Below are positions 1-64,000 of a stretch of DNA of 64,000 bases, one piece after another. Numbering within the stretch: position 1 is the stretch's first letter; each line of letters begins with the position of its first letter. The notes below the pieces were generated by a model. It did not search any database. It worked only from the letters and a program-made list of their open reading frames with translations, and had not been told where the DNA came from. The stretch comes from Candidatus Sulfopaludibacter sp. SbA3 (lineage in GTDB: Bacteria; Acidobacteriota; Vicinamibacteria; Vicinamibacterales; UBA2999): NCBI GenBank assembly GCA_945903265.1, contig CAMDNQ010000012.1, positions 22,181 through 86,180 of the forward strand. Direction: 5' to 3'. Both the position numbers and the translations under genes were made by a program.

Positions 1-1
1 G

Positions 2-3000
2 CGCCGAGCGCCCGGGGTTGAAGCCGTCGGCTTGCGGCGGCACCAGACTGTCGTCCTCGCGCCTGAGCTCGTTGAGGAGCTCGCGCGCATCATTCCAGGG
101 CTGGTGGCCTCCGGTCTCCTGACCCGAGCCTCCAGGCTGCGCGCCGCGACCGCTCTGCTGGCCGCGCCCCTCACCGCCGCCGTTTTTCATCTCGGTCAGC
201 TGCCGATCGAGGCTGGCGAGTTGCTCCCGCAGCTGACGCACGCGCGCCAGCTCTTCGCTGAGCTGCTGCGACGCCTCGCCCTGGCCACCGGCGGCACCCA
301 GGCGATCGGCCAGGCGCTCCAATCCGCGCGCAATCTGTTCGCCTTCCTGTCCGGCGGCTGCCCCCTGGCGCTCGGGACGCGCGGCTTCGCGCATCCGCTG
401 CGACAGCCGCTGACTGTCGACTTCCTGCGCGGCCTGCGAGGCGGCTTCGCGCTCGCGCGGATCGCCGCCGCGGCCTGCGCCTCGGCCAGCGGCGGCCAGC
501 TGGCGGACGGACTGCTCGAGCCGCTCCGCGCGCTCGGCCAGCCGCTCCTGCTCCGATGCCGCGCGGCGCGCCTGATCCTGCCGCTCGGCGGGCGAGCCGC
601 CGCCGGTGCCTGCCTGATTCCCGATGCGGCGCTGCGCTTCCGCCAGCTGCCGCGATTCGAGCGCCATCTCGCCGAGCGCCCGCCGGCGCTGGTCCGGCTG
701 CTCGCCGCGCAGGCGCTGTTCGAGCTCACGAAGGCGCTCCGCCGCCCGATTGCCGCGGGCGCTGGCTTCCTGCGGATTGTCGCGGCGCAGCTCGCTCGTT
801 GCGCCCTGCATGTCCTGGGACGCCTGCTGCAGCTCGCGGCTCGCCTGCTGGTCATCCTGGCCACCCGACTCGCCAGCGCCGCCTGCTGTCCCTCCAGAGC
901 CACCGCGCCCGCCGCGGCCGCGTCCGCTCTGCGCCTTCTGCTGCATCTGGCGCGCGAGTTCCTCGGCTTCGCGGCGGAGCTCGGACTGCTCGCGCGTGAG
1001 ACGTTCGAGCTCGCGCTTCAGTTGGTCCTGTGGCATCGACGCGCGATTCCTGGCCAGCTGCTCTTCGCTGCGATTCAGGGCGTCCTGCCGCCTCGCCAGC
1101 TCCTTGACCCGATCCGCGTCCGCATCCGACTGGTTCTCCTGGCCCTGGCTCTCGCCTCGACCGGGCGTCTCGTAATTGGTCTGCTGCTGGCGGGCAAGCT
1201 CGCGATCGAAGAGCGACGACATGTCCTGCTGCTGGCGATTGCCTCCGGGGCGGCCGTTGCCGTTGCCCTGCTGCTGGATTTCGCGGCGGCGCACTTCGGC
1301 CTGCGCGCGAAGCAGCTCGTTCAGGGAGGTCATCTCCGGCGGCAGGGCGTCGGCGGTCTTCAAGGCGTCGAGCCGTTCCTGCGCGCTCGCCATGGCGGGC
1401 ACCGCACGCCCGAGTGCCTCGGCCATCAGGTCAGGTGCCGTTGGTGCGGCTGCTGCTCCGCGCCCCGCCGGCAGCCGGCGCCGGCGCGTCTCGTTCGCCT
1501 GCCGCATGTCGGCGAGCATCCGCGCGGTGCCCGTCCGCACGTCGTTCTGTGCCTTCCACACGCTGCGGATGTCGCCGGCGGACTGGGCACCCGCCTGCCG
1601 GCCGCGGCGATCGAGATTCCACGTCGCCGTAATCACGTCCTTCTGGGCCTGGATCAGATCCTCCAGCGCCTGTTCGTCGTTCCCGCCACCTGCGCCGCCC
1701 TGGCTCTGCGAGGCGACGAACTCCTCTTCGAACGGCTTGACCTCGAGAAAGAAGATGTCGCTCCGCGCTTCACTGGCCCGCTTGCCGCGGCTGACGTCCC
1801 GGGCGCGCGCGTAATACGAGACGACATCGCCCGGCTTCACGCGCAGGTCCTCGAGGTACAGCATCCGGTTCCCCGTGACGGCGATGCCACTGCCGACGCG
1901 TGTGAACGGGACGACCTTTTCCGCACCGCCTGCGACGGCATACACAAGGTCCAGCGAGGCGACGCCGAAGTCGTCATCGGCCTGCGCTTCTATGGCCACC
2001 TCCTCGAGCGGCGTGACCTGTCGATCGGTGGCGGGACGGGTGACGCGCACATCGGGAGGGCCGTCCTGCAGCGTCCGGATGAAGTATTCGGTGTCGCCAG
2101 GATTTTCGAGACCGTCCGCATCGGCCAGGGCGACGCGGTACGAGCCATCCTCGACGATCGTCATATCGCCTTGAAGCGCGTTCAGATCGGCACGCCATGT
2201 CAGCGCAATGGCGTCGCCCTCCGTCAGCGCGAGCCGCGCGGTACGAACAGGCTTCGTGGGACGGACCGTGATGCGGACACGCGTGCCGGCGGGTCCGTAG
2301 ACGTCGCCGCCATCCTCCTCGTCGCGCGGCTTCATGCCGAACGCCGCCGGGTACTCGTAGTGAAGATCGATCTGCTCGACCCGGGGCCGATAGAGGACCG
2401 TCACGGCATACTCGGTGGACGTCGTCCCTGCGGCCGTCACGACGTAGTGGAAGTCGCGATCGACGCGCTCGACGGTCGTCGTGAAGCCCTCGGCGGATGG
2501 CTCCATCGCAAGGTCGCGCCATTCGGACCCGACGGTCAGACGCAGCAGCGGCGCGACCGGCACGCCACTCGACACGCGGGCGATCACGCGAAATGACTCC
2601 CCCTCGATGACGCGGGCATCGCCCGGCCGCACGTCGAGTCCCAGCCGCTCGGGAAAGAGATAGATGCCTGCCGCGCGAACGGCCTGACCGGCCGGCGGCG
2701 CCGACAACACCATGGCCACCGCGAGCGCCGCAACCGCGACAGCAGCCACCGCCGCACCCCGCCGTAGCGTGAGCCGGCTGATCACGCGGTCGAGATCAAG
2801 GGATCGGATCTGCTCGGTCGCCTGGTGGACGACGGCCGCAGACATCGGACCGCCGCCGGCGTCGCTCCCGGTCGAGAGCGCCGTGACCAGCGAATCTTCG
2901 AGCTCCTCGCATCGCTCTTCGATGAGACGCGCAATCTGCATGTCGCGCGGACGGGATGCGAGCGACAGGGCCACGGCCACGAGCGGCGCCAGGACGAGTA

Positions 3001-3190
3001 CGCCGGTCACACCCCACAGCAGGATCAGTGCGGCGCCCTGCGGCTGCATCAGCCAGTGCGCAAGAAGCGCGCATGCCAGGACGACGCAGGCCGCCGCGGC
3101 GGTCCGCCACGCTGCCTGCAGAAGGCGCATCGCCTGCCAGCGGCGTCGCACCCGCACCAGGAGGGCGAGAAGTTCCGGATAGCCGTCCAT
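2..3190 (-). CDS. DUF4175-like large membrane-anchored protein (Ig-like region plus long Gln/Gly/Arg-rich coiled-coil tail); runs off the left edge
   Basis: Not in the ORF track because it has no stop in the window. ATG at 3190 overlaps the upstream TGA (TGATG). Manual translation: MDGYPELLALLVRVRRRW, TM segments, then DDDFGVASLDLVY, PGDVVSYYARARD, SDIFFLEVKPFEEEF, motifs typical of proteins in MoxR/Bat-like operons. Confidence 0.8.
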   Translation of the reverse strand, partial: MDGYPELLALLVRVRRRWQAMRLLQAAWRTAAAACVVLACALLAHWLMQPQGAALILLWGVTGVLVLAPLVAVALSLASRPRDMQIARLIEERCEELEDSLVTALSTGSDAGGGPMSAAVVHQATEQIRSLDLDRVISRLTLRRGAAVAAVAVAALAVAMVLSAPPAGQAVRAAGIYLFPERLGLDVRPGDARVIEGESFRVIARVSSGVPVAPLLRLTVGSEWRDLAMEPSAEGFTTTVERVDRDFHYVVTAAGTTSTEYAVTVLYRPRVEQIDLHYEYPAAFGMKPRDEEDGGDVYGPAGTRVRITVRPTKPVRTARLALTEGDAIALTWRADLNALQGDMTIVEDGSYRVALADADGLENPGDTEYFIRTLQDGPPDVRVTRPATDRQVTPLEEVAIEAQADDDFGVASLDLVYAVAGGAEKVVPFTRVGSGIAVTGNRMLYLEDLRVKPGDVVSYYARARDVSRGKRASEARSDIFFLEVKPFEEEFVASQSQGGAGGGNDEQALEDLIQAQKDVITATWNLDRRGRQAGAQSAGDIRSVWKAQNDVRTGTARMLADMRQANETRRRRLPAGRGAAAAPTAPDLMAEALGRAVPAMASAQERLDALKTADALPPEMTSLNELLRAQAEVRRREIQQQGNGNGRPGGNRQQQDMSSLFDRELARQQQTNYETPGRGESQGQENQSDADADRVKELARRQDALNRSEEQLARNRASMPQDQLKRELERLTREQSELRREAEELARQMQQKAQSGRGRGGRGGSGGTAGGAGESGGQDDQQASRELQQASQDMQGATSELRRDNPQEASARGNRAAERLRELEQRLRGEQPDQRRRALGEMALESRQLAEAQRRIGNQAGTGGGSPAERQDQARRAASEQERLAERAERLEQSVRQLAAAGRGAGRGGDPREREAASQAAQEVDSQRLSQRMREAARPERQGAAAGQEGEQIARGLERLADRLGAAGGQGEASQQLSEELARVRQLREQLASLDRQLTEMKNGGGEGRGQQSGRGAQPGGSGQETGGHQPWNDARELLNELRREDDSLVPPQADGFNPGRSA

Positions 3191-5088
3191 CAGCCCGGCC
3201 TCCGTCCGATCAGTCCTTCGCCGACAAGCGTCAGCAACATCAGGAGCAGGCCGTATCGCCACAGGCCCTGCCCGTCCTCACGCTGCTGGTCCGCAACACC
3301 AGCCTCCTGGACCGTGAGCGTCTGGATCCGCGCAACGCTGTCGCGAAAGGCGTCGGTCGTGATGACGCCAGGATCGGATTCACGGGGATCGATATTGATC
3401 GCCACCTGTCGCGTGCCGATCATCACGACGCCCGTCGACGTTCCGTGTCCGGGCAGCTCTCCGACGAGGTACTCCGTCCGCGCGGCGCGCGAGGCGGCAA
3501 GGTACCGCACCGTCTCGTGCACGAAGGGCACAAACGATGGCTGCAGTGGAAAGTCGTTCCAGCGGTAGTTGAGATCCGAGGCGAGCAGCAGCACCCGGCC
3601 CTTGCCGGTTCGCTCTTCAATCACCGCGGGCGTTCCGTCTGTGTACCGCGCGATCACCGTGCCTTCCGCACCCGCCTTGAGCAGCGCCGACCGCGAAAAC
3701 GTCACATTACTCAGGGTGCCGGCGCCGCCGAACAGCCGGAAGACGGGATGCCGGCTGTCGTCGGGCGCGAAATTCGTGGCCACGGCATCCCGCACCTGCC
3801 AACCCGTCTTCACGACTTTCGCCGGACTCTGCGTCAGCATGTCGGGCTCGACGTCGGGACCCGCAGCGACCAGCATTCCCCCGCCCGCCTCCACAAATTG
3901 CGCGAGGCGCTGCCGGCCTCGCTGATCGAGGCCGCGTGATCCGAGGATCGCGACGACGTCGACGCCGCCAAACGTCCTGTCGTCGAGCGAGGAAAGCGCC
4001 GCGGCCGCAATCGAACGAAACTGGAATCCGCCGGCGCCTCCGGCAATCGTCAGCGCGCGTTCGAGATACAGCGAGTCGGCGGGGTTGCCGGAGGCGCTCA
4101 CGGCCAGCACGAAGATGCCGCCATCGCCGTCGGCCACGGCGTAGCGCACGTTGTCGGCGGCGTATCCGCGGGCATCTGCGATCGTGGCCGACAGTGGCCC
4201 CGACAGTGGCCCCGAAAGCGGCCCCGAAAGCGGCCCCAACACGATGCCGGCCACAGCCAGCCGGGCGTCCGCGCTCCCCTGTGGCGGCACAGTCAGCGGC
4301 ACGGCGCCAAGCCGGCGTTCGCCGGCGGCAAAGACGACCTGCGCGGTCGCCGCGTCGGCCGAATAGTTCGACAGCCCCGCAATCGCCTCGCCGCCTTCGA
4401 TGCGCAGTGACGTCAGCGCGAGGTTGCCCGACGGCATAACGACCGGCTCGACGTCGACGGTGACGTTGTCCGGCAGGGCGCCGTCAGTCATCCCCGTCGC
4501 CCATCCACTCTCCTGGAGGTCGGTCACCACGACGATGCGCCCGGGACGGCCGGCCAGTTCCTCGCCCGCGCGGCGAAGCGCCGCGGCGTAGCTGGTGGCG
4601 CCCCCGCCAGGCTGCAGCTGCGACAGGGCGGCCAGAGCGAGGCTGTGATCCGCGGCGAGCGGAGACACCAGGTCGGCGGTATGCGCGAACGACAGGACCG
4701 CCACCGCCTGCGTGACAGGGACCCGGCGGATGACGTCGGCAGCGCGGGTGCGAACCTGTTCGAACTGGCCCGGCGCCGTGAGGCTGGCAGAGGTATCCAC
4801 AAGCACCACGGTCGCCCCGTCCGCCAGTGCCGACGATGCGGACGCGAAATAGGGACGGGCAAACGCGAACGCCATCAGCGCCAGCGCCGCGACACGAAGC
4901 GCCAGCAGCACGAACTCACGCACGCGCCGGCGGCGGGACTGCTCTACCGGCGCTTGGCGCAGGTACCGCATGGCGGCGAAGTCGACTACCGGCTCCGCGC
5001 GCCGATGGAAGAGGTGCAGCAGGATCGGAATGGCCGCCGCAACAGCACCGGCAAGGAATAGAGGCGCGAGGAACGACAGACCGAACAT
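3190..5088 (-). CDS. BatA N-terminal domain + vWA domain membrane protein
   Basis: MFGLSFLAPLFL..AIPILLHLF (BatA N-terminal signature); MIDAS-like DTSAS; VVVTDLQ; C-terminal TM (LWRYGLLL..EGLI). Start 5088 is coupled to the upstream stop (TGATG). Confidence 0.85.
   Translation of the reverse strand: MFGLSFLAPLFLAGAVAAAIPILLHLFHRRAEPVVDFAAMRYLRQAPVEQSRRRRVREFVLLALRVAALALMAFAFARPYFASASSALADGATVVLVDTSASLTAPGQFEQVRTRAADVIRRVPVTQAVAVLSFAHTADLVSPLAADHSLALAALSQLQPGGGATSYAAALRRAGEELAGRPGRIVVVTDLQESGWATGMTDGALPDNVTVDVEPVVMPSGNLALTSLRIEGGEAIAGLSNYSADAATAQVVFAAGERRLGAVPLTVPPQGSADARLAVAGIVLGPLSGPLSGPLSGPLSATIADARGYAADNVRYAVADGDGGIFVLAVSASGNPADSLYLERALTIAGGAGGFQFRSIAAAALSSLDDRTFGGVDVVAILGSRGLDQRGRQRLAQFVEAGGGMLVAAGPDVEPDMLTQSPAKVVKTGWQVRDAVATNFAPDDSRHPVFRLFGGAGTLSNVTFSRSALLKAGAEGTVIARYTDGTPAVIEERTGKGRVLLLASDLNYRWNDFPLQPSFVPFVHETVRYLAASRAARTEYLVGELPGHGTSTGVVMIGTRQVAINIDPRESDPGVITTDAFRDSVARIQTLTVQEAGVADQQREDGQGLWRYGLLLMLLTLVGEGLIGRRPG
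4189..4236. repeat. 12-bp tandem repeat x4 inside the CDS, encoding (GPLS)4
   Basis: cgacagtggccc x2 followed by cgaaagcggccc x2. Confidence 0.9.
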
Positions 5089-6002
5089 CAGCGCGCCCGT
5101 CCTCTCGTCGAGAGATACGACATCAGCGCAAAGTCCAGCGGCGTCGACGTATCGACCAGCGAGTAGTCGATGCCGCACGAACCCAGTTCACGCTTGTACC
5201 GCTCGATCGCGGCATTCAGCGACTCGAGATAGCGCTCCCGCACGACCGATGGCACGGCCATCACTTCGTCGCCGAGCTCCATGTCGCGGAAGCGGGTCGC
5301 CCGTTCAAAGGGAAACGTCAGTTCGGCCGGGTCGAGCAGGTGAAAGACGATGACGTCGCTGCCGCGGAACCGGAAATGGCGCAGTCCGTCGATGATGCGC
5401 TCGGGTTCATCGAGCAGATCCGAGATGAGGACGACGATCCCCCGCTTACCGATCCCTTCGGCCAGCTGCTGCAGCGGCCTCGTGACGTTGGTCTTGCTCC
5501 CTCCCGCGATGCTGTCGAGGGCGACGAGAATCGACCGGAGATGGCTGGGACGCGCACTCGGCGGCGTCATCGACACAATGCGCTCGTCGAACGTCGTCAG
5601 GCCGACGGCGTCGCGCTGTCGGTTCATCAGGTACGCGAGCGAGGCGGCCAGCATCGACCCGTAACGCAGCTTCGTCACCGCGTGGGATCCGTACGACATC
5701 GAGCCGCTCACGTCGAGCAGCAGGTGGCACTCGACGTTGGTCTCCTCCTCGAACTTCTTGACGTACAGACGGTCGCTGCGCGCGTAGACCTTCCAGTCGA
5801 TCGTCTGCAGCGGGTCTCCCGGCAGATACTGCCGGTACTCCGCGAATTCGACGCTGAAGCCTTTGAAGGGACTGCGATGGAGGCCGGTGAGAAAGCCTTC
5901 GACGACCGTGCGCGCCTTGAGCTCGAGCGTACCCAGGCGGGAGAGGATTGCCGGGTCGAGAAACCGCAGTTCACTCGCGCCCCGACGCTCCCCGACGGTC
6001 AT
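5088..6002 (-). CDS. DUF58 family protein (MoxR-associated, vWA-like)
   Basis: GLHRSPFKGFSVEFAEYRQYLPGD..IDWKVYARSDRLYVKKFEEE; DVSGSM; ATGA overlap with the moxR stop. Confidence 0.92.
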   Translation of the reverse strand: MTVGERRGASELRFLDPAILSRLGTLELKARTVVEGFLTGLHRSPFKGFSVEFAEYRQYLPGDPLQTIDWKVYARSDRLYVKKFEEETNVECHLLLDVSGSMSYGSHAVTKLRYGSMLAASLAYLMNRQRDAVGLTTFDERIVSMTPPSARPSHLRSILVALDSIAGGSKTNVTRPLQQLAEGIGKRGIVVLISDLLDEPERIIDGLRHFRFRGSDVIVFHLLDPAELTFPFERATRFRDMELGDEVMAVPSVVRERYLESLNAAIERYKRELGSCGIDYSLVDTSTPLDFALMSYLSTRGRAR

Positions 6003-7003
6003 ACCTCGAGCCCGCTCCTCGGCACCGGTACCGCCTCGAGCAGCCGCGAGACGATGCTGTCGGAATTGAGATGCTCGGACTCCGCGTAGAAATTCGTGAC
6101 GATGCGGTGGCGCAGAATCGGCGCCGCCAGCGCCTGGATGTCCTTGATCGACACGTGGTGGCGGCCGTGCATCAGGGCGCGCGCCTTGCCGCCGAGAATC
6201 AGCGCCTGGGAGGCCCGGAGGCCCGCTCCCCACTTGACGTATTTGTCGATGAAGTCCGGTGTCCCTTTCTCGCCGGGCCGTGAGGCCGCCACCAGCCGCA
6301 CGGCGTACCGTGCCACCTCGTCGCTCACCACAACCTGGCGGACCACCTGCTGGAACTCGAGGATGTCGGCGCCTGCGAGCACCCGCGACACCGACCGGAG
6401 ATCCGCGCTCGTCGTCTGGGTGACCACCCGCACTTCGTCGTCTTCCGGCAGGTAGGTCATGACGACGTTGAACATGAAGCGATCGAGCTGCGCTTCTGGA
6501 AGCGGATACGTCCCTTCGAGCTCGATCGGATTCTGCGTCGCGAGAACAAAGAACGGCCGCTCCAGCGGATAGGTGCGGCCGGCGGAGGTGACGTGATACT
6601 CCTGCATCGCCTCGAGGAGCGCCGCCTGTGTCTTTGGGGGTGTCCGGTTGATCTCGTCGGCCAGGATGATCTGCGCGAAGATCGGCCCCTGGACGAAGCG
6701 CAGCGTGCGCGTGCCATTCTGCTCGTCGAGGATCTCGGTGCCGGTAATGTCGGACGGCATCAGATCGGGCGTGAACTGAATCCGCTTGAACCGCAGGTCC
6801 AGGATTTCCGCCACGGTCTTGATCAGCAGCGTCTTCGCAAGACCCGGCACGCCGGTAATGAGACAGTGCCCGCCCGTGAAAAGGGCTACGAGGACCTGAT
6901 CCACCACTTCGTCCTGCCCGACGATGACCTTGCGGAGCTCCGAGAGAATCCTCTCGCGTCCCGCCTGGACCACGGCGGCGAAATTTGGCACGGCGACAGT
7001 CAT
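5999..7003 (-). CDS. moxR: MoxR family AAA+ ATPase
   Basis: Walker A GVPGLAKT, RIQFTPDLMPSD, Walker B LADEINR, ATQNPIELEGTYPLPEAQLDRF; TGATG coupling at 7003. Confidence 0.95.
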   Translation of the reverse strand: MTVAVPNFAAVVQAGRERILSELRKVIVGQDEVVDQVLVALFTGGHCLITGVPGLAKTLLIKTVAEILDLRFKRIQFTPDLMPSDITGTEILDEQNGTRTLRFVQGPIFAQIILADEINRTPPKTQAALLEAMQEYHVTSAGRTYPLERPFFVLATQNPIELEGTYPLPEAQLDRFMFNVVMTYLPEDDEVRVVTQTTSADLRSVSRVLAGADILEFQQVVRQVVVSDEVARYAVRLVAASRPGEKGTPDFIDKYVKWGAGLRASQALILGGKARALMHGRHHVSIKDIQALAAPILRHRIVTNFYAESEHLNSDSIVSRLLEAVPVPRSGLEV

Positions 7004-7824
7004 CAGTGGGTCAGGGTGTAGACGATTTCGTTGATGAACATGCGGTAGGCGTCCGCGGTGTGCTTCAAGTACCCGGGATACTCCTCGGCATTCGACCATT
7101 CCACGCCGTCGCCCATGTCGGTATTCCAGTTCGCGAGCACGAGCGGGCGGCCGCGGTCGTCGAGGATGGCCCTCAACCGCGCGACGAAGCCGCCTTTCTC
7201 CCACGTGCGCCCAGCGAAGAACGACCCGAGCCCCGGGGTCTGCGGATAGCCCGTCAGGTTGTAGAACGACGTGTAGATGGGATGCGGCGGCTCGAGATCG
7301 ACGATCTCCCGGTCGGGGAATACACGCCGCATTTCACTGGCGAAGTTGTCCCACTCATACGGGCCATGAAAGTCATCGAACGTGGCGGTGCCGCCGCGCA
7401 GCAGGAATTCGCGAAGGATCGACACTTCCTCATCCTCGAGGCGCAGGTTGCCGGGCTCGACGAAGTAGAGCCACGCGTGATCGAACAGCTTCGGGTCCTT
7501 CAGCGTGAGGACGATCGGATCGTTGACCTCAATCGCCGTCGCGGTGCGGAGCCGCCGGGAAAGGTTCTGTTCCGCCGCGGGCGCGTCGATCGCCCACGGC
7601 TCGCCCCAGTAGTCGACGCGATATCTGTTATCGACGGTGAACGCCTGGTAGCGGATGCGGACGAAGGTCCACTGGAGGCCGGCAAACCGCTCGTCCTGCG
7701 CAAGCGGCATCTGCGCGATCGCCTGCGACAGGCGCGAGGAATCGACGAACAGCAGGCCGGCACAGACCGCCGTCAGCACGAGTCCCGCGCGACGGGTCGT
7801 CTCCCGGGTCGCTGCCCGAATCAC
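7003..7824 (-). CDS. DUF4159 family exported protein
   Basis: Signal peptide; LREFLLRGGTATFDDFHG, HPIYTSFY, NTDMGDGVEW and NEIVYTLTH C-terminus; GTGA overlap. Confidence 0.85.
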   Translation of the reverse strand: MIRAATRETTRRAGLVLTAVCAGLLFVDSSRLSQAIAQMPLAQDERFAGLQWTFVRIRYQAFTVDNRYRVDYWGEPWAIDAPAAEQNLSRRLRTATAIEVNDPIVLTLKDPKLFDHAWLYFVEPGNLRLEDEEVSILREFLLRGGTATFDDFHGPYEWDNFASEMRRVFPDREIVDLEPPHPIYTSFYNLTGYPQTPGLGSFFAGRTWEKGGFVARLRAILDDRGRPLVLANWNTDMGDGVEWSNAEEYPGYLKHTADAYRMFINEIVYTLTH

Positions 7825-10361
7825 TGCGCAGCTCCGGACGGCTGCGCGGTCACGACCTTCAACAGCAGATCCTGCGCCCGCTCGAACGACGGCGCGATTT
7901 CGAGCGCGGCCAGCGCCTCGCGCTTTGCCTCGCCAAACTGGCCCGCCAGCACATACGCTTCGCCGAGATCGGCGTGCGCAGCCGCACGGTCGGCGGTCCC
8001 CGCAGCCAGCGCGGACCTCAGCGCGCGCAGGGCGAGTGGAGCGTCTTTCTGCTGCAGCGCGTACCGTCCCACCGCCGTTTGCGCCTGGGCGTCGAACGGA
8101 TCGATCTCCGCGACGCGCGCGTAGGCCGCTGCGGTGCGGGCGGCATTGCCCAGCGGCGCCACGAGGGCGGCCAGCTGCCGCGCCGACTCCACGTCGGACG
8201 ACTCGACGGCCATGACCGCTTCGAGCGCCTGAATCGCCCGAGCCGTATTTCCTTGCTCGGTCGCCACCGCCGCGATCATCGTGTTCGGGTTGGCCGGCCC
8301 GATCGCGATGGGCACCAGTTTCGCGGCCCGCTCGAACGCCTGAATGGCACCGGTCAGGTCGCTGGCGTTGTACAGGCCGCGCGCGAGCGCCATCTGGGCG
8401 ACGAAGCTGCCTTCATTCGCGGCGGCGATGGCCTTGATCTCGTCGAGCCCGGCCTTCTCGGGAATCTCTGGGCCGCGGAGCGCGCGACGGATGTCCGCGT
8501 ACTTCTTGTCCAGCCACCCGTTGACACCGCGCTGCACGTCGTCGAGCGTCACGTTGAACGCTTCCTTGAACGCGGCGTCGGTTTCGAGCCCCTTCCCGTA
8601 GGCCCGCAGCATCCGTCCGAGCGCGGGCTCACCGTAGGTCGCGATCAGGTACTCGATCACGTGCGCCGCGTGCGCGTAGCTGATCGAGGCCGTTCGCGGA
8701 TCGCTGATGGCCTCGCCGATGTCTTCGAGCGTCGGGAGCTTCCCAGCCTCGAGCGCCCGCACGAAGTCGAGCGTACGTTCGTGGCCCCAATGGGGACGCG
8801 CACGCCGCTCCTCGAAGTCGGACATGCCCTCCGACAGCCAGCGCGGCACGCGGTTGTTCGACATCTGCAGGCTGATGACGTGCGCCATCTCGTGCCAGAG
8901 CGTGGACGCCCACAGGAATTCGCCGGGCCCTCTCGCGCGGGGCGAATCAAGCGTCACGACGCGGCCAAAGCAGGCACCGAGCGCGCCGATAAAACCGGGC
9001 AGGCCGATGGTCCGCACCGCGAAGTCGTCGTGCTTCGGGAACATCTCCAGCAGGATGGGACCCTGTGGCTTGAACTGGTACAGCTTCGAGAGCGTATCGA
9101 GCGACTGCCTGGCAAGGGGCACGACATGCTCGCGCATCACCGCCGCTTCGCTGGGATCGAGACGGACGACAAGCTCGCCGTCGCGAATCGTCTCAAACTT
9201 GTCGACGCTGTCGAGCATGGCGAGCTGATTGAAGACGACGATGTCGTAGGGGTCGGCCTTGAAGGCGGTCTCGAGCGCCACGCGCGCCGCCCCTTCGTCG
9301 CCCGTGCGCAGCAGGTGGGTCCCGATATCGGCAAACGCCCGGATGTTGGTCTTGTCGATCTCGAGTGCGCGCTTCGTGAGGCCGACCGCTTCGTCGAACC
9401 GGTAGTTCCGCGCCATGTGGTCGCCGGCGACGCGGTACACATCCCCGTAGCGCGGATTCAGCTTCAGAACGCCCGCGACGGCGGCATCGAAATCCATCGT
9501 GCGGGCCTCGAGCAGCGCGATGGCCGCATCGAGCGACCGCGCTTCGAGGCTGTTCGGATTGACGGCCAGCGCTCTGGCGATCGACTCTTTTGCCTCGCCG
9601 CGCTCGCGGTTGTCCATCGCCATTTCGGCGAGCAGAAGATGCGCGGGGACAGAGCCCGCATTGACCTTGAGCGCCGCTTCGACGGCGCTCTTCGCCTCGG
9701 GCGGATTCTCGTCGAGCAGCGTACGGGCGAGGCCGAGACGGGCGGGTCCGTACAGCTGATTCGCCTTGAGCGCCGCCTGGAACGACGTCAGCGCCTCCGG
9801 CCGGTTGTACTTTTCGAGAAAGAGCTCGCCCCACGCGGTGTTGATCTCGGCGTCGTTCGGGGCCAGCCGAATCGCATCCCGGAAAAAGCCGTTGGCATCC
9901 TGGAACCGGCCAAGTGCGCGGGCAGCGAGTCCGAGCCGCAGCAAATCAGCGGGCGTCGTGTCGTCGCTCTGCGTCAGAACTGTCTGGAGGGTGCGGGCCG
10001 CCTCGGCGCGTCCGAGGTACTGCTGCAGAAGACCCCACTCGAGTGCTGCGTCACCGCCGGGACTGGTGGACGCCGGCGCCGCCAGCAATTTTTCGGCCTC
10101 GGCGTAGCGGCCGCGGGCCATGTGCGCCTTCGCGCGGAGCGCAACGGCGCGCTCACCGCTTTCGGACCTCAATAGCGATTCGATCTCGTCGTACTGGCCC
10201 GCGTTGTACGCGCGGGCTGCGGCTGCTGTGGGGGAATTGTCGGCCGCGGGCGTCTGGCCGGACGAAGAGGTATTTACGGCAACGAGAAGCGCGGTGCAGA
10301 CCGCGAGCAGTCGCCGGCGGGTGAATACCTCACCCCGCGGTGTCTCGCGGTCGCCAGGCAT
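7821..10361 (-). CDS. Exported TPR-repeat protein with central zincin (peptidase MA-like) domain
   Basis: Signal peptide, multiple TPR helices, HEMAH (HExxH) followed by PRWLSEG; start uncertain (10361 or 10385). Confidence 0.85.
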   Translation of the reverse strand: MPGDRETPRGEVFTRRRLLAVCTALLVAVNTSSSGQTPAADNSPTAAAARAYNAGQYDEIESLLRSESGERAVALRAKAHMARGRYAEAEKLLAAPASTSPGGDAALEWGLLQQYLGRAEAARTLQTVLTQSDDTTPADLLRLGLAARALGRFQDANGFFRDAIRLAPNDAEINTAWGELFLEKYNRPEALTSFQAALKANQLYGPARLGLARTLLDENPPEAKSAVEAALKVNAGSVPAHLLLAEMAMDNRERGEAKESIARALAVNPNSLEARSLDAAIALLEARTMDFDAAVAGVLKLNPRYGDVYRVAGDHMARNYRFDEAVGLTKRALEIDKTNIRAFADIGTHLLRTGDEGAARVALETAFKADPYDIVVFNQLAMLDSVDKFETIRDGELVVRLDPSEAAVMREHVVPLARQSLDTLSKLYQFKPQGPILLEMFPKHDDFAVRTIGLPGFIGALGACFGRVVTLDSPRARGPGEFLWASTLWHEMAHVISLQMSNNRVPRWLSEGMSDFEERRARPHWGHERTLDFVRALEAGKLPTLEDIGEAISDPRTASISYAHAAHVIEYLIATYGEPALGRMLRAYGKGLETDAAFKEAFNVTLDDVQRGVNGWLDKKYADIRRALRGPEIPEKAGLDEIKAIAAANEGSFVAQMALARGLYNASDLTGAIQAFERAAKLVPIAIGPANPNTMIAAVATEQGNTARAIQALEAVMAVESSDVESARQLAALVAPLGNAARTAAAYARVAEIDPFDAQAQTAVGRYALQQKDAPLALRALRSALAAGTADRAAAHADLGEAYVLAGQFGEAKREALAALEIAPSFERAQDLLLKVVTAQPSGAAQ

Positions 10362-10406
10362 CGGACGGCCAGTATATGTCACCACTCGTCCAGCTTCGGT
10401 CGAGAC

Positions 10407-10925
10407 TCATGAGCAAGTGAGGTGCCGCAGAGCGCGATTTTCGACGTGGATTCGCCTCCAGATGAGCAGGCTGAACAGCACCGTCGCCACCGGGCCCGCC
10501 ACCCGCGCACCGACAAGCAGCGCCATGCTCACCAGCTCGCCCACTACCGCGACATAGTTCGGATGACGAATCCATGCGTACGGCCCCCGCACCACCAGCG
10601 GTTCCGGTACAACGAGCACCCTGAACGTCCATCGATCCCCGAGCGACGCAATCGCCCAGAACTTGAGCGCCTTGGACGCGACCATCAGGAGGGCGCCGGC
10701 GATTGTCGGGACGCCGATGGCCGGGCCGAATATCGCGCCTTCGATCGCCATGAGGACGAATGACGCCGGATAGGCCCATTGCATCGTGCGATAGACATCG
10801 ACGGCCGGCTCGACCGCGCCGCGCCCGCGCAGGGCAGTTTCGTTGCGCCGTGAAACAGACGCCTCGACGGCCATCACGAGCAGGACGAGGCCGAGCGCCA
10901 GCATGGAAAGCGTCAGCGGCGTCAT
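10407..10925 (-). CDS. Isoprenylcysteine carboxyl methyltransferase (ICMT) family protein, BpsB/SrsB-like
   Basis: WAIASLGDRWTFRVLV..GPYAWIRHPNYVAVVGE..RIHVENRAL; ATG 10925 overlaps the upstream TGA. Confidence 0.88.
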   Translation of the reverse strand: MTPLTLSMLALGLVLLVMAVEASVSRRNETALRGRGAVEPAVDVYRTMQWAYPASFVLMAIEGAIFGPAIGVPTIAGALLMVASKALKFWAIASLGDRWTFRVLVVPEPLVVRGPYAWIRHPNYVAVVGELVSMALLVGARVAGPVATVLFSLLIWRRIHVENRALRHLTCS

Positions 10926-12073
10926 GCGGGACGCCTCGCCAGATTCACGTCTCCGGCCGCAGCCACCAGCGCGCGAACGGCGGCCGGCCACCGCGACCCC
11001 AGCGCCGCGGCGACGTCCAGGGCCGCGGGCGATCCCACCAGCCACCGGAGTGTTCGATTCAACCGCCACTTGCCCGAAAACTCGCGGCGGCGCACGCGCA
11101 GGAGCTCTCCGTACGCCGGCTGGCCTGTCGTCATTTCTCTCAAGGCGGCCTCGGCCGCGAGCATCCCCCCGCGGACCGCGAACCGGAGCCCGTCGCCGGT
11201 CATCGGATCGACGAATCCCGCGGCGTCACCCGCCAGCAACAACCCGGGCGCCCCCGCGCACGCCGCATCGACAGCCAGCGGACCGAGCACGACCGGCGGC
11301 GTCACGCGGCTGGCGCCGCTGAACCGGTCGCGCAAACGGCCGTCGTCGCGAATTGCGGCGGCGATCATCTCCTCGGCAGGAACGCCGCCAGTATCCATGT
11401 GCACGAGCTCCCGCACGACGCAGACATTCGCGAGGCCTGGCGCGACCGGCGCGATCCCGAGATACCCGTCGGCTCGAATGTGCATCTCGCCCCGCGTGGT
11501 CATGGCGTCGATGCCGCGAAAGTACGCACCATACGCCCAGCGCTGCGGAGACGACGCGAACCGTGTCAGTCCAAGCGCGCCTCCGAGCCGCGAGCCTCGT
11601 CCGTCCGCGGCGATCACGATGTCGGCGTGCACGTCCTCGTGCCGGCCGCGGTCGTTGACCCGGATGCCTGCCACCCGCGCCGTCTTTGGATCGATGACGG
11701 GCGCATCGACACGCACACCCGACGTCAATCGTGCGCCGGCCGAGACCGCCGCGGCGAGGAGCGCCGCATCGAACTCTCGGCGCTCGATCGCTGCCCCGCA
11801 CACACCGAGGGGATAGTCAGCAGCGATCGCGGCGCCGTGAGGTCCGGTCACCAGCATGCCGGTCACGGGATGGGACGCGTTCCGCACGGCTGCACCTACG
11901 CCCAGCGCATCGAGCATGGCCAGCGTGCCTGGATTGACCGTATCGCCGCAGAGCTTGGGTCTGGGGAAGGTCGCGCGGTCGAACAACTCGACATCGACGC
12001 CCGCGCGCGCAAGCACGAGCGCCGCAACGCTGCCGGCGGGACCCGCGCCGACCACCACGGCACGATGGCTCAC
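10922..12073 (-). CDS. FAD-dependent oxidoreductase (geranylgeranyl reductase / flavin monooxygenase family)
   Basis: VVGAGPAGS, FPRPKLCG, IAADGRGS, LAGDAAGFVDPMTGDG. Confidence 0.88.
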   Translation of the reverse strand: MSHRAVVVGAGPAGSVAALVLARAGVDVELFDRATFPRPKLCGDTVNPGTLAMLDALGVGAAVRNASHPVTGMLVTGPHGAAIAADYPLGVCGAAIERREFDAALLAAAVSAGARLTSGVRVDAPVIDPKTARVAGIRVNDRGRHEDVHADIVIAADGRGSRLGGALGLTRFASSPQRWAYGAYFRGIDAMTTRGEMHIRADGYLGIAPVAPGLANVCVVRELVHMDTGGVPAEEMIAAAIRDDGRLRDRFSGASRVTPPVVLGPLAVDAACAGAPGLLLAGDAAGFVDPMTGDGLRFAVRGGMLAAEAALREMTTGQPAYGELLRVRRREFSGKWRLNRTLRWLVGSPAALDVAAALGSRWPAAVRALVAAAGDVNLARRPA

Positions 12074-12116
12074 CTCTCGACTCCCGCTCGGGGTGACCCT
12101 GAGCTTGGTCGCAGGG

Positions 12117-13385
12117 TCACTGGGCCCGGCCGAGCACCAGCGCGCTGTTCTTGGACCCGAATCCGAGGCAGTTGCACAGCGCGGCTTCGATCTGCGCCTC
12201 GCGGGGCACGTTCGGAATGAAGTCCATGTCGCACGCCGGATCCTGATCGTGCAGGTTGATGGTGGGCGGAAGGATGCCGCAGGTCATCGCGAGCGCAGTC
12301 GCCACCACGCCTGCCGCTCCGCTCGCGCCCTGGGGATGGCCGATCATCGATTTGGTCGACGACCCCGGCACCGCATCCGCGTGCCGTCCGAAGACGCGGC
12401 GCACGCACCGCGATTCAATGGCGTCGTTCAACTGCGTCGAGGTGCCGTGGTAATTGACGTACCCGATCTCCTCGGGACGACGGTTCGCGCGCGCGAGGGT
12501 CGTTTCGATGCATCGCACGATTTCCTGGCCATCGGGATCCATCTGGACCCTGTGAAAGGCGTCACAGGTTGATGCGTACCCCTCGACACGGGCATACCGC
12601 TTCGCACCTCTGGCAATGGCGCGATCTTCACGCTCGAGCACCACCATCCAGGCGCCTTCTCCCAGGACGAATCCGTCGCGGCCACGATCGAACGGGCGCG
12701 ACGCCTCCGCCGGCCGATCGTTGTAGTGCGTGGAGACCGCCCGCATCCGCGAGAAGCCGAAGATCATCCCGGGCAGCACGCAGCCATCGGTGCCTCCGGA
12801 CAGGATCGCGTCGTACTCGCCAGACCGAATCAGGGCCGACGCGTATCCGATGGCATCCGTGGAGCTCGTGCAGCCGCATGACAGGACGTGGCTCTGCCCG
12901 TGGAGCTGCAGCGCAATGGAGATTTCGCTCGAGACCATCCCGCAGATGCCGCACGCAATCGCATACGGGGTGACGTGCTTCCCTCCGGTCGTGAAGAAAT
13001 CCTCGTACTGCTTTTCGCCGACGTCGATGCCGCCCCCGCCGCTGCCGATCACGACGCCCGCATTGGGTTCGCCCGCGCGCAGCCCCGCATCGCCCCACGC
13101 CTCGCGCGCCGCGATGACACCGAAGAGCGCCGCGCGGGAATACCGCCTGGGGTCCGCGTGTCCCTCTCCGTTGTCGCCGTCGAGCGGCGGCGCATCGTCA
13201 ATCGACACAGGGGGCACCGACGCCGCGACGCGGCACGGCATCGAGGACGCGTCGAACTCGGTAATGGCGCGGCATCCGCTGATACCGCGGCTGACGTGAT
13301 GCCAGTACGTATCGCGGCCGACGCCGTACGGAGACACGACCCCGATGCCACTGATGACGACGCGCGGCGCACCGTTGAGGGTCAT
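12117..13385 (-). CDS. fabF: Beta-ketoacyl-ACP synthase II-like ketosynthase
   Basis: RVVISGIGVVSP, catalytic Cys (SCGCTSS), His (YHGTST), His (GHPQGA), SRPFDRGRDGFVLGEG; start re-called to MTLNGAPR. Confidence 0.88.
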   Translation of the reverse strand: MTLNGAPRVVISGIGVVSPYGVGRDTYWHHVSRGISGCRAITEFDASSMPCRVAASVPPVSIDDAPPLDGDNGEGHADPRRYSRAALFGVIAAREAWGDAGLRAGEPNAGVVIGSGGGGIDVGEKQYEDFFTTGGKHVTPYAIACGICGMVSSEISIALQLHGQSHVLSCGCTSSTDAIGYASALIRSGEYDAILSGGTDGCVLPGMIFGFSRMRAVSTHYNDRPAEASRPFDRGRDGFVLGEGAWMVVLEREDRAIARGAKRYARVEGYASTCDAFHRVQMDPDGQEIVRCIETTLARANRRPEEIGYVNYHGTSTQLNDAIESRCVRRVFGRHADAVPGSSTKSMIGHPQGASGAAGVVATALAMTCGILPPTINLHDQDPACDMDFIPNVPREAQIEAALCNCLGFGSKNSALVLGRAQ

Positions 13386-13391
13386 GCGGTC

Positions 13392-13399
13392 ACTATAAT
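13392..13399. promoter_or_regulatory. Overlapping divergent -10 elements serving two apparently leaderless genes
   Basis: TATAAT (+, 13394-13399) lies 7 nt before GTG 13407; TATAGT (-, 13397-13392) lies 6 nt before ATG 13385; only 21 nt separate the starts. Confidence 0.7.
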
Positions 13400-13406
13400 A
13401 GCGGCC

Positions 13407-14102
13407 GTGCACGACGATCGGTCCGCCTTTGCGAGCGTGTTCCGATGGGTTGGCGCCATCCTCTTCTTCGCCTCTCTCGCCTATTTTCTTTTCACGTATC
13501 TGACAACGTTCGGCATCGCCGCGACCGGCGCGGCGTCGATGCGGGCTATTACGTGGAACGTCGCGCTGTTTACGATCTTTGCGCTGCACCACAGCGTCTT
13601 CGCGCGCACCGGCATCCGCGACTGGGTAAGGCGGACATTTCCCGACCTCGAACGTTCGATCTATGTGTGGGTGGCGAGCGCTCTGTTCATCGCGGTGTGT
13701 GCATTCTGGCGACCGGTGCATGGTGTGGCCTGGAGCGTGACGGGGCCGGCCGCGTGGGGGCTCTGGGCACTTCAGGCAGCCGGCGTCTGGCTGACGCTGC
13801 ATAGCGCGCGAGCGCTTGATGTTCGGGATCTTGCGGGATTACGTTCCGTGGCGCGCCACACGGAATTCAAGACATCGGGACCGTACGGCTGGGTACGACA
13901 CCCAATCTATTCCGCCTGGTTTCTGATGGTGTTCCCGACGCCTGAGATGACGGGGACGCGGCTCGTCTTTGCGGTGGTGAGCTGCGTCTATCTGCTGATC
14001 GCGATTCCGCTGGAAGAACGAACGATGCGGGCCTCACCCGACGGTGGGTACGACGGTTACATGCGAAAAGTGCGCTGGCGCCTGATACCTTGGCTCTACT
14101 GA
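13407..14102 (+). CDS. Membrane methyltransferase, MddA/nurim (ICMT/PEMT-like) family
   Basis: NVALFTIFALHHSVFAR..LERSIYVWVAS, GPYGWVRHPIY, IPLEER, YMRKVRWRLIP. Confidence 0.75.
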   Translation: MHDDRSAFASVFRWVGAILFFASLAYFLFTYLTTFGIAATGAASMRAITWNVALFTIFALHHSVFARTGIRDWVRRTFPDLERSIYVWVASALFIAVCAFWRPVHGVAWSVTGPAAWGLWALQAAGVWLTLHSARALDVRDLAGLRSVARHTEFKTSGPYGWVRHPIYSAWFLMVFPTPEMTGTRLVFAVVSCVYLLIAIPLEERTMRASPDGGYDGYMRKVRWRLIPWLY

Positions 14103-14131
14103 ACTCGGAACCCGGAACTCGGAACCGGGAA
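14101..14131. repeat. Heptamer tandem repeat (GGAACYC-like) between convergent genes
   Basis: gaactc ggaaccc ggaactc ggaaccg ggaa. Confidence 0.75.
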
Positions 14132-14139
14132 CGCGTTCT

Positions 14140-14445
14140 TTATTCGTCGTAGTCTTCCTTCGGCAGCCCTTCGTACTGATCGAGCGAGACGATCGACTGA
14201 TGCGACGGCAGCTCGAACCGCTTGCCGCACGTCTTGCAGGTCACTTCGTCTTCCGCGCGGATGAGATGGTCCTTGACCTTCGCGAAGAGGGCACGGTCGC
14301 GCTCGTCGCCGCCGCCAGGCATCTGGGGCTTTCGTGTCCGGCGGACCCACCGAATCGTGTAGTCGTTCGTACGGCGGCACCGGGGGCACTGCAGGCGCGC
14401 CGGACGCTGCTCCGGCTTTTCCGTAAAGAAATGTCTCTCGTCCAC
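14140..14445 (-). CDS. Small putative Zn-ribbon protein (CxxC...CxxC)
   Basis: CPRC and CKTC pairs, coding-like composition, extended -10 TGCTACTCT 6 nt upstream of GTG. Confidence 0.75.
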   Translation of the reverse strand: MDERHFFTEKPEQRPARLQCPRCRRTNDYTIRWVRRTRKPQMPGGGDERDRALFAKVKDHLIRAEDEVTCKTCGKRFELPSHQSIVSLDQYEGLPKEDYDE

Positions 14446-14477
14446 GGAACGAGAGTAGCACTGATAAACTGCGATCA

Positions 14478-16868
14478 GTGCCCGACCCGACGCCGCCGAC
14501 GCTCCCCGCGGAGCTGCCGGTCCTCCCCCTTCGCCGCACCGTTGCGTTTCCGCTGACGCTGCAGCCGCTGGCGATCAACCGTCCAGTGTCGATTGAATCG
14601 GTGAACCGCGCGCTGGCGGCCGACCGGCTCATCCTGCTGCTGCTCCAGAAAAACGACGAGGACGATCCGACCCCGGAGGACGTCTCGAATGTCGGCACCG
14701 TGGCGGTGATCCGCCAGATGGCCAAGGGGGGCGGCGGCGTCAACGTGGTCATCGAGGGGGTCGCGCGCGTTCGCGCCGACGTCGTCACGCGGACGGGCAC
14801 CTCGATGCGCGCGCAGATCACGCCGCTGCCGGAAAGCGTCGAGCGGACGATCGAAGTTGACGCGCACGTCCGCCGCATCCAGGAACTGGTCGAGAAGGCG
14901 ATGCCGCTATCGACCGGACTCGCCGAGGAATTGCGGACCGTCGTCATGAACATCGACGACCCGCTGCGGCTCGCGTACGTGATGGCGACGCTCCTCGACA
15001 TCAAGCCGTCCGATAAGCAGCAGCTCCTCGAAGAGAACGACCTACTGAAGAAGCTGCAGATGGTCGTCTCCGCTCTGACGCGCGAGATTTCGCTCCTCGA
15101 GCTGAAGGGCAAAATCGAGTCGCAGGCACAGCAGGAGATGACCGACGCGCAGCGGCATTACTACCTGCGCCAGCAGTTGAAGGCGATCCAGCAGGAACTC
15201 GGTGAAGGCGAAGGCAACGAGCTCGCCGAGCTGCGCAAGCGGATCGAAGACGCCAAGCTTCCCGAATCGATTCTCGTCGCCGCGATGCGCGAGGTGGACC
15301 GCCTGGCGCGGATGGGACCCTCCTCACCCGAGTCGCAGATGCTGCGCACCTACATCGAGTGGCTGCTCGACGTGCCCTGGTCGGTGATTACCGAGGATCG
15401 CCTGGACCCGGTGGAGGCGCGCAGGGTCCTCGACGAAGATCACTACGACCTCGACAAGGTCAAGCAGCGCATCGTCGAATACCTGGCCGTCCGGAAGCTC
15501 AAAGGCGACATGAAGGGGCCGATCCTCTGCTTCGTCGGGGCCCCCGGTGTCGGCAAGACCTCGCTGGGCCAGTCGATCGCCCGGGCGATGTCGCGCAAGT
15601 TCGTGCGCATTTCGCTCGGCGGCGTGCGCGACGAGGCGGAAATCCGGGGACACCGGCGCACATATATCGGCGCCATTCCCGGCCGGATCGTTCAGGCCCT
15701 CAAGCAGGCCGGATCGATGAACCCGGTCTTCATGCTCGACGAGATGGACAAGATTTCCGTCGGCTACCAGGGCGACCCGGCGTCGGCGCTGCTCGAGGTG
15801 CTCGACCCGGCCCAGAACAACACCTTCCGGGACCATTACCTGGAAGTGCCCGTGGACCTCTCCAAGGTGCTGTTCATCGCCACGGCGAACCAGCTCGGCA
15901 CGATTCACCCGGCGCTCCTCGACCGGATGGAGATCATTTCCCTCAGCGGCTACACCGAGGAAGAAAAGGTCCACATCGCCCGTAAGTACCTGCTGCCACG
16001 GCAGATGAGCGAGCACGGACTCCCCGACGGTGCGATGGACCTGACCGATCGGGCGCTCGCGGTGATCATCTCGGAATACACCCGTGAGGCTGGCGTCCGG
16101 AACCTCGAGCGCCAGCTCGGCACGATCTGCCGTAAGGTCGCCGCCCGGATCGCGACGCTTCCGCCGGGGGCGCCCGCCATCGAAAAAGCGGTGATCGACG
16201 GGCCTGAGGTCGACGATTATCTCGGGCCGGCGCGCTTCAAGAAGGAGCTGGCGTTCCGTACATCCCGCCCGGGGGTCGCGACGGGCCTGGCGTGGACCGA
16301 AACGGGCGGCGACGTGCTTTTTATCGAAGCGACCTTGCTTCCGGGCGGAAACCAGAACATCATTCTCACGGGCCAGCTCGGCAACGTGATGCAGGAATCG
16401 GCGCGGGCCGCCGTGAGCCACCTGCGGTCGCGGGCCATGGAGCTGGGCATCGCGCCGGAGTTCCTGGCGAAACATGACCTGCACGTCCATGTGCCGGCCG
16501 GAGCCATTCCGAAGGATGGGCCGTCGGCTGGCGTAACGATCGCGACAGCGATCCTGTCGGCCGCGCGTAACCGCGCCGTGCGGCAGGATGTCGCAATGAC
16601 CGGCGAGATCACTTTGAGCGGCCTGGTGCTTCCCATCGGCGGAATTCGCGAGAAGGCGCTGGCGGCCCGCCGGTATGGCATCAAGACGGTGATCCTGCCG
16701 GCGCTCAACGAACCGGATCTCGAAGAACTGCCGGAAGAAGTCCGGCGCGACATGACGTTTGTGCCGGTCGAGACGCTTGATCAGGTGATCAAGGTGGCGC
16801 TCCCGGACGGAGACACTGTGACAACCCCCGACACCCTAACGGCCACGCACGATCACCCGGAACGATAA
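14478..16868 (+). CDS. lon: ATP-dependent Lon protease
   Basis: Lon N domain, [14 protein letters not shown], catalytic PKDGPSAG and GGIREK; TAAACT 7 nt upstream of GTG. Confidence 0.97.
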
Positions 16869-16870
16869 AT

Positions 16871-18046
16871 TTGGCAGCAGCGATCGTCTTCTACGTCTCG
16901 GGACACGGCTTCGGCCACGCCTCACGCACCATCGAGGTCATCAACGCCATTCTCGTCAAGCGCCCAGAGACGCGTATCGGCGTCCGGACGGGGGCGCCCC
17001 GCTGGCTCTTCGACCTGACGGTCAAGGGCAAGATTGCGTTCAGCACGCTCGAGACCGATACGGGCGTCGTGCAGAGCGACGCGCTGTCGCTCGACGAAGC
17101 GGACACGATCCGCCGGGCGTCTGCCTTTCACAGCGATCTCGTCACGCGCGCGGCGAGCGAAACCCGCATCCTGCGCGAGCTGGGTGCCGGCCTGATCGTG
17201 GGAGACATCCCGCCGCTGGCGTTCTCGGTCGGCGCCGCCGCCGGGATTCCGTCGATCGGGATGGGCAACTTCACCTGGGACTGGATCTACGCCGACTACC
17301 CGCGCGTGCGCCTGGCGCCCTCGCTCCTGCCGGCCATCCGCACCGCGTACGGCAAAGCGTCGATGGCGCTGCGGCTGCCAATGTCGGCCGGGTTCGAGAG
17401 CTTCTCGAACGTCAAGGACATCCCGTTCATCGCCCGTCACGCCACGAAGACGCGCGAGGAAGTCGCCAAGGCGCTCAAATTGCCGACCGAAAAGCCCTGG
17501 GTGCTGATGTCGTTCGGCGGGTACGGCGCGTCGAGCATCGACATGGATGTCGTCGCCAAGATGAAGAAGTACATCGTCCTCAATACCATTACCCAGCCGT
17601 CCGGCCGAGCCCGCAAGGACACCCCGATGATCGACCGCAAGGGGGCGCTCGTCTCGATCAGTGAAGAGCCGATGTACGACCATGGCGTGCGGTACGAGGA
17701 TCTCGTGGGCGCGGCCGTGGCGGTGGTCACCAAGCCTGGCTACGGCATCATCTCGGAGGCGATCGCGAACGACACCGCGGTCCTGTACACCTCGCGCGGC
17801 CACTTCCCCGAGTACGAAGTGCTGGTCGAGGAAATGCCGAAGTATCTGAAGTCGGCGTTCATCAGTCAGGAAGATCTGTTCAGCGGCAAGTGGGATTCGC
17901 CGCTCGATAAGCTCCTGGCGCAGACGCGGCCGAAGGGCGCGAAGAAGCCAGACACCAACGGCGCCGAGGTGGCGGCGGACATGCTGCTCCAGGCGCTCGA
18001 CAAGCCGCCGAAGAAGCCGCGCGGACGGCCGAAGACGAAGGTCTAG
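16871..18046 (+). CDS. GT-B fold glycosyltransferase-like protein (resembles the arabinokinase N-terminal domain)
   Basis: FYVSGHGFGHASR, GDIPPLAF, NFTWDWIY, VVTKPGYGIISE; basic C-terminal tail. Confidence 0.78.
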   Translation: MAAAIVFYVSGHGFGHASRTIEVINAILVKRPETRIGVRTGAPRWLFDLTVKGKIAFSTLETDTGVVQSDALSLDEADTIRRASAFHSDLVTRAASETRILRELGAGLIVGDIPPLAFSVGAAAGIPSIGMGNFTWDWIYADYPRVRLAPSLLPAIRTAYGKASMALRLPMSAGFESFSNVKDIPFIARHATKTREEVAKALKLPTEKPWVLMSFGGYGASSIDMDVVAKMKKYIVLNTITQPSGRARKDTPMIDRKGALVSISEEPMYDHGVRYEDLVGAAVAVVTKPGYGIISEAIANDTAVLYTSRGHFPEYEVLVEEMPKYLKSAFISQEDLFSGKWDSPLDKLLAQTRPKGAKKPDTNGAEVAADMLLQALDKPPKKPRGRPKTKV

Positions 18047-18061
18047 GCGGTCCGTTCACTC

Positions 18062-18150
18062 TTCTAGATTCTCGCTGCTCGGTTCGTGTTCAGGTTCGGG
18101 GTTCGAACGCCTTTGAACGTGAACACGAACGGAGAAGAGAGAATCCAGAA
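18062..18150. repeat. Long imperfect inverted repeat (REP-like hairpin) between convergent genes
   Basis: ttctagattctc pairs with gagaatccagaa; gttcgtgttcaggttc pairs with gaacgtgaacacgaac. Confidence 0.75.
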
Positions 18151-18158
18151 CCGCGAAT

Positions 18159-18845
18159 TCACTCCTTAATACAGGTAATCAACGACCAGATCGGGGGGAC
18201 GTTCACCTTCTCCACCGAGAGTGGGCGGAGCCCCGTCTGCTCCAGCAGCATCTGCCGATCGAGATCCGCCTTGAAGCCGATGTGCACGGTGGCGGGCGAG
18301 ATCGCCTGCTCCATCCGGGCGAGCAGGCGGTTCGTGCTGCGGAAGTGATTGAGGATGACGATGCGTCCTCCGCGGCGGCAGACCCGGCACATTTCGCGGA
18401 CGACGGCGACCGGGTCGGGCACGACGCTGACCGTGTACGGCGCATACACGCGATCGAAGGACTCGTCGACGAACGTCAGGTGCGCGGCATCCGCCTCCAG
18501 CAGCCGGATATGCGTCAGCCCGGCAGCCCCAATGCGATCCCGGGCGCGTTCGAGCATGTCCGATGAGAGATCAACGGCCGTGACCTCGCAGTGCGGCGGA
18601 TAGAGCGGCGCGTTGATGCCTGTGCCCGCGCCGACTTCCAGTACGCGATCGCCAGGCTCGATCGCCAGGCGCTCAATCGCCTTGACCCGGCCCGGCTGCA
18701 GGAGCGGCCCGAACGCGATGTCGTAGACGGGCGAGAGGTACGCGTAGACGCGATCGACAAAGGCGTTCCCCACGGTGGCGACCGAGAGGGCGTCTGCGCG
18801 CGAGTTGTGCGGGAAATGGTCGTGCCGCCGAAGGGAGATGGCCAT
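18159..18845 (-). CDS. Class I SAM methyltransferase, PmtA-like phospholipid N-methyltransferase (paralog 2)
   Basis: VYDIAFG..RVLEVGAGTG..VVPDP..RVCRRGGRIVILNHF. Confidence 0.82.
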   Translation of the reverse strand: MAISLRRHDHFPHNSRADALSVATVGNAFVDRVYAYLSPVYDIAFGPLLQPGRVKAIERLAIEPGDRVLEVGAGTGINAPLYPPHCEVTAVDLSSDMLERARDRIGAAGLTHIRLLEADAAHLTFVDESFDRVYAPYTVSVVPDPVAVVREMCRVCRRGGRIVILNHFRSTNRLLARMEQAISPATVHIGFKADLDRQMLLEQTGLRPLSVEKVNVPPIWSLITCIKE

Positions 18846-18925
18846 TAACAGCCCTTCGATCCATGGTCCGTGCCGCCTTCGCGCCGTATTCGACGCCGCT
18901 GCGCGGCACGCGACGAATTACCGAG

Positions 18926-19609
18926 CTACTTGTTGCAGATCACCAGCGACCACAGCGGTGGCATGCTGATCTTCTGGACGAGCACGGGACGCAGCTCAGC
19001 TTGCGCCAGGAACTCCGGCAGGTCGAGATCCGACTTGAATCCAATATGGACCGTCAACGGAGACAGCGCACGGTCGAGACGCGACATCACCGGGCTGGTG
19101 CTCCGGAAATGGTTCAGGATGACGATCTTGCCGCCGGGCCGGCACACCCGCCGCATTTCCTGGACGACCTTGATCGGGTCCGGCACGCAGTTCACGAGAT
19201 ACGGCGCGTAGACCACGTCGAACGAGTTATCGGGAAACTGCAGCGCCGCCGCATCCATCTGCATCAGGCGGATGTGGGAGAGGCCCTTCTTGATGATTCT
19301 GGCCCTGGCCTTGTCGAGCATCGGATTGGAAAAGTCGATGCCGGTGACGTGGCAATGGCGCGGATAGAGCGAGGCGTTGATCCCAGTGCCGACGCCAACC
19401 TCGAGCACACGGTCGCCGCGACGGATGCCGATTTTTTCGAGCGCGAGCAGCCGGCCGGGATGGAGGATCGGCCCAAAAATGACGTCGTAGACCGACGCCA
19501 GCTTGTCGTAGACGCCATCGACGAAATGGTTATCGATCGCGACAACCGACAGCGCCTGGCTGCGGAGGTCGGCCCGAAACTCGTCGTTTTCGCGCTCGAA
19601 CAAGGGCAT
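18926..19609 (-). CDS. Class I SAM methyltransferase, PmtA-like phospholipid N-methyltransferase (paralog 1)
   Basis: VYDVIFG..RVLEVGVGTG..CVPDP..RVCRPGGKIVILNHF; GGAG SD. Confidence 0.85.
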   Translation of the reverse strand: MPLFERENDEFRADLRSQALSVVAIDNHFVDGVYDKLASVYDVIFGPILHPGRLLALEKIGIRRGDRVLEVGVGTGINASLYPRHCHVTGIDFSNPMLDKARARIIKKGLSHIRLMQMDAAALQFPDNSFDVVYAPYLVNCVPDPIKVVQEMRRVCRPGGKIVILNHFRSTSPVMSRLDRALSPLTVHIGFKSDLDLPEFLAQAELRPVLVQKISMPPLWSLVICNK

Positions 19610-19743
19610 CCGATTCTCCAGTATGGACCAGCTAAATTGCTGAGAATAAAGACTTTACTGATGAGCGGTCGCGAGCCGTTTTCGCGAAGCCGACTGGGCA
19701 CTATACAACAATTTGGAGGGGCCCTGCGGCCAAAACATGCCGC

Positions 19744-21594
19744 TCAGACGGCGGCCAGAATGCCGTCCAGGACCTCAACCGCGCCTTCGGTCGAACCCGA
19801 CGGGGCCGCGACGTGCACGCCCTGCACGCTCCCCTTGAGCGCGCAGCCGACCTCGCGCGCGATCGCGACGCCCTCGGCCGCCTCGGCGGCCGGACTCCCC
19901 GCTCCACGCATCCGATCCAGCACCACCTGCGGCACGCGGACGCCCGGCACCTCGTTCGCCATGAATTCGGCATTCAACGCGCTCTCGAACGGCCACAGCC
20001 CGAGAATGATCGGGATCCGCATGGACTCGATGCCGCGGGCGAAGCGCTCGAACGTCGCGGTGTCGAACACCGGCTTGGTCACGGCGAACTCGGCCCCCGC
20101 CTCCACCTTGTAGGCAAACCGGCGAATCTCGCTCTCGAGATCCTCGGCGCCAGGGTTCACCTGGACACCCACGTGGAACGACGTCGCGGTCCCAATCGAT
20201 TGCCCGCCGATATCGAGCCCGTGGTTCAACCGCGTGACCACGTTGGTGAGGCCGATCGAGTCGACGTCGAAGACCGCGGTCGCGTCCGGATAGTCGCCAA
20301 CCGCCCGCACATCCCCGGTGACGATCAGCAGGTTGCGTACGCCCATGGCATGCGCGCCAAGCAGATCGGACTGCATCCCCAGCAGGTTGCGATCACGGCA
20401 GGAATACTGCAGCAGCGCCTCGATGCACGCCTTCTGCTGCACGAGCACTGCGAGCGAGAGCGCGCTCATGCGGCTTCCACGCTGGCCGTCCGGAACGAGG
20501 ACGGCATCCACGCCGCGCGCTTTCAGCGCGCACGCCTGTTCGATGAGCCGATCGCTGGCATAGCCGCGCGGCGGGGAGATCTGCACGATCGTCGCAAATC
20601 GGCCCTCGGAGAGAGCGCGCGCGAACTGCGATCGCTCCGCCTTGGGAACGACGGCCACGCCCGGATCGGGAACCAGGTGGGCCTTCACGGCCGCGGGGGC
20701 AGCGCCGCGCGTGCGCGCCACGCCGGATGCCGCGGCTTTGACCGCGTTCTTGATCTGGCGGATGTGCTCCGGGGTTGTGCCGCAGCATCCACCGACGAGA
20801 CGCACGCCGTGCGTCACGAACCGGCGCGCGTACGACGCCAGGTACTCCGGCGACGCCAGGTAGATGTTGCGCCCCTCGATATCGCGGGGCCGGCCGGCGT
20901 TCGGCTGCGCCGACAGGCGCGCGCGCGTCACTCCCTCGATCCGCTCGATGGTTTCGAGCATCGGTGCCGGTCCGATGCTGCAATTGACGCCGATGACGTC
21001 GGCAAACGGCTCGAGCGCGGGCGCGAACTGCTCGGGCGGCGTGCCGTCGAGCGTGTTGCCGTCCTCCTCGATGGTGACCTGCGCGACGATCGGCAGCGCG
21101 CAGACGCTTCTGATGGCGGCAATCGCGGCCCGCACCTCGCCGAGGTCGCGGAAGGTCTCCAGCACGAACAAATCGACACCGCCGGCCACAAGTGCTTCGA
21201 CCTGTTCCCGGAACAGCGCCTCGGCTTCGTCTTTCCCGGTCTTGCCCCACGGCTCGATGCGGATGCCCAGAGGGCCAATCGCGCCCGCCACGTACGCCTG
21301 GTCCCTGACGACCGTCCTGGCAAGGCGCGCCCCCTCGGTATTGATCTCCCGGAGTCGATCGGCCAGCCCGAAGCCGCGCAGCTTGATGCGGTTCGCTCCG
21401 AACGTGTTCGTCTCGATCACATCAGCGCCTGCGCGGAGGTAGTCCTGATGGACCTCGGCCACGCAGCTGGGCTCGGTCAGATTCAGCGCATCGAAGCAGC
21501 GGTTGATGAACACGCCCTTGGCATAGAGCATCGTCCCCATGGCGCCGTCGCACACGAGTACCCGCTGATCAATTGCCTCGAGAAACGGTGTCAT
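19744..21594 (-). CDS. yitJ: Bifunctional homocysteine S-methyltransferase / methylenetetrahydrofolate reductase
   Basis: DGAMGT, TNTFGAN, GVNCS, GGCCGT, then MTHFR domain CRDRNLLGMQSDLLG. Confidence 0.92.
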   Translation of the reverse strand: MTPFLEAIDQRVLVCDGAMGTMLYAKGVFINRCFDALNLTEPSCVAEVHQDYLRAGADVIETNTFGANRIKLRGFGLADRLREINTEGARLARTVVRDQAYVAGAIGPLGIRIEPWGKTGKDEAEALFREQVEALVAGGVDLFVLETFRDLGEVRAAIAAIRSVCALPIVAQVTIEEDGNTLDGTPPEQFAPALEPFADVIGVNCSIGPAPMLETIERIEGVTRARLSAQPNAGRPRDIEGRNIYLASPEYLASYARRFVTHGVRLVGGCCGTTPEHIRQIKNAVKAAASGVARTRGAAPAAVKAHLVPDPGVAVVPKAERSQFARALSEGRFATIVQISPPRGYASDRLIEQACALKARGVDAVLVPDGQRGSRMSALSLAVLVQQKACIEALLQYSCRDRNLLGMQSDLLGAHAMGVRNLLIVTGDVRAVGDYPDATAVFDVDSIGLTNVVTRLNHGLDIGGQSIGTATSFHVGVQVNPGAEDLESEIRRFAYKVEAGAEFAVTKPVFDTATFERFARGIESMRIPIILGLWPFESALNAEFMANEVPGVRVPQVVLDRMRGAGSPAAEAAEGVAIAREVGCALKGSVQGVHVAAPSGSTEGAVEVLDGILAAV

Positions 21595-21613
21595 GGGTCG
21601 TCTGTATTATCGC

Positions 21614-22288
21614 CTACTGATCGACCTTCCGATACGTCAGCGACCCCGCATCGATGAGCAGGTACGACCGGTTTATCCGATCGATGCAGACGGAGCGGAT
21701 GCCCTCGCGCGTGGTGTCCACGAAGCGATGATGATGGCCGCACAGATGCAGCCGCGGCTTGACGGCGGCCAGGAGCTCGTTGATGACCGGCTTTCCCGCA
21801 TCCCGCCGCTTGTCGGTGGGAGAGGCCTCCTCCGGGACGACGATGAAGGGCCGCGGCGCCTCGTGGGTCATCAGAATGTCGACATCGGCCAGCTCGCGGC
21901 ACGCCTCGACTTCCTCGCGAACGAAGTGCCGGCGCTTGTCGTCCTTCGACCTGTGCGGCAGCTGCGCCGCCGGGATGTCGTACCAGGTCGGCGCGTACGT
22001 GCCGCCGATGCCGGCCACGAGCAGCGCGCCAACGCGCGCGGACGTACCGTTGCGGATGTAGTGCAGGTTAGGTGGCAGGGGCACGCCGGCTTCCCACTCG
22101 GCGATGCGATCGAACTGTTCGTTGTTGCCCTTGATCCAGTACAGCGGCGCCGGAGGCTCCGGATACGCGCCCGTGATGCTCGCCACGTCGCCTACGCAGA
22201 TCCAGAGGCGCACGTCGTCGTGCCGCGCCATGGCGCGATAGAGCGCATCGAAGTTGCCGTGGATATCGGCGACGGCGCCGATGAGCAT
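21614..22288 (-). CDS. Calcineurin-like metallophosphoesterase
   Basis: DIHG, VGD, KGNNE, THEAP, GHHH motifs; start re-called to MLIGAV. Confidence 0.85.
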   Translation of the reverse strand: MLIGAVADIHGNFDALYRAMARHDDVRLWICVGDVASITGAYPEPPAPLYWIKGNNEQFDRIAEWEAGVPLPPNLHYIRNGTSARVGALLVAGIGGTYAPTWYDIPAAQLPHRSKDDKRRHFVREEVEACRELADVDILMTHEAPRPFIVVPEEASPTDKRRDAGKPVINELLAAVKPRLHLCGHHHRFVDTTREGIRSVCIDRINRSYLLIDAGSLTYRKVDQ

Positions 22289-22297
22289 TGTGACGGC

Positions 22298-22327
22298 GTA
22301 GGGCGCAGGCTTAAGCCTGCGCTCTAC
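22298..22327. repeat. GTAG-type REP-like palindrome
   Basis: GTAGGGCGCAGGCTTAAGCCTGCGCTCTAC, a near-perfect palindrome overlapping the nuoI stop. Confidence 0.7.
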
Positions 22328-22767
22328 ATCTGCTGTGACGGCTTTGCGTTGGCCGCGCCGGGCACCAGCAGATCCGACTTGTCCCAGATGAAGTCGTCCT
22401 TGCTGTAGACGGCCGTCTCGTAGTCCTTGCCCATGAAGATCGCCGACACGGGGCAGGCTTCTTCGCAGTAGCCGCAAAAGATGCAGCGCGTCTTGTGGAT
22501 CTGATAGAGCGACGCGTAGCGCGGGCCGGCCATCACGGTGCCGTCGTTTTCCGCCGCCTCGAGATAGATCGCGTCGGCCGGACAGGCCACCGCGCAGAGC
22601 CCGCACGCGACGCACTTCTCGAGGCCGTTCTCGTCGCGCATCAGGACCTGTTTGCCGCGGAACTTGGGGAACATCGGGATCTTCTCGTCCGGATAGTTCA
22701 CCGCCACCTTTTTCTTGAACATATGGCGGAAGGTGGTGGCGAGACCGACGAGGATCGGCTTAATCAT
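22324..22767 (-). CDS. nuoI: NADH-quinone oxidoreductase subunit I (2x[4Fe-4S])
   Basis: YPDEK..PKFRG, CVACGLCAVACP, CIFCGYCEEACP. Confidence 0.92.
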   Translation of the reverse strand: MIKPILVGLATTFRHMFKKKVAVNYPDEKIPMFPKFRGKQVLMRDENGLEKCVACGLCAVACPADAIYLEAAENDGTVMAGPRYASLYQIHKTRCIFCGYCEEACPVSAIFMGKDYETAVYSKDDFIWDKSDLLVPGAANAKPSQQM

Positions 22768-22796
22768 GCGAAGTTCATCATAATACAATGGCGACC

Positions 22797-24119
22797 GTGC
22801 TCGAGACGCCTGCATTCCTCTCGCACGATCAGTCGCTGCTGACGACGCTCATCGTCAAGCTCGCGGTGATGGCCGTGCTTGCGACGATGCTTGCGCGGTT
22901 CCGGCAGTTCCGGCACATCCTGATCTTCGAGCGGCGGAACTGGCAGGACCGGCTGGTCTTCACGCTCGCCTTCGGGCTCCCTTTGATGGCAGGCGTCACC
23001 GCGCGTCTGCTGCTCAACTACAACGCCGCCGATCTGACGCTCGAGGGCGCCTTCCTCGCCGGGCTCATCGCGGGCCCGTACTCGGGCGCCATGGTCGGCG
23101 CCCTCGTCGCGTCGCCCGCCGTCATGGGCGGCGAGTTCATCGCGCTGCCGTTCGCCGTCGGCTGCGGGTTTGCGGGCGGCGGCCTGCGCGAGGCGTGTCC
23201 GAAGGAAGCCATCTGGCAGTTCACGCCGTTCGTCTTCGTCGATCTCGGCAAGCACCTGTGGCACGCCGTACGCCGGCTCGAGCCGAACTGGCAGTTCGTC
23301 CTTCTCGCGGCGCCGGTCGGCCTGGAACTCCTGCGGCAGGGGCTCGGCTACCGGTTCGGCGCGCAACGGCTCTTCTATCTGAACTCCCCGTCCGTCTGGA
23401 TGACCGTGCTGGTCGTCCTTGCCGCGGTGCTGGCCGTCGCCACGCCAATCAAGATCTGGAACAGCGCCCGCATCGAGCACCGCCTGCAGGAGCAGGAGAA
23501 GCTGCTGCTCGCGGCGAAGATCGAGGCGCTCAAGAGCCAGATCAATCCTCACTTCCTCTTCAACACACTGGCGTCGATTTCGTCCCTGATCCGTTCGCAG
23601 CCCGAGACCGCGCGCACGCTGATCATCAAACTGTCCGGACTCCTCCGCCGGCTCATTCGAAGCCACCAGCACTTCGTCACGCTGCGCGAAGAACTGGAAG
23701 CGATCGACGAGTATCTCGACATCGAAGTGGTGCGATTCGGTTCCAAGCTTCGGGTGCAGAAGGAGATCAGCGCCGATACGATGGAGCTCATCGTGCCCAG
23801 CATGCTGCTGCAGCCACTCGTGGAGAACTCCATCAAGCACGGCCTCGCTCGGAAAATCGGGCCTGGGTCGATTGTCATCCGCAGCTGGCGCGACAACGGC
23901 CGGGGCGTCATCGAGATCGAGGATGACGGCACCGGCTTCCTGCTCGACCGGTTGAACCAGACCATGTCGAGCGGCATTGGCCTCGCGAACGTGCGCGAGC
24001 GCCTGCGTGTGATCTACGGCGCCACGTCGCAGCTCACGCTGACGAGCGAGCCGGGCGTCGGCACGCGCGTCCGCATTGAGCTGCCCGAGATCGTCGCCGT
24101 CGAACAGATCACCGCATGA
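22797..24119 (+). CDS. LytS/YehU-type membrane sensor histidine kinase
   Basis: N-terminal TM bundle, QINPHFLFNTL, QPLVENSIKHG, GIGLANV; start 22797 (TACAAT 7 nt upstream) or 22788. Confidence 0.92.
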   Translation: MLETPAFLSHDQSLLTTLIVKLAVMAVLATMLARFRQFRHILIFERRNWQDRLVFTLAFGLPLMAGVTARLLLNYNAADLTLEGAFLAGLIAGPYSGAMVGALVASPAVMGGEFIALPFAVGCGFAGGGLREACPKEAIWQFTPFVFVDLGKHLWHAVRRLEPNWQFVLLAAPVGLELLRQGLGYRFGAQRLFYLNSPSVWMTVLVVLAAVLAVATPIKIWNSARIEHRLQEQEKLLLAAKIEALKSQINPHFLFNTLASISSLIRSQPETARTLIIKLSGLLRRLIRSHQHFVTLREELEAIDEYLDIEVVRFGSKLRVQKEISADTMELIVPSMLLQPLVENSIKHGLARKIGPGSIVIRSWRDNGRGVIEIEDDGTGFLLDRLNQTMSSGIGLANVRERLRVIYGATSQLTLTSEPGVGTRVRIELPEIVAVEQITA

Positions 24120-24910
24120 ATCAGCCTGCCACGCTCGTACTCCGCGTCATGGTCGTGGACGACGAGCAGCTTGCGCGCGAAGAGCTGTGCTACCAGCTCG
24201 AACGCCTGGGCGAGGTGGAAGTCGTGGCGCAGGCGGGCAACGGGCTGGAGGCACTGTCGGCCGTCGAGCGCTCGCAGCCCGATGTGGTCTTCCTGGATAT
24301 TCAGATGCCCGGATTAAACGGGTTCGAAGTGGCCCGGCGTCTGCTCGAGAACCCGGACCATACGCCGGCGCTCGTCTTCGTGACCGCGTTCGACCAGCAC
24401 GCGGTCGAAGCGTTTGAGGTGAACGCCGTCGACTACCTGCTGAAGCCGGTGGACGCGGGACGGCTCGAGCAGGCGCTGGTGCGCGCGCGCCGGCGGCTGA
24501 GCCTCGATCGCCCGGGGCCCCTGAACGACCAGCTGGAGCAGCTGGTCAAGATGATGTCGAATCGCCAGATTCGGCGCGATCAGGTGGCTGTCAAGGTCGG
24601 CGAGCGGTTTCTCCTCGTCCACGCCGAGGAGATCATCTATGCATCGCTGGCCGATGAGTCGATTAACATAGTGACAGGCCAGGTAACAGGAACGTCCAAC
24701 TACCGGACTCTCGACGAGTTACAGGCGCGGCTCGACCCGGAGGTGTTCTGGCGGGTCCACCGCTCGCACCTGGTCAATATCAACAAGATCAAGGAGATTG
24801 TCCCTTGGTTCAGCAGGAACTACATCCTTCGGATGAAGGACGCGAAGGGGACGGAGATCCCGGTCAGCCGAGCCCAGACCAAACGGCTCCGGGAATATCT
24901 GAAGCTCTGA
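24116..24910 (+). CDS. LytTR family response regulator
   Basis: VVDDE, FLDIQMP, DYLLKP, FWRVHRSHLVN, IPVSR. Confidence 0.95.
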   Translation: MNQPATLVLRVMVVDDEQLAREELCYQLERLGEVEVVAQAGNGLEALSAVERSQPDVVFLDIQMPGLNGFEVARRLLENPDHTPALVFVTAFDQHAVEAFEVNAVDYLLKPVDAGRLEQALVRARRRLSLDRPGPLNDQLEQLVKMMSNRQIRRDQVAVKVGERFLLVHAEEIIYASLADESINIVTGQVTGTSNYRTLDELQARLDPEVFWRVHRSHLVNINKIKEIVPWFSRNYILRMKDAKGTEIPVSRAQTKRLREYLKL

Positions 24911-24951
24911 CGCCGCCCGACCCGTCCGTCGTCGCGAGCGACGCAGCGCCT

Positions 24952-25536
24952 ATGGAAGCTGCGGCACCGGACATGCGCCTGGCGATCGACGATCGGTCCG
25001 TCGCGTTGATGCATCGTCTCAACGTCTGGAAGGACGAAGCGGTGGCGTGGGTCAAGACGCTGGCGTCGGCGGCGGTCTACGCGACACTCATCGTCACGTT
25101 CGGATTCCAGGTGGCGCGCGTCGAAGGCCAGAGCATGGCGCCGACGCTGGCCGACCAGGATCGGCTCATCGTCAACAAGCTGGCGTACCGGTGGGGCGAA
25201 CCCCGGCGCGGCGACATCGTCATGTTGTATTACCCGCTCGACCCGAACAAGTCATTCGTGAAGCGGGTGATCGCGGAAGAAGGCGACCAGGTGCGCGTCG
25301 TCGACGGCGACGTGTTCGTGAACGACGTCGTCATGCCGGATGATTTCGTGCCGCCCGAATACCGCAGCCATGACGACTTCGGGCCCTCGGTCGTGCCGGA
25401 GGGCTATTACTTCGTGATGGGCGACCATCGCAACAACAGCTCCGACAGCCGGCACTGGGGCTTCGTGCCGAAGAAATACATCATCGGCAGAGTGCAGCTG
25501 CGCTGGTGGCCGATACCGACCGCGCACGTCTTCTGA
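24952..25536 (+). CDS. lepB: Signal peptidase I
   Basis: GQSMAPTL (Ser), FVKRVI (Lys), MGDHRNNSSDSRHWG; start approximate. Confidence 0.92.
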   Translation: MEAAAPDMRLAIDDRSVALMHRLNVWKDEAVAWVKTLASAAVYATLIVTFGFQVARVEGQSMAPTLADQDRLIVNKLAYRWGEPRRGDIVMLYYPLDPNKSFVKRVIAEEGDQVRVVDGDVFVNDVVMPDDFVPPEYRSHDDFGPSVVPEGYYFVMGDHRNNSSDSRHWGFVPKKYIIGRVQLRWWPIPTAHVF

Positions 25537-26402
25537 GCGGCGACCGGTACGCGCAGGTCGTACGCGTCCTCTATCGCGTTTTCTTCCTGAACCTCGGCGT
25601 CGCCGTCGTCAAGATCACCCTCGGGTACATGACCGGGGCGGTCTCCATCCTGTCGGACGGCTTCCACTCGCTCACTGATTCCGCCTCGAACGTCGTCGCG
25701 CTGGTCGGCGTCTCGATCGCGCGGCGACCGCCGGACGACAACCATCCCTACGGTCATCGGAAGTACGAAACGATGGCCTCACTCGGCATCCTCGTGTTCC
25801 TAGTGATCGTCCTGGTCCAGGTGCTGGCCGCGGCGTACGACCGCGTCATCAACGGCGGCACGCCGCGCGTCTTTCCCGAGGGGATCGCGCTGATGACGAT
25901 CACACTCATCGTGAACGTGTTCGTCGTGCTGTACGAGCTGCGGGAAGCCAAGAGGCTCAACAGCGAGGTCCTGCGAGCCGACGCGAAGCATACGAGGAGC
26001 GACGTGATGACCTCGGTGGCGGTGCTCGGGGCGCTGATTGGCGTCTGGTGGGGATATCCGCTGCTGGACCCGCTGGCCGCGATTGTCGTCGCGGTGTTCA
26101 TCGGGCATGCGGGGTGGGAAATCGTGCAGGAGGCGTCGCGCATCCTGAGCGACGAGATCGTCATTGCCGAGGATGAAGTTCGTGCTGTCGTCGGGACCAT
26201 TCCCGAAGTGCTCGGCTGCCACAAGATTCGCACACGCGGCGCCTCTGACCATGCATTCATGGATCTTCATCTGTGGCTCGACGGGCAGACGCCACTCGAC
26301 TCAGCGCACGCCACTTCCCACATCGTCAAGGATCGCCTCATGAAGCGCTTCCCCCAGCTCGTGGATGTGGTCATCCATATCGAGCCACCGCCTCCGTCGT
26401 AG
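25506..26402 (+). CDS. Cation diffusion facilitator (FieF-like) transporter
   Basis: SDGFHSLTD, HPYGHRKYE, HTRSD, IHIEP. Confidence 0.92.
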   Translation: MADTDRARLLSGDRYAQVVRVLYRVFFLNLGVAVVKITLGYMTGAVSILSDGFHSLTDSASNVVALVGVSIARRPPDDNHPYGHRKYETMASLGILVFLVIVLVQVLAAAYDRVINGGTPRVFPEGIALMTITLIVNVFVVLYELREAKRLNSEVLRADAKHTRSDVMTSVAVLGALIGVWWGYPLLDPLAAIVVAVFIGHAGWEIVQEASRILSDEIVIAEDEVRAVVGTIPEVLGCHKIRTRGASDHAFMDLHLWLDGQTPLDSAHATSHIVKDRLMKRFPQLVDVVIHIEPPPPS

Positions 26403-26428
26403 GCACTCGCCTTGCTGTATCGCCAGAT

Positions 26429-26845
26429 ATGGCGAATCACGAACTCGGCCAGACGGAATCGATCGGCGGACTGATGCGCGGGATCCTGGCGGATCTGCGC
26501 ACGCTGATTCACGAAGAAATCGCGCTGGCGCGGATCGAGCTCAAGGAGCAGGCGGGACGCGCGCGCGGCGTCGCGATCAGCTTTGGGGTCATGGCTGTGG
26601 CGCTGCTGCTCGGAGTCGTGTTCCTCCTGGCGGCGGCCGCCACGGGGGTCGCGGATCTGATGAACTGGCCGGCCTGGGCGGTATTCCTCGGTCTGGCGGT
26701 ACTGCTCAGCGTCGTCAGCTTCGTCATGCTGTCGTCGGGGCGAAAGCAGGTCCACGAGATGACGACGGTGCCCGGCGAAACAGTGACCACGATGAAGGAG
26801 AACGCAGCATGGATCGCGAAGCGGCTTTCATCCGATCGGAAATAA
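26429..26845 (+). CDS. YqjE/DUF1469 (holin-X-like) membrane protein
   Basis: SIGGLMRGILADLRTLIHEEIALARIEL, two TMs, [13 protein letters not shown]. Confidence 0.82.
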   Translation: MANHELGQTESIGGLMRGILADLRTLIHEEIALARIELKEQAGRARGVAISFGVMAVALLLGVVFLLAAAATGVADLMNWPAWAVFLGLAVLLSVVSFVMLSSGRKQVHEMTTVPGETVTTMKENAAWIAKRLSSDRK

Positions 26846-27036
26846 GCCAGACGCGGGCGGACCTCGACCGCAAGATTTCCCGGCTCGAGGCGCGGGCGCG
26901 CGAGCTCACGCCGAGGCGCTATGCCACCCGGCTTGCGCACGAGCGCCGTGTCCAGCAGATTGCCGGTGCGATCCTTCTGTGTGCTGCGGTGCTGTTTGCG
27001 TGGAAGCGGCGCCCGCGACGGGCGCACGCGTACTAG
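26809..27036 (+). CDS. DUF3618-like small protein
   Basis: [22 protein letters not shown]-terminal TM; usual partner of DUF1469 genes. Confidence 0.72.
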
Positions 27037-27512
27037 GTCTTCTTCCGGCGGTACGAACCGGAACGGCCCCCGCTCTTTTCGACAAGGCAGATGTTCCCGA
27101 TCACCATTTCCTTGTCGACCGCCTTCACCATATCGTAGATCGTCAGCGCCGCCACCGACACAGCCACCAGCGCTTCCATCTCGACGCCCGTTTGCGCGCT
27201 CGTGCGCACGCGCGCTTCGATCCGATAGCCGCGCGCCGTGGGCGTGAGATCGACGCCGACATGGGTCAGCGGCAGCGGGTGGCATAACGGCACGAGCGAC
27301 GATGTCTGCTTCGCGGCCATGATTCCGGCCAGACGCGCCGCCTGAAGCGGATCCCCCTTCGCCACGGCCCCGTCGCGAATGAGCTTCAACGCCCCACGGC
27401 TCATCGTGATCTCGCCGCGGGCCAGCGCCTCGCGGCTGGTGACGGGCTTGTCGCCGACGTCCACCATCTTCACGCGGCCTCGCGTGTCGACATGCGACAG
27501 CTTCTTAGCCAC
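27033..27512 (-). CDS. moaC: Cyclic pyranopterin monophosphate synthase
   Basis: [39 protein letters not shown]. Confidence 0.95.
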
Positions 27513-28170
27513 CGGCTTCGCCCTGGGCAAGATAGAACGACAGGCTCTCGAGCGACACCGTGAGGTCGACCATCTTCAGCTTGACGTGGTCCGGCACCTT
27601 GAGCGCGCCCGGGGAGAAATTCAGGATCGCCTTGATCCCGGCGGCCACAACGAGATCGACCACGGGCTGGGCATGGGTCGCGGGGACGGCCACGACGGCA
27701 ATGTCGAAGCGCTCGCGCTTGACCAGCCGCTTCAATTCCTTGACGTCGTGAATCGGCACGCCGCCGCGCGACTCATGGCCGATTTTCTCGTTGGCAGTGT
27801 CAAACAGCGCCGCAATCTCAAAGCCTTCCTGACGGAAACCTGGATAGTCCGCCAGTGCGAGGCCGAGGTTCCCCGCGCCCATGATCACGACGCGCAAACG
27901 CCGATCGAGGCCGAGAATCTGGCGCAGGTGCCGGCGCAGCTCCTTGACGTAGTATCCGACGCCCCGGACGCCGAATTCGCCGAAGTACGCGAGGTCCTTG
28001 CGGATCTGGGCGGCGTTGAGATGGAACTGCTCGGCAAGCGCCTGCGACGAGATCGTCTGCACGCCGGAGACATCGAGCTCGTTGAGACAGCGAAGGTAAA
28101 CCGACAGTCGATTGGTCGTCAGCTCAGACACCTGGTCGGGCGTTTGGCGACGCTTGTTCGGCCGATTCAC
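27505..28170 (-). CDS. rex: Redox-sensing transcriptional repressor Rex
   Basis: [41 protein letters not shown]. Confidence 0.95.
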
Positions 28171-28196
28171 AAGCTCCAATGCTACCATCTCGCGCC

Positions 28197-30137
<1,941 letters not shown>

Positions 30138-30141
30138 TGAT

Positions 30142-31254
30142 GTGAGGCTCCGTGGCACGCTCGCGGCACTCGCGCTCCTCATCATCGCGGTAGACGCGAT
30201 CCCGCAGACGGCCGTCCGCCGTCTCGCCACTGTCGCCGCCCTTCGGCAGTATCCCGGCTACTACCACATGCAGAACGTGCTGCTCCACGGCGAGCTCGTG
30301 GAAAGCGGCCCACGCTTCGTGCTTCGCGGAGGCGAGGCTGAAATCGCGGTCGTCCTGAACAATCAGAGCACGCCTTCGGGCATCGTCGAAGTGCGCGGCC
30401 AGTTGATCGACATCGGACGATTCGAGCCAGGCGACGCGCGCGTGCAGGCGTACACCGGTCCGTTGTCGCTCGCGCCCGAGAACTGGCCTCGTCCGGGCGA
30501 GGAGCTCGTCATCAACGTGACGAGCGTCGGCGAGGCGCAGCTCGCGACGACCCCGTCGGTGCGCGGGCTCGCGCTCCAGCCGTGGCGCTTCGACGGACAG
30601 CAGGTGACCATCGTCGGCGAGTTCCGCGGCCGGAATCTTTTTGGAGATCTCCCGAGCGCGCCTGGGAAAAGCCGCTGGGATTTCGTGCTGCGTATGGTGG
30701 ACTCTGCGGTCTGGGTCACGGATCTCCGGCCGCGCGGCCGCGGTTTCGACCTGTCGGTCGATGCCCGCGTCGATACAGGCCGGTGGCTGCAGATCACCGG
30801 CACGGTGGGTCAGGATCGCGGCCTGGTGACGCTGACAGGTACGACAATCGCCACCGCGACGCCGCCGCAAATGACCGCCGCGCCCGATGAGGATGTGGCC
30901 GCGCCCTCGGTACCGATCGAGCCAGGCGAAGTGGTCTTCAGCTCCCCGACCGAAGGCGATGTCGACATCCCGCTAGCCAGCAGCATCCGCGTGCAGTTCT
31001 CGCGCGGCCTCGACCCTGCATCGATTGCCGACCGGATTCGCGTCTCCTACGTGGGGGGCGCAGTGGCCGGCGAACCGCCCGCCCCGCTGGGCTTTACGTT
31101 CAATTACGACGCGGGACCGCGGTCGATCGAGATCAACCTCACGAGTCCTCCTGAGCGATTCCGGACTATCCGCGTGGAGCTGTTGGAAGGGATTCGCACG
31201 TTCGACGGCGCGCCAGTCACGCCGTGGGCGTTAACCTTTTCGGTCGGCGGTTAG
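30142..31254 (+). CDS. Exported protein with OB-like repeats and C-terminal Ig-like (Big_5-like) domain
   Basis: Signal peptide; C-terminal VVFSSPTEGDVDIP..IRVQFSRGLDPAS..WALTFSVG. Confidence 0.7.
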   Translation: MRLRGTLAALALLIIAVDAIPQTAVRRLATVAALRQYPGYYHMQNVLLHGELVESGPRFVLRGGEAEIAVVLNNQSTPSGIVEVRGQLIDIGRFEPGDARVQAYTGPLSLAPENWPRPGEELVINVTSVGEAQLATTPSVRGLALQPWRFDGQQVTIVGEFRGRNLFGDLPSAPGKSRWDFVLRMVDSAVWVTDLRPRGRGFDLSVDARVDTGRWLQITGTVGQDRGLVTLTGTTIATATPPQMTAAPDEDVAAPSVPIEPGEVVFSSPTEGDVDIPLASSIRVQFSRGLDPASIADRIRVSYVGGAVAGEPPAPLGFTFNYDAGPRSIEINLTSPPERFRTIRVELLEGIRTFDGAPVTPWALTFSVGG

Positions 31255-31986
31255 CTCCCGCTTCGTGTCCCACACCGAGCCTTCATCCAGCAACGCCTGA
31301 ACCGCACCGCGCACCCGTGCGATCAGGTCGTCCCTGTCGGCAAGCGTGAGGCCCGCTGTCGGGATAGCCTCCCCGATTCGCACGCTGACTTTGACGGGGC
31401 GTACGAAGGCACTCCCCTTCCGCATGGCCGCCCGGCCGCCCTGGACGGCGACGGGGACGATCGGCGTCTGCGCTTCGATGGCCATGATGAAGCCACCCTT
31501 CTTGAATGGCAGGAGAGCGCCGGTCCGGCTGCGGGTCCCTTCCGGGAATATCAGAAACGAGCGGCCCGAACGCAGGGCGGCGGCACCGCGCGCAATCGAT
31601 GCCAGCGCCTTGTCCCGGTCGCCGCGGTCGATAGGCACGAATCCGCCAACGTCGAAGATCGTCCCCATGATCGGGAACTTGTGCAGCTCGGCCTTGTAGA
31701 GGACGTGCAGCTGGGGGTGCAACACCTTAAAGAGGAGCGGGGGGTCGACGTTGCTCTCGTGGTTCGAGCAGAACACGACGGCTGACGAGGGCACCCGCTC
31801 GCGGCCGGCTACGCGATAGCGGATCCCGGCAAGCGTGAGCGCCAGCCAGACGCCGCCGTGTCCCAGTGCGTACAAGCCGCGCTTCCACCGCAGCACGACC
31901 CCGACCACCAACCCGAGAGGGCCCGCAACGGCGATATACGCCAGGATGACGACGTAGGTGACGAGGGACCGGACGACGGCGAACAT
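31231..31986 (-). CDS. plsC: 1-acyl-sn-glycerol-3-phosphate acyltransferase
   Basis: NHESNVD, FPEGTRS, PFKKG; TAAGTT 7 nt upstream of ATG. Confidence 0.9.
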   Translation of the reverse strand: MFAVVRSLVTYVVILAYIAVAGPLGLVVGVVLRWKRGLYALGHGGVWLALTLAGIRYRVAGRERVPSSAVVFCSNHESNVDPPLLFKVLHPQLHVLYKAELHKFPIMGTIFDVGGFVPIDRGDRDKALASIARGAAALRSGRSFLIFPEGTRSRTGALLPFKKGGFIMAIEAQTPIVPVAVQGGRAAMRKGSAFVRPVKVSVRIGEAIPTAGLTLADRDDLIARVRGAVQALLDEGSVWDTKRELTADRKG

Positions 31987-32044
31987 GTCGGACAACTTAT
32001 TCAGGCCACAACGATTCGACAAGCCGATTCGAACACACTGTACG

Positions 32045-32075
32045 AAAAAACGCCCGGGAGACATGCTCCCGGGCG
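32045..32075 (-). terminator. Intrinsic terminator downstream of carD
   Basis: 10-bp stem CGCCCGGGAG/CTCCCGGGCG followed by T6 on the minus strand. Confidence 0.85.
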
Positions 32076-32106
32076 GGCATAGAGGGCTAGGGCAAAGAGA
32101 AAGAGC

Positions 32107-32700
32107 TTAGGACGCGCGAGCGGTTCGCCGCGCGACCGCGATGACCGCCGCCTTCACAGGCTTGGTGATCTTCGCGCGCGTCGCGGCGCGGGCAACGTTG
32201 CGCGCTTTGACCATGAAGCACTTCTCGAGGGCGCGGTCGACCTTATCCTCAACCGCCGCCACCTTTTCGCGCATGACTTCCGAAATTTCCGAGATGATGA
32301 GCGCACGCGCCCGATCCAGCATCCGCTTCTCGCGGAACGACAGGCTCTTGGACTTGCTCAGGAACGTCAGGCTCTTGAGGACATCGGCCATGTCGTAAAT
32401 CGACCCGGTGCGCATCTTGTCCGAGTTGTCCTTGAAGCGCCCCTTCCAGTTCTGGTGGTTGTCGATCCGGCCATCGCCCAGGAGGCCGAACAACCGCTCG
32501 ACTTCTTCGTCTGTGATGGCCTTTCGCAGGCCGACGTTATCGACGTTGGCGACGGGGACGAGGACAGTCGTGTCGTTGGACACGATTCGAAGATGAAAGA
32601 AACCGCACGTGGTACCGAGAATCGTCTTTTCTTCAACGCGTTCGACGATACCGAGCCCGTGGTTCGGGTAGATGACCTTGTCGCCGACCTGGAATGTCAC
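32107..32700 (-). CDS. carD: CarD/CdnL family RNA polymerase-binding regulator
   Basis: FQVGDKVIYPNHGLG, NWKGRF, LSFREKRML. Confidence 0.92.
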   Translation of the reverse strand: MTFQVGDKVIYPNHGLGIVERVEEKTILGTTCGFFHLRIVSNDTTVLVPVANVDNVGLRKAITDEEVERLFGLLGDGRIDNHQNWKGRFKDNSDKMRTGSIYDMADVLKSLTFLSKSKSLSFREKRMLDRARALIISEISEVMREKVAAVEDKVDRALEKCFMVKARNVARAATRAKITKPVKAAVIAVARRTARAS

Positions 32701-32998
32701 GTTTCCCCCGTTGGAAGGTTGGTGGTAGGACCGGACTCGCGCCGGGAATTGCACTCACGAGTATAGCGCAGGGCGCCCTCAGAATCAACGAAATATGGCC
32801 GAAAAACGTCGATTTTGCGCACTTCAGCCCTGCTGTTGGACCGTTCAACGCCATTCGTTTACAGCCGTGGTGTGCCGTTAACATGCGGAAATTCCGACAT
32901 TTGTGGGCGGCTGCACGAATCGTCCTTCGTCCGGAAGCCCCCACTCGAAAAAGTGCAACCCTTAGTCGATCCGTGTAAGGGATCGGTAAAATCGCAGG

Positions 32999-33508
32999 GT
33001 GCGAACCCTCCTGGCGGCGTCGCTGGCGGCCGCGATCGCCCTGCCGCAGGCTCCTTTCGTCGCCACGCCACAGGACGTCGTGGATCGAATGCTGGAACTG
33101 GCCGTCCTGCGGTCCTCAGACGTTGTGTACGACCTGGGATGCGGAGACGGCCGCATCGTGATTGCCGCCGCGCAGCGCTACGGCGCCCGCGGCGTGGGCG
33201 TCGACATTGACCCCCAGCGAATTGACGAGGCGAGACGAAACGCAAAGGCGGCCGGAGTGGCGCATCTGGTCACGTTCCGGGTAGAGGACGCACTTCAAAC
33301 CGACGTCTCTGAGGCCACCGTCGTGACGCTGTACCTGGTCGCCTCACTCAATGCGCGGCTGCGTCCGCGGCTCATGAGCCAGCTCCGTCCAGGAGCGCGG
33401 ATCGTGTCGCACAACTTCCCTATTGGCGACTGGGAGCCGGACACGGTACACCCCTTCACGAGCGTCGACGGACAGTCGCGCACGCTTTTCCGCTGGAATA
33501 TTAGATAG
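32999..33508 (+). CDS. Class I SAM-dependent methyltransferase
   Basis: PFVATP, VYDLGCGDGRIV, GVDID, LRPGARIVSHNF; TAAAAT 6 nt upstream of GTG. Confidence 0.88.
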   Translation: MRTLLAASLAAAIALPQAPFVATPQDVVDRMLELAVLRSSDVVYDLGCGDGRIVIAAAQRYGARGVGVDIDPQRIDEARRNAKAAGVAHLVTFRVEDALQTDVSEATVVTLYLVASLNARLRPRLMSQLRPGARIVSHNFPIGDWEPDTVHPFTSVDGQSRTLFRWNIR

Positions 33509-33518
33509 GGATCAGGGG

Positions 33519-34538
33519 TCAGGCTCGGGCGACCGCGAGCTCGACGATCTCTTCGATCAGCTGCGTGTACGTCCGCCCTGACTTGCGCGCCGCCATGGCG
33601 AGCTCCGCCTTCGATGCGAGCCAGGGATTGGGATTGACCTCGATCACGTGCACCTTGCCATCAGGCTGCAAACGCATGTCGACGCGGCCGTAGTCGCGCA
33701 GCTCGAGCGCTTGATACGCAGCCACTGCGGTCTGATGCAGGGTCTGGACGAGCTCGTCGGAAAGGTCGGTGGCGATGGCTGATTTGGTGTCGCGGTAGGC
33801 AGCCGTCCCCTTTCCCCACTTCACTTCCGCCGCCGCGATGCGCGGGGTCCCCTCGGGAAGCTTCGATAAATCAAGCTCCACGATGGGGAGCGCTTCCGGT
33901 TTTTCGTTGCCCAGGACCCCCACGTACATCTCGCGTCCCTCGATGTATTCCTCGATCAGGACCGGGGAATCGAAGTTGGCGTGGAGCCAGTCGATGCGTT
34001 CCATCAGCTCCCGGATCGAATTGACCACCGCGCTGAATTCGATGCCGATCGACCCGTCCTCGCGCGCCGGCTTGACGATGACCGGAAATTCGAGGTCGTG
34101 CGAAAAATCGAGCCGTCCCCGAAACGATTTCGCGAACGTTGGCGTGTGGATCCCATGGAACGCGAAGATTTTTTTCGCGACGGCCTTGTCCTGCGCCAGC
34201 ATCAGCCCATGGGTGCCCGAGCCGGTGTATTTCCTGCCGAGCAGCTCCAGGAATGCCGCGATCTTGTAATCGGCGGTGTCGTCCTCTGCAAAAGATTCCG
34301 AGAGGTTGAAGACCAGATCGCATTCGGCTTTCGCCAGGCCCAGCAGGCTCTTCTGCGTGCCATCCAGCTCGTACAGGATCGGCTCGTGGCCAAGCTTCGT
34401 CAGCGTCTCGGCGACCTCTTCCTCGACTTCCTTCTTATCGAGGGTACGGACGACCGGCGACTTGTCGCCCGACGCTGGTTCATCGTCGTCATCGACAAGG
34501 ACGCGGTCGTACAGAACGACGATTTTGAGCTTGCTCAT
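33519..34538 (-). CDS. D-Ala-D-Ala ligase-like ATP-grasp protein
   Basis: YTGS..LAQDK, VKPAREDGSIGI, IEEYIEGRE, YGRVDMRL, IEVNPNP; lacks the canonical Ddl GG.S.EH N-terminus. Confidence 0.85.
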   Translation of the reverse strand: MSKLKIVVLYDRVLVDDDDEPASGDKSPVVRTLDKKEVEEEVAETLTKLGHEPILYELDGTQKSLLGLAKAECDLVFNLSESFAEDDTADYKIAAFLELLGRKYTGSGTHGLMLAQDKAVAKKIFAFHGIHTPTFAKSFRGRLDFSHDLEFPVIVKPAREDGSIGIEFSAVVNSIRELMERIDWLHANFDSPVLIEEYIEGREMYVGVLGNEKPEALPIVELDLSKLPEGTPRIAAAEVKWGKGTAAYRDTKSAIATDLSDELVQTLHQTAVAAYQALELRDYGRVDMRLQPDGKVHVIEVNPNPWLASKAELAMAARKSGRTYTQLIEEIVELAVARA

Positions 34539-34575
34539 TCCCTGGTTGGTAGTCGGTGGTTGGTGGTATGGTAGT

Positions 34576-35580
34576 TTAAGTCTCAAAACGTCCGCGCGTC
34601 AGAAAATTCATCGCAAGCGTCGTGGCGAGCACGGTGACCTCGACCAGGTACCGCGCCTCTTCGCCACGCTCGCCCCACAGTTTCATGCGCTGGCACGTCC
34701 GGCAGATCGAATCGATCAGGGCGCGAACCACCGGCCGCGGGACACCGGTCCAATACGTGATTTTCTCGACGAGCTCAGGGCGATGCTTGGTAACGATATC
34801 GCCCGCCGGCACGGCTTCCTTCCGCTTGCGCGTCAGGAAGATCTGCGGGAGATGCGCGTCGAGGGCAATGTCGATGCGCGCCTGACGCTCCTCCCCCGCG
34901 GCCTCGTAGAACTGCTCGACGGTGACCTTGATGTCGTCGGGCGTGATGTCGACATCGCCGGTCTTGACGATCGGTTCGACGTCTGCGAGCGCGCGGGCGA
35001 CGCGTTCGACGTACCGCAGCTTCTGCATCGCCGGCCACCCTTTGTAGCGGCGGCGCCATGCGCTGCGAGGGGTCAGCCAGACCGCAAACGTTTCGGCAAA
35101 ATCTTCGTCGGGATGCTTCTGCGCGTACCACCCCTCGATGTGGCGCACGAAGCTGCGGCTGAACGGCACCGGCCGATAGTCGTCGCGATACGGCCTGAAG
35201 AACGGTCCAAACAGGCGGCGCCACTCCGGGGTCGTATAGAGGCGGTACGCGTAATTGAACACGTGCCCCGCCTCATGACGCATGTACATCATGACCTGGC
35301 GATCCGTCTCGAGCGTATCAGCCGCCTTCTCGATTTTTCGGAGCTTTGAATCGGCGAGATAGAACGGAATCCCGAGGACGGGTTGCTGATCCGGACAACC
35401 CCATTCGTCGGTCAGGTAGCAGACAGGACGGAAGTTCTTGAACCCGCGCCGCTCGAGCTCCTCGTAGAGCTGACGGATGTAGCCCTCGACCGGCGACCCC
35501 TCGACACGGAGGCCGAGCTCGCTGACTTTCTTCCCCAGCACGCCTCGGATCTCTGGATCGAGCGACTCGAACTTAACCAC
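34576..35580 (-). CDS. Putative zinc-binding metallopeptidase (Peptidase_Mx-like zincin)
   Basis: RHEAGH (HExxH) and YAQKHPDEDFAETFAVWL; TAAGAT 6 nt upstream of GTG. Confidence 0.85.
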   Translation of the reverse strand: MVKFESLDPEIRGVLGKKVSELGLRVEGSPVEGYIRQLYEELERRGFKNFRPVCYLTDEWGCPDQQPVLGIPFYLADSKLRKIEKAADTLETDRQVMMYMRHEAGHVFNYAYRLYTTPEWRRLFGPFFRPYRDDYRPVPFSRSFVRHIEGWYAQKHPDEDFAETFAVWLTPRSAWRRRYKGWPAMQKLRYVERVARALADVEPIVKTGDVDITPDDIKVTVEQFYEAAGEERQARIDIALDAHLPQIFLTRKRKEAVPAGDIVTKHRPELVEKITYWTGVPRPVVRALIDSICRTCQRMKLWGERGEEARYLVEVTVLATTLAMNFLTRGRFET

Positions 35581-35647
35581 GTCCTGATCTTAGTTGGTAG
35601 GCGGTAGTCGCCTGGCCGGTACTCGCTCCTCGGCAGGTGGTTCAGCC

Positions 35648-35797
35648 CTAGCGCTCGGGGAACCGCTCAATCCGCTTGTCGTCTTCAAGCCTGGGCGGTT
35701 CCTCCTTCGGTTTCCGGCTGTCTGGATCAGCCGGCGCAGCCGGAGGATTTAATGGCGGCGCGTTCGGTGGCGGGCTCTTCGTTTCCGGCAAGGCCAT
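35648..35797 (-). CDS. Hypothetical 49-aa Pro-rich / charged small protein
   Basis: Manual translation MALPETKSPPPNAPPLNPPAAPADPDSRKPKEEPPRLEDDKRIERFPER*; GGTGG upstream; below the ORF-track cutoff. Confidence 0.45.
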   Translation of the reverse strand: MALPETKSPPPNAPPLNPPAAPADPDSRKPKEEPPRLEDDKRIERFPER

Positions 35798-35844
35798 AAC
35801 CACCAACCACCAACTACCAACTACCAACTACCAACCACAAACTA
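35798..35844. repeat. Heptamer tandem repeat AACYACC, about 6.5 units
   Basis: aaccacc aaccacc aactacc aactacc aactacc aaccaca aacta; the complementary GGTRGTT form occurs at 34543-34575, 35592-35610 and 50089-50115. Confidence 0.9.
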
Positions 35845-37668
35845 GCTGGCGCACTCCCCGTCCATCACTTCGGGCGTGAATGCCTCGGTTTCGCCAAGGT
35901 CGATGTAATCGGCCGGCGTCAACTCGTCCGGAACGACAGTCGCGAGGTCCTGCAGCACGTCGGTCGCTGCAGCCGGGCCGATCCGCCGGTAGAACGCGCC
36001 AAGCGACTCCTCAGCAACCCGCTGCTGCCGATACAGGCCAATCAGGCGATCGAGTGCGTCTGTCAGACGATTGACCGGCACCTTCGACACGACCTTGCCG
36101 AACTGGGCGCCATCGCTGTTCACGCCGCCTCCGACCAGCACGAAGTACTGCGGCACGGCACGTCCACCGACTTTGCGAACGCTCCCTTGGAAGCCGATCC
36201 CGGAGATGTGGTGCTGACCGCATCCGTTCGGGCATCCGCTGATCTTGATGTCGCCTGACGGGACGGCATCCACGAGCTCAGGATGCGCACTGAGATACTC
36301 GGTCAGGATGCGCCCGAGTCCCCGCGACTGCGTCACGGCGAGACGGCAGCTTTCCGCGCCAGGGCAGCTCGTGACATCGGCCACCGTTCCCGCATCGCCG
36401 GCACCGAGATTCGCAGCGCGGAGCCGCTCGTAGAATGCGGACACCAGCTTGACCGGCACCCACCGGAACAGAATGTTCTGGTCGATCGTCAACCTGACGG
36501 TGCCATCGCTGTAGGCTTCGGCGAGGTCGGCGATGACCTGCGCCTGGCCGGCAGTGAAATCGCCGAGCGGGAGCCGGGCCGTCACCATCACGAAGCCCGC
36601 CTGCCGCTGCTTCCGGACGTTGTGCCTCGTCCAGCGCACGTAGCCATCGGGCAGGGTCTGGAGTTGTACCGTCCCCGGCATGATCCCGGGGCCGGACACG
36701 GGGCTCACGGCCAGCGCTGCGGCCATCTGCGGCGTCAGCGGCGCCGGCTTCGGCCAGTCTGGTGCCTCTTCAACCGGCGGTGCGGACGCGGGGAACGGCA
36801 GGCGGGCGCCTCCCTCCGCGCGGAACTCCGCCAGCGCCTCCTCGAACTTGGCGCGCCACGCGTCCCAGCCGAGCGACTTCATCAGGAACTTCATCCGGTT
36901 CCGCTGCGGGTGCTTCCGGTCGCCGTTGCGGTGGAAGACTCGCAGGACCGCTTCGGCCACGTCGAGCATCTCCTCCGCCGGGAGGAACTCGTACAGCACG
37001 GGCGCGTCGATCACCATGATCGCGGTGCCGCCGCCGACGACCACCTTGAAGCCGCGCTTCCCGTCGACGATGCGCGCGTGCCAGCCGATGTCATGAATCG
37101 CCGCGACAGCGTGGTCTTCGGGGCATCCCTCGAACGCGATCTTGAACTTGCGCGGGAGCGACGCGGCGAGCGGATGCCTGAGGAAGTACCGTGTCAGCGC
37201 CTCGGCGTACGGAGTGACGTCGAAGATTTCGTTCTCGGCGACGCCCGAATACGGGCATGACGTGATGTTCCGGACCGAGTTGCCGCACGCCTCGCGCGTC
37301 GTGATGCCCGTTTCGGCCATGGCCCGCATCGCGTCCTCGGCATCACTCAGCTTGACGAAGTGGAACTGGACGTTCTGGCGCGTGGTCACGTGGCCGAATC
37401 CGCGGGAGTAGCTGGTAGCCACGCCCGCGAGCGACCGCAGCTGCGCGGATGTCAGGATGCCCTGCGGGACTTTCACCCGCAACATCTGGACGTCGTCCTG
37501 CCGCTGGCCGTAGGTCCCGCGCAGCAGGCGGAACTTCCGCCAGTCGTCGGGTGAAATCTCGCCGCGCTCGTACTTGCCGAGCACATCGACGAACTCGTCG
37601 ATGTCGTGTTCCTTGGCGAACCCCGTACGCGGACGGCCTACCGCCGTCGCCTGATCAATGACCGACAT
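35842..37668 (-). CDS. sir: Siroheme/[4Fe-4S] sulfite (or nitrite) reductase hemoprotein
   Basis: TTRQNVQFH, LPRKFKI, CPGAESC..SGCPNGCG; co-transcribed with cysG behind a Cys-rich leader, which favours sulfite reductase. Confidence 0.88.
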   Translation of the reverse strand: MSVIDQATAVGRPRTGFAKEHDIDEFVDVLGKYERGEISPDDWRKFRLLRGTYGQRQDDVQMLRVKVPQGILTSAQLRSLAGVATSYSRGFGHVTTRQNVQFHFVKLSDAEDAMRAMAETGITTREACGNSVRNITSCPYSGVAENEIFDVTPYAEALTRYFLRHPLAASLPRKFKIAFEGCPEDHAVAAIHDIGWHARIVDGKRGFKVVVGGGTAIMVIDAPVLYEFLPAEEMLDVAEAVLRVFHRNGDRKHPQRNRMKFLMKSLGWDAWRAKFEEALAEFRAEGGARLPFPASAPPVEEAPDWPKPAPLTPQMAAALAVSPVSGPGIMPGTVQLQTLPDGYVRWTRHNVRKQRQAGFVMVTARLPLGDFTAGQAQVIADLAEAYSDGTVRLTIDQNILFRWVPVKLVSAFYERLRAANLGAGDAGTVADVTSCPGAESCRLAVTQSRGLGRILTEYLSAHPELVDAVPSGDIKISGCPNGCGQHHISGIGFQGSVRKVGGRAVPQYFVLVGGGVNSDGAQFGKVVSKVPVNRLTDALDRLIGLYRQQRVAEESLGAFYRRIGPAAATDVLQDLATVVPDELTPADYIDLGETEAFTPEVMDGECAS

Positions 37669-39004
37669 GCCTCACCTCGTCTCCTGTAGCCGCAGTGCGC
37701 GCCAATCTCGCCCGAATCTTCACCACTTCTCCGATCACCAGGACGCCCGCCGCGCCAGTTGGAGGTTCAGCGGCGCCCATCTGATCGAGCCGCCCGGTCC
37801 ATACCCATTCGTCAGGCATCGACGCGCTGCAGACGATCGCCGCGGGTGTGTCCGGCCCCCAGCCGTGTCCTATCAACTGCGCCGCCAGCGACGCGCGGGC
37901 GCCAACGCCCATCAGCATCACGATCGACAGCGAGTTGGGGCGGACCGCCCCAAGACTGTGATCGACCGTCGCGTCCGTGTGGCCAGCGAGCACGAGGAAG
38001 CCGGACGCCACCCCGCGATGCGTGATGGGAATCCCCGCCATTTCCGGCGCCGCGATCGCGCTGCTGACACCCGGCACCACGTCGAACGGAATCCCCGCCA
38101 TCGCCAGCGCCAGGGCTTCTTCCCCGCCCCGGCCGAACACGAACGGGTCGCCGCCCTTCAGCCGCACGACGCGCTTGCCCTGCTTGGCAGCTCGAATCAT
38201 CAGCCGGTGGATCGTCTCCTGGGGCACGCTATCCCGCCGTGCCCGTTTGCCGACCGAGAAGCACTGGGCCTTCGTCGCGCGCCGAAGCGCATCGACATCG
38301 ACGAGGGCGTCATACAGCACCAGATCGGCCTGCTGCAGCCTTCTCACCGCCGCGACGGTCCACAGATCCGGATTCCCAGGCCCGGCCCCGACGAGAGACA
38401 CACTCCCGGGATCGGGGATCCGGGATCGGGGATCCGAAGGCCGGATCCCGGGGCCCGCATCCCGGTAAATGTTGTTGAGCGCCTCCAGCAACTGCGGCCG
38501 GCGCTGCTCCATCGGCACGCCCTGCTGCTTCCACGCGGCCCGTGCCGCGTCCGCAGTGGCGAGCCACAGCGCCAGGTCCGGCGGCAGCATTGCGTCGATG
38601 CCTTCGCGCAGCAGCCCCGCAAGCGCCGGTGCGCGGCCGTCGGTCGAAATCGCGATGGTGACGCCATCGCGGCGCACGACGCCGCCAAGATACGCCGTCG
38701 CATGCCGCGGATCGTCCACCGCGTTCACGAAAATCCGTCGCTCGTCCGCCGCCGCCCGCACCCGCTCGTTGACGTCAGGCGGCGCCGCGGCGACCACCCA
38801 CCAGGCGCCGTCGAGATCCGCCGGCTCGAATCCCCGGCGAACGATGGCCACGGACAGCTGCTCGATCTCCGGCACGACCTGAGGCGCCACGACAGTCACG
38901 TCGGCACCGGCAGCCAGCAGCGCCTCGAGTTTCGAGGCCGCCACGGGACCGCCGCCGACCACGACGGCACGACGCGACTGAAGATTCAGGAATGCTGGAA
39001 ACAT
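37655..39004 (-). CDS. cysG: Siroheme synthase (dehydrogenase/ferrochelatase + uroporphyrinogen-III methyltransferase)
   Basis: VVGGGPVAASK, VNAVDDP, LVGAGPGNPDL, RLKGGDPFVFGRGGEE. Confidence 0.94.
   Translation of the reverse strand: MFPAFLNLQSRRAVVVGGGPVAASKLEALLAAGADVTVVAPQVVPEIEQLSVAIVRRGFEPADLDGAWWVVAAAPPDVNERVRAAADERRIFVNAVDDPRHATAYLGGVVRRDGVTIAISTDGRAPALAGLLREGIDAMLPPDLALWLATADAARAAWKQQGVPMEQRRPQLLEALNNIYRDAGPGIRPSDPRSRIPDPGSVSLVGAGPGNPDLWTVAAVRRLQQADLVLYDALVDVDALRRATKAQCFSVGKRARRDSVPQETIHRLMIRAAKQGKRVVRLKGGDPFVFGRGGEEALALAMAGIPFDVVPGVSSAIAAPEMAGIPITHRGVASGFLVLAGHTDATVDHSLGAVRPNSLSIVMLMGVGARASLAAQLIGHGWGPDTPAAIVCSASMPDEWVWTGRLDQMGAAEPPTGAAGVLVIGEVVKIRARLARTAATGDEVRHVGH
38406..38465. 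repeat. Heptamer (SGGGATC-like) repeats translated in-frame in the CysG domain linker
   Basis: cgggatc ggggatc cgggatc ggggatc..; encodes GIRPSDPRSRIPDPG. Confidence 0.75.
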
Positions 39005-39010
39005 GCGTCT

Positions 39011-39045
39011 AAAAAGCAAAAAGCCCGGGTGTCTGTCCCGGGCTT
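39011..39045 (-). terminator. Attenuator terminator (3:4 helix) directly upstream of cysG
   Basis: Minus strand AAGCCCGGG-acagaca-CCCGGGCTT followed by TTTGCTTTTT. Confidence 0.9.
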
Positions 39046-39070
39046 CGATCCTGTTCGTGTTTGGGCTTTT

Positions 39071-39154
39071 CTACGAGTGACCCGCACGGACCGCAAGCGC
39101 CGGGACTTGGGTCCCCCGACAACACGCGCAGGCGCATCCGCACATCTTGAACAC
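39071..39154 (-). CDS. Cysteine-rich attenuator leader peptide (V/M)FKMCGCACACCRGTQVPALAVRAGHS
   Basis: GTG 39154 or ATG 39145 to TAG 39071; 5 Cys codons within 8 codons; lies between the promoter and the terminator. Confidence 0.85.
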   Translation of the reverse strand: MFKMCGCACACCRGTQVPALAVRAGHS

Positions 39155-39162
39155 GATGAGTG

Positions 39163-39192
39163 ATTTTACAGCGGCAAACCCCACAGGGTCAA
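39163..39192 (-). promoter_or_regulatory. Sigma70-type promoter of the cys leader
   Basis: TTGACC (39192-39187)-N18-TAAAAT (39168-39163). Confidence 0.82.
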
Positions 39193-39196
39193 ATAG

Positions 39197-40450
39197 TTAC
39201 GCCCGTGCGGCGGCGGGCTGGGAGGCCTGCGGTGCCAGCGCGCGCTCGAAGTCCGCCAGGCTGCGTCCGATTCTGGTCGGCTGGGCGACCCGCCCCATCA
39301 TGACTTCGGCGGTCTTGTAGCCATTGCCGGTGATGCAGACCACGACGGACTCATTCCGCTTGATCACGCCCTGCGCAATGAGTTTCCGCGTGACCGCCAG
39401 CGTCGTGCCGCCGGCAGGCTCGGTGAAGATGCCCTCCGTCTGCGCAAGCAGCTGAACGGCATCCAGAATCTCGGGGTCGGTCGCCGAAGCGCCGGCGCCT
39501 CCCGTCTCGTGGACCACTTTGACGACCTGGAATCCGTCGGCCGGATTGCCGATCGCCAATGACTTCGCAATCGTGGCCGGCTTGACGGGCTCAGGGAATT
39601 CCAGCCCGGCGTCCAGCGCGTTGATCACCGGCGACGAACCCGCAGGCTGGGCGGCGTGGATCTTCGGCAGCTGGCCGCTGACCAGCCCGATTTCACGCAT
39701 CTCACGGAATCCTTTGTAGATGCGCGGCAGGAGCGTTCCCCCGGCGACCGGTGACACCACATGGTCCGGGAAGCGCCAGCCAAGCTGCTCCGCGATCTCG
39801 AAGCCCATCGTCTTGGCGCCCTCGGCGTAGTACGCGCGAAGGTTGATGTTGGCGAACCCCCACCCATACCGATCGGCGATCTGCGTGCACAGACGGTTGA
39901 CGTCGTCGTAGTTCCCCTCGACCGCCACGACGTGCGGCGCGTAAATCGCGGCGCCCAGGACTTTCGCGGGCTCCAGATCGTGCGGGATGAAGACGTAGCA
40001 CGGAAGCCCGAGACGCGCGGCGTGCGCGGCGACGCTGCCGGCAAGGTTGCCGGTGGACGCGCACCCGAACACCTGGAACCCGAGTTCCACGGCGCGGGTG
40101 GCCGCAATCGACACGACGCGGTCCTTGTACGAGAACGTCGGATGGTTGACTGAGTCGTCTTTGAGATACAGCTCGTCGACGCCGAGCTCACGCGCCAGAC
40201 GGGTCGCCCGCACGAGCGGCGTGAAGCCGGAGTTGAAACCGGTACGCGGCTCCTCGACCGGCAGCAGTTCGAGATAGCGCCAGAGCGACCGCGGACGCGA
40301 TTCAATCACGCTCCGGGTCATGACTTTCTTGACCGCGGCGTAGTCGTACGAGACTTCAAGTGGGCCAAGGCAGTCAGCGCAGACCCACAGCGCTTCTGCC
40401 GGATACGTCGCGCCACACAGGTGGCAGGTCAGGCCCGCGACGAATTTCAT
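39197..40450 (-). CDS. thrC: Threonine synthase
   Basis: PTFSYKDR (PLP Lys), ASTGN, EGAKT, ITGNGYK; in an operon with thrB and hom. Confidence 0.92.
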   Translation of the reverse strand: MKFVAGLTCHLCGATYPAEALWVCADCLGPLEVSYDYAAVKKVMTRSVIESRPRSLWRYLELLPVEEPRTGFNSGFTPLVRATRLARELGVDELYLKDDSVNHPTFSYKDRVVSIAATRAVELGFQVFGCASTGNLAGSVAAHAARLGLPCYVFIPHDLEPAKVLGAAIYAPHVVAVEGNYDDVNRLCTQIADRYGWGFANINLRAYYAEGAKTMGFEIAEQLGWRFPDHVVSPVAGGTLLPRIYKGFREMREIGLVSGQLPKIHAAQPAGSSPVINALDAGLEFPEPVKPATIAKSLAIGNPADGFQVVKVVHETGGAGASATDPEILDAVQLLAQTEGIFTEPAGGTTLAVTRKLIAQGVIKRNESVVVCITGNGYKTAEVMMGRVAQPTRIGRSLADFERALAPQASQPAAARA

Positions 40451-41379
40451 ACCGTTCTCCCCTGGGCCGAGGCCACCGCCTCGCGTGTCGCCTCCGATGA
40501 CTGGTGGACGCCGAGCGTGCGGACCGTCACCGGGCAGTTGGCACGCTCGTAGATGGATTGCAGCAGCCGCTCGAGGCGATCGAAATCGCGCCGCGCGAGC
40601 ACCGCGACCGACGGACCGGCTCCCGACAGGAACGAGCCCAGAATCTCCGGATCGTCGAGCGCCAGCACGGTGTCGAGCTGCGGAATCAACGCGGTCCGCG
40701 CTGGCTGATGCAGCCGATCGCGCACCGCTTCACGCAGACGGCCGTAATCGCCTTCCTGCAGCGCGTGCACGAGTCCGAGGACGCGCTGCAGATTGAACAC
40801 AGCATCTTTCCGCGGAACCGAATCCGCCAGCGCGGCTCTGGCTTTGGACGTCGACAGGCCCACCGACGGCGTCGCCACGATCAGCCGCAGTTCCTCGGGC
40901 CACTGCCACCGCAGCGCGATCGGCTCCTCGCCCTCACGCTCGATCACGGACGTGAGTCCGCCGTGCAGTGCCGCCGCCGCATTGTCGGCATGTCCCTCGA
41001 GCGACGTGGCGACGGCCAGCAGCACGCCGTCCGGCAGCGGTTGGGTCACGCGCTCGAACATGCGGACGCCCGCCACCGTCGCGGCAGCGCTGCTGCCCAG
41101 GCCGGCGGCCATCGGAATGTCACTTTCAGCTTCGACAAACACCGACGGCGTCTTGAGACCGGTCCATCGGGCCATCGCTTCGAAGGCGCGTTCGACAGAA
41201 TTTCGCCCGCGGACGGCCGGCGTGCTCTTGACAACAGACAGCGTCGTCCCGCCGTCGTCCCGGACATCGACAACCCGGAGGCGCAGGTACAACTGCACGG
41301 CCACGCCGAGCGTATCGAAGCCGCCCCCGAGGTTCGCCACGGAGGCCGGCACGGTCACCAAAGTGCTGTTAAGTGACAC
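40447..41379 (-). CDS. thrB: Homoserine kinase
   Basis: VPASVANLGGGFDTLG, PMAAGLGSSAA, EGHADN, SGAGPS. Confidence 0.94.
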   Translation of the reverse strand: MSLNSTLVTVPASVANLGGGFDTLGVAVQLYLRLRVVDVRDDGGTTLSVVKSTPAVRGRNSVERAFEAMARWTGLKTPSVFVEAESDIPMAAGLGSSAAATVAGVRMFERVTQPLPDGVLLAVATSLEGHADNAAAALHGGLTSVIEREGEEPIALRWQWPEELRLIVATPSVGLSTSKARAALADSVPRKDAVFNLQRVLGLVHALQEGDYGRLREAVRDRLHQPARTALIPQLDTVLALDDPEILGSFLSGAGPSVAVLARRDFDRLERLLQSIYERANCPVTVRTLGVHQSSEATREAVASAQGRTV

Positions 41380-41398
41380 GAACTACAGAAGATACCAC

Positions 41399-42670
41399 TT
41401 ACCCCTTCGGGTCGTCGCCAACGAGCATCGGAAGGGCGAGCGGAGGCTCGGCGTGGAAGTCGGAACGCGCAATATCCTGAAGCGCCGCCCGGAGGGCAGG
41501 CTCCTCGCACGCCTCGACGGTGATCACAAATGGCAGGGCGTCTTTCGGGTACCCGGGCTCCTGGAGCACGGCATCGAGATTGATCCCCTGATTCGCCAGC
41601 GCCGCCGCGATCGATGACAGGATCCCCGGCCGGTCCTGAACGACAAAACGAAGGTAGTACGGGCGCGGAGGCGGCGGAGCGATTCGGCCGGCCGGCCATT
41701 CTTCTCCCCGCTCGTGCGTCCGCTGCGTCAGGGAGAGGAGGTCCGACACGACCGCGACGGCCGTTGCCGGCCCACCGGCGCCCGCGCCGCTGAAACTGTT
41801 TTCGCCGCCGTAGTGTCCGGCAATTGTAACGACATTGTTCGCGCCCTTGTTGAGCCCGAAATGCGAGCCCCGCAAGACGAGCGCGGGACCGACGAACGCA
41901 TGGAAGTCGGGCCCGTCGGTTTCAACCATCGCAATCTGGCGGATGGTGCATCCCAGACGGCGTGCGTACCGGAAGTCGGCGGCGGAAATCGTACGGATGG
42001 TCTGGCGAGGAATATCCTCGAGCCGCAGATGCCGGCGGAATGCAATTCCCGCGAGCACAACGAGCTTCGCTCCCGCGTCGTGGCCATCGACGTCGGCGCT
42101 CGGATCGGCCTCCGCATAGCCAAGCCGCTGCGCATCGGCGAGCACACCGGCCATCGCCTCGTCGCTGGCCGCCATCCGGCTCAGGATGTAGTTACACGTG
42201 CCGTTGAGAATGCCGGACACTCGCAACAGCCGGTCGCCTGCCAGTCCTTCCCGCACGCCGTGAATGAGTGGCACGCCCCCGGCCACCGCGGCTTCGAAGC
42301 GAAGCTGCGTCCCGCGCGTCGCGGCGAGATGCAGCAACTCCGGCGCGTGGGCAGCCAATAGCATCTTGTTTGCCGTGACAACGGCGGATCCCTGTTCGAG
42401 CGCACGCCGAACCCAGGCGCCTGCGGGCTCGAGACCGCCGACCACTTCCACAACGGCGTCCGGCTTCGAGGCGAACAGCTCGTCGATGCTGTCCGTCCAG
42501 ACGACGGATGACGGCACCCAATCGGCCCGCTTGCGCGACACGCCGCGGTTGAAGATGTGTGTGAGGTGGAGGCGGTCGGCGAGGTCAGGCCGTTCGACCA
42601 GAATCCTGGCCACCGACCCGCCCACCGTGCCAAATCCGAGCAGGGCAACGCGCAGCGGTTTCGTCTTCAT
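41399..42670 (-). CDS. hom: Homoserine dehydrogenase with C-terminal ACT domain
   Basis: GFGTVG, VVTANK, FEAAVAGGVP, GILNGTCNYIL, GYAEADP, DRPGIL. Confidence 0.95.
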   Translation of the reverse strand: MKTKPLRVALLGFGTVGGSVARILVERPDLADRLHLTHIFNRGVSRKRADWVPSSVVWTDSIDELFASKPDAVVEVVGGLEPAGAWVRRALEQGSAVVTANKMLLAAHAPELLHLAATRGTQLRFEAAVAGGVPLIHGVREGLAGDRLLRVSGILNGTCNYILSRMAASDEAMAGVLADAQRLGYAEADPSADVDGHDAGAKLVVLAGIAFRRHLRLEDIPRQTIRTISAADFRYARRLGCTIRQIAMVETDGPDFHAFVGPALVLRGSHFGLNKGANNVVTIAGHYGGENSFSGAGAGGPATAVAVVSDLLSLTQRTHERGEEWPAGRIAPPPPRPYYLRFVVQDRPGILSSIAAALANQGINLDAVLQEPGYPKDALPFVITVEACEEPALRAALQDIARSDFHAEPPLALPMLVGDDPKG

Positions 42671-42711
42671 GCAGAGTAGGCGTAGGGACAAACCAACGTT
42701 AGCATAGGGCG

Positions 42712-43623
42712 ATGTTCACGGTCGCCGTCGTCCAGGACCATGCGGATGCCGACGTACGCAGCAATGTGCAGCGCGCGGAAAAGCTTGTCCGCGAGGCGGC
42801 GCGGCGCGGCGCACAGATCATCTGCCTGAAGGAACTGTTCAACTCGCTCTACTTCTGCAAGTCGCAGCAGTGCGACCGGTTCGACCTGGCGGAGCCGATT
42901 CCCGGCCCGACGACGGATGCGATGCAGGCACTCGCCAAGGAACTGGCCGTCGTCATCATCGTGCCGATCTTCGAACGCCAGGCCGCCGGCGTCTACCGGA
43001 ACTCGGCGGCCGTGATCGATGCTGACGGGACGCTCATGGGTGCGTATCGCAAGATGCACATCCCGGACGATCCGCTGTTCAACGAAAAGTACTACTTCAC
43101 GCCCGGAGACGGGCATCTCGACTTTCATGGAGAAGAGCCGGGCGAGCCGGGGGGCTTCCGCGTCTGGAAGACGCGCTACGCCACCATCGGCGTCCTGATC
43201 TGCTGGGACCAGTGGTTTCCGGAGGCGGCGCGCATCACGTCGCTCCTCGGCGCGCAGGTGCTGTTCTATCCGACGGCGATTGGCTGGCACCCTGCCGAAA
43301 AGGACGAATGGGGCCGCGCGCAGGTCGATGCCTGGCGGACGATCCAGCGGTCGCACGCCATCGCCAACGGGGTGTACGTCGCGTCTCCGAATCGCATCGG
43401 CCACGAAGACGAACCGGGTACCAAGGGCATCACGTTCTTCGGGCACTCGTTTATTGCTGACCCGTTCGGTCGGTACGTTGCAGAAGCCGGTGAGGGTGAG
43501 GAGATCGTCATCGCGCAGTGCGACCCGGCGTTGATCGAGAGCGTCCGCCGGAACTGGCCATTCCTCCGCGATCGCCGGGTCGATGCCTACGGCCCGATCC
43601 TGAAGCGCTACCTTGGAACGTGA
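42712..43623 (+). CDS. aguB: N-carbamoylputrescine amidase (carbon-nitrogen hydrolase)
   Basis: ELF, RKMHIPDDP..EKYYFTPGD, ICWDQWFPE, YPTAIG; adjacent to agmatine deiminase. Confidence 0.9.
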   Translation: MFTVAVVQDHADADVRSNVQRAEKLVREAARRGAQIICLKELFNSLYFCKSQQCDRFDLAEPIPGPTTDAMQALAKELAVVIIVPIFERQAAGVYRNSAAVIDADGTLMGAYRKMHIPDDPLFNEKYYFTPGDGHLDFHGEEPGEPGGFRVWKTRYATIGVLICWDQWFPEAARITSLLGAQVLFYPTAIGWHPAEKDEWGRAQVDAWRTIQRSHAIANGVYVASPNRIGHEDEPGTKGITFFGHSFIADPFGRYVAEAGEGEEIVIAQCDPALIESVRRNWPFLRDRRVDAYGPILKRYLGT

Positions 43624-44696
43624 ACGACAAGTCTTTTCGTTTCCGGATGCCTGCGGAGTGGGAGCCGCATCGCGCCACGTGGATCGCGTGGCCGCATCAC
43701 GAACCCGACTGGCCGGGCAAGCTGGCCGCGATTCCGTGGGTCTACGCGGAAATCGTGCGCATCCTCGCACAGCATGAGCCGGTTGAAATCCTCTGTCACG
43801 ATTCGACCGTCCACGCACGCGCGAGCGAGGCGCTGGAGGCGCACGACGTCCGCCGCGACCGCGTCCGCCTGCACGATGTGCCGACCGACCGCGTCTGGCT
43901 TCGTGATTCGGCGCCGGTCGGCGTGCTCGACCGCGCAGGCGCGCCGGTACTGCTCGACTGGGCGTTCAATGCCTGGGCGAAGTACGACAACTGGCAGCAC
44001 GACGCGCGTGTCGGAGACGCGATTGCGCACGTAACCGGACTGCCGCGTGAGACTCCGACACGGCCCGACGGCACGCCGATCGTGCTCGAGGGGGGCGGGA
44101 TCGACGTCAACGGACAGGGACGGATCCTCGTCACCGAGGAGTGGCTGCTTACGGACATCCAGGTCAGGAATCAGGGCCTCGGCCGTCAGGACTACGAACA
44201 GATTTTCAGAGACTGGCTTGGCGCGACGGAGACCATCTGGCTGGGGGAAGGATGTGTCGGTGACGATACGCACGGACACATCGACGACGTGGCGCGGTTT
44301 GTCGGCGCCGATACGGTGGCGCTCGCCGTCGAGCAGGACCCCGCTGACGAGAATCACCCGCGGTCGATGGATAACCTGCGGCGGCTGCAGCACGTCGCCG
44401 CCTCAGGCAAGGCGGGCCCGCTCAGGGTTGTCACGCTTCCTTTTCCGCGCCCGGTGATCATGGAAGGCACGCGGCTTCCGGCCAGCTATCTGAACTTCTA
44501 CATCGCCAACGACGTGGTCATCGTCCCTACGTTCAACGATCCGAACGATCGCGTCGCGCTCAATACCCTGGCGGATCTGATGCCCTCGCATCGCATTGTC
44601 GGCATTCACGCGGTGGACTTGGTGTGGGGACTTGGCACGCTTCACTGCCTGACGCAGCAGGAGCCGGCGCCTCTGTCCGCGCGAAAAGTCAACTAG
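43620..44696 (+). CDS. aguA: Agmatine deiminase
   Basis: MPAEWEPH, WLRD, LEGGGID, DTHGHID, ASYLNF, LHCLTQQ; GTGA overlap. Confidence 0.93.
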   Translation: MNDKSFRFRMPAEWEPHRATWIAWPHHEPDWPGKLAAIPWVYAEIVRILAQHEPVEILCHDSTVHARASEALEAHDVRRDRVRLHDVPTDRVWLRDSAPVGVLDRAGAPVLLDWAFNAWAKYDNWQHDARVGDAIAHVTGLPRETPTRPDGTPIVLEGGGIDVNGQGRILVTEEWLLTDIQVRNQGLGRQDYEQIFRDWLGATETIWLGEGCVGDDTHGHIDDVARFVGADTVALAVEQDPADENHPRSMDNLRRLQHVAASGKAGPLRVVTLPFPRPVIMEGTRLPASYLNFYIANDVVIVPTFNDPNDRVALNTLADLMPSHRIVGIHAVDLVWGLGTLHCLTQQEPAPLSARKVN

Positions 44697-46495
44697 CGCC
44701 CGATCGCTAACGCGACGGTGAACGCCCGGCCGGGCATCGCCACTCCCGCCACTTCCTGGTACGAGGCATTCGCCAGGTTCGTCCCTTCCACGCGGACGTC
44801 GTACCGGCCGAATGCGCGACTCAGCCGGGCATCGAGCAACGCGTAGTCACTCTCCCCCGTCGAGCGCGTGCGATGGCGGTATTCAAGCCGAGGCGCGAGT
44901 TGTACGCGCTTCAACAGAGGGACGGATCCGGCGGCCACGAGGCCGTGCGGCGCATAGTCCAGGACATATTTCGAAAGCTGAGACACCGCCGCGGCGGTCA
45001 CGTCGAGGAACGTATACCCGGCCTGCACGAATGCGCCAGCCGCAAGCGTTCGTCTCAGCGCGAGCTCGACGCCGACGGTATCGACGTCTCGAATGTTGTA
45101 GGTCCGCCACCGCTCCGAGGTATTCGGACGGAGCCAGTCAATGACGTCTTCGTCCAGCCGACCGAAGACCGTTGCGTTGACCTGCCAGCTGTATGACACA
45201 AAGAGATCGACGCCCGACTCTCCTCCCCACGAGGATTCCGCTCCAACCTCGGGTCGCGCCCAGTTCGCCGGGTCCGAGTAATACCGCTCGGTGAAGGTTG
45301 GGACTCGAAAGGCCCGACCGCTCGAGGCGCGCACCCTGACGTTGGACGCAGGCCACCACGCGGCCCCGATCGAAGGACTGACTGCGCTGCCGAACTCGGT
45401 GTAGCGATCGACGCGCACGCTCGAGTCGAACTGCACGGTCGTCCCGACCGCCTGCCGCCATTCGGCGAACGCGCTGACCCGGCGCGTCGTGTGGTCGCCG
45501 AGATTGGACGAGCGGATCCAGTCGGCGCCGAGCTCCGCTCCACCCGCGACCGACGCCCGTCCTGCAACCGAACGCGATACGCGAAAAGACCCGATGGCCG
45601 CATGGGTCCGGTGGCGATTTTCCGCCACGCCCGGCCGCCGCACATCGAAAAGAAAATGATCGCCATGGGTACGGTACGAACCTGTTCCACTGGCTTGCCA
45701 TCCCCGCCAGGAACCGAATCGGCGCTCGGCGGCTAGGAAGGTCTGGTTCGTCCACTCGTGCGACGGCGCATTGCCGTAGAACCCGTTTGCGCCAAAGTCT
45801 TTCCATAGATAGGACGCCAGGACGCGCGTGTCCTCGCCGATCGCCGTTCGGGACGTCACCCCTGCAGTCGCAAATCCGCGTTCGAACATGAACCCGGACG
45901 AACGCTCGACGGATGCGGCGAACAGCTGTCGCACTGATCCCGTCCTGGCGGACACCTGCCCGCGGCCGGCCACGAGCCCGAAGCTTCCCGACTGAACGAC
46001 GCCGGACGCTGAATCCCCACCGTCGCGCGTGATGATATTGATCGTGCCGCCGAAGGCGTCGGCGCCGAACAGCGACGACCCGGGGCCGTGGAGGATTTCG
46101 ATGCGCTCGACGGCATCGAGCGGCACCGGAATATCACCGTTGTGATGACCCGACTGCGCGTCATTCAAGCGCACTCCATCCACAAGCACCAGCATCTGGC
46201 CGAAGTTCGCGCCTCGCACCGCGAAATCGGTCTGGACACCACGCTCGCCGCGGGCGCGCACATCGACCGTCGACACCAGCCGTAGCACGTCGGCTACGCT
46301 GTGCACAGGCAGCCGCCCGATCTGGCCGCGGTTGATGACCGTCAGCGTCCGTGTCACCGAGCCGACCTCGACCGGCACCGCCGCAGCGGTCACCACGACG
46401 TCTTGCCGAAAACCGCCGGCAGGACTCTGCGCAAATGCAGACGGTGAACACGCGAGTGCGATGACGACAACAGCCGAGCACGCCGCGCCTTTCAT
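44693..46495 (-). CDS. TonB-dependent receptor (BtuB-like)
   Basis: Signal peptide, TonB box DVVVTA, plug LVLVDGVR..ERIEILHGPGSSLFGADAFGGTINIIT, C-terminal MPGRAF. Confidence 0.92.
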   Translation of the reverse strand: MKGAACSAVVVIALACSPSAFAQSPAGGFRQDVVVTAAAVPVEVGSVTRTLTVINRGQIGRLPVHSVADVLRLVSTVDVRARGERGVQTDFAVRGANFGQMLVLVDGVRLNDAQSGHHNGDIPVPLDAVERIEILHGPGSSLFGADAFGGTINIITRDGGDSASGVVQSGSFGLVAGRGQVSARTGSVRQLFAASVERSSGFMFERGFATAGVTSRTAIGEDTRVLASYLWKDFGANGFYGNAPSHEWTNQTFLAAERRFGSWRGWQASGTGSYRTHGDHFLFDVRRPGVAENRHRTHAAIGSFRVSRSVAGRASVAGGAELGADWIRSSNLGDHTTRRVSAFAEWRQAVGTTVQFDSSVRVDRYTEFGSAVSPSIGAAWWPASNVRVRASSGRAFRVPTFTERYYSDPANWARPEVGAESSWGGESGVDLFVSYSWQVNATVFGRLDEDVIDWLRPNTSERWRTYNIRDVDTVGVELALRRTLAAGAFVQAGYTFLDVTAAAVSQLSKYVLDYAPHGLVAAGSVPLLKRVQLAPRLEYRHRTRSTGESDYALLDARLSRAFGRYDVRVEGTNLANASYQEVAGVAMPGRAFTVALAIGR

Positions 46496-46944
46496 TTCCA
46501 TCGGATGAGCGCCACGCCGACGACGAGAAAGGCCGCGCCGATCAGCCGGGTCGCGGACAAACGATGCACGGTGGCGCCCAGCCAGCCGTAGTGATCGATG
46601 AGTAATGACGCACCCAGTTGTCCGACAATCGTCGCCGCCGAGAGGACCGCGACCCCGACCGTTCGCGTCAGGACGATGGCCAGTAATACATACGTGGCAC
46701 CGAACACCCCGCCGAGCCAGACCCATTTCGGCGCAGTCCAGAGGGCGGGACTCGGCGCGGCCGGCTGCCCAAGCAGGATCGAAATGCCGAGTGCCGTCAG
46801 TCCGACGACGATCGATACGGCGAAATTGATGTTGGCGGCCCAGAGCGGCGCCATCGTCGCGGCCCCGAGCCCGGCATTCACGGCGATCTGCGCGCCCACA
46901 CCGGCGCCGGCAATCACGATCACCAGGATGTAGAGGTTCGTCAT
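46492..46944 (-). CDS. DMT family (YdcZ/DUF606) transporter
   Basis: Q.AVNAGL, W.WLGGVFG, GQLGASLLIDHYGWLG. Confidence 0.88.
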   Translation of the reverse strand: MTNLYILVIVIAGAGVGAQIAVNAGLGAATMAPLWAANINFAVSIVVGLTALGISILLGQPAAPSPALWTAPKWVWLGGVFGATYVLLAIVLTRTVGVAVLSAATIVGQLGASLLIDHYGWLGATVHRLSATRLIGAAFLVVGVALIRWK

Positions 46945-46972
46945 TGGCCCGATGATCGCATGGATGCGCCGT

Positions 46973-47832
46973 ATGCCCCGCCTTCTCGTCTCAATTGCGA
47001 TCGTTGGATTTCTTGCCGGCGACAATGCCTCTTCACGCGCCTTGTCACGCCCCTCATCCCAGGCGCCGGCGCTGTCGTGTGTCGCTGCAGGCGCACTGGT
47101 TCGTCTGCCCGGTGTGATCGAGGCGAGTGGCGCCGCAGCGAGCCGGCGCCACCCGGGCATATCTGGACGCACAACGATTCCGGCGACCCGGTCGTGTTCG
47201 CCTTCGACGCGGGAGGCAAAGCCCGGGCGCGCGTGACCGTCAGCGGAGCGACCGTGACGGACTGGGAGGATGTCGCGCTGGGTCCATGTCCACAGGGCAC
47301 GTGCCTCTACATTGCCGATATCGGCGACAACAATCGTGCGCGGCGGCAGATCACGATTTATCGGGTCCCCGAGCCCGCGCTCAATGCGCAGACGACCGAG
47401 CCGGCGGACGTCATGGTGTTGACGTATCCAGACGGCGCGCGCGATGCCGAGGCGGTGTTCGTCACCGACGGACAGTTGTTCGTCGTCTCGAAGACCAGTC
47501 CAGCGCTCACCGCGCTCTACCGGGCGCCGCTCGGCGGCGGGAGCGCCGTGCTCACCACGGTGGCAAAGCTTCCACTCGATCGCGTGACCGGTGGAACGAT
47601 CTCGCCGGACGGAACGTGGGTGGGCCTGCGAAGCAACGAGGAGTTGACGGTCTACCGGACCAAGGAACTGACGAGTGGGAAGAGCGCCGTGGCGCGCCGT
47701 GTCGCCCTGACGCCGTTTGCCGAGCGTCAAGGGGAACGTGTGGCCATCGGCGGCGACGGGATGATCTATCTCGTGGGCGAAGGCACGGGCGGAGGCGGCA
47801 CCCTCGTGCCGATCCGCTGTCAGCTAGGCTGA
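46973..47832 (+). pseudogene. Exported beta-propeller-like protein split by a 1-nt frameshift near 47160 (pseudogene or sequencing error)
   Basis: Frame A: signal peptide..EASGAAASRRHPGI; frame B continues IWTHNDSGD..DWEDVA..LYIADIGDN..DAEA. Confidence 0.75.
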
Positions 47833-48944
47833 CGTTCGAAACGTCCGACGCGGAGCAACATCGCCGCAGCGACGGCGAGGATCGAAGCGGAGAAACTCAA
47901 AAGCGCCCCCATCTTGGCTTCATCCAACAGCCGTCCGGGCGGGAACGCGGCGGTGGCGAAGAACAGCGCGACCGTGAAGCCGATCCCCGCGATGATTCCG
48001 ACCACGACCATCTCGCGCCAGGTGACCCCCGCGGGTTTGTGCAAGCCGGCTGCGACGCAGATGGCGGTGAACAGAAGAATGCCAATCGGCTTCCCCGCCA
48101 GAATCGCAATCAGGACGGTCCACGTACCTGGACCGACGCTCGTGACGGCAACGCCCGCGTTGACCAGACCGAAAAAGAACAGGATGACGTGGACCGGCAG
48201 CTTCCACCACTGCTCGAATCTGGTCAGGGGATCGTGAAGATGCGGTGCGTCGACGAACAACCCCGGATCGCGCTTCGCGTGAGGCAGGAACGGAATGATC
48301 GGCACCAGCGCCAGCGCTGGGTGGAGTCCCCCGCGATAGAACGCCATCCAGGACACGAGACCGGCGCAGGCGATGTACGGCCAGAAGTTCATCGTGCGGG
48401 CGCGTCGCAGTAACCACGCCCCGGTCATCGCCACCCCAAGCAGAATCCCGAATTCGACCGGGCGTACCGTTCCAACCGGATAGAACGCCGCCAGCAGAAT
48501 CAGACCCAGCGCATCGTCGGCAATCGCCAGCAGCAGCAGGAACGGAATGCCGGGATGGCGCGCGCCCAGCACGAAGCGCGCGACAAGATAGCTGAACGCC
48601 ATATCCGTCGCGCACGGAATCGCCCAGCCGCGCAGCAGTTCCGGCATGTTCGCGGACTGCGCCAGCGCAACGTAGATCGCCGCCGGGGCGGCCATGCCGC
48701 CGACTGCCGCCAGCATCGGCACTGACGCGCGACGCGGCGAGTGCAGCGCGCCACCGGGCGCTGTCGCCTCGACGACTTCCTTTGTCGCGAGGGCGAAGAA
48801 GAAGACCATCGCGATGTCGTTGACGAGGAAACGCAGGCGATGCGCGACGGCCGTATAGCTCTCTGGCGCCGCGTTGGCCCAAATGAGGGCCGCGACCGCG
48901 CCAGCGACCAGGAGTCCGGAGTTGTCGACGAATCGTCGGAGCAC
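47820..48944 (-). CDS. nhaA: Na+/H+ antiporter NhaA
   Basis: VNDIAMVFFF, GWAIPCATDMAF, LAIADD, GIGFTVALF. Confidence 0.92.
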   Translation of the reverse strand: MLRRFVDNSGLLVAGAVAALIWANAAPESYTAVAHRLRFLVNDIAMVFFFALATKEVVEATAPGGALHSPRRASVPMLAAVGGMAAPAAIYVALAQSANMPELLRGWAIPCATDMAFSYLVARFVLGARHPGIPFLLLLAIADDALGLILLAAFYPVGTVRPVEFGILLGVAMTGAWLLRRARTMNFWPYIACAGLVSWMAFYRGGLHPALALVPIIPFLPHAKRDPGLFVDAPHLHDPLTRFEQWWKLPVHVILFFFGLVNAGVAVTSVGPGTWTVLIAILAGKPIGILLFTAICVAAGLHKPAGVTWREMVVVGIIAGIGFTVALFFATAAFPPGRLLDEAKMGALLSFSASILAVAAAMLLRVGRFERQPS

Positions 48945-48975
48945 GTGTGAGGCGGCCTGTCTGTGGAAAGGCTCG

Positions 48976-48985
48976 CAGTATACTG
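48976..48985. promoter_or_regulatory. Palindromic bidirectional -10 element between nhaA and tRNA-Leu
   Basis: CAGTATACTG reads TATACT on both strands. Confidence 0.6.
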
Positions 48986-49004
48986 AAGACTCGCGATCAC
49001 TCCG

Positions 49005-49091
49005 GCCGGAGTGGTGAAACTGGCAGACGCGCCGGACTCAAAATCCGGTGGCCGCAAGGCCGTGTGGGTTCGATTCCCTCCTCCGGCACCA
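49005..49091 (+). tRNA. tRNA-Leu (anticodon CAA)
   Basis: Acceptor GCCGGAG/CTCCGGC-A-CCA, anticodon arm CCGGA-CTCAAAA-TCCGG, long variable arm GGCCGCAAGGCC, T-loop GGTTCGATTCC. Confidence 0.97.
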
Positions 49092-49278
49092 CCTCACAGC
49101 TCGTCCTTTTTGAAGGTGCGAGCGTCCCCGCATACCGCTGTGCTCACCGAGGCACACAAGATGCACACTTCCGTCGACAGGACGCGGAGCCTGCCACCTC
49201 CGCTCCCTGACGACAACGCGCACGCCGTGTAGATTCACCCCTCGCGGTGACCGGCGTGCCAACTGAGGAGGAAGAGGC

Positions 49279-50079
49279 ATGAAACGCGTGACCATTTTTG
49301 CGACCGCAGCCGTTCTGGCTTTGATGGCGGTCTTTTCGTTGACGGCGGCGGCGCAGCAGCCGGACACCCGCGACCGCACCATCATGACGTTCAGCAACGC
49401 GGTTGAGCTCCCGGGTATGCGGCTCGAAGGCGGTACCTATGTATTCCGTCTGGCGGATACCCAGGGCCGCAACGTCATCCAGGTCCTGTCGAGTGACGAG
49501 ATGAACGTGCTCGGCCAGTGGCTCTTCATCCCGGCCGAACGGCTCGAAGTATCAGGCGACACGGTCGTCACGTTCCGCGAGACGGCGGCGAATACGACGC
49601 CGGCCGTACAGTTCTGGTATTACCCGGGCGAGAAGATCGGCAAGGAATTTATCTACCCGAAGGACCAGGGAATGCGGATTGCGCAACGGACGGGTGTTGC
49701 AGTTCTGACCGAGGACGGCCGCGTGGAGGCCAGCGCGCAGACTGCGGCAATCGCTGCCGCCCCTGTGTCCGTGCAGGCCGAGGCGCAGGTTGCGGAGCCG
49801 GCGGTTGCGGTTGAAGCCAGAGCCGGTTCGACGGGCGTTGTCGAAGGTGCCGGGTTGCCCGCCGAAACAGCGGAACCTGTAGGGACCTCCGGGCAGGCGG
49901 TTCGCCAGGAGTCGACGATGGCTCAGAACACGACGCCCGCGCAGACCGATTCGTACGCGCGGGACAACAGCGGCGCCAGCAATGAGCTGCCGGCCACGGC
50001 AAGCCCGCTCGCATTGAGCGGCCTGCTCGGCCTGCTGTCACTTGCCGGCGCGATGGGACTCCGCGCGTTCCGGCAGTAA
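49279..50079 (+). CDS. Exported protein with C-terminal LPxTG-like sortase signal (LPATA)
   Basis: GAGGAG SD, Sec signal peptide, ELPATAS + hydrophobic TM + RAFRQ tail. Confidence 0.88.
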   Translation: MKRVTIFATAAVLALMAVFSLTAAAQQPDTRDRTIMTFSNAVELPGMRLEGGTYVFRLADTQGRNVIQVLSSDEMNVLGQWLFIPAERLEVSGDTVVTFRETAANTTPAVQFWYYPGEKIGKEFIYPKDQGMRIAQRTGVAVLTEDGRVEASAQTAAIAAAPVSVQAEAQVAEPAVAVEARAGSTGVVEGAGLPAETAEPVGTSGQAVRQESTMAQNTTPAQTDSYARDNSGASNELPATASPLALSGLLGLLSLAGAMGLRAFRQ

Positions 50080-50093
50080 GCCAGACGCTGGTG

Positions 50094-50139
50094 GTTGGTA
50101 GTTGGTGGTTGGCCGTTCGGTCAACCGTCGACTACCGAC
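50094..50139 (+). other. 21-bp RNA stem-loop (five G-U pairs) after the sortase-substrate stop
   Basis: gttggtagttggtggttggcc / ggtcaaccgtcgactaccgac pairs fully only as plus-strand RNA. Confidence 0.75.
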
Positions 50140-50179
50140 GCCTCATACTGAACAAGTGGTTTTTACACAACGTGTATCA

Positions 50180-51112
50180 ATGACACGAATTCGCCTGCTG
50201 TGTCTGCTGCTGACAGGAGTCGTGTCCGTTCCAGTCCTTGTAGCCCAGGGGACGCAGGACGCCGCACCGCTCTTTCGCGCTGAATCCGACCTCGTGGTCC
50301 TGCATGTCAACGTGTTCGATGGCCGGTCGGACGCGGTTGGTGGTCTTCCGCACGACGCGTTCCGCGTCTTTGAAGACGGGCAGGAACAGGCCATCACCTT
50401 TTTCAGCGGCGCTGATGTCCCCGTCGCCGTGGGGCTCGTCCTCGACAACAGCGGTTCGATGATTGCGCGTCAGCGCATGAGCATCGCCGGAGGACTCGCG
50501 TTCGCCAGATCCAGTCATCCTGAAGACGAACTGTTCACGGTGCATTTCAACGAACACGTCGCATACGGACTCCCCGCGGGGCTCGCGTTCACGAACCGCG
50601 AAACGCTGCTCGAAGCAGCCTTGTCGCGCTTCAAGCCTGGAGGGAAGACAGCGCTGTACGACGCAGTGATCGACGCGCTCGATCACCTCGAGGAGGCGAG
50701 CCACCAGAAGCGCGCGCTGGTCGTGCTCTCGGACGGCGAAGACAACGCGAGCCGTCACAGCGAAGACGACATGATGAAGCGTGCGCGCGACGGGGACGCC
50801 ATTATTTACACCGTCTCCAGCGCCAACCCGCGGCATGGTCTGGGGGGCGATCCCGGCGTTCTGCGAAAACTGGCCGGCGCCGCCGGCGGCGTGGCGTATT
50901 TTCCCGATTCGGACAAGGAAGTCGTCGAGAGCTTCGACGACATCGCGGGGAATATCCGGCGCGCCTACAGCATCGGCTACGTGCCACGGAATGACGACCA
51001 TGACGGCGGCTACCGGCGTGTGAAGGTCACCGTGCGGATGCCCGGCCGTTCCAATCTGCGAGTGCAAAGCCGCGATGGCTATCGGCCGCCTGATCACGCA
51101 GACGCTCGATGA
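50180..51112 (+). CDS. Exported vWA domain protein (Acidobacterial VWFA type)
   Basis: FRAESDLVVLHVNV, FRVFEDGQEQ, DNSGSM (MIDAS), TALYDA, LSDGEDNAS, YSIGYVP..DGGYRRVKV. Confidence 0.9.
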   Translation: MTRIRLLCLLLTGVVSVPVLVAQGTQDAAPLFRAESDLVVLHVNVFDGRSDAVGGLPHDAFRVFEDGQEQAITFFSGADVPVAVGLVLDNSGSMIARQRMSIAGGLAFARSSHPEDELFTVHFNEHVAYGLPAGLAFTNRETLLEAALSRFKPGGKTALYDAVIDALDHLEEASHQKRALVVLSDGEDNASRHSEDDMMKRARDGDAIIYTVSSANPRHGLGGDPGVLRKLAGAAGGVAYFPDSDKEVVESFDDIAGNIRRAYSIGYVPRNDDHDGGYRRVKVTVRMPGRSNLRVQSRDGYRPPDHADAR

Positions 51113-51740
51113 GCCCGGCTTCGTCGGCGCGCCGTGCGCCGACCGGAGCGGCACACGAGCCTTCGTCTGGCTCGAGCGGCTGCTGGTGCTCATCGGCGTC
51201 GCTGCCCTCGGATACTTCCTTTACGTCAGCGTCGAAACACGTCTCTATCAGGCGATGGAGAATCGCGAGCTCGACACGATCCTTGCCGCAGGTCCTCCTG
51301 CGATGCCGGCGCTCCTGGCGGCGCCGGTCATCCCGGGATCCGCGATCGGCCGCATCGAGATTCCGCGCCTCGGTGTCTCGGCGGTGATCCGAGCGGGAGT
51401 CGACGCGCGCACGCTTCGGCTGGCGGTAGGCCATATCCCGGGCACTGCCCTGCCTGGACGCAGCGGAAATACCGGCCTGGCCGCGCATCGCGATACGTTC
51501 TTCCGCAAGTTGCGGGACATCCGTACGTTCGACGAAATCCGCATCGTCACCGCGGCCGGCACGTTCTCGTATGAAGTGGAGCGAACCCGGATCGTGAAGC
51601 CCGAGGACACCTGGGTGCTCGAGGACACGAGCATCCCGTCGGTGACGCTCGTGACCTGTTACCCCTTCACATACCTCGGCTCGGCCCCCGACCGGTTCAT
51701 CGTCCGGGCAATCACTCCGGCTGCGCCCCCCCGCCAGTAA
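51075..51740 (+). CDS. Class D-like sortase
   Basis: N-terminal TM, GRIEIPRL, LAVGHIPGTALPG..GNTGLAAHRDTFF (His), TLVTCYPF (Cys), DRFIVRA (Arg); start uncertain. Confidence 0.92.
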   Translation: MAIGRLITQTLDEPGFVGAPCADRSGTRAFVWLERLLVLIGVAALGYFLYVSVETRLYQAMENRELDTILAAGPPAMPALLAAPVIPGSAIGRIEIPRLGVSAVIRAGVDARTLRLAVGHIPGTALPGRSGNTGLAAHRDTFFRKLRDIRTFDEIRIVTAAGTFSYEVERTRIVKPEDTWVLEDTSIPSVTLVTCYPFTYLGSAPDRFIVRAITPAAPPRQ

Positions 51741-51834
51741 TATTCTTCAGCCTGACGGCTGGTACTTGTTGGGCCTATTGGCTTTATAATTCTGGAATTA
51801 ATCCGTCCCTATTGTTGGGTCGGCGATCGCATCG

Positions 51835-52605
51835 ATGATTATCGCGGCGTTTAATCCCAAAGGCGGCGTCGGCAGAACCACGACGGCCGTCAATCTCGCC
51901 ACCGTCCTCGCGGGCACGAAGCGGCGCGTCCTGCTCGTCGATCTCGAGCCGGAGATGAACGCTTCCATCTCGCTTGGCGTCCGGCCCCAGCAGTCGCGGC
52001 CGTCGGTCGTCGACGTCCTCCTCAACGAACGGCGTGCGAGTGACGCCATCCGCCGCGTCAGCGGCATCGACAATCTCTTTCTGCTCACCGGCTCCACCGA
52101 ACTCGCCGACATGGATGCCCGTTTGCGGAACGTGCGCCAGCCGGAACGCCGCCTGGCGGATTCCATACGTCCGCTGGCATCCGAATTCGACGCGGTCATC
52201 ATGGATGCCCCATCGGGCTATTCGCTGATGTCAATGAGCGTGCCGATCGCCGCCGATCATCTGGTGGTGCCAATCCGCGCGGACTACCTGGCGCTCGAAT
52301 CGCTTGCACACTTTCTCCGCTGGTATCGCCAGCGGCGAACGTCGCGCAAGGCCCATGCGGACGTGATTGGGATTCTGTTGACGATGGTAGACCACCGCCG
52401 CAAGGCGACCCGCGAGATCGTCGACATCATCCGCGCTCACAACAAGCGCGGCGTGTTTCGCACCGAGATTCCCGAAGATCCGCGTGCCGCGGAGGCCCCG
52501 TCCCACGGGGTGCCCCTGGTCGCCTACGCCAAGTCGCGCGCGGCGCGGGCGTACGTCGCGGTGACCGACGAGCTCCTTGCACGGCTGCCGCGGCGCCCTC
52601 GCTGA
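51835..52605 (+). CDS. parA: ParA/Soj family ATPase with deviant Walker A
   Basis: NPKGGVGRTTTAVNLA, LLVDLEP, IMDAP, AEAPSHGVP; TATAAT at 51785-51790. Confidence 0.88.
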   Translation: MIIAAFNPKGGVGRTTTAVNLATVLAGTKRRVLLVDLEPEMNASISLGVRPQQSRPSVVDVLLNERRASDAIRRVSGIDNLFLLTGSTELADMDARLRNVRQPERRLADSIRPLASEFDAVIMDAPSGYSLMSMSVPIAADHLVVPIRADYLALESLAHFLRWYRQRRTSRKAHADVIGILLTMVDHRRKATREIVDIIRAHNKRGVFRTEIPEDPRAAEAPSHGVPLVAYAKSRAARAYVAVTDELLARLPRRPR

Positions 52606-52750
52606 CGCGACTGCCTTGCGCGCGCTCCCGTACCTGCTTTAGCATGGAGCCGCTCCGCGGTTTTCTCAGCTCCTCTAATTACTTACGTAATGAATGAATG
52701 ATTCCGTCGCGTGTCACCTGGGGTGGCACAGTGAGGTTCTGGCGTAGACC

Positions 52751-53104
52751 ATGGCATTGCGAACCCCCACCAAATTGAAACGGATCGGCAAGAGCGGCGA
52801 AGACATCTTCGTGCCGCGCGGCGAGAGCAGCGAGGTCGCGAAACCGAAACGCCGCGGCCGCCGCCCTTCGCATACCGAACACTGGACCAAAGTCACGGTC
52901 GTGCTGTTCGACCGGCAGATCGTCTTCCTGGACAGGCTGAGCGCGGACATCCGCGCCGCAAGCGGTGTGGCGATCAGCCGCGCCCACGTCATACGCGCGC
53001 TGATCGATGCGTTGAGCGAATCGGATCTGGATTTGACCGGGACGCGGTCGGAAGCTGATTTGAAGGCGATCCTCACGGCCCGCCTGGGGCGATATCGCAC
53101 GTAA
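52751..53104 (+). CDS. Small ribbon-helix-helix-like protein, probable ParA partner
   Basis: Basic, probably disordered N-terminus, then KVTVVL (strand)[18 protein letters not shown] (helix); GAGG SD. Confidence 0.7.
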
Positions 53105-53156
53105 GTCGGTCGAGGCGGTCGGGCGTTCTGGCTCGTCTCGCCTGTATCATGTCCTC

Positions 53157-54395
53157 ATGAGCCCTGCCTCCGCGGGCGTCAGGCTGCACAAAACCGTCGG
53201 CGTCCGGGTGGGTCACCTCCAGATCGGCGGCGGAGCGCCTGTTGCCGTCCAGTCGATGACGATGACCGAGACCGCTGACGTGGCGGCTACGGTGCGGCAG
53301 TGTGTCGAGCTGGCGGAAGCGGGGTCCGAGCTCGTACGCGTCACCGTGAACAACGACGAGGCCGCGGCGGCCGTGCCTGACATCAAGCGTCGCATGCTCG
53401 ACGCGGGGTGCACCGCGCCGTTGATCGGCGACTTCCATTACAACGGGCACCTGCTGCTCACACGGCATCCGGCCTGCGCCGCCGCCCTCGACAAGTACCG
53501 CATCAACCCCGGGAATGTCGGGACCGGCGCGAGGCGCGATGAGCAGTTCGCCACCATCTGCCGCGTGGCCATCGACCATGGCAAGCCTGTGCGGATCGGC
53601 GTCAACGGCGGTTCGCTGAACCAGGACCTGGTCCTCGCCAAGATGCAGGAGAACACCGACCGAAATCTGGGCCGGAGCTCCGAGGAAGTCCTGAACGAGT
53701 GCATGGTGATCTCGGCGCTCGAATCAACCGCCCTGGCGATCGAAACGGGCCTCCGCAAGGATCAGATCATCATTTCCTGCAAGGTGTCGCGGCCGCGCGA
53801 CCTGGTCGCGATTTATCGTGAGCTCGCGCGGCGGACCGAGCAGCCGCTGCATCTCGGTCTCACCGAGGCGGGTATGGGCGTCAAGGGCCTGACGTGGTCC
53901 GCGTCGGCGATGTCGATCCTTCTCAACGAAGGCATCGGCGACACCATCCGCGTGTCGCTGACCCCGCGGCCGGGCGGCGACAGGCGCGAGGAAGTATACG
54001 CCGCGTGCGAACTGCTGCAGGCGCTTGGCCTCCGATCGTTTTCACCAAGCGTGACCGCATGCCCCGGCTGCGGCCGCACGACGAGCAGCACGTTCCAGGA
54101 ACTGGCCGAACGTACGCAGGACTACATCCGTTCGCAGATGCCCGTCTGGAAAAAGCAGTACCAGGGCGTCGAAGAACTCACCCTTGCCGTGATGGGCTGC
54201 GTGGTCAACGGGCCGGGTGAATCGAAGGCCGCGAACATCGGCATCAGCCTGCCGGGAACCGGCGAAGCCCCCCAGTGCCCCGTCTACATAGACGGCGAGC
54301 ATTTCACCACCCTCCGTGGCACCTATGACGAGCTCGCCGACGGTTTTCGGAGCCTCGTCGACAACTACGTCGCCACCCGCTATTCGCCTCGCTGA
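53157..54395 (+). CDS. ispG: 4-hydroxy-3-methylbut-2-en-1-yl diphosphate synthase
   Basis: [45 protein letters not shown]; TATCAT 6 nt upstream of ATG. Confidence 0.96.
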
Positions 54396-54397
54396 CC

Positions 54398-56416
54398 ATG
54401 ACAACCGCGGCCACGTCCACGGCGGCGCGGACCATGGAAAGCGTCTGCCCGCTCGATTGCCCTGACTCCTGCAGCCTCGACGTGACCGTCGCAGACGGGC
54501 GCGTCGTCGCGATCGATGGATCTCATGCCAACCCCATTACCGGCGGCTTCATCTGCGCCAAGGTGCGGCGATTTGGCGAGCGCATGTACGGCCCCGATCG
54601 GCTTCTCTATCCGGCGGTGCGCACAGGCGACAAGGGGCAAGGCAGCTTTACTCGCGTTTCGTGGGACGAGGCCATCGGCCTGATTGCCGATCGGATGCGC
54701 GACGCACGTGCGCGCTGGGGTGGCGAATCAATCCTCCCGTATTCGTACGGGGGATCCAACGGACTGCTGACGCAGGACACCAGCGACGCAACATTGTTCC
54801 GGCGGCTCGGCGCCTCGCGGCTTGCGCGGACTGTCTGTGCGGCGCCGACCGGCGCTGCCAACATGGCGCTGTACGGCAAGATGCCGTCGGTCACCTACGA
54901 GGACTTCCCCGAGGCCAGACTCATTGTGATCTGGGGAGCCAATCCGACGGCCTCAGGAATCCACCTGATTCCGTACATCCGCGAGGCACAGCGCCGCGGC
55001 GCCAAGCTCGTCGTCGTCGACCCGCGCGCGACCCAGCTGGCGCGCCAGGCGGACATCCACCTTCCGGTCCGCGTCGGCACGGATCTTCCGGTGGCGTTGT
55101 CGCTCCATCGGTATCTGTTCGAAGACGGGCGTGCGGATGATGCGTTCCTCGCCGCCCACACGACCGGAGCCGAGCGGCTGCGTGAGCGGGCGCGTCCGTG
55201 GACATTCGAGCGGGCCGCCGCCGAGGCAGGCATTGACGCCGGAATGCTGCGCGCGTTTGCCGAGTTGTACGCGACCACAACCCCCGCGCTGATTCGCTGC
55301 GGCTGGGGTCAGGAACGCAACCGAAACGGCGGAAGCGCGTCGATGGCGATCCTCGCGCTGCCGGCGGTGGCGGGCAAGTTCGGCGTCCGCGGCGGCGGCT
55401 ACACCATGAGCAACTCGGCCTCATGGAACATCCCCCGCACCTGGGTCCGGAGCGACGAGGCGCCTACGCGGACGATCAACATGAATCTGCTCGGGCAGGC
55501 GCTCGAACGGAGCGATCCGCCGATCTCGGTGCTCTTCGTCTATAACAACAACGCGGCGGCGACGAGCCCGAACCAGCGGAAGGTGCTCAAGGGGCTCGAG
55601 CGGGACGATCTCTTCACCGTGGTTTTTGAGCAGGTGATGACCGATACCGCGCGCTACGCGGACGTCATTCTCCCGGCGACGACATTCCTGGAAGGATACG
55701 AGCTCGCCCGCAGCTACGGGTCGTTCAGCCTGCGGCTGGCGAGACCCGTAGTCGATGCCGTCGGGGAAGCGCGACCCAATGCCGAGGTCTTCGGCGACCT
55801 GCTCGAGGCGCTCGACCTGGGCCAGGCAGACGAGCCCCGAGGCGAACTCGAAGAGATGCTGGATGTCCTGTCGCGGCTCCCTGAGACGATCGGGAGCGAT
55901 CTGCGCGAGCGCGGCGTCGCGACCCCGCCATACGGCGGGCGTCCGATCCAGTTCGTGGACGTGTTTCCGCAGACCTCCGATCGGAGGGTCCATCTGTTCT
56001 CCGAGGACCTCGATCGAGGTGCACCGGCGGGTCTGTACGGCTATCAGCCGGATCCTGCAACGGCCCGGTTCCCGCTTGCGCTCATCACGCCGGCCAGCGA
56101 GCGCACTATCAGCTCGACGCTCGCGGAGCTGCCGCGTCCGGACGTGCAACTCCTCATGCATCCGGACGATGCCTCGCCGCGCGGCGTGGCGGACGGCGAC
56201 GCGATCCGCATTTTCAATGAGCTGGGCGAAGTGCGTTGCAATGCAGCGCTCGGGACGGGGATCCGCCCGGGGACGGTGTCGCTGCCCAAGGGGCTGTGGT
56301 GCCGGCATACCGCGAACGGCCTGACGGCAAACGCCCTCGCGCCGGACACGCTGAGCGATCTTGGCGGAGGCGCCTGCTTCAACGATGCGCGCGTGCAGAT
56401 CGAGCGCGTTCAGTAG
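54398..56416 (+). CDS. Cytoplasmic molybdopterin (bis-MGD) oxidoreductase with N-terminal [4Fe-4S]
   Basis: CPLDCPDSC..ICAK, RVSWDEA, MTDTARYADVILPA, MHPDDA; no Tat signal seen. Confidence 0.9.
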   Translation: MTTAATSTAARTMESVCPLDCPDSCSLDVTVADGRVVAIDGSHANPITGGFICAKVRRFGERMYGPDRLLYPAVRTGDKGQGSFTRVSWDEAIGLIADRMRDARARWGGESILPYSYGGSNGLLTQDTSDATLFRRLGASRLARTVCAAPTGAANMALYGKMPSVTYEDFPEARLIVIWGANPTASGIHLIPYIREAQRRGAKLVVVDPRATQLARQADIHLPVRVGTDLPVALSLHRYLFEDGRADDAFLAAHTTGAERLRERARPWTFERAAAEAGIDAGMLRAFAELYATTTPALIRCGWGQERNRNGGSASMAILALPAVAGKFGVRGGGYTMSNSASWNIPRTWVRSDEAPTRTINMNLLGQALERSDPPISVLFVYNNNAAATSPNQRKVLKGLERDDLFTVVFEQVMTDTARYADVILPATTFLEGYELARSYGSFSLRLARPVVDAVGEARPNAEVFGDLLEALDLGQADEPRGELEEMLDVLSRLPETIGSDLRERGVATPPYGGRPIQFVDVFPQTSDRRVHLFSEDLDRGAPAGLYGYQPDPATARFPLALITPASERTISSTLAELPRPDVQLLMHPDDASPRGVADGDAIRIFNELGEVRCNAALGTGIRPGTVSLPKGLWCRHTANGLTANALAPDTLSDLGGGACFNDARVQIERVQ

Positions 56417-59400
56417 CTGAAAAAGAAAATCAGATCGAGGCCGCCGCGCTCTACGCGGCGGAACGTCACGCGCTGCGTTCCGTTGGAGGTCTCCGCCACC
56501 GCACCCTGGAGCCGCAGGAAATCAGCAATCTGGTACTCAAGGATGAGTTCCGTCGCTTCCGCCGCCCCGAATCCCTGGCGGACGCGAACGAACAGGCGCT
56601 CTCCCACCTGTTCCCCGATGCTCAGGCTGGGTCCGGCGCCCGCGTCGCCCTGCGCCTGAATCTCGAACTCGTCGAGCTCCAGTGCGTTGGCGATCGAGCG
56701 CGTCAACCCCGACGCGAGATAGCCTCCCGCCAGCGCTCCCGCGCGCTCTGCCAGCGACACCTGCTGACCTTCTCCAAGCTCATTGATCGGCAGATTGAAC
56801 ACGATGAGCGACAGGATGTCAGCCTGGTCGAGCGGGGGGTTGCTGCTGAACGTCAGCTCCGGCTGAAGCAGCGTGCCCTGGACGCGCACGAAGGTTTCGA
56901 CGCCGGAGATGATCCGGCGCGCGCGGAGATCGAACACGGGGTCGATCTCTTCCTCGCCGGCAAACCGAATCCGGCCGTCACGCAGGATGTCGAAGCGGCG
57001 GCCCTGAAATGTATAGCTGCCTCGTACGGTGTTCACTTCGCCGGTCAGTCGCGGTTTGCCGCCGGGCGCCTTCTGCACCTGCACCGCGCCGCCGACCGTG
57101 ACGTTGAGGTCACCCATGTCAATGGGCGCATTGATGGGGCGCATGTCCGTGCCGCGTAGCACCAGGTTGCTTGGCACGGCGATACCCACGTTGAGCTCCA
57201 GCGCATCCAGGAGCGCCGTCTGAAGGGGCACAGCATCGGTCGCAGCCGGCGTGGGTTCGAACGAAAAAGCTTCGGTAGCATACGGATCCGCGGTCGCCTG
57301 TTCCAATACGCGCGACACGTCGATGGTCCCGGATTCAACTTCAACGAATCCTTCCACGCGGGGTTTCCGCAATTCGCCGGTCACGCGTACGTCGGCGTCG
57401 AGCTTCAAGTCCGCGAGCGGGTTGTCGATGACCTCGAAGTTCTCGGACTGCACCCGCACGTCTACGGCGCCGACTTCCCGCTCATGCACGGCCAGCGTGC
57501 CGCCGACTGTCATGACCTGCTGATGCTCGTCGACGATCCGCATCTCGCTGATCGTCACGGCGTCGCTCGTCAGATCGATCCGCGTATCGAGCCCTGTGTA
57601 GGCGGTCCCGAGATCCGGGATCGCGAACGTGCCGCCGCGAATGTCGATCGTCCCGTCAAAGTGCGGGTCCTGGCCGGTGCCGGTGACCTTCACGTTCGCC
57701 TGAAGCGCGCCGGTGACGTCGGTCACGTATGTCGTAAAGCCCTGAATCACGCCCAGATCGACCTGATTGCTCGCGATCTGGATGTCGATCGCCTCTCCCA
57801 GTGCGGGAGCGTCATGCCCCGTCGCGCCTTCGGGAGCGGGGCGGAACAGAGACAACGGTGCATAGCCTGCGGCCGTCAGCCATGCCGTCGGAGACTGGTC
57901 CAGCCGGACGTCGATCTTCATCCCCTGTCCGAGGTAATCCAGCTTGCCCGTCAACGCCTCGAACATGAACGCGCGGAACGCGCCTTTCCGCAACGCGAAC
58001 TCCCCTTCGATCCGCGGATCGCTCATCGGGCCAGACACGACAGCGTTGGCGTCGAGCCGCCCGGCAATTTCCTGGTTGGTAAGGAGGAGCTGATCGAGCT
58101 GCGACACGTCGACATTCTGTGCCCGCACCCTGAGCACTTCTGTTGAAGACCCGATGACGCCATCCGCGTCGATGCGCTGGTCACCGCTGACCAGGCTGAC
58201 GCCCTCAACCCCCAGACGATCCGAGCCATAGCGAATCGTGGCGTCGGTGCCTGGAGCCGTCCGCCATTCCACCTGCTCCGCTTGGAGCACGAGATTTGAC
58301 ACGTGAATTTCCTGGTGGTCGGGGTGCAGCACGGAGACACCCTGCGCGGCGAGGTGCCGCATCCCCTCCTGCGCCGTCGCGTTGAACTCCAGCCGTCCCT
58401 CGGAATAGGTCGTGTCGGCCGTGAGCTCGTTGATGCTCTGGCCCGCGACCTCGACGAACGTCGCGTCGCTCTTGGCCTGGATCGTCGCGTCTTCGAGGGT
58501 CAGGTTCGGCACGGCGATGTTGAACGTGCTCGACAGCTCGAGCGCGCCGGCGTTGGCATAGCCGACATTGCTGCCCTGCAGGGTGCCCTCGGCGCGCAGC
58601 TCCGACGCGTTGCCGGTCACCGTGGCATCCACGATGGCCGCGCCGCGCAGCGGACGGCCCAGCGTTTCCCCAAGCCTCTCGAACGAGGGACTTTCGACGT
58701 GCATCGTGAGGTTCGACGAGCCTGTCTCGTTGAGCGCGATGGTGCCCTCCCCCATGGCGTTCAGGTCTGGACCGGCGATGTCGAACAGCTCCAGCTGCCC
58801 CTCGCGGTTCGCGTACTGTCCCTGGAACGCAGCCTTGTCGATCGCCAGACCCATGACCTCGGACGCCGCCAGGTCAACGCGTCCGGCGGTATCAACGGAG
58901 TCAATTGTCAGACCCGCCGCGTATCCCCGGATGGTCGTCTCGAGGTCGTGCGTCCCGGTCAGGTTCGCCTTCAGCCGCTCGTTGCGGGTCACAACCGCCG
59001 GGTCGAGGCCAGCGAATGACCCCGCCGAGGAGACGCGCATGTCGCCGTCGGCGACGTGGGTCGTGAATTCGATTTGCGGGAACGTCGCGCCGAACATCTC
59101 GGAGTCGAGGGCCGTGCCGGTGGCGTCGAGCGTCAGTGGATAGCGGCCGCCACCGATGCCGGTCAGGTCGAATGTCGCGTTAATCCGTCCGCGAAATCGC
59201 GCGTCGCTGATAGCGGGGATGGCGAAGCCGCGGCCGATCTGCTCGACGTCGAGCCCCTCGACGCGGCCCTTGGCCGCATAGCGCGGCGCGCCGCCGCCGA
59301 ATTGAAACTCCGCTGTCGTACCCGGGGCAATCGAAGCGCCCGCCAGCGTCGAGGCATCGAACGCGAGGGTTCCTGCATACACCCCGCGGCGGCCGCTGAC

Positions 59401-60774
59401 GGTGTAGGCGAACTGCAGATCGCTCGGGGCGCCAGGCATGTTCAGCTGCGGCGGCAGGTTCCGCATGTCCAGGCTGGCGGCGCGACCGCTCAGATCCAGC
59501 GCCACGGGCTGACCGAATGTGACCGTCCCGACGGCTGTCGCGCGCCCGCCATATCCGTCGCCAGCGCCGTTGACGCGGACCACGTTTCCGTCAATGCGCC
59601 CGCGCGCGTTCACGTTGCGCGCCTCGTACCCCGCGACACGTGCGCGCGAGGCACGCAGCGTATAGGTGCCGCGCAGCGGGGCACCCTGTGACGGCAGCAC
59701 CATGTCGATCTGCGCGTCACCGGTGACGTCGCTGGTGACAGTCGTGGGATTCGCCGCGCGGCTGGCGCCTCGAACGAGCGGAGCGATGTTCATGCGCGCC
59801 ATCGCCAGATGACCCGTGACGCGACGCTCTGGACCGTCGGCATCGACCGTCAGCTCTCCGTTGAGGTCACCGAGATTGGCCTCGCGCGCCTGGAGATCGA
59901 CCACCAGCCGCTCCATCGGCCCGCGCGCGGTGACCTGAAACGCAGGCTGCAGGAGGTAGCCCCGCAGCGCCGGAATAATGCGGCTGATCTCCTCGATCGC
60001 CACCTTGTCGGACGACGCGTTGACGTCCACGACGCGCGCCTCGCCAGCAGATGTCGTCACCGAACCGTCCACACGGAACGCGCTCTCCTCGGTTCGTACC
60101 GACACGTTCTCGAATTCGAGTGCGCCGGGCGTCCGCGTGATGACGCCAGAGAGCGCGTTGAGCCCGATATTCGGCTCCGCGGCGCGGAACGACATATGGG
60201 CGAGGTCGACGACCAGCGCATCTTCGTCGCTCGTCACGCCGATGGACGCATCGATCCGTTCGATGCGCTCTGGAATATCGACCCCCGACGTGCCCACCGC
60301 GTCCTCGATGTACATCGAACCGTCGCTCACGCCGATTTCGCCGATTTCGATCGCTCGGCGCCCGCGAGGCCTGTCCGGCGTGCGCGCCTTGATCAGGCGC
60401 GCGATGTTCCAGCCGTCAGCGGTCCGCTCGACTCGAAAGACCGGCTGGTTCAGGCGGATGTCGTCCAGGACGACGTCTCCGCGGATGAAGGTGAAGGCGT
60501 TGTAATCCAGGCCGACGTCCTTGATGGCGACGACCGTCTTCCCGTCCATGACCACGTCGACATCCTCGAGTTCGAGGCCGAAGAACAGATTGCCGTCGAG
60601 GCGGCCGATCGACACCTGACCATTCACGTAGTCCTGGGCCTGCCGGACGACGAAGCGGCGCAGCCATTCCTTGAACCAGGCGGACTGCGTCACGATGATC
60701 GACATTGCGGCGGCGCCGACCACCAGCGTGCAGATGAACGCGATGACCTGAAGGGAACGGCGTGCGGGCGACAT
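56410..60774 (-). CDS. tamB: Translocation/assembly module TamB (DUF490)
   Basis: N-terminal TM anchor, long beta-rich body, C-terminal FSSNPPLDQADILSLI..DLIFFFSY; adjacent to an Omp85 gene. Confidence 0.9.
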   Translation of the reverse strand: MSPARRSLQVIAFICTLVVGAAAMSIIVTQSAWFKEWLRRFVVRQAQDYVNGQVSIGRLDGNLFFGLELEDVDVVMDGKTVVAIKDVGLDYNAFTFIRGDVVLDDIRLNQPVFRVERTADGWNIARLIKARTPDRPRGRRAIEIGEIGVSDGSMYIEDAVGTSGVDIPERIERIDASIGVTSDEDALVVDLAHMSFRAAEPNIGLNALSGVITRTPGALEFENVSVRTEESAFRVDGSVTTSAGEARVVDVNASSDKVAIEEISRIIPALRGYLLQPAFQVTARGPMERLVVDLQAREANLGDLNGELTVDADGPERRVTGHLAMARMNIAPLVRGASRAANPTTVTSDVTGDAQIDMVLPSQGAPLRGTYTLRASRARVAGYEARNVNARGRIDGNVVRVNGAGDGYGGRATAVGTVTFGQPVALDLSGRAASLDMRNLPPQLNMPGAPSDLQFAYTVSGRRGVYAGTLAFDASTLAGASIAPGTTAEFQFGGGAPRYAAKGRVEGLDVEQIGRGFAIPAISDARFRGRINATFDLTGIGGGRYPLTLDATGTALDSEMFGATFPQIEFTTHVADGDMRVSSAGSFAGLDPAVVTRNERLKANLTGTHDLETTIRGYAAGLTIDSVDTAGRVDLAASEVMGLAIDKAAFQGQYANREGQLELFDIAGPDLNAMGEGTIALNETGSSNLTMHVESPSFERLGETLGRPLRGAAIVDATVTGNASELRAEGTLQGSNVGYANAGALELSSTFNIAVPNLTLEDATIQAKSDATFVEVAGQSINELTADTTYSEGRLEFNATAQEGMRHLAAQGVSVLHPDHQEIHVSNLVLQAEQVEWRTAPGTDATIRYGSDRLGVEGVSLVSGDQRIDADGVIGSSTEVLRVRAQNVDVSQLDQLLLTNQEIAGRLDANAVVSGPMSDPRIEGEFALRKGAFRAFMFEALTGKLDYLGQGMKIDVRLDQSPTAWLTAAGYAPLSLFRPAPEGATGHDAPALGEAIDIQIASNQVDLGVIQGFTTYVTDVTGALQANVKVTGTGQDPHFDGTIDIRGGTFAIPDLGTAYTGLDTRIDLTSDAVTISEMRIVDEHQQVMTVGGTLAVHEREVGAVDVRVQSENFEVIDNPLADLKLDADVRVTGELRKPRVEGFVEVESGTIDVSRVLEQATADPYATEAFSFEPTPAATDAVPLQTALLDALELNVGIAVPSNLVLRGTDMRPINAPIDMGDLNVTVGGAVQVQKAPGGKPRLTGEVNTVRGSYTFQGRRFDILRDGRIRFAGEEEIDPVFDLRARRIISGVETFVRVQGTLLQPELTFSSNPPLDQADILSLIVFNLPINELGEGQQVSLAERAGALAGGYLASGLTRSIANALELDEFEIQAQGDAGAGPSLSIGEQVGERLFVRVRQGFGAAEATELILEYQIADFLRLQGAVAETSNGTQRVTFRRVERGGLDLIFFFSY

Positions 60775-60780
60775 GAAGTT

Positions 60781-62655
60781 CTAGAACGCCTGTCCGATGC
60801 TGAAGTGGATCCGCCAGTGGCGCTTTTCGAGCTCGCCATTCACGCGCAGCCCTTCGATCGGATTGAGCTGGTAGCCGAAATCCATCCGCGCCGGGCCGAC
60901 GGGCGTGAGATACCGGAGCCCCGGACCGACGGCATAACGCAGATCGTTGGCGTTGAAGTCCCACGAACGGGACCAGACGTTGCCGTAGTCCGCGAAGGCC
61001 ACGACCCCGAACTTGCCCCAGGCGGCCGTGCGCACCTCCGAAGAACCTTCGACCATCGTATGGCCACCGATGGGAAGCCCGAATCCGCTGGTCGGGCCGA
61101 CCTCGAGCCGCCCCCATCCGCGGATACTCGACGCCCCGCCGAGGAAATAGCGCTTGTAGAAGGGGACGTCACGATCGAGTACGCCTGCGGCGTCGATGGT
61201 ACCGAGCCGCATCCGGTTCGCAACCACAAAGGCGTTCCCCACCGGCAGGTAGTGGCGAGCTTCACCGCCGACCGCCCAGTAATTGAACGAGCCCGGCAGC
61301 CACTGACCGGCCTGCTCGATGTGGCCGTTGAGCACGTATCCACTTCGCGCGTCGAGGAGGTTGTTACTGGTGTTGCGGCTCACATCGAACGCAATAGCCG
61401 AGAGCGTGCCCCTGAAGGTGCCGTCGGTCGGATCGAGCCCCAGCGCGATCAGCTCGTCGCGGATGGTGAAGTCAAGCAGCGCCTCTGGGGCGACGGTGCT
61501 GCGCTGGTATTCATTGATGAACCCGACCGTCCAGAAGTTCTGGGTGTTGGCCTGGTGACGCAGCGTCACGCGGCCGCCGAGCGAATCGAGATCGTAAACG
61601 GGCTCGGCTGCCTGCCACGCCTGCCCGTCGACACTGAGTGAAAAGTGCGGGCTCAGGAAAAACGGTTCGCGATACTCGGTTCGGACACCGCGGTCGAGTG
61701 ACGACCATTTCGCTTCGAATCCCGCATGCCGCGCGTCACCGGCGAAGTTATTGTGGTCCCACCGGACACGGGCGCGGGCCTGCTCCTCGGTGCCGTAGCC
61801 GACGCCGAATGTCACCCGCTGATGCTTGCCCTCGGCCACGGTGACCCGTACCGGCACCTCCGGCATCTGAGGAGCCTGGTCTTCCTGCGACTGGACGTTC
61901 ACGAACTCGAACAGCTCGAGCCCGTACAGCTTCCGCTGGCTTTCCCGCATCTCGCGCCGCGAAAACACATCGCCCGGCTCGAATGTCAGCTGCCTGCGGA
62001 TGATGTTCTCGTCCACGCTGACGGCGCCTTCGATCTCGATCGGACCGAAATGGGCGAGCGGCCCGGGCGTCGCCTCGAACACGACGCGCCGCGCCTTCTC
62101 GCCCGCGTCTTCCTCGGCGATGGTCACCTCGGCATGCGGGTAGCCCCTGTCGCGGAGTTCGTTCAGTGTGCGCTCTCGCGCGGCGCGGGCCAGCGTACGG
62201 TCGAGCGGTGCGCCGACGCGGATCAGCAGGGATTCCCGCAGATTGTCGCGATCGTCTGACGTCAGCACGTCGAATCCGGCCAGCTCGACGGCAGCAACGC
62301 GAATCGGTTCCCCTTCAGAGATGTTGACCGCGATATCGACCTTGTCCTGGGCGCCATTGAGTGCGACATCGAACGACGTCACGCGCGCATCGGGGAATCC
62401 GCGATCGGCATAGAACGCCTGGATGCGCTTCAGGTCGGCGTCAAACGCGCGGCGATCGAAATAGCGCTGCCGGCCCCAGGGGATCCGCGAGCCTCTGCGT
62501 GTCTGGAGCACGCTGGCGAGCGCAGCCTTGTCGACCTGTTCGACGCCGTTAAAGTCGAGACTGGAGATCTGGATCTCGCCGTCTTCGCGGCATCCAGTCG
62601 CTGCAATGGACAGCGCCAGGAGAAAAAAGGGAAAGAGCCGACGCACCACGGACAT
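60781..62655 (-). CDS. Omp85 family protein (TamA/TamL-like) with POTRA domains and possible lipoprotein signal
   Basis: LALSIAATGC lipobox-like, POTRA repeats, FLGGASSIRGW, GLRYLTPVGPARMD, FSIGQAF. Confidence 0.9.
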   Translation of the reverse strand: MSVVRRLFPFFLLALSIAATGCREDGEIQISSLDFNGVEQVDKAALASVLQTRRGSRIPWGRQRYFDRRAFDADLKRIQAFYADRGFPDARVTSFDVALNGAQDKVDIAVNISEGEPIRVAAVELAGFDVLTSDDRDNLRESLLIRVGAPLDRTLARAARERTLNELRDRGYPHAEVTIAEEDAGEKARRVVFEATPGPLAHFGPIEIEGAVSVDENIIRRQLTFEPGDVFSRREMRESQRKLYGLELFEFVNVQSQEDQAPQMPEVPVRVTVAEGKHQRVTFGVGYGTEEQARARVRWDHNNFAGDARHAGFEAKWSSLDRGVRTEYREPFFLSPHFSLSVDGQAWQAAEPVYDLDSLGGRVTLRHQANTQNFWTVGFINEYQRSTVAPEALLDFTIRDELIALGLDPTDGTFRGTLSAIAFDVSRNTSNNLLDARSGYVLNGHIEQAGQWLPGSFNYWAVGGEARHYLPVGNAFVVANRMRLGTIDAAGVLDRDVPFYKRYFLGGASSIRGWGRLEVGPTSGFGLPIGGHTMVEGSSEVRTAAWGKFGVVAFADYGNVWSRSWDFNANDLRYAVGPGLRYLTPVGPARMDFGYQLNPIEGLRVNGELEKRHWRIHFSIGQAF

Positions 62656-62718
62656 GGCGCACGGTCGAGTAACACACAACGTGCCAGAGCCCGGCAGCCC
62701 GAACGGGCCTAGGCCGAC

Positions 62719-62910
62719 TCAGCTGCGGCCGGTGGTCGTCGGCCGGCTGGATGCGACGGCGAGCATGATCCCCAGGCCGATCGCGATGACCGAGGAGATG
62801 CCGAGCCAGACTGGCGGGATTTCGGAAAGGATGCCGGATTCCCACAGCGCCCACGTGGCGCCGATGAGGAGCACGAAATAGCCAACGAGATAGACCGTCA
62901 GAAAACGCAT
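62719..62910 (-). CDS. Small two-TM membrane protein
   Basis: 63 aa, two hydrophobic segments, fills the gap co-directionally. Confidence 0.7.
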   Translation of the reverse strand: MRFLTVYLVGYFVLLIGATWALWESGILSEIPPVWLGISSVIAIGLGIMLAVASSRPTTTGRS

Positions 62911-62932
62911 GACCGGTGGTGAAGCAGGAAGG

Positions 62933-62956
62933 GGGCCAGGCCTTTCGGCCTGGCCC
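62933..62956 (-). terminator. GC hairpin with GAAA loop after ompA (terminator or stability element)
   Basis: GGGCCAGGCC-GAAA-GGCCTGGCCC; weak U-tract. Confidence 0.55.
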
Positions 62957-62963
62957 AGAGGAA

Positions 62964-63998
62964 CTACTGGATGACCACGGCGAGGTGGGCGCGGCGATTC
63001 ATCGCGCGTCCTTCCGCCGTGTTGTTGTCGGCAATCGGCCGCTCTTCACCGTAGCTGACGGTGCGGAGCCGGCCTGTCGCGATACCGCGGCTCACGAGAT
63101 AGTCGCGGACCGAGTTGCTGCGGCGCTCGCCGAGCGCGAGGTTGTATTCGACCGTACCGATGCTGTCGCAATGCCCCTCGATCGTCACGTTGAGCGTGGG
63201 ATTTGCCTGCAGCTTCGTGATCGCGTCGTCGAGGATCTTCAACGCGTCCGGCCGCAGGTTGAAGCGGTCGAAGTCGAAGTGCACATCCTCGAACATCAGC
63301 GTGGCCCGCCGCACGACCTGCAGGTTGACGGTGCCGGTCGCGGTCCCGCCACGGTTATCCTGCGCGGTCACGTTTGCGGGCACGTTGCCTTCCTGGTTCG
63401 GCGCGGTCCACACCGTGTTCGGCGCCGTCGGGTTGTTGAACGTCCCCTGTGGCGCCGCCCACTGATACGTCAGCGGGTCGCCGTCGGGATCCGTTCCCGT
63501 CGCGGTCAGATTGCTCGTTTGACCGGGTTCGACGGTGCACGGATTACACGACAGCGTCAGCGTCGCGGTCCGGTTCGGTGCGGGCGCAGGCGCGGGCGCC
63601 GGCGTGACGGTGTTCGTCACGGTCGTCGTTTCCTTGATCACGCGAACGCGCTGACGCGCGGGGGTCACGCCGGGATGCCACCCAATGCGGATGTCGAAGC
63701 CAAACGGGCTATGGTCGATGTCGAGCCCTCCGACCGTTCGGCCGCCTGTGCCAAAGCTGTAGTTCATCCCGCCATGCACGAACAGGCCATTCGACGCCTG
63801 CCACACGCCGCCGACTTTGAAGTTCGTCGGATCGGAAATGGGACTCATGAGCGGCGCGATGCTGCCGTCCTCAGCGACGTACGGCGGGTTGAGGACCAGC
63901 GTGTTGTCCTTGATGACAAACTCACCGTGCCATTCCACAAGCGCGCGGATCGGGCTACGGGTCGGGAACCCGGCGCCGATACCCCATTCGATACCGTC
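62964..63998 (-). CDS. OmpA family protein with PKD/Ig-like domain; 5' end outside the window
   Basis: DPDGDPLTYQW, VHFDFD, IEGHCDSIGTVEYNLALGERR, SYGEERP, NRRA; the frame stays open to the window edge. Confidence 0.92.
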   Translation of the reverse strand, partial: DGIEWGIGAGFPTRSPIRALVEWHGEFVIKDNTLVLNPPYVAEDGSIAPLMSPISDPTNFKVGGVWQASNGLFVHGGMNYSFGTGGRTVGGLDIDHSPFGFDIRIGWHPGVTPARQRVRVIKETTTVTNTVTPAPAPAPAPNRTATLTLSCNPCTVEPGQTSNLTATGTDPDGDPLTYQWAAPQGTFNNPTAPNTVWTAPNQEGNVPANVTAQDNRGGTATGTVNLQVVRRATLMFEDVHFDFDRFNLRPDALKILDDAITKLQANPTLNVTIEGHCDSIGTVEYNLALGERRSNSVRDYLVSRGIATGRLRTVSYGEERPIADNNTAEGRAMNRRAHLAVVIQ

Positions 63999-64000
63999 AG

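Follow-up and report, generated by a model that had tools for sequence, protein, structure and literature searches.

How might a bacterium adjust the synthesis of siroheme and sulfite reductase to its supply of cysteine? The question is raised by a short interval on the minus strand of the window, by which we mean the whole 64,000-nt stretch of Candidatus Sulfopaludibacter sp. SbA3 DNA that was analyzed. A sequence-only reading had taken this interval for a ribosome-mediated attenuator with trp/his-type logic. The genes in question are cysG, encoding a siroheme synthase of 449 aa (37655–39004, minus strand; Pfam TP_methylase, 6.6e-45; NAD_binding_7, 1.8e-26; Sirohm_synth_M, 1.2e-5), and sir, encoding a sulfite (or nitrite) reductase hemoprotein of 608 aa (35842–37668, minus strand; NIR_SIR, 2.5e-53; NIR_SIR_ferr, 7.4e-43), whose reading frame shares 14 nt with the end of cysG. 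The results described below make it very likely that this leader works as a transcription attenuator in which the ribosome senses charged tRNA-Cys, and that it forms part of a three-operon cysteine regulon.

The leader upstream of cysG

Inspection of the window sequence located all of the listed leader elements on the minus strand, as the sequence-only reading had placed them. The leader lies directly downstream of a thrC-like gene, whose stop codon occupies 39199–39197 on the same strand, and its −35 box begins 4 nt past that codon. The promoter (39163–39192) is sigma-70-like, with TTGACC at 39192–39187 and TAAAAT at 39168–39163, separated by an 18-nt spacer. With 10 of 12 consensus matches, it is the sole promoter-like site in the 2.5 kb between 38000 and 40500, where shuffled sequences would lead one to expect 0.2. 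A comparable strict promoter is present in 34 of 74 distinct leaders, and the distance between the end of its −10 box and the start codon is 7–10 nt in 29 of these 34.

The leader sORF (39071–39154) extends from a GTG at 39154 to a TAG at 39073–39071 and comprises 27 codons, VFKMCGCACACCRGTQVPALAVRAGHS. It also contains an internal ATG at 39145, which the earlier reading had given as a second possible start. The GTG is kept in all 11 close relatives that include this position, and the internal ATG is a CTG in L001. Because the sORF has no Shine-Dalgarno sequence ahead of it and starts 8 nt past the −10 box, it is probably leaderless or preceded by a leader of at most 3 nt; it is solely the promoter geometry that points to leaderless initiation. 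Five of the eight codons at 39119–39142 (TGC GGA TGC GCC TGC GCG TGT TGT) encode Cys. Such a run is rare: in a six-frame search of the 3.52 Mb genome, just 42 stop-to-stop frames reached 5 or more Cys within 8 codons. Of the Cys codons in leaders, 62% are TGT, vs. 20% of those in the long ORFs of the genome. The genome has a single tRNA-Cys(GCA), and TGT is the codon read by wobble.

Hairpin 1:2 (39102–39115), described previously as GGGAC-CCAA-GTCCC, is formed by GGGAC at 39115–39111 and GTCCC at 39106–39102 around a CCAA loop. Segment 1 starts 3 nt past the last Cys codon, within the footprint of a ribosome stalled there. Segment 2 (39089–39106; GTCCCGG-c-GCTT-g-CGGTC, with the core GTCCCGGCGCTT at 39106–39095) is the 5′ strand of the antiterminator, and segment 3 (39035–39051; GGATCG AAGC CCGGGAC) is its 3′ strand. 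Segment 3 overlaps the terminator 5′ arm, AAGCCCGGGAC (39035–39045), which is complementary to segment 2. The 7 + 4 antiterminator pairs reported earlier are present, but the helix extends further, through pairing of CGGTC (39093–39089) with GATCG (39050–46). Inner helix B (39056–39088) pairs CGTG.GGGT at 39088–39080 with GCCC...CACG at 39066–39056; its loop holds the sORF stop codon, and it fits both the terminator and the antiterminator states. The intrinsic terminator (39011–39046) consists of a stem at 39046–39020 (GAAGCCCGGG, loop ACAGACA, CCCGGGCTTT) followed by a T-tract, TTGCTTTTT, that continues to 39011. The stem has 10 pairs, not the 9 counted originally, of which 7 are G-C, and a 7-nt loop. 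The distance from the T-tract to the cysG ATG (39004) is indeed 6 nt (AGACGC).

Assembled metatranscriptome contigs from four runs of one study match the region with 0 differences, which establishes the presence of the sequence only. One contig spans 38994–39152, two others end at 39161 and 39166, and one of 605 nt joins thrC, the leader and cysG. Such contigs cannot give RNA ends, strand or level, and libraries of this kind may contain DNA.

Sister leaders and conservation among relatives

A covariance model, R1, was built from 12 close relatives. When R1 was run on the genome, it returned three leaders (E = 3.9e-34, 3.3e-11 and 4.7e-7), located ahead of cysG-sir (in the window), of cysD-cysN-cysH and of a gene for a YeiH-type membrane protein (PF03601). 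The next match, at E = 0.037, was a terminator only. Leaders in the genome were also found by a scan for Cys runs, independently of R1. The window's own leader was hidden in that scan because a spurious plus-strand ORF fell under its intergenic mask (no ORF of at least 100 aa in any frame), which was too strict and makes the scan unusable for counting leaders.

A test for conserved Cys codons upstream of cysG in related genomes had been suggested, and such codons were found. By the Cys scan, 28 of 77 related loci have, within 256 nt upstream of cysG, an sORF in which 4 or more of 8 codons encode Cys. With R1, gene-strand leaders turned up at 47 of the 80 related cysG loci; across the order, 57 of the 151 genomes searched had one, and these represent 40 of 80 genera and 13 of 19 families. 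All 50 of the aligned R1 leaders contain a Cys-rich sORF, with 2–7 Cys in 8 codons and at least 4 in 37 of them, a result that is partly circular since R1 itself contains the Cys codons; the Cys scans of the genome and of the related cysG loci provide evidence on these codons that is independent of the model. R1 is based on a single subfamily, and divergent leaders would escape it, as does the type represented by L026 and L043, which was seen by the Cys scan. A run of R1 over the phylum (151 genomes) gave matches at E ≤ 1e-3 in 12 genomes that do not belong to the order. Six of these loci were inspected (L121 and L123–L127), and all six were terminator-like hairpins that lacked a Cys-rich sORF; we therefore claim no leader outside the order.

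The Cys run begins around codons 4–10 of the leader sORFs, and the peptide outside the run differs between subfamilies. In the 12-row alignment, the gaps within the sORF are 3 nt long at all four positions where they occur, compared to 1–2 nt at eight of nine positions after the stop, and the stop codons share one column in all 12 rows. This preservation of frame and alignment of stops supports the view that the sORF is translated, as far as comparison of sequences can tell. Codons 18–24 are almost invariant at their third positions, suggesting an additional constraint at the RNA level.

In a second sample, the first gene downstream of the leader belongs to sulfur assimilation or cysteine metabolism in 23 of 29 further loci (PAPS_reduct in nine, siroheme synthase domains in eight, TauE in four, and DUF2061 and PALP in one each). 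L116, ahead of an AA_kinase gene, looks like a false match, and in the five other loci the connection of the downstream gene to sulfur is loose or not apparent. TauE, DUF2061, cysH and sat-cysC also occur as downstream genes; no cysS was identified among the downstream genes examined.

A search of Rfam (release 15) with positions 37000–41000 of the window returned nothing relevant at E values up to 10. At the gathering score, eight leader loci matched no family corresponding to the element, the sole match being a SAM riboswitch elsewhere in L061.

Tests of the two alternative structures

Both structures are conserved and covary. In the terminator-state model, 92.5% of cells are paired, 19 of 24 pairs have changed on both sides, and none of 500 shuffles scored as high; in the antiterminator-state model the corresponding numbers are 91.3%, 19 of 22 and none of 500, where the alignments (A2 and A3) had each been fitted to the structure later scored on them. 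When the models were slid along the alignment, pairing was 36–56% for the terminator state and 32–45% for the antiterminator state. All five pairs of hairpin 1:2 (helix 1) change on both sides, with 87.1% of cells paired. Pairing in helices 1–3 of the antiterminator model is 87.7–98.4%. All eight pairs of helix B change on both sides (84.8–95.3% paired), as do six of the 11 pairs in terminator helix 4 (96.7% paired). A terminator could be defined in 49 of 50 leaders, with a G+C-rich stem of 10–16 pairs and a T-tract directly after it. The exception, L057, was left out of the duplex, 1:2 energy, swap and masking tests, for which n = 49.

The region after the Cys codons and the terminator 5′ arm form a duplex that is better than those of 200 dinucleotide shuffles (p ≤ 0.05) in 35 of the 49 leaders (mean z −2.68); the complementarity is not significant in the other 14. 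The duplex usually begins 14–18 nt past the last Cys codon, just outside the footprint of a stalled ribosome. In the window, its energy is −25.2 kcal/mol vs. a shuffle mean of −15.2 (z −3.78), and 200 shuffles yielded no duplex as good. When post-Cys regions were swapped, foreign ones bound a given terminator arm equally well or better in 26% of cases, vs. 50% under the null. The energy of hairpin 1:2 is no better than that of shuffles, with p ≤ 0.05 in only six of the 49 leaders and a mean z of −0.56.

The window leader was folded as free RNA and with masks representing the ribosome. Free RNA has the terminator in its minimum-energy fold. Masking up to 14 nt past the last Cys codon flips the minimum-energy fold to the antiterminator, with none of the 10 terminator pairs left, and masking to the stop codon restores the fold with the terminator. 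A comparison of folds with and without segment 1 masked had been suggested by the earlier reading, and the flip agrees with the logic that it proposed. In full-length equilibrium folds across the set, the terminator is kept in 38 of 49 leaders despite the stalled-ribosome mask, and switching would therefore need to be kinetic. In nascent RNA that lacks the 3′ arm, 46 of 49 leaders adopt the antiterminator, with or without the mask. Hairpin 1:2 thus does not prevail over the antiterminator in ribosome-free nascent RNA, and the "protector" role assigned to 1:2 has no thermodynamic support, although the hairpin itself is present and covaries. The conservation of the sORF, the covariation of both states, the significant duplexes and the mask-induced flip together support the trp/his-type logic.

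Proposed mechanism, rival explanations and known systems

The elements themselves, their conservation, the covariation of both structures, the conserved frame and the association with sulfur-assimilation genes are observed; from these we infer a transcription start, leaderless translation, stalling, a kinetic competition and a response to cysteine, as follows. Transcription would start at the GTG at 39154 or within about 3 nt of it, and a ribosome on the 27-codon sORF would trail RNA polymerase closely. If cysteine is ample, the ribosome would cross segment 2, reach the TAG at 39071 and sit between segments 2 and 3, allowing the terminator (39046–39020) and its T-tract to form and transcription to end 6 nt before cysG. 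If Cys-tRNA is scarce, the ribosome would stall within 39142–39119, covering segment 1 and freeing segment 2 (39106–39089), which could then pair with segment 3 (39051–35) and occupy the terminator 5′ arm while the 3′ arm has yet to be transcribed. With the antiterminator formed, the polymerase would read into cysG-sir. The two sister leaders would act likewise on cysD-cysN-cysH and the gene for the YeiH-type membrane protein. The leader thus probably switches sulfur assimilation on when cysteine is short.

The most serious competing explanation, which we nevertheless regard as improbable, is that control is mainly translational: the hairpin at 39046–39020 would hinder ribosome loading on cysG until stalling opens it, and a mixture of the two mechanisms is possible. 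The hairpin is only 15 nt upstream of the cysG ATG, and since the terminator 3′ arm and T-tract end 6 nt before this codon, a hairpin that refolds on read-through RNA might extend into the initiation region. In Mycobacterium smegmatis, too, as described by Canestrari et al. 2020 (bioRxiv 10.1101/834739), it is the ribosome-binding site downstream that is sequestered, and the persistence of the hairpin in most masked equilibrium folds is in keeping with such control. A translational sequestrator would, however, have no need of the T-tract found directly after a G+C-rich stem in 49 of 50 leaders, and the hairpin contains no Shine-Dalgarno sequence. In L023, L039, L073 and L080, moreover, the leader is 60–140 nt from the next start codon, too far for occlusion. 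It is more doubtful still that the hairpin is a mere terminator of the upstream hom-thrB-thrC operon and the Cys-rich frame a product of chance, a view that we consider hardly credible. There is no other terminator between thrC (stop at 39197) and the leader, and the hairpin therefore probably also ends thr-operon transcripts; but the same leader is found next to upstream genes unrelated to these (one divergent, in L082, and one for a TonB_C protein, in L083) and, in relatives, in many further settings, and frames so rich in Cys are rare in the genome. The R1 matches in the genome and in the related loci, with the sORFs of the aligned leaders, in effect refute this view.

Two further explanations, both very unlikely in our judgment, would retain the structures and assign the Cys codons a different role or none. 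The sORF might encode a functional Cys-rich micropeptide, metal-binding or redox-active for example, next to an ordinary terminator and an unrelated structure. A tail, GT.VPALSVR.G, is indeed conserved in the 12 closest relatives, and Canestrari et al. allow for a separate function of some of the conserved residues other than Cys. Between subfamilies, however, the peptide outside the Cys run is wholly different and the Cys count varies from 2 to 7, while the conserved tail corresponds to the antiterminator strand and shows no third-position variation, which argues for constraint on the RNA. The element is, in addition, always on the same strand as, and directly upstream of, sulfur-assimilation genes. 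The leader might instead act by binding, either of a metabolite in the manner of a riboswitch or of a protein in that of a protein-dependent antiterminator, with the Cys codons incidental. Two conserved alternative structures are a hallmark of riboswitches as well, but no Rfam family matches, no conserved multi-helix junction or pocket is apparent, and the in-frame Cys run is the only strictly conserved single-stranded feature. The frame-preserving indels and aligned stops point to selection on the reading frame and so argue against incidental Cys codons.

The preferred reading, attenuation of transcription by a ribosome stalled on Cys codons, has precedents in principle. Classical leader-peptide transcription attenuators are of the type found in the E. 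coli trp, his, thr, leu and pheA operons. Like these, the leader described here has a short ORF with a run of codons for the pathway's final product, alternative pairings 1:2, 2:3 and 3:4, and an intrinsic terminator just before the first structural gene; as in the his leader, the several regulatory codons would give a graded response. Unlike in the E. coli attenuators, cysteine would be sensed and genes for sulfate assimilation and siroheme controlled. The sORF seems to start at the RNA 5′ end with no Shine-Dalgarno sequence, and the antiterminator joins distant strands in a helix of about 16 pairs, enclosing an inner hairpin with the stop codon. There is no sequence relationship between the classical leaders and this one, and no Rfam leader family matches it. 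The general scheme of leader-peptide transcription attenuation is outlined by de Groot et al. 2014 (PMC4007540).

The mycobacterial precedent for poly-Cys leaders that had been cited is real, but it concerns translational attenuation, through sequestration of the Shine-Dalgarno sequence, and not termination. Canestrari et al. describe polycysteine leaderless sORFs that make up a "Cys ribulon" in mycobacteria. These resemble the present leaders in being unannotated, apparently leaderless sORFs with Cys runs, several copies per genome, ahead of cysteine and sulfur genes. The M. smegmatis system is translational, whereas the leaders described here have both a canonical terminator, with its T-tract, and an antiterminator that covaries, and there is no Shine-Dalgarno sequence in the hairpin. 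The ribulon belongs to a different phylum, and homology is not expected. Terminators were absent from the actinobacterial Cys leaders studied by Seliverstov et al. 2005 (PMC1262725). The uORFC-8-2 motif upstream of cysS in Rhodobacterales, as presented in the relevant section of Brewer et al. 2021 (PMC8632094), has likewise been predicted to be a ribosome-mediated attenuator; its uORF has conserved Cys codons and is followed by an intrinsic terminator stem and a U run. It differs in having two tandem Cys codons only (near positions 14–15), in occurring ahead of cysS in alpha-proteobacteria, in its other two-stem architecture, and in a uORF that starts with AUG and is not described in that section as leaderless. 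Deinococcus deserti also has leaderless leader peptides, one of which, 10 aa long and with two Cys, is encoded upstream of cysS (PMC4007540). As proposed here, a leader peptide made from the very 5′ end of the mRNA was suggested to govern transcription attenuation; that end was mapped in D. deserti, while ours is deduced. The D. deserti case involves a single gene, two Cys codons and a different phylum, and the passages considered here present no analysis of alternative structures.

We found no description of such a leader in Acidobacteriota in the literature, in agreement with the earlier reading, but supplementary tables may list further Cys leaders. The principle is known, and it is the leader family in this acidobacterial order that appears undescribed. 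A more ambitious proposition, that Vicinamibacterales control their whole sulfate-assimilation regulon through leaderless Cys sORFs and terminators, that the element is also an insulator and that TGT codons tune it, is tentative, and we doubt that all of its parts hold together. If it is true, the regulon covers transport, activation, reduction and siroheme synthesis, and a "ribulon" has evolved independently of the mycobacterial one, using transcription termination in place of translational occlusion. As the sORF would be translatable only at the RNA 5′ end, transcripts reading in from the thr operon would leave it untranslated, fold into 1:2 plus 3:4 and terminate; the element would then also act as an insulator, and the cysteine response would be limited to transcripts from the leader's own promoter. 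Heavy use of the wobble-read TGT would tune sensitivity.

Acidobacteriota are abundant in soil and water, and their gene regulation is almost unstudied; Naville and Gautheret 2010 (PMC2965389) remarked that hardly any predicted acidobacterial attenuator had an assigned function. The leaders provide a testable regulatory RNA family for the route from sulfate through sulfide to cysteine, together with a covariance model and a set of operons. They would extend cysteine sensing by ribosome stalling from the translational form in Actinobacteria to a termination-based form in another phylum, are likely to be a further case of leaderless leader peptides, and draw attention to unannotated sORFs overlooked by gene callers. 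Finally, shared regulation would connect sulfur metabolism with the YeiH/PF03601 and TauE transporters, DUF2061, an anion porin and thioredoxin-like proteins.

Architecture and probable translation start of the cysG leader

The leader occupies the minus strand of the window between a thrC-like gene, whose stop codon lies at 39199–39197, and cysG. Its promoter, TTGACC (39192–39187) and TAAAAT (39168–39163) with an 18-nt spacer, was the sole promoter-like site in a scan across 2.5 kb, where 0.2 were expected. The short open reading frame (sORF), VFKMCGCACACCRGTQVPALAVRAGHS, comprises 27 codons from a GTG at 39154, 8 nt past the -10 box, to a TAG at 39073–39071, and includes the Cys run TGC GGA TGC GCC TGC GCG TGT TGT (39142–39119). 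The run is followed by a hairpin (segments 1:2) with the arms GGGAC (39115–39111) and GTCCC (39106–39102) around a CCAA loop, and by a terminator stem of 10 pairs (39046–39020) with a T-tract to 39011. The ATG of cysG, encoding a siroheme synthase of 449 aa, is at 39004, 6 nt past the T-tract, and the end of cysG overlaps a gene for a sulfite/nitrite reductase of 608 aa by 14 nt. All coordinates from an earlier sequence-only reading were correct when the minus strand was re-read.

The GTG lacks an upstream Shine-Dalgarno sequence. Of 74 distinct leaders, 34 have a promoter by strict criteria, and the distance from the end of the -10 box to the start codon is 7–10 nt in 29 of the 34. From these two observations, we infer that the sORF starts at the RNA 5' end or behind a leader of at most 3 nt. 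At the start of the sORF it is the GTG that is conserved: the window's internal ATG is replaced by CTG in a related leader (L001). Metatranscriptome contigs from four libraries of one freshwater study match window positions 38000–40200 with 0 differences. One contig covers 38994–39152; the ends of two others, at 39161 and 39166, fall near the predicted start, which is suggestive only, as contigs cannot show RNA ends.

The thrC stop codon is separated from the -35 box by 4 nt, with no terminator between them (39187–39199), and at another leader locus of this genome (contig 19, L083, about 6020–6030) the -35 box and the stop codon of the preceding TonB_C gene overlap. Because these stop codons adjoin the -35 box without an intervening terminator, the upstream operons are probably also ended by the leader's terminator. 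In transcripts reading in from those operons, the sORF would be internal and would have no Shine-Dalgarno sequence. On the same strand, 3' of the sulfite reductase gene (33519–35580), are genes for a Peptidase_Mx-like protein (334 aa) and a D-Ala-D-Ala-ligase-type ATP-grasp protein (355 aa), which overlap by 11 nt.

A family of Cys-rich leaders in the Vicinamibacterales

Across the six translated frames of the whole 3.52-Mb genome, only 42 stop-to-stop frames contain 5 or more Cys within 8 codons. For comparison, we used 80 loci encoding relatives of the cysG protein, mostly on contigs labelled Vicinamibacterales or Acidobacteriota, 77 of which had enough upstream sequence. At 28 of the 77 loci, the 256 nt ahead of cysG contain an sORF with 4 or more Cys in 8 codons, usually ending about 70 nt before the gene, and a strict hairpin-plus-T-tract finder was positive in 24 of the 77 upstream regions. 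A scan for Cys runs in the ORF-free space of the genome produced two more candidates, on contigs 18 and 19.

A covariance model (R1), built with the terminator-state structure from an alignment of 12 close leaders, retrieved from the genome itself exactly the window leader and the two on contigs 18 and 19 (E = 3.9e-34, 3.3e-11 and 4.7e-7); the next match (E = 0.037) was a bare terminator. Full-length matches on the gene strand were found at 47 of the 80 cysG loci (E ≤ 5e-4). Within the order, R1 matched 57 of 151 sampled genomes (E ≤ 1e-3), from 40 of 80 genera and 13 of 19 families, a lower bound owing to the stricter filters of this search. Twelve matches lay outside the order in a phylum-wide sample, and the six inspected were plain terminators with no Cys sORF. 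The Cys scan revealed a further subfamily (L026, 2697–2855; L043, 2830–2985), with sORFs MSSQPCTCCPCCCRQF... and MMSVEARACRCCCCQK... and a terminator ahead of cysG. It was not matched by R1 at E ≤ 1, so the family is broader than R1 indicates.

All 50 aligned leaders contain a Cys-rich sORF with 2–7 Cys in 8 codons (at least 4 in 37, 3 in 12 and 2 in one), a count that is partly circular because R1 contains the Cys codons; the Cys-run scans of the cysG loci and the genome are independent of it. The peptide outside the run varies between subfamilies. In the 12-leader alignment, all four gap positions within the sORF are 3 nt long, the stop codons share one column in 12 of 12 rows, and eight of nine gap positions past the stop are 1 or 2 nt long. 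The Cys residues are preserved through TGC/TGT exchanges.

Of the 247 Cys codons in the 50 leaders, 152 (62%) are TGT, a share that R1 selection may have inflated; in the three leaders of this genome (window 39119–39142; L082, 1192–1358; L083, 5838–5986), 9 of 15 are TGT. Across the genome (66% G+C) this codon is rarer, making up 20% of the Cys codons of 1118 long ORFs with high GC3. The only tRNA-Cys among the 48 tRNAs of the assembly has the anticodon GCA and therefore reads TGT by wobble. The preference for TGT may serve to tune stalling or to prevent structure in the Cys run.

Alternative structures and the attenuation model

The antiterminator (segments 2:3) proposed in the sequence-only reading is present, although its extent had been understated: GTCCCGG-c-GCTT-g-CGGTC (39106–39089) pairs with GATCG-AAGC-CCGGGAC (39050–39035), enclosing an inner helix (CGTG.GGGT with GCCC..CACG) that has the stop codon in its loop. 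In the terminator-state alignment of 50 sequences, pairing holds in 92.5% of cells, and both sides vary in 19 of 24 pairs; 0 of 500 shuffles scored as high, and slid partners gave 36–56%. When 43 leaders were aligned to a second covariance model (R2) with the antiterminator structure, 91.3% of cells paired and 19 of 22 pairs changed on both sides (0 of 500 shuffles as high; slid partners 32–45%). Each alignment is biased towards the structure to which it was fitted; the point that matters is that two mutually exclusive structures have about equally good support.

Two tests were independent of both alignments. The best duplex between the region past the last Cys codon and the terminator 5' arm beat 200 dinucleotide shuffles (p ≤ 0.05) in 35 of 49 leaders, with a mean z of -2.68 (in the window, -25.2 vs. 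-15.2 kcal/mol for shuffles), and typically began 14–18 nt past that codon. The strands change together across subfamilies, e.g., GTCCCGG with CCGGGAC and GGCTCCCCTGGGC with GCCCGGGGGGC, and foreign strands were equal or better in only 26% of swaps.

Unmasked, the window leader adopts the terminator fold. Masking its first 47 nt, to imitate a ribosome with the last Cys codon in the A site, shifts the minimum-energy fold to the antiterminator, and none of the 10 terminator pairs is left. When the mask reaches as far as a ribosome at the stop codon would, the terminator forms again. Among 49 leaders, the terminator was intact in 43 free, 48 stop-masked and 38 stalled-mask folds. Since it survives in those 38, a kinetic switch must generally be at work. 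When the 3' arm was left off, as in nascent RNA, half or more of the terminator 5' arm was paired upstream in 46 of 49 leaders, and the same pairing was seen in 46 of 49 without the ribosome mask. The 1:2 hairpin, earlier described as a protector, does covary in the terminator-state alignment, but its energy beat shuffles in only 6 of 49 leaders, and the nascent antiterminator pairing is equal without a ribosome. In our reading, the outcome would be decided by ribosome position: a ribosome stalled in the Cys run would leave segment 2 free, and one running through segment 2 to the stop codon would hold segments 2 and 3 apart. In untranslated leaders, 1:2 might enforce termination.

Leaving aside the role of 1:2, on which covariation and folding energy disagree, every defining feature of leader-peptide attenuators that can be tested in silico was found. 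Frame conservation, two covarying structures, the duplex and swap tests and the masked folds support the attenuator interpretation, and on this sequence and folding evidence the leader very probably works as a classical leader-peptide transcription attenuator.

Related systems and probable target genes

Mycobacterial polycysteine leaderless sORFs are cysteine-responsive and sequester a downstream ribosome-binding site, a mode that Canestrari et al. 2020 (bioRxiv 10.1101/834739) set against terminator-based attenuation; the window leader, in contrast, has an intrinsic terminator with a T-tract. In other work, Cys leader peptides of Actinobacteria were found to have no terminators (Seliverstov et al. 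2005, PMC1262725); in Rhodobacterales, a uORF predicted ahead of cysS carries two Cys codons and is followed by a terminator (Brewer et al. 2021, PMC8632094); and in Deinococcus deserti, cysS is reported to be preceded by a leaderless peptide that contains two Cys (de Groot et al. 2014, PMC4007540). Full-text searches, which covered main articles and few subscription journals, gave no account of Cys-codon attenuation in Acidobacteriota, nor of any Cys-codon attenuator that controls sulfate-assimilation operons through an intrinsic terminator. No Rfam family matched the leader in a scan of window positions 37000–41000 and eight leader loci. The mechanism is already known in kind; the Vicinamibacterales leaders, on three operons in the SbA3 genome, are apparently a new, undescribed family.

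The contig 18 leader, with sORF VFTGLMCACCCCCPETSRGLGARRLAA and its own terminator, precedes genes for PAPS_reduct (316 aa, cysD-like), GTP_EFTU (cysN-like) and PAPS_reduct (214 aa, cysH-like) proteins. The contig 19 leader, with sORF VSAVVTCACCCRGAQVSMGRAVSAPASF, precedes a PF03601 (Cons_hypoth698, YeiH-type) membrane protein (L083, 4489–5823); the shared leader would link this uncharacterised transporter family with sulfur uptake or export.

Where a leader does not adjoin cysG, it precedes same-direction genes ahead of cysG: TauE, DUF2061, cysH-like PAPS_reduct and ATP-sulfurylase/APS-kinase. At 29 further loci of the order, the first downstream gene encodes PAPS_reduct (9), siroheme synthase domains (8), TauE (4), a thioredoxin-like protein (2), no family (2), or DUF2061, PALP (cysteine-synthase-like), Porin_O_P or AA_kinase (1 each, the last, at L116, being a short and probably false match). 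The leaders before a Porin_O_P anion porin and two thioredoxin/redoxin-like proteins (L098, 1721–2965; L109, 228–1454; L110, 1659–2618) suggest these as possible further regulon members.

The window siroheme synthase is a single 449-aa fusion, whereas in many relatives it is split into a 184–232-aa NAD_binding_7/Sirohm_synth_M protein and a separate methylase of ~260 aa (L092, L097, L099, L100, L104, L107, L114; L016, L058, L060, L075). One relative has a SAM riboswitch (RF00162, 53.5 bits; L061, 6293–6429) ~2 kb downstream of its cys operon.
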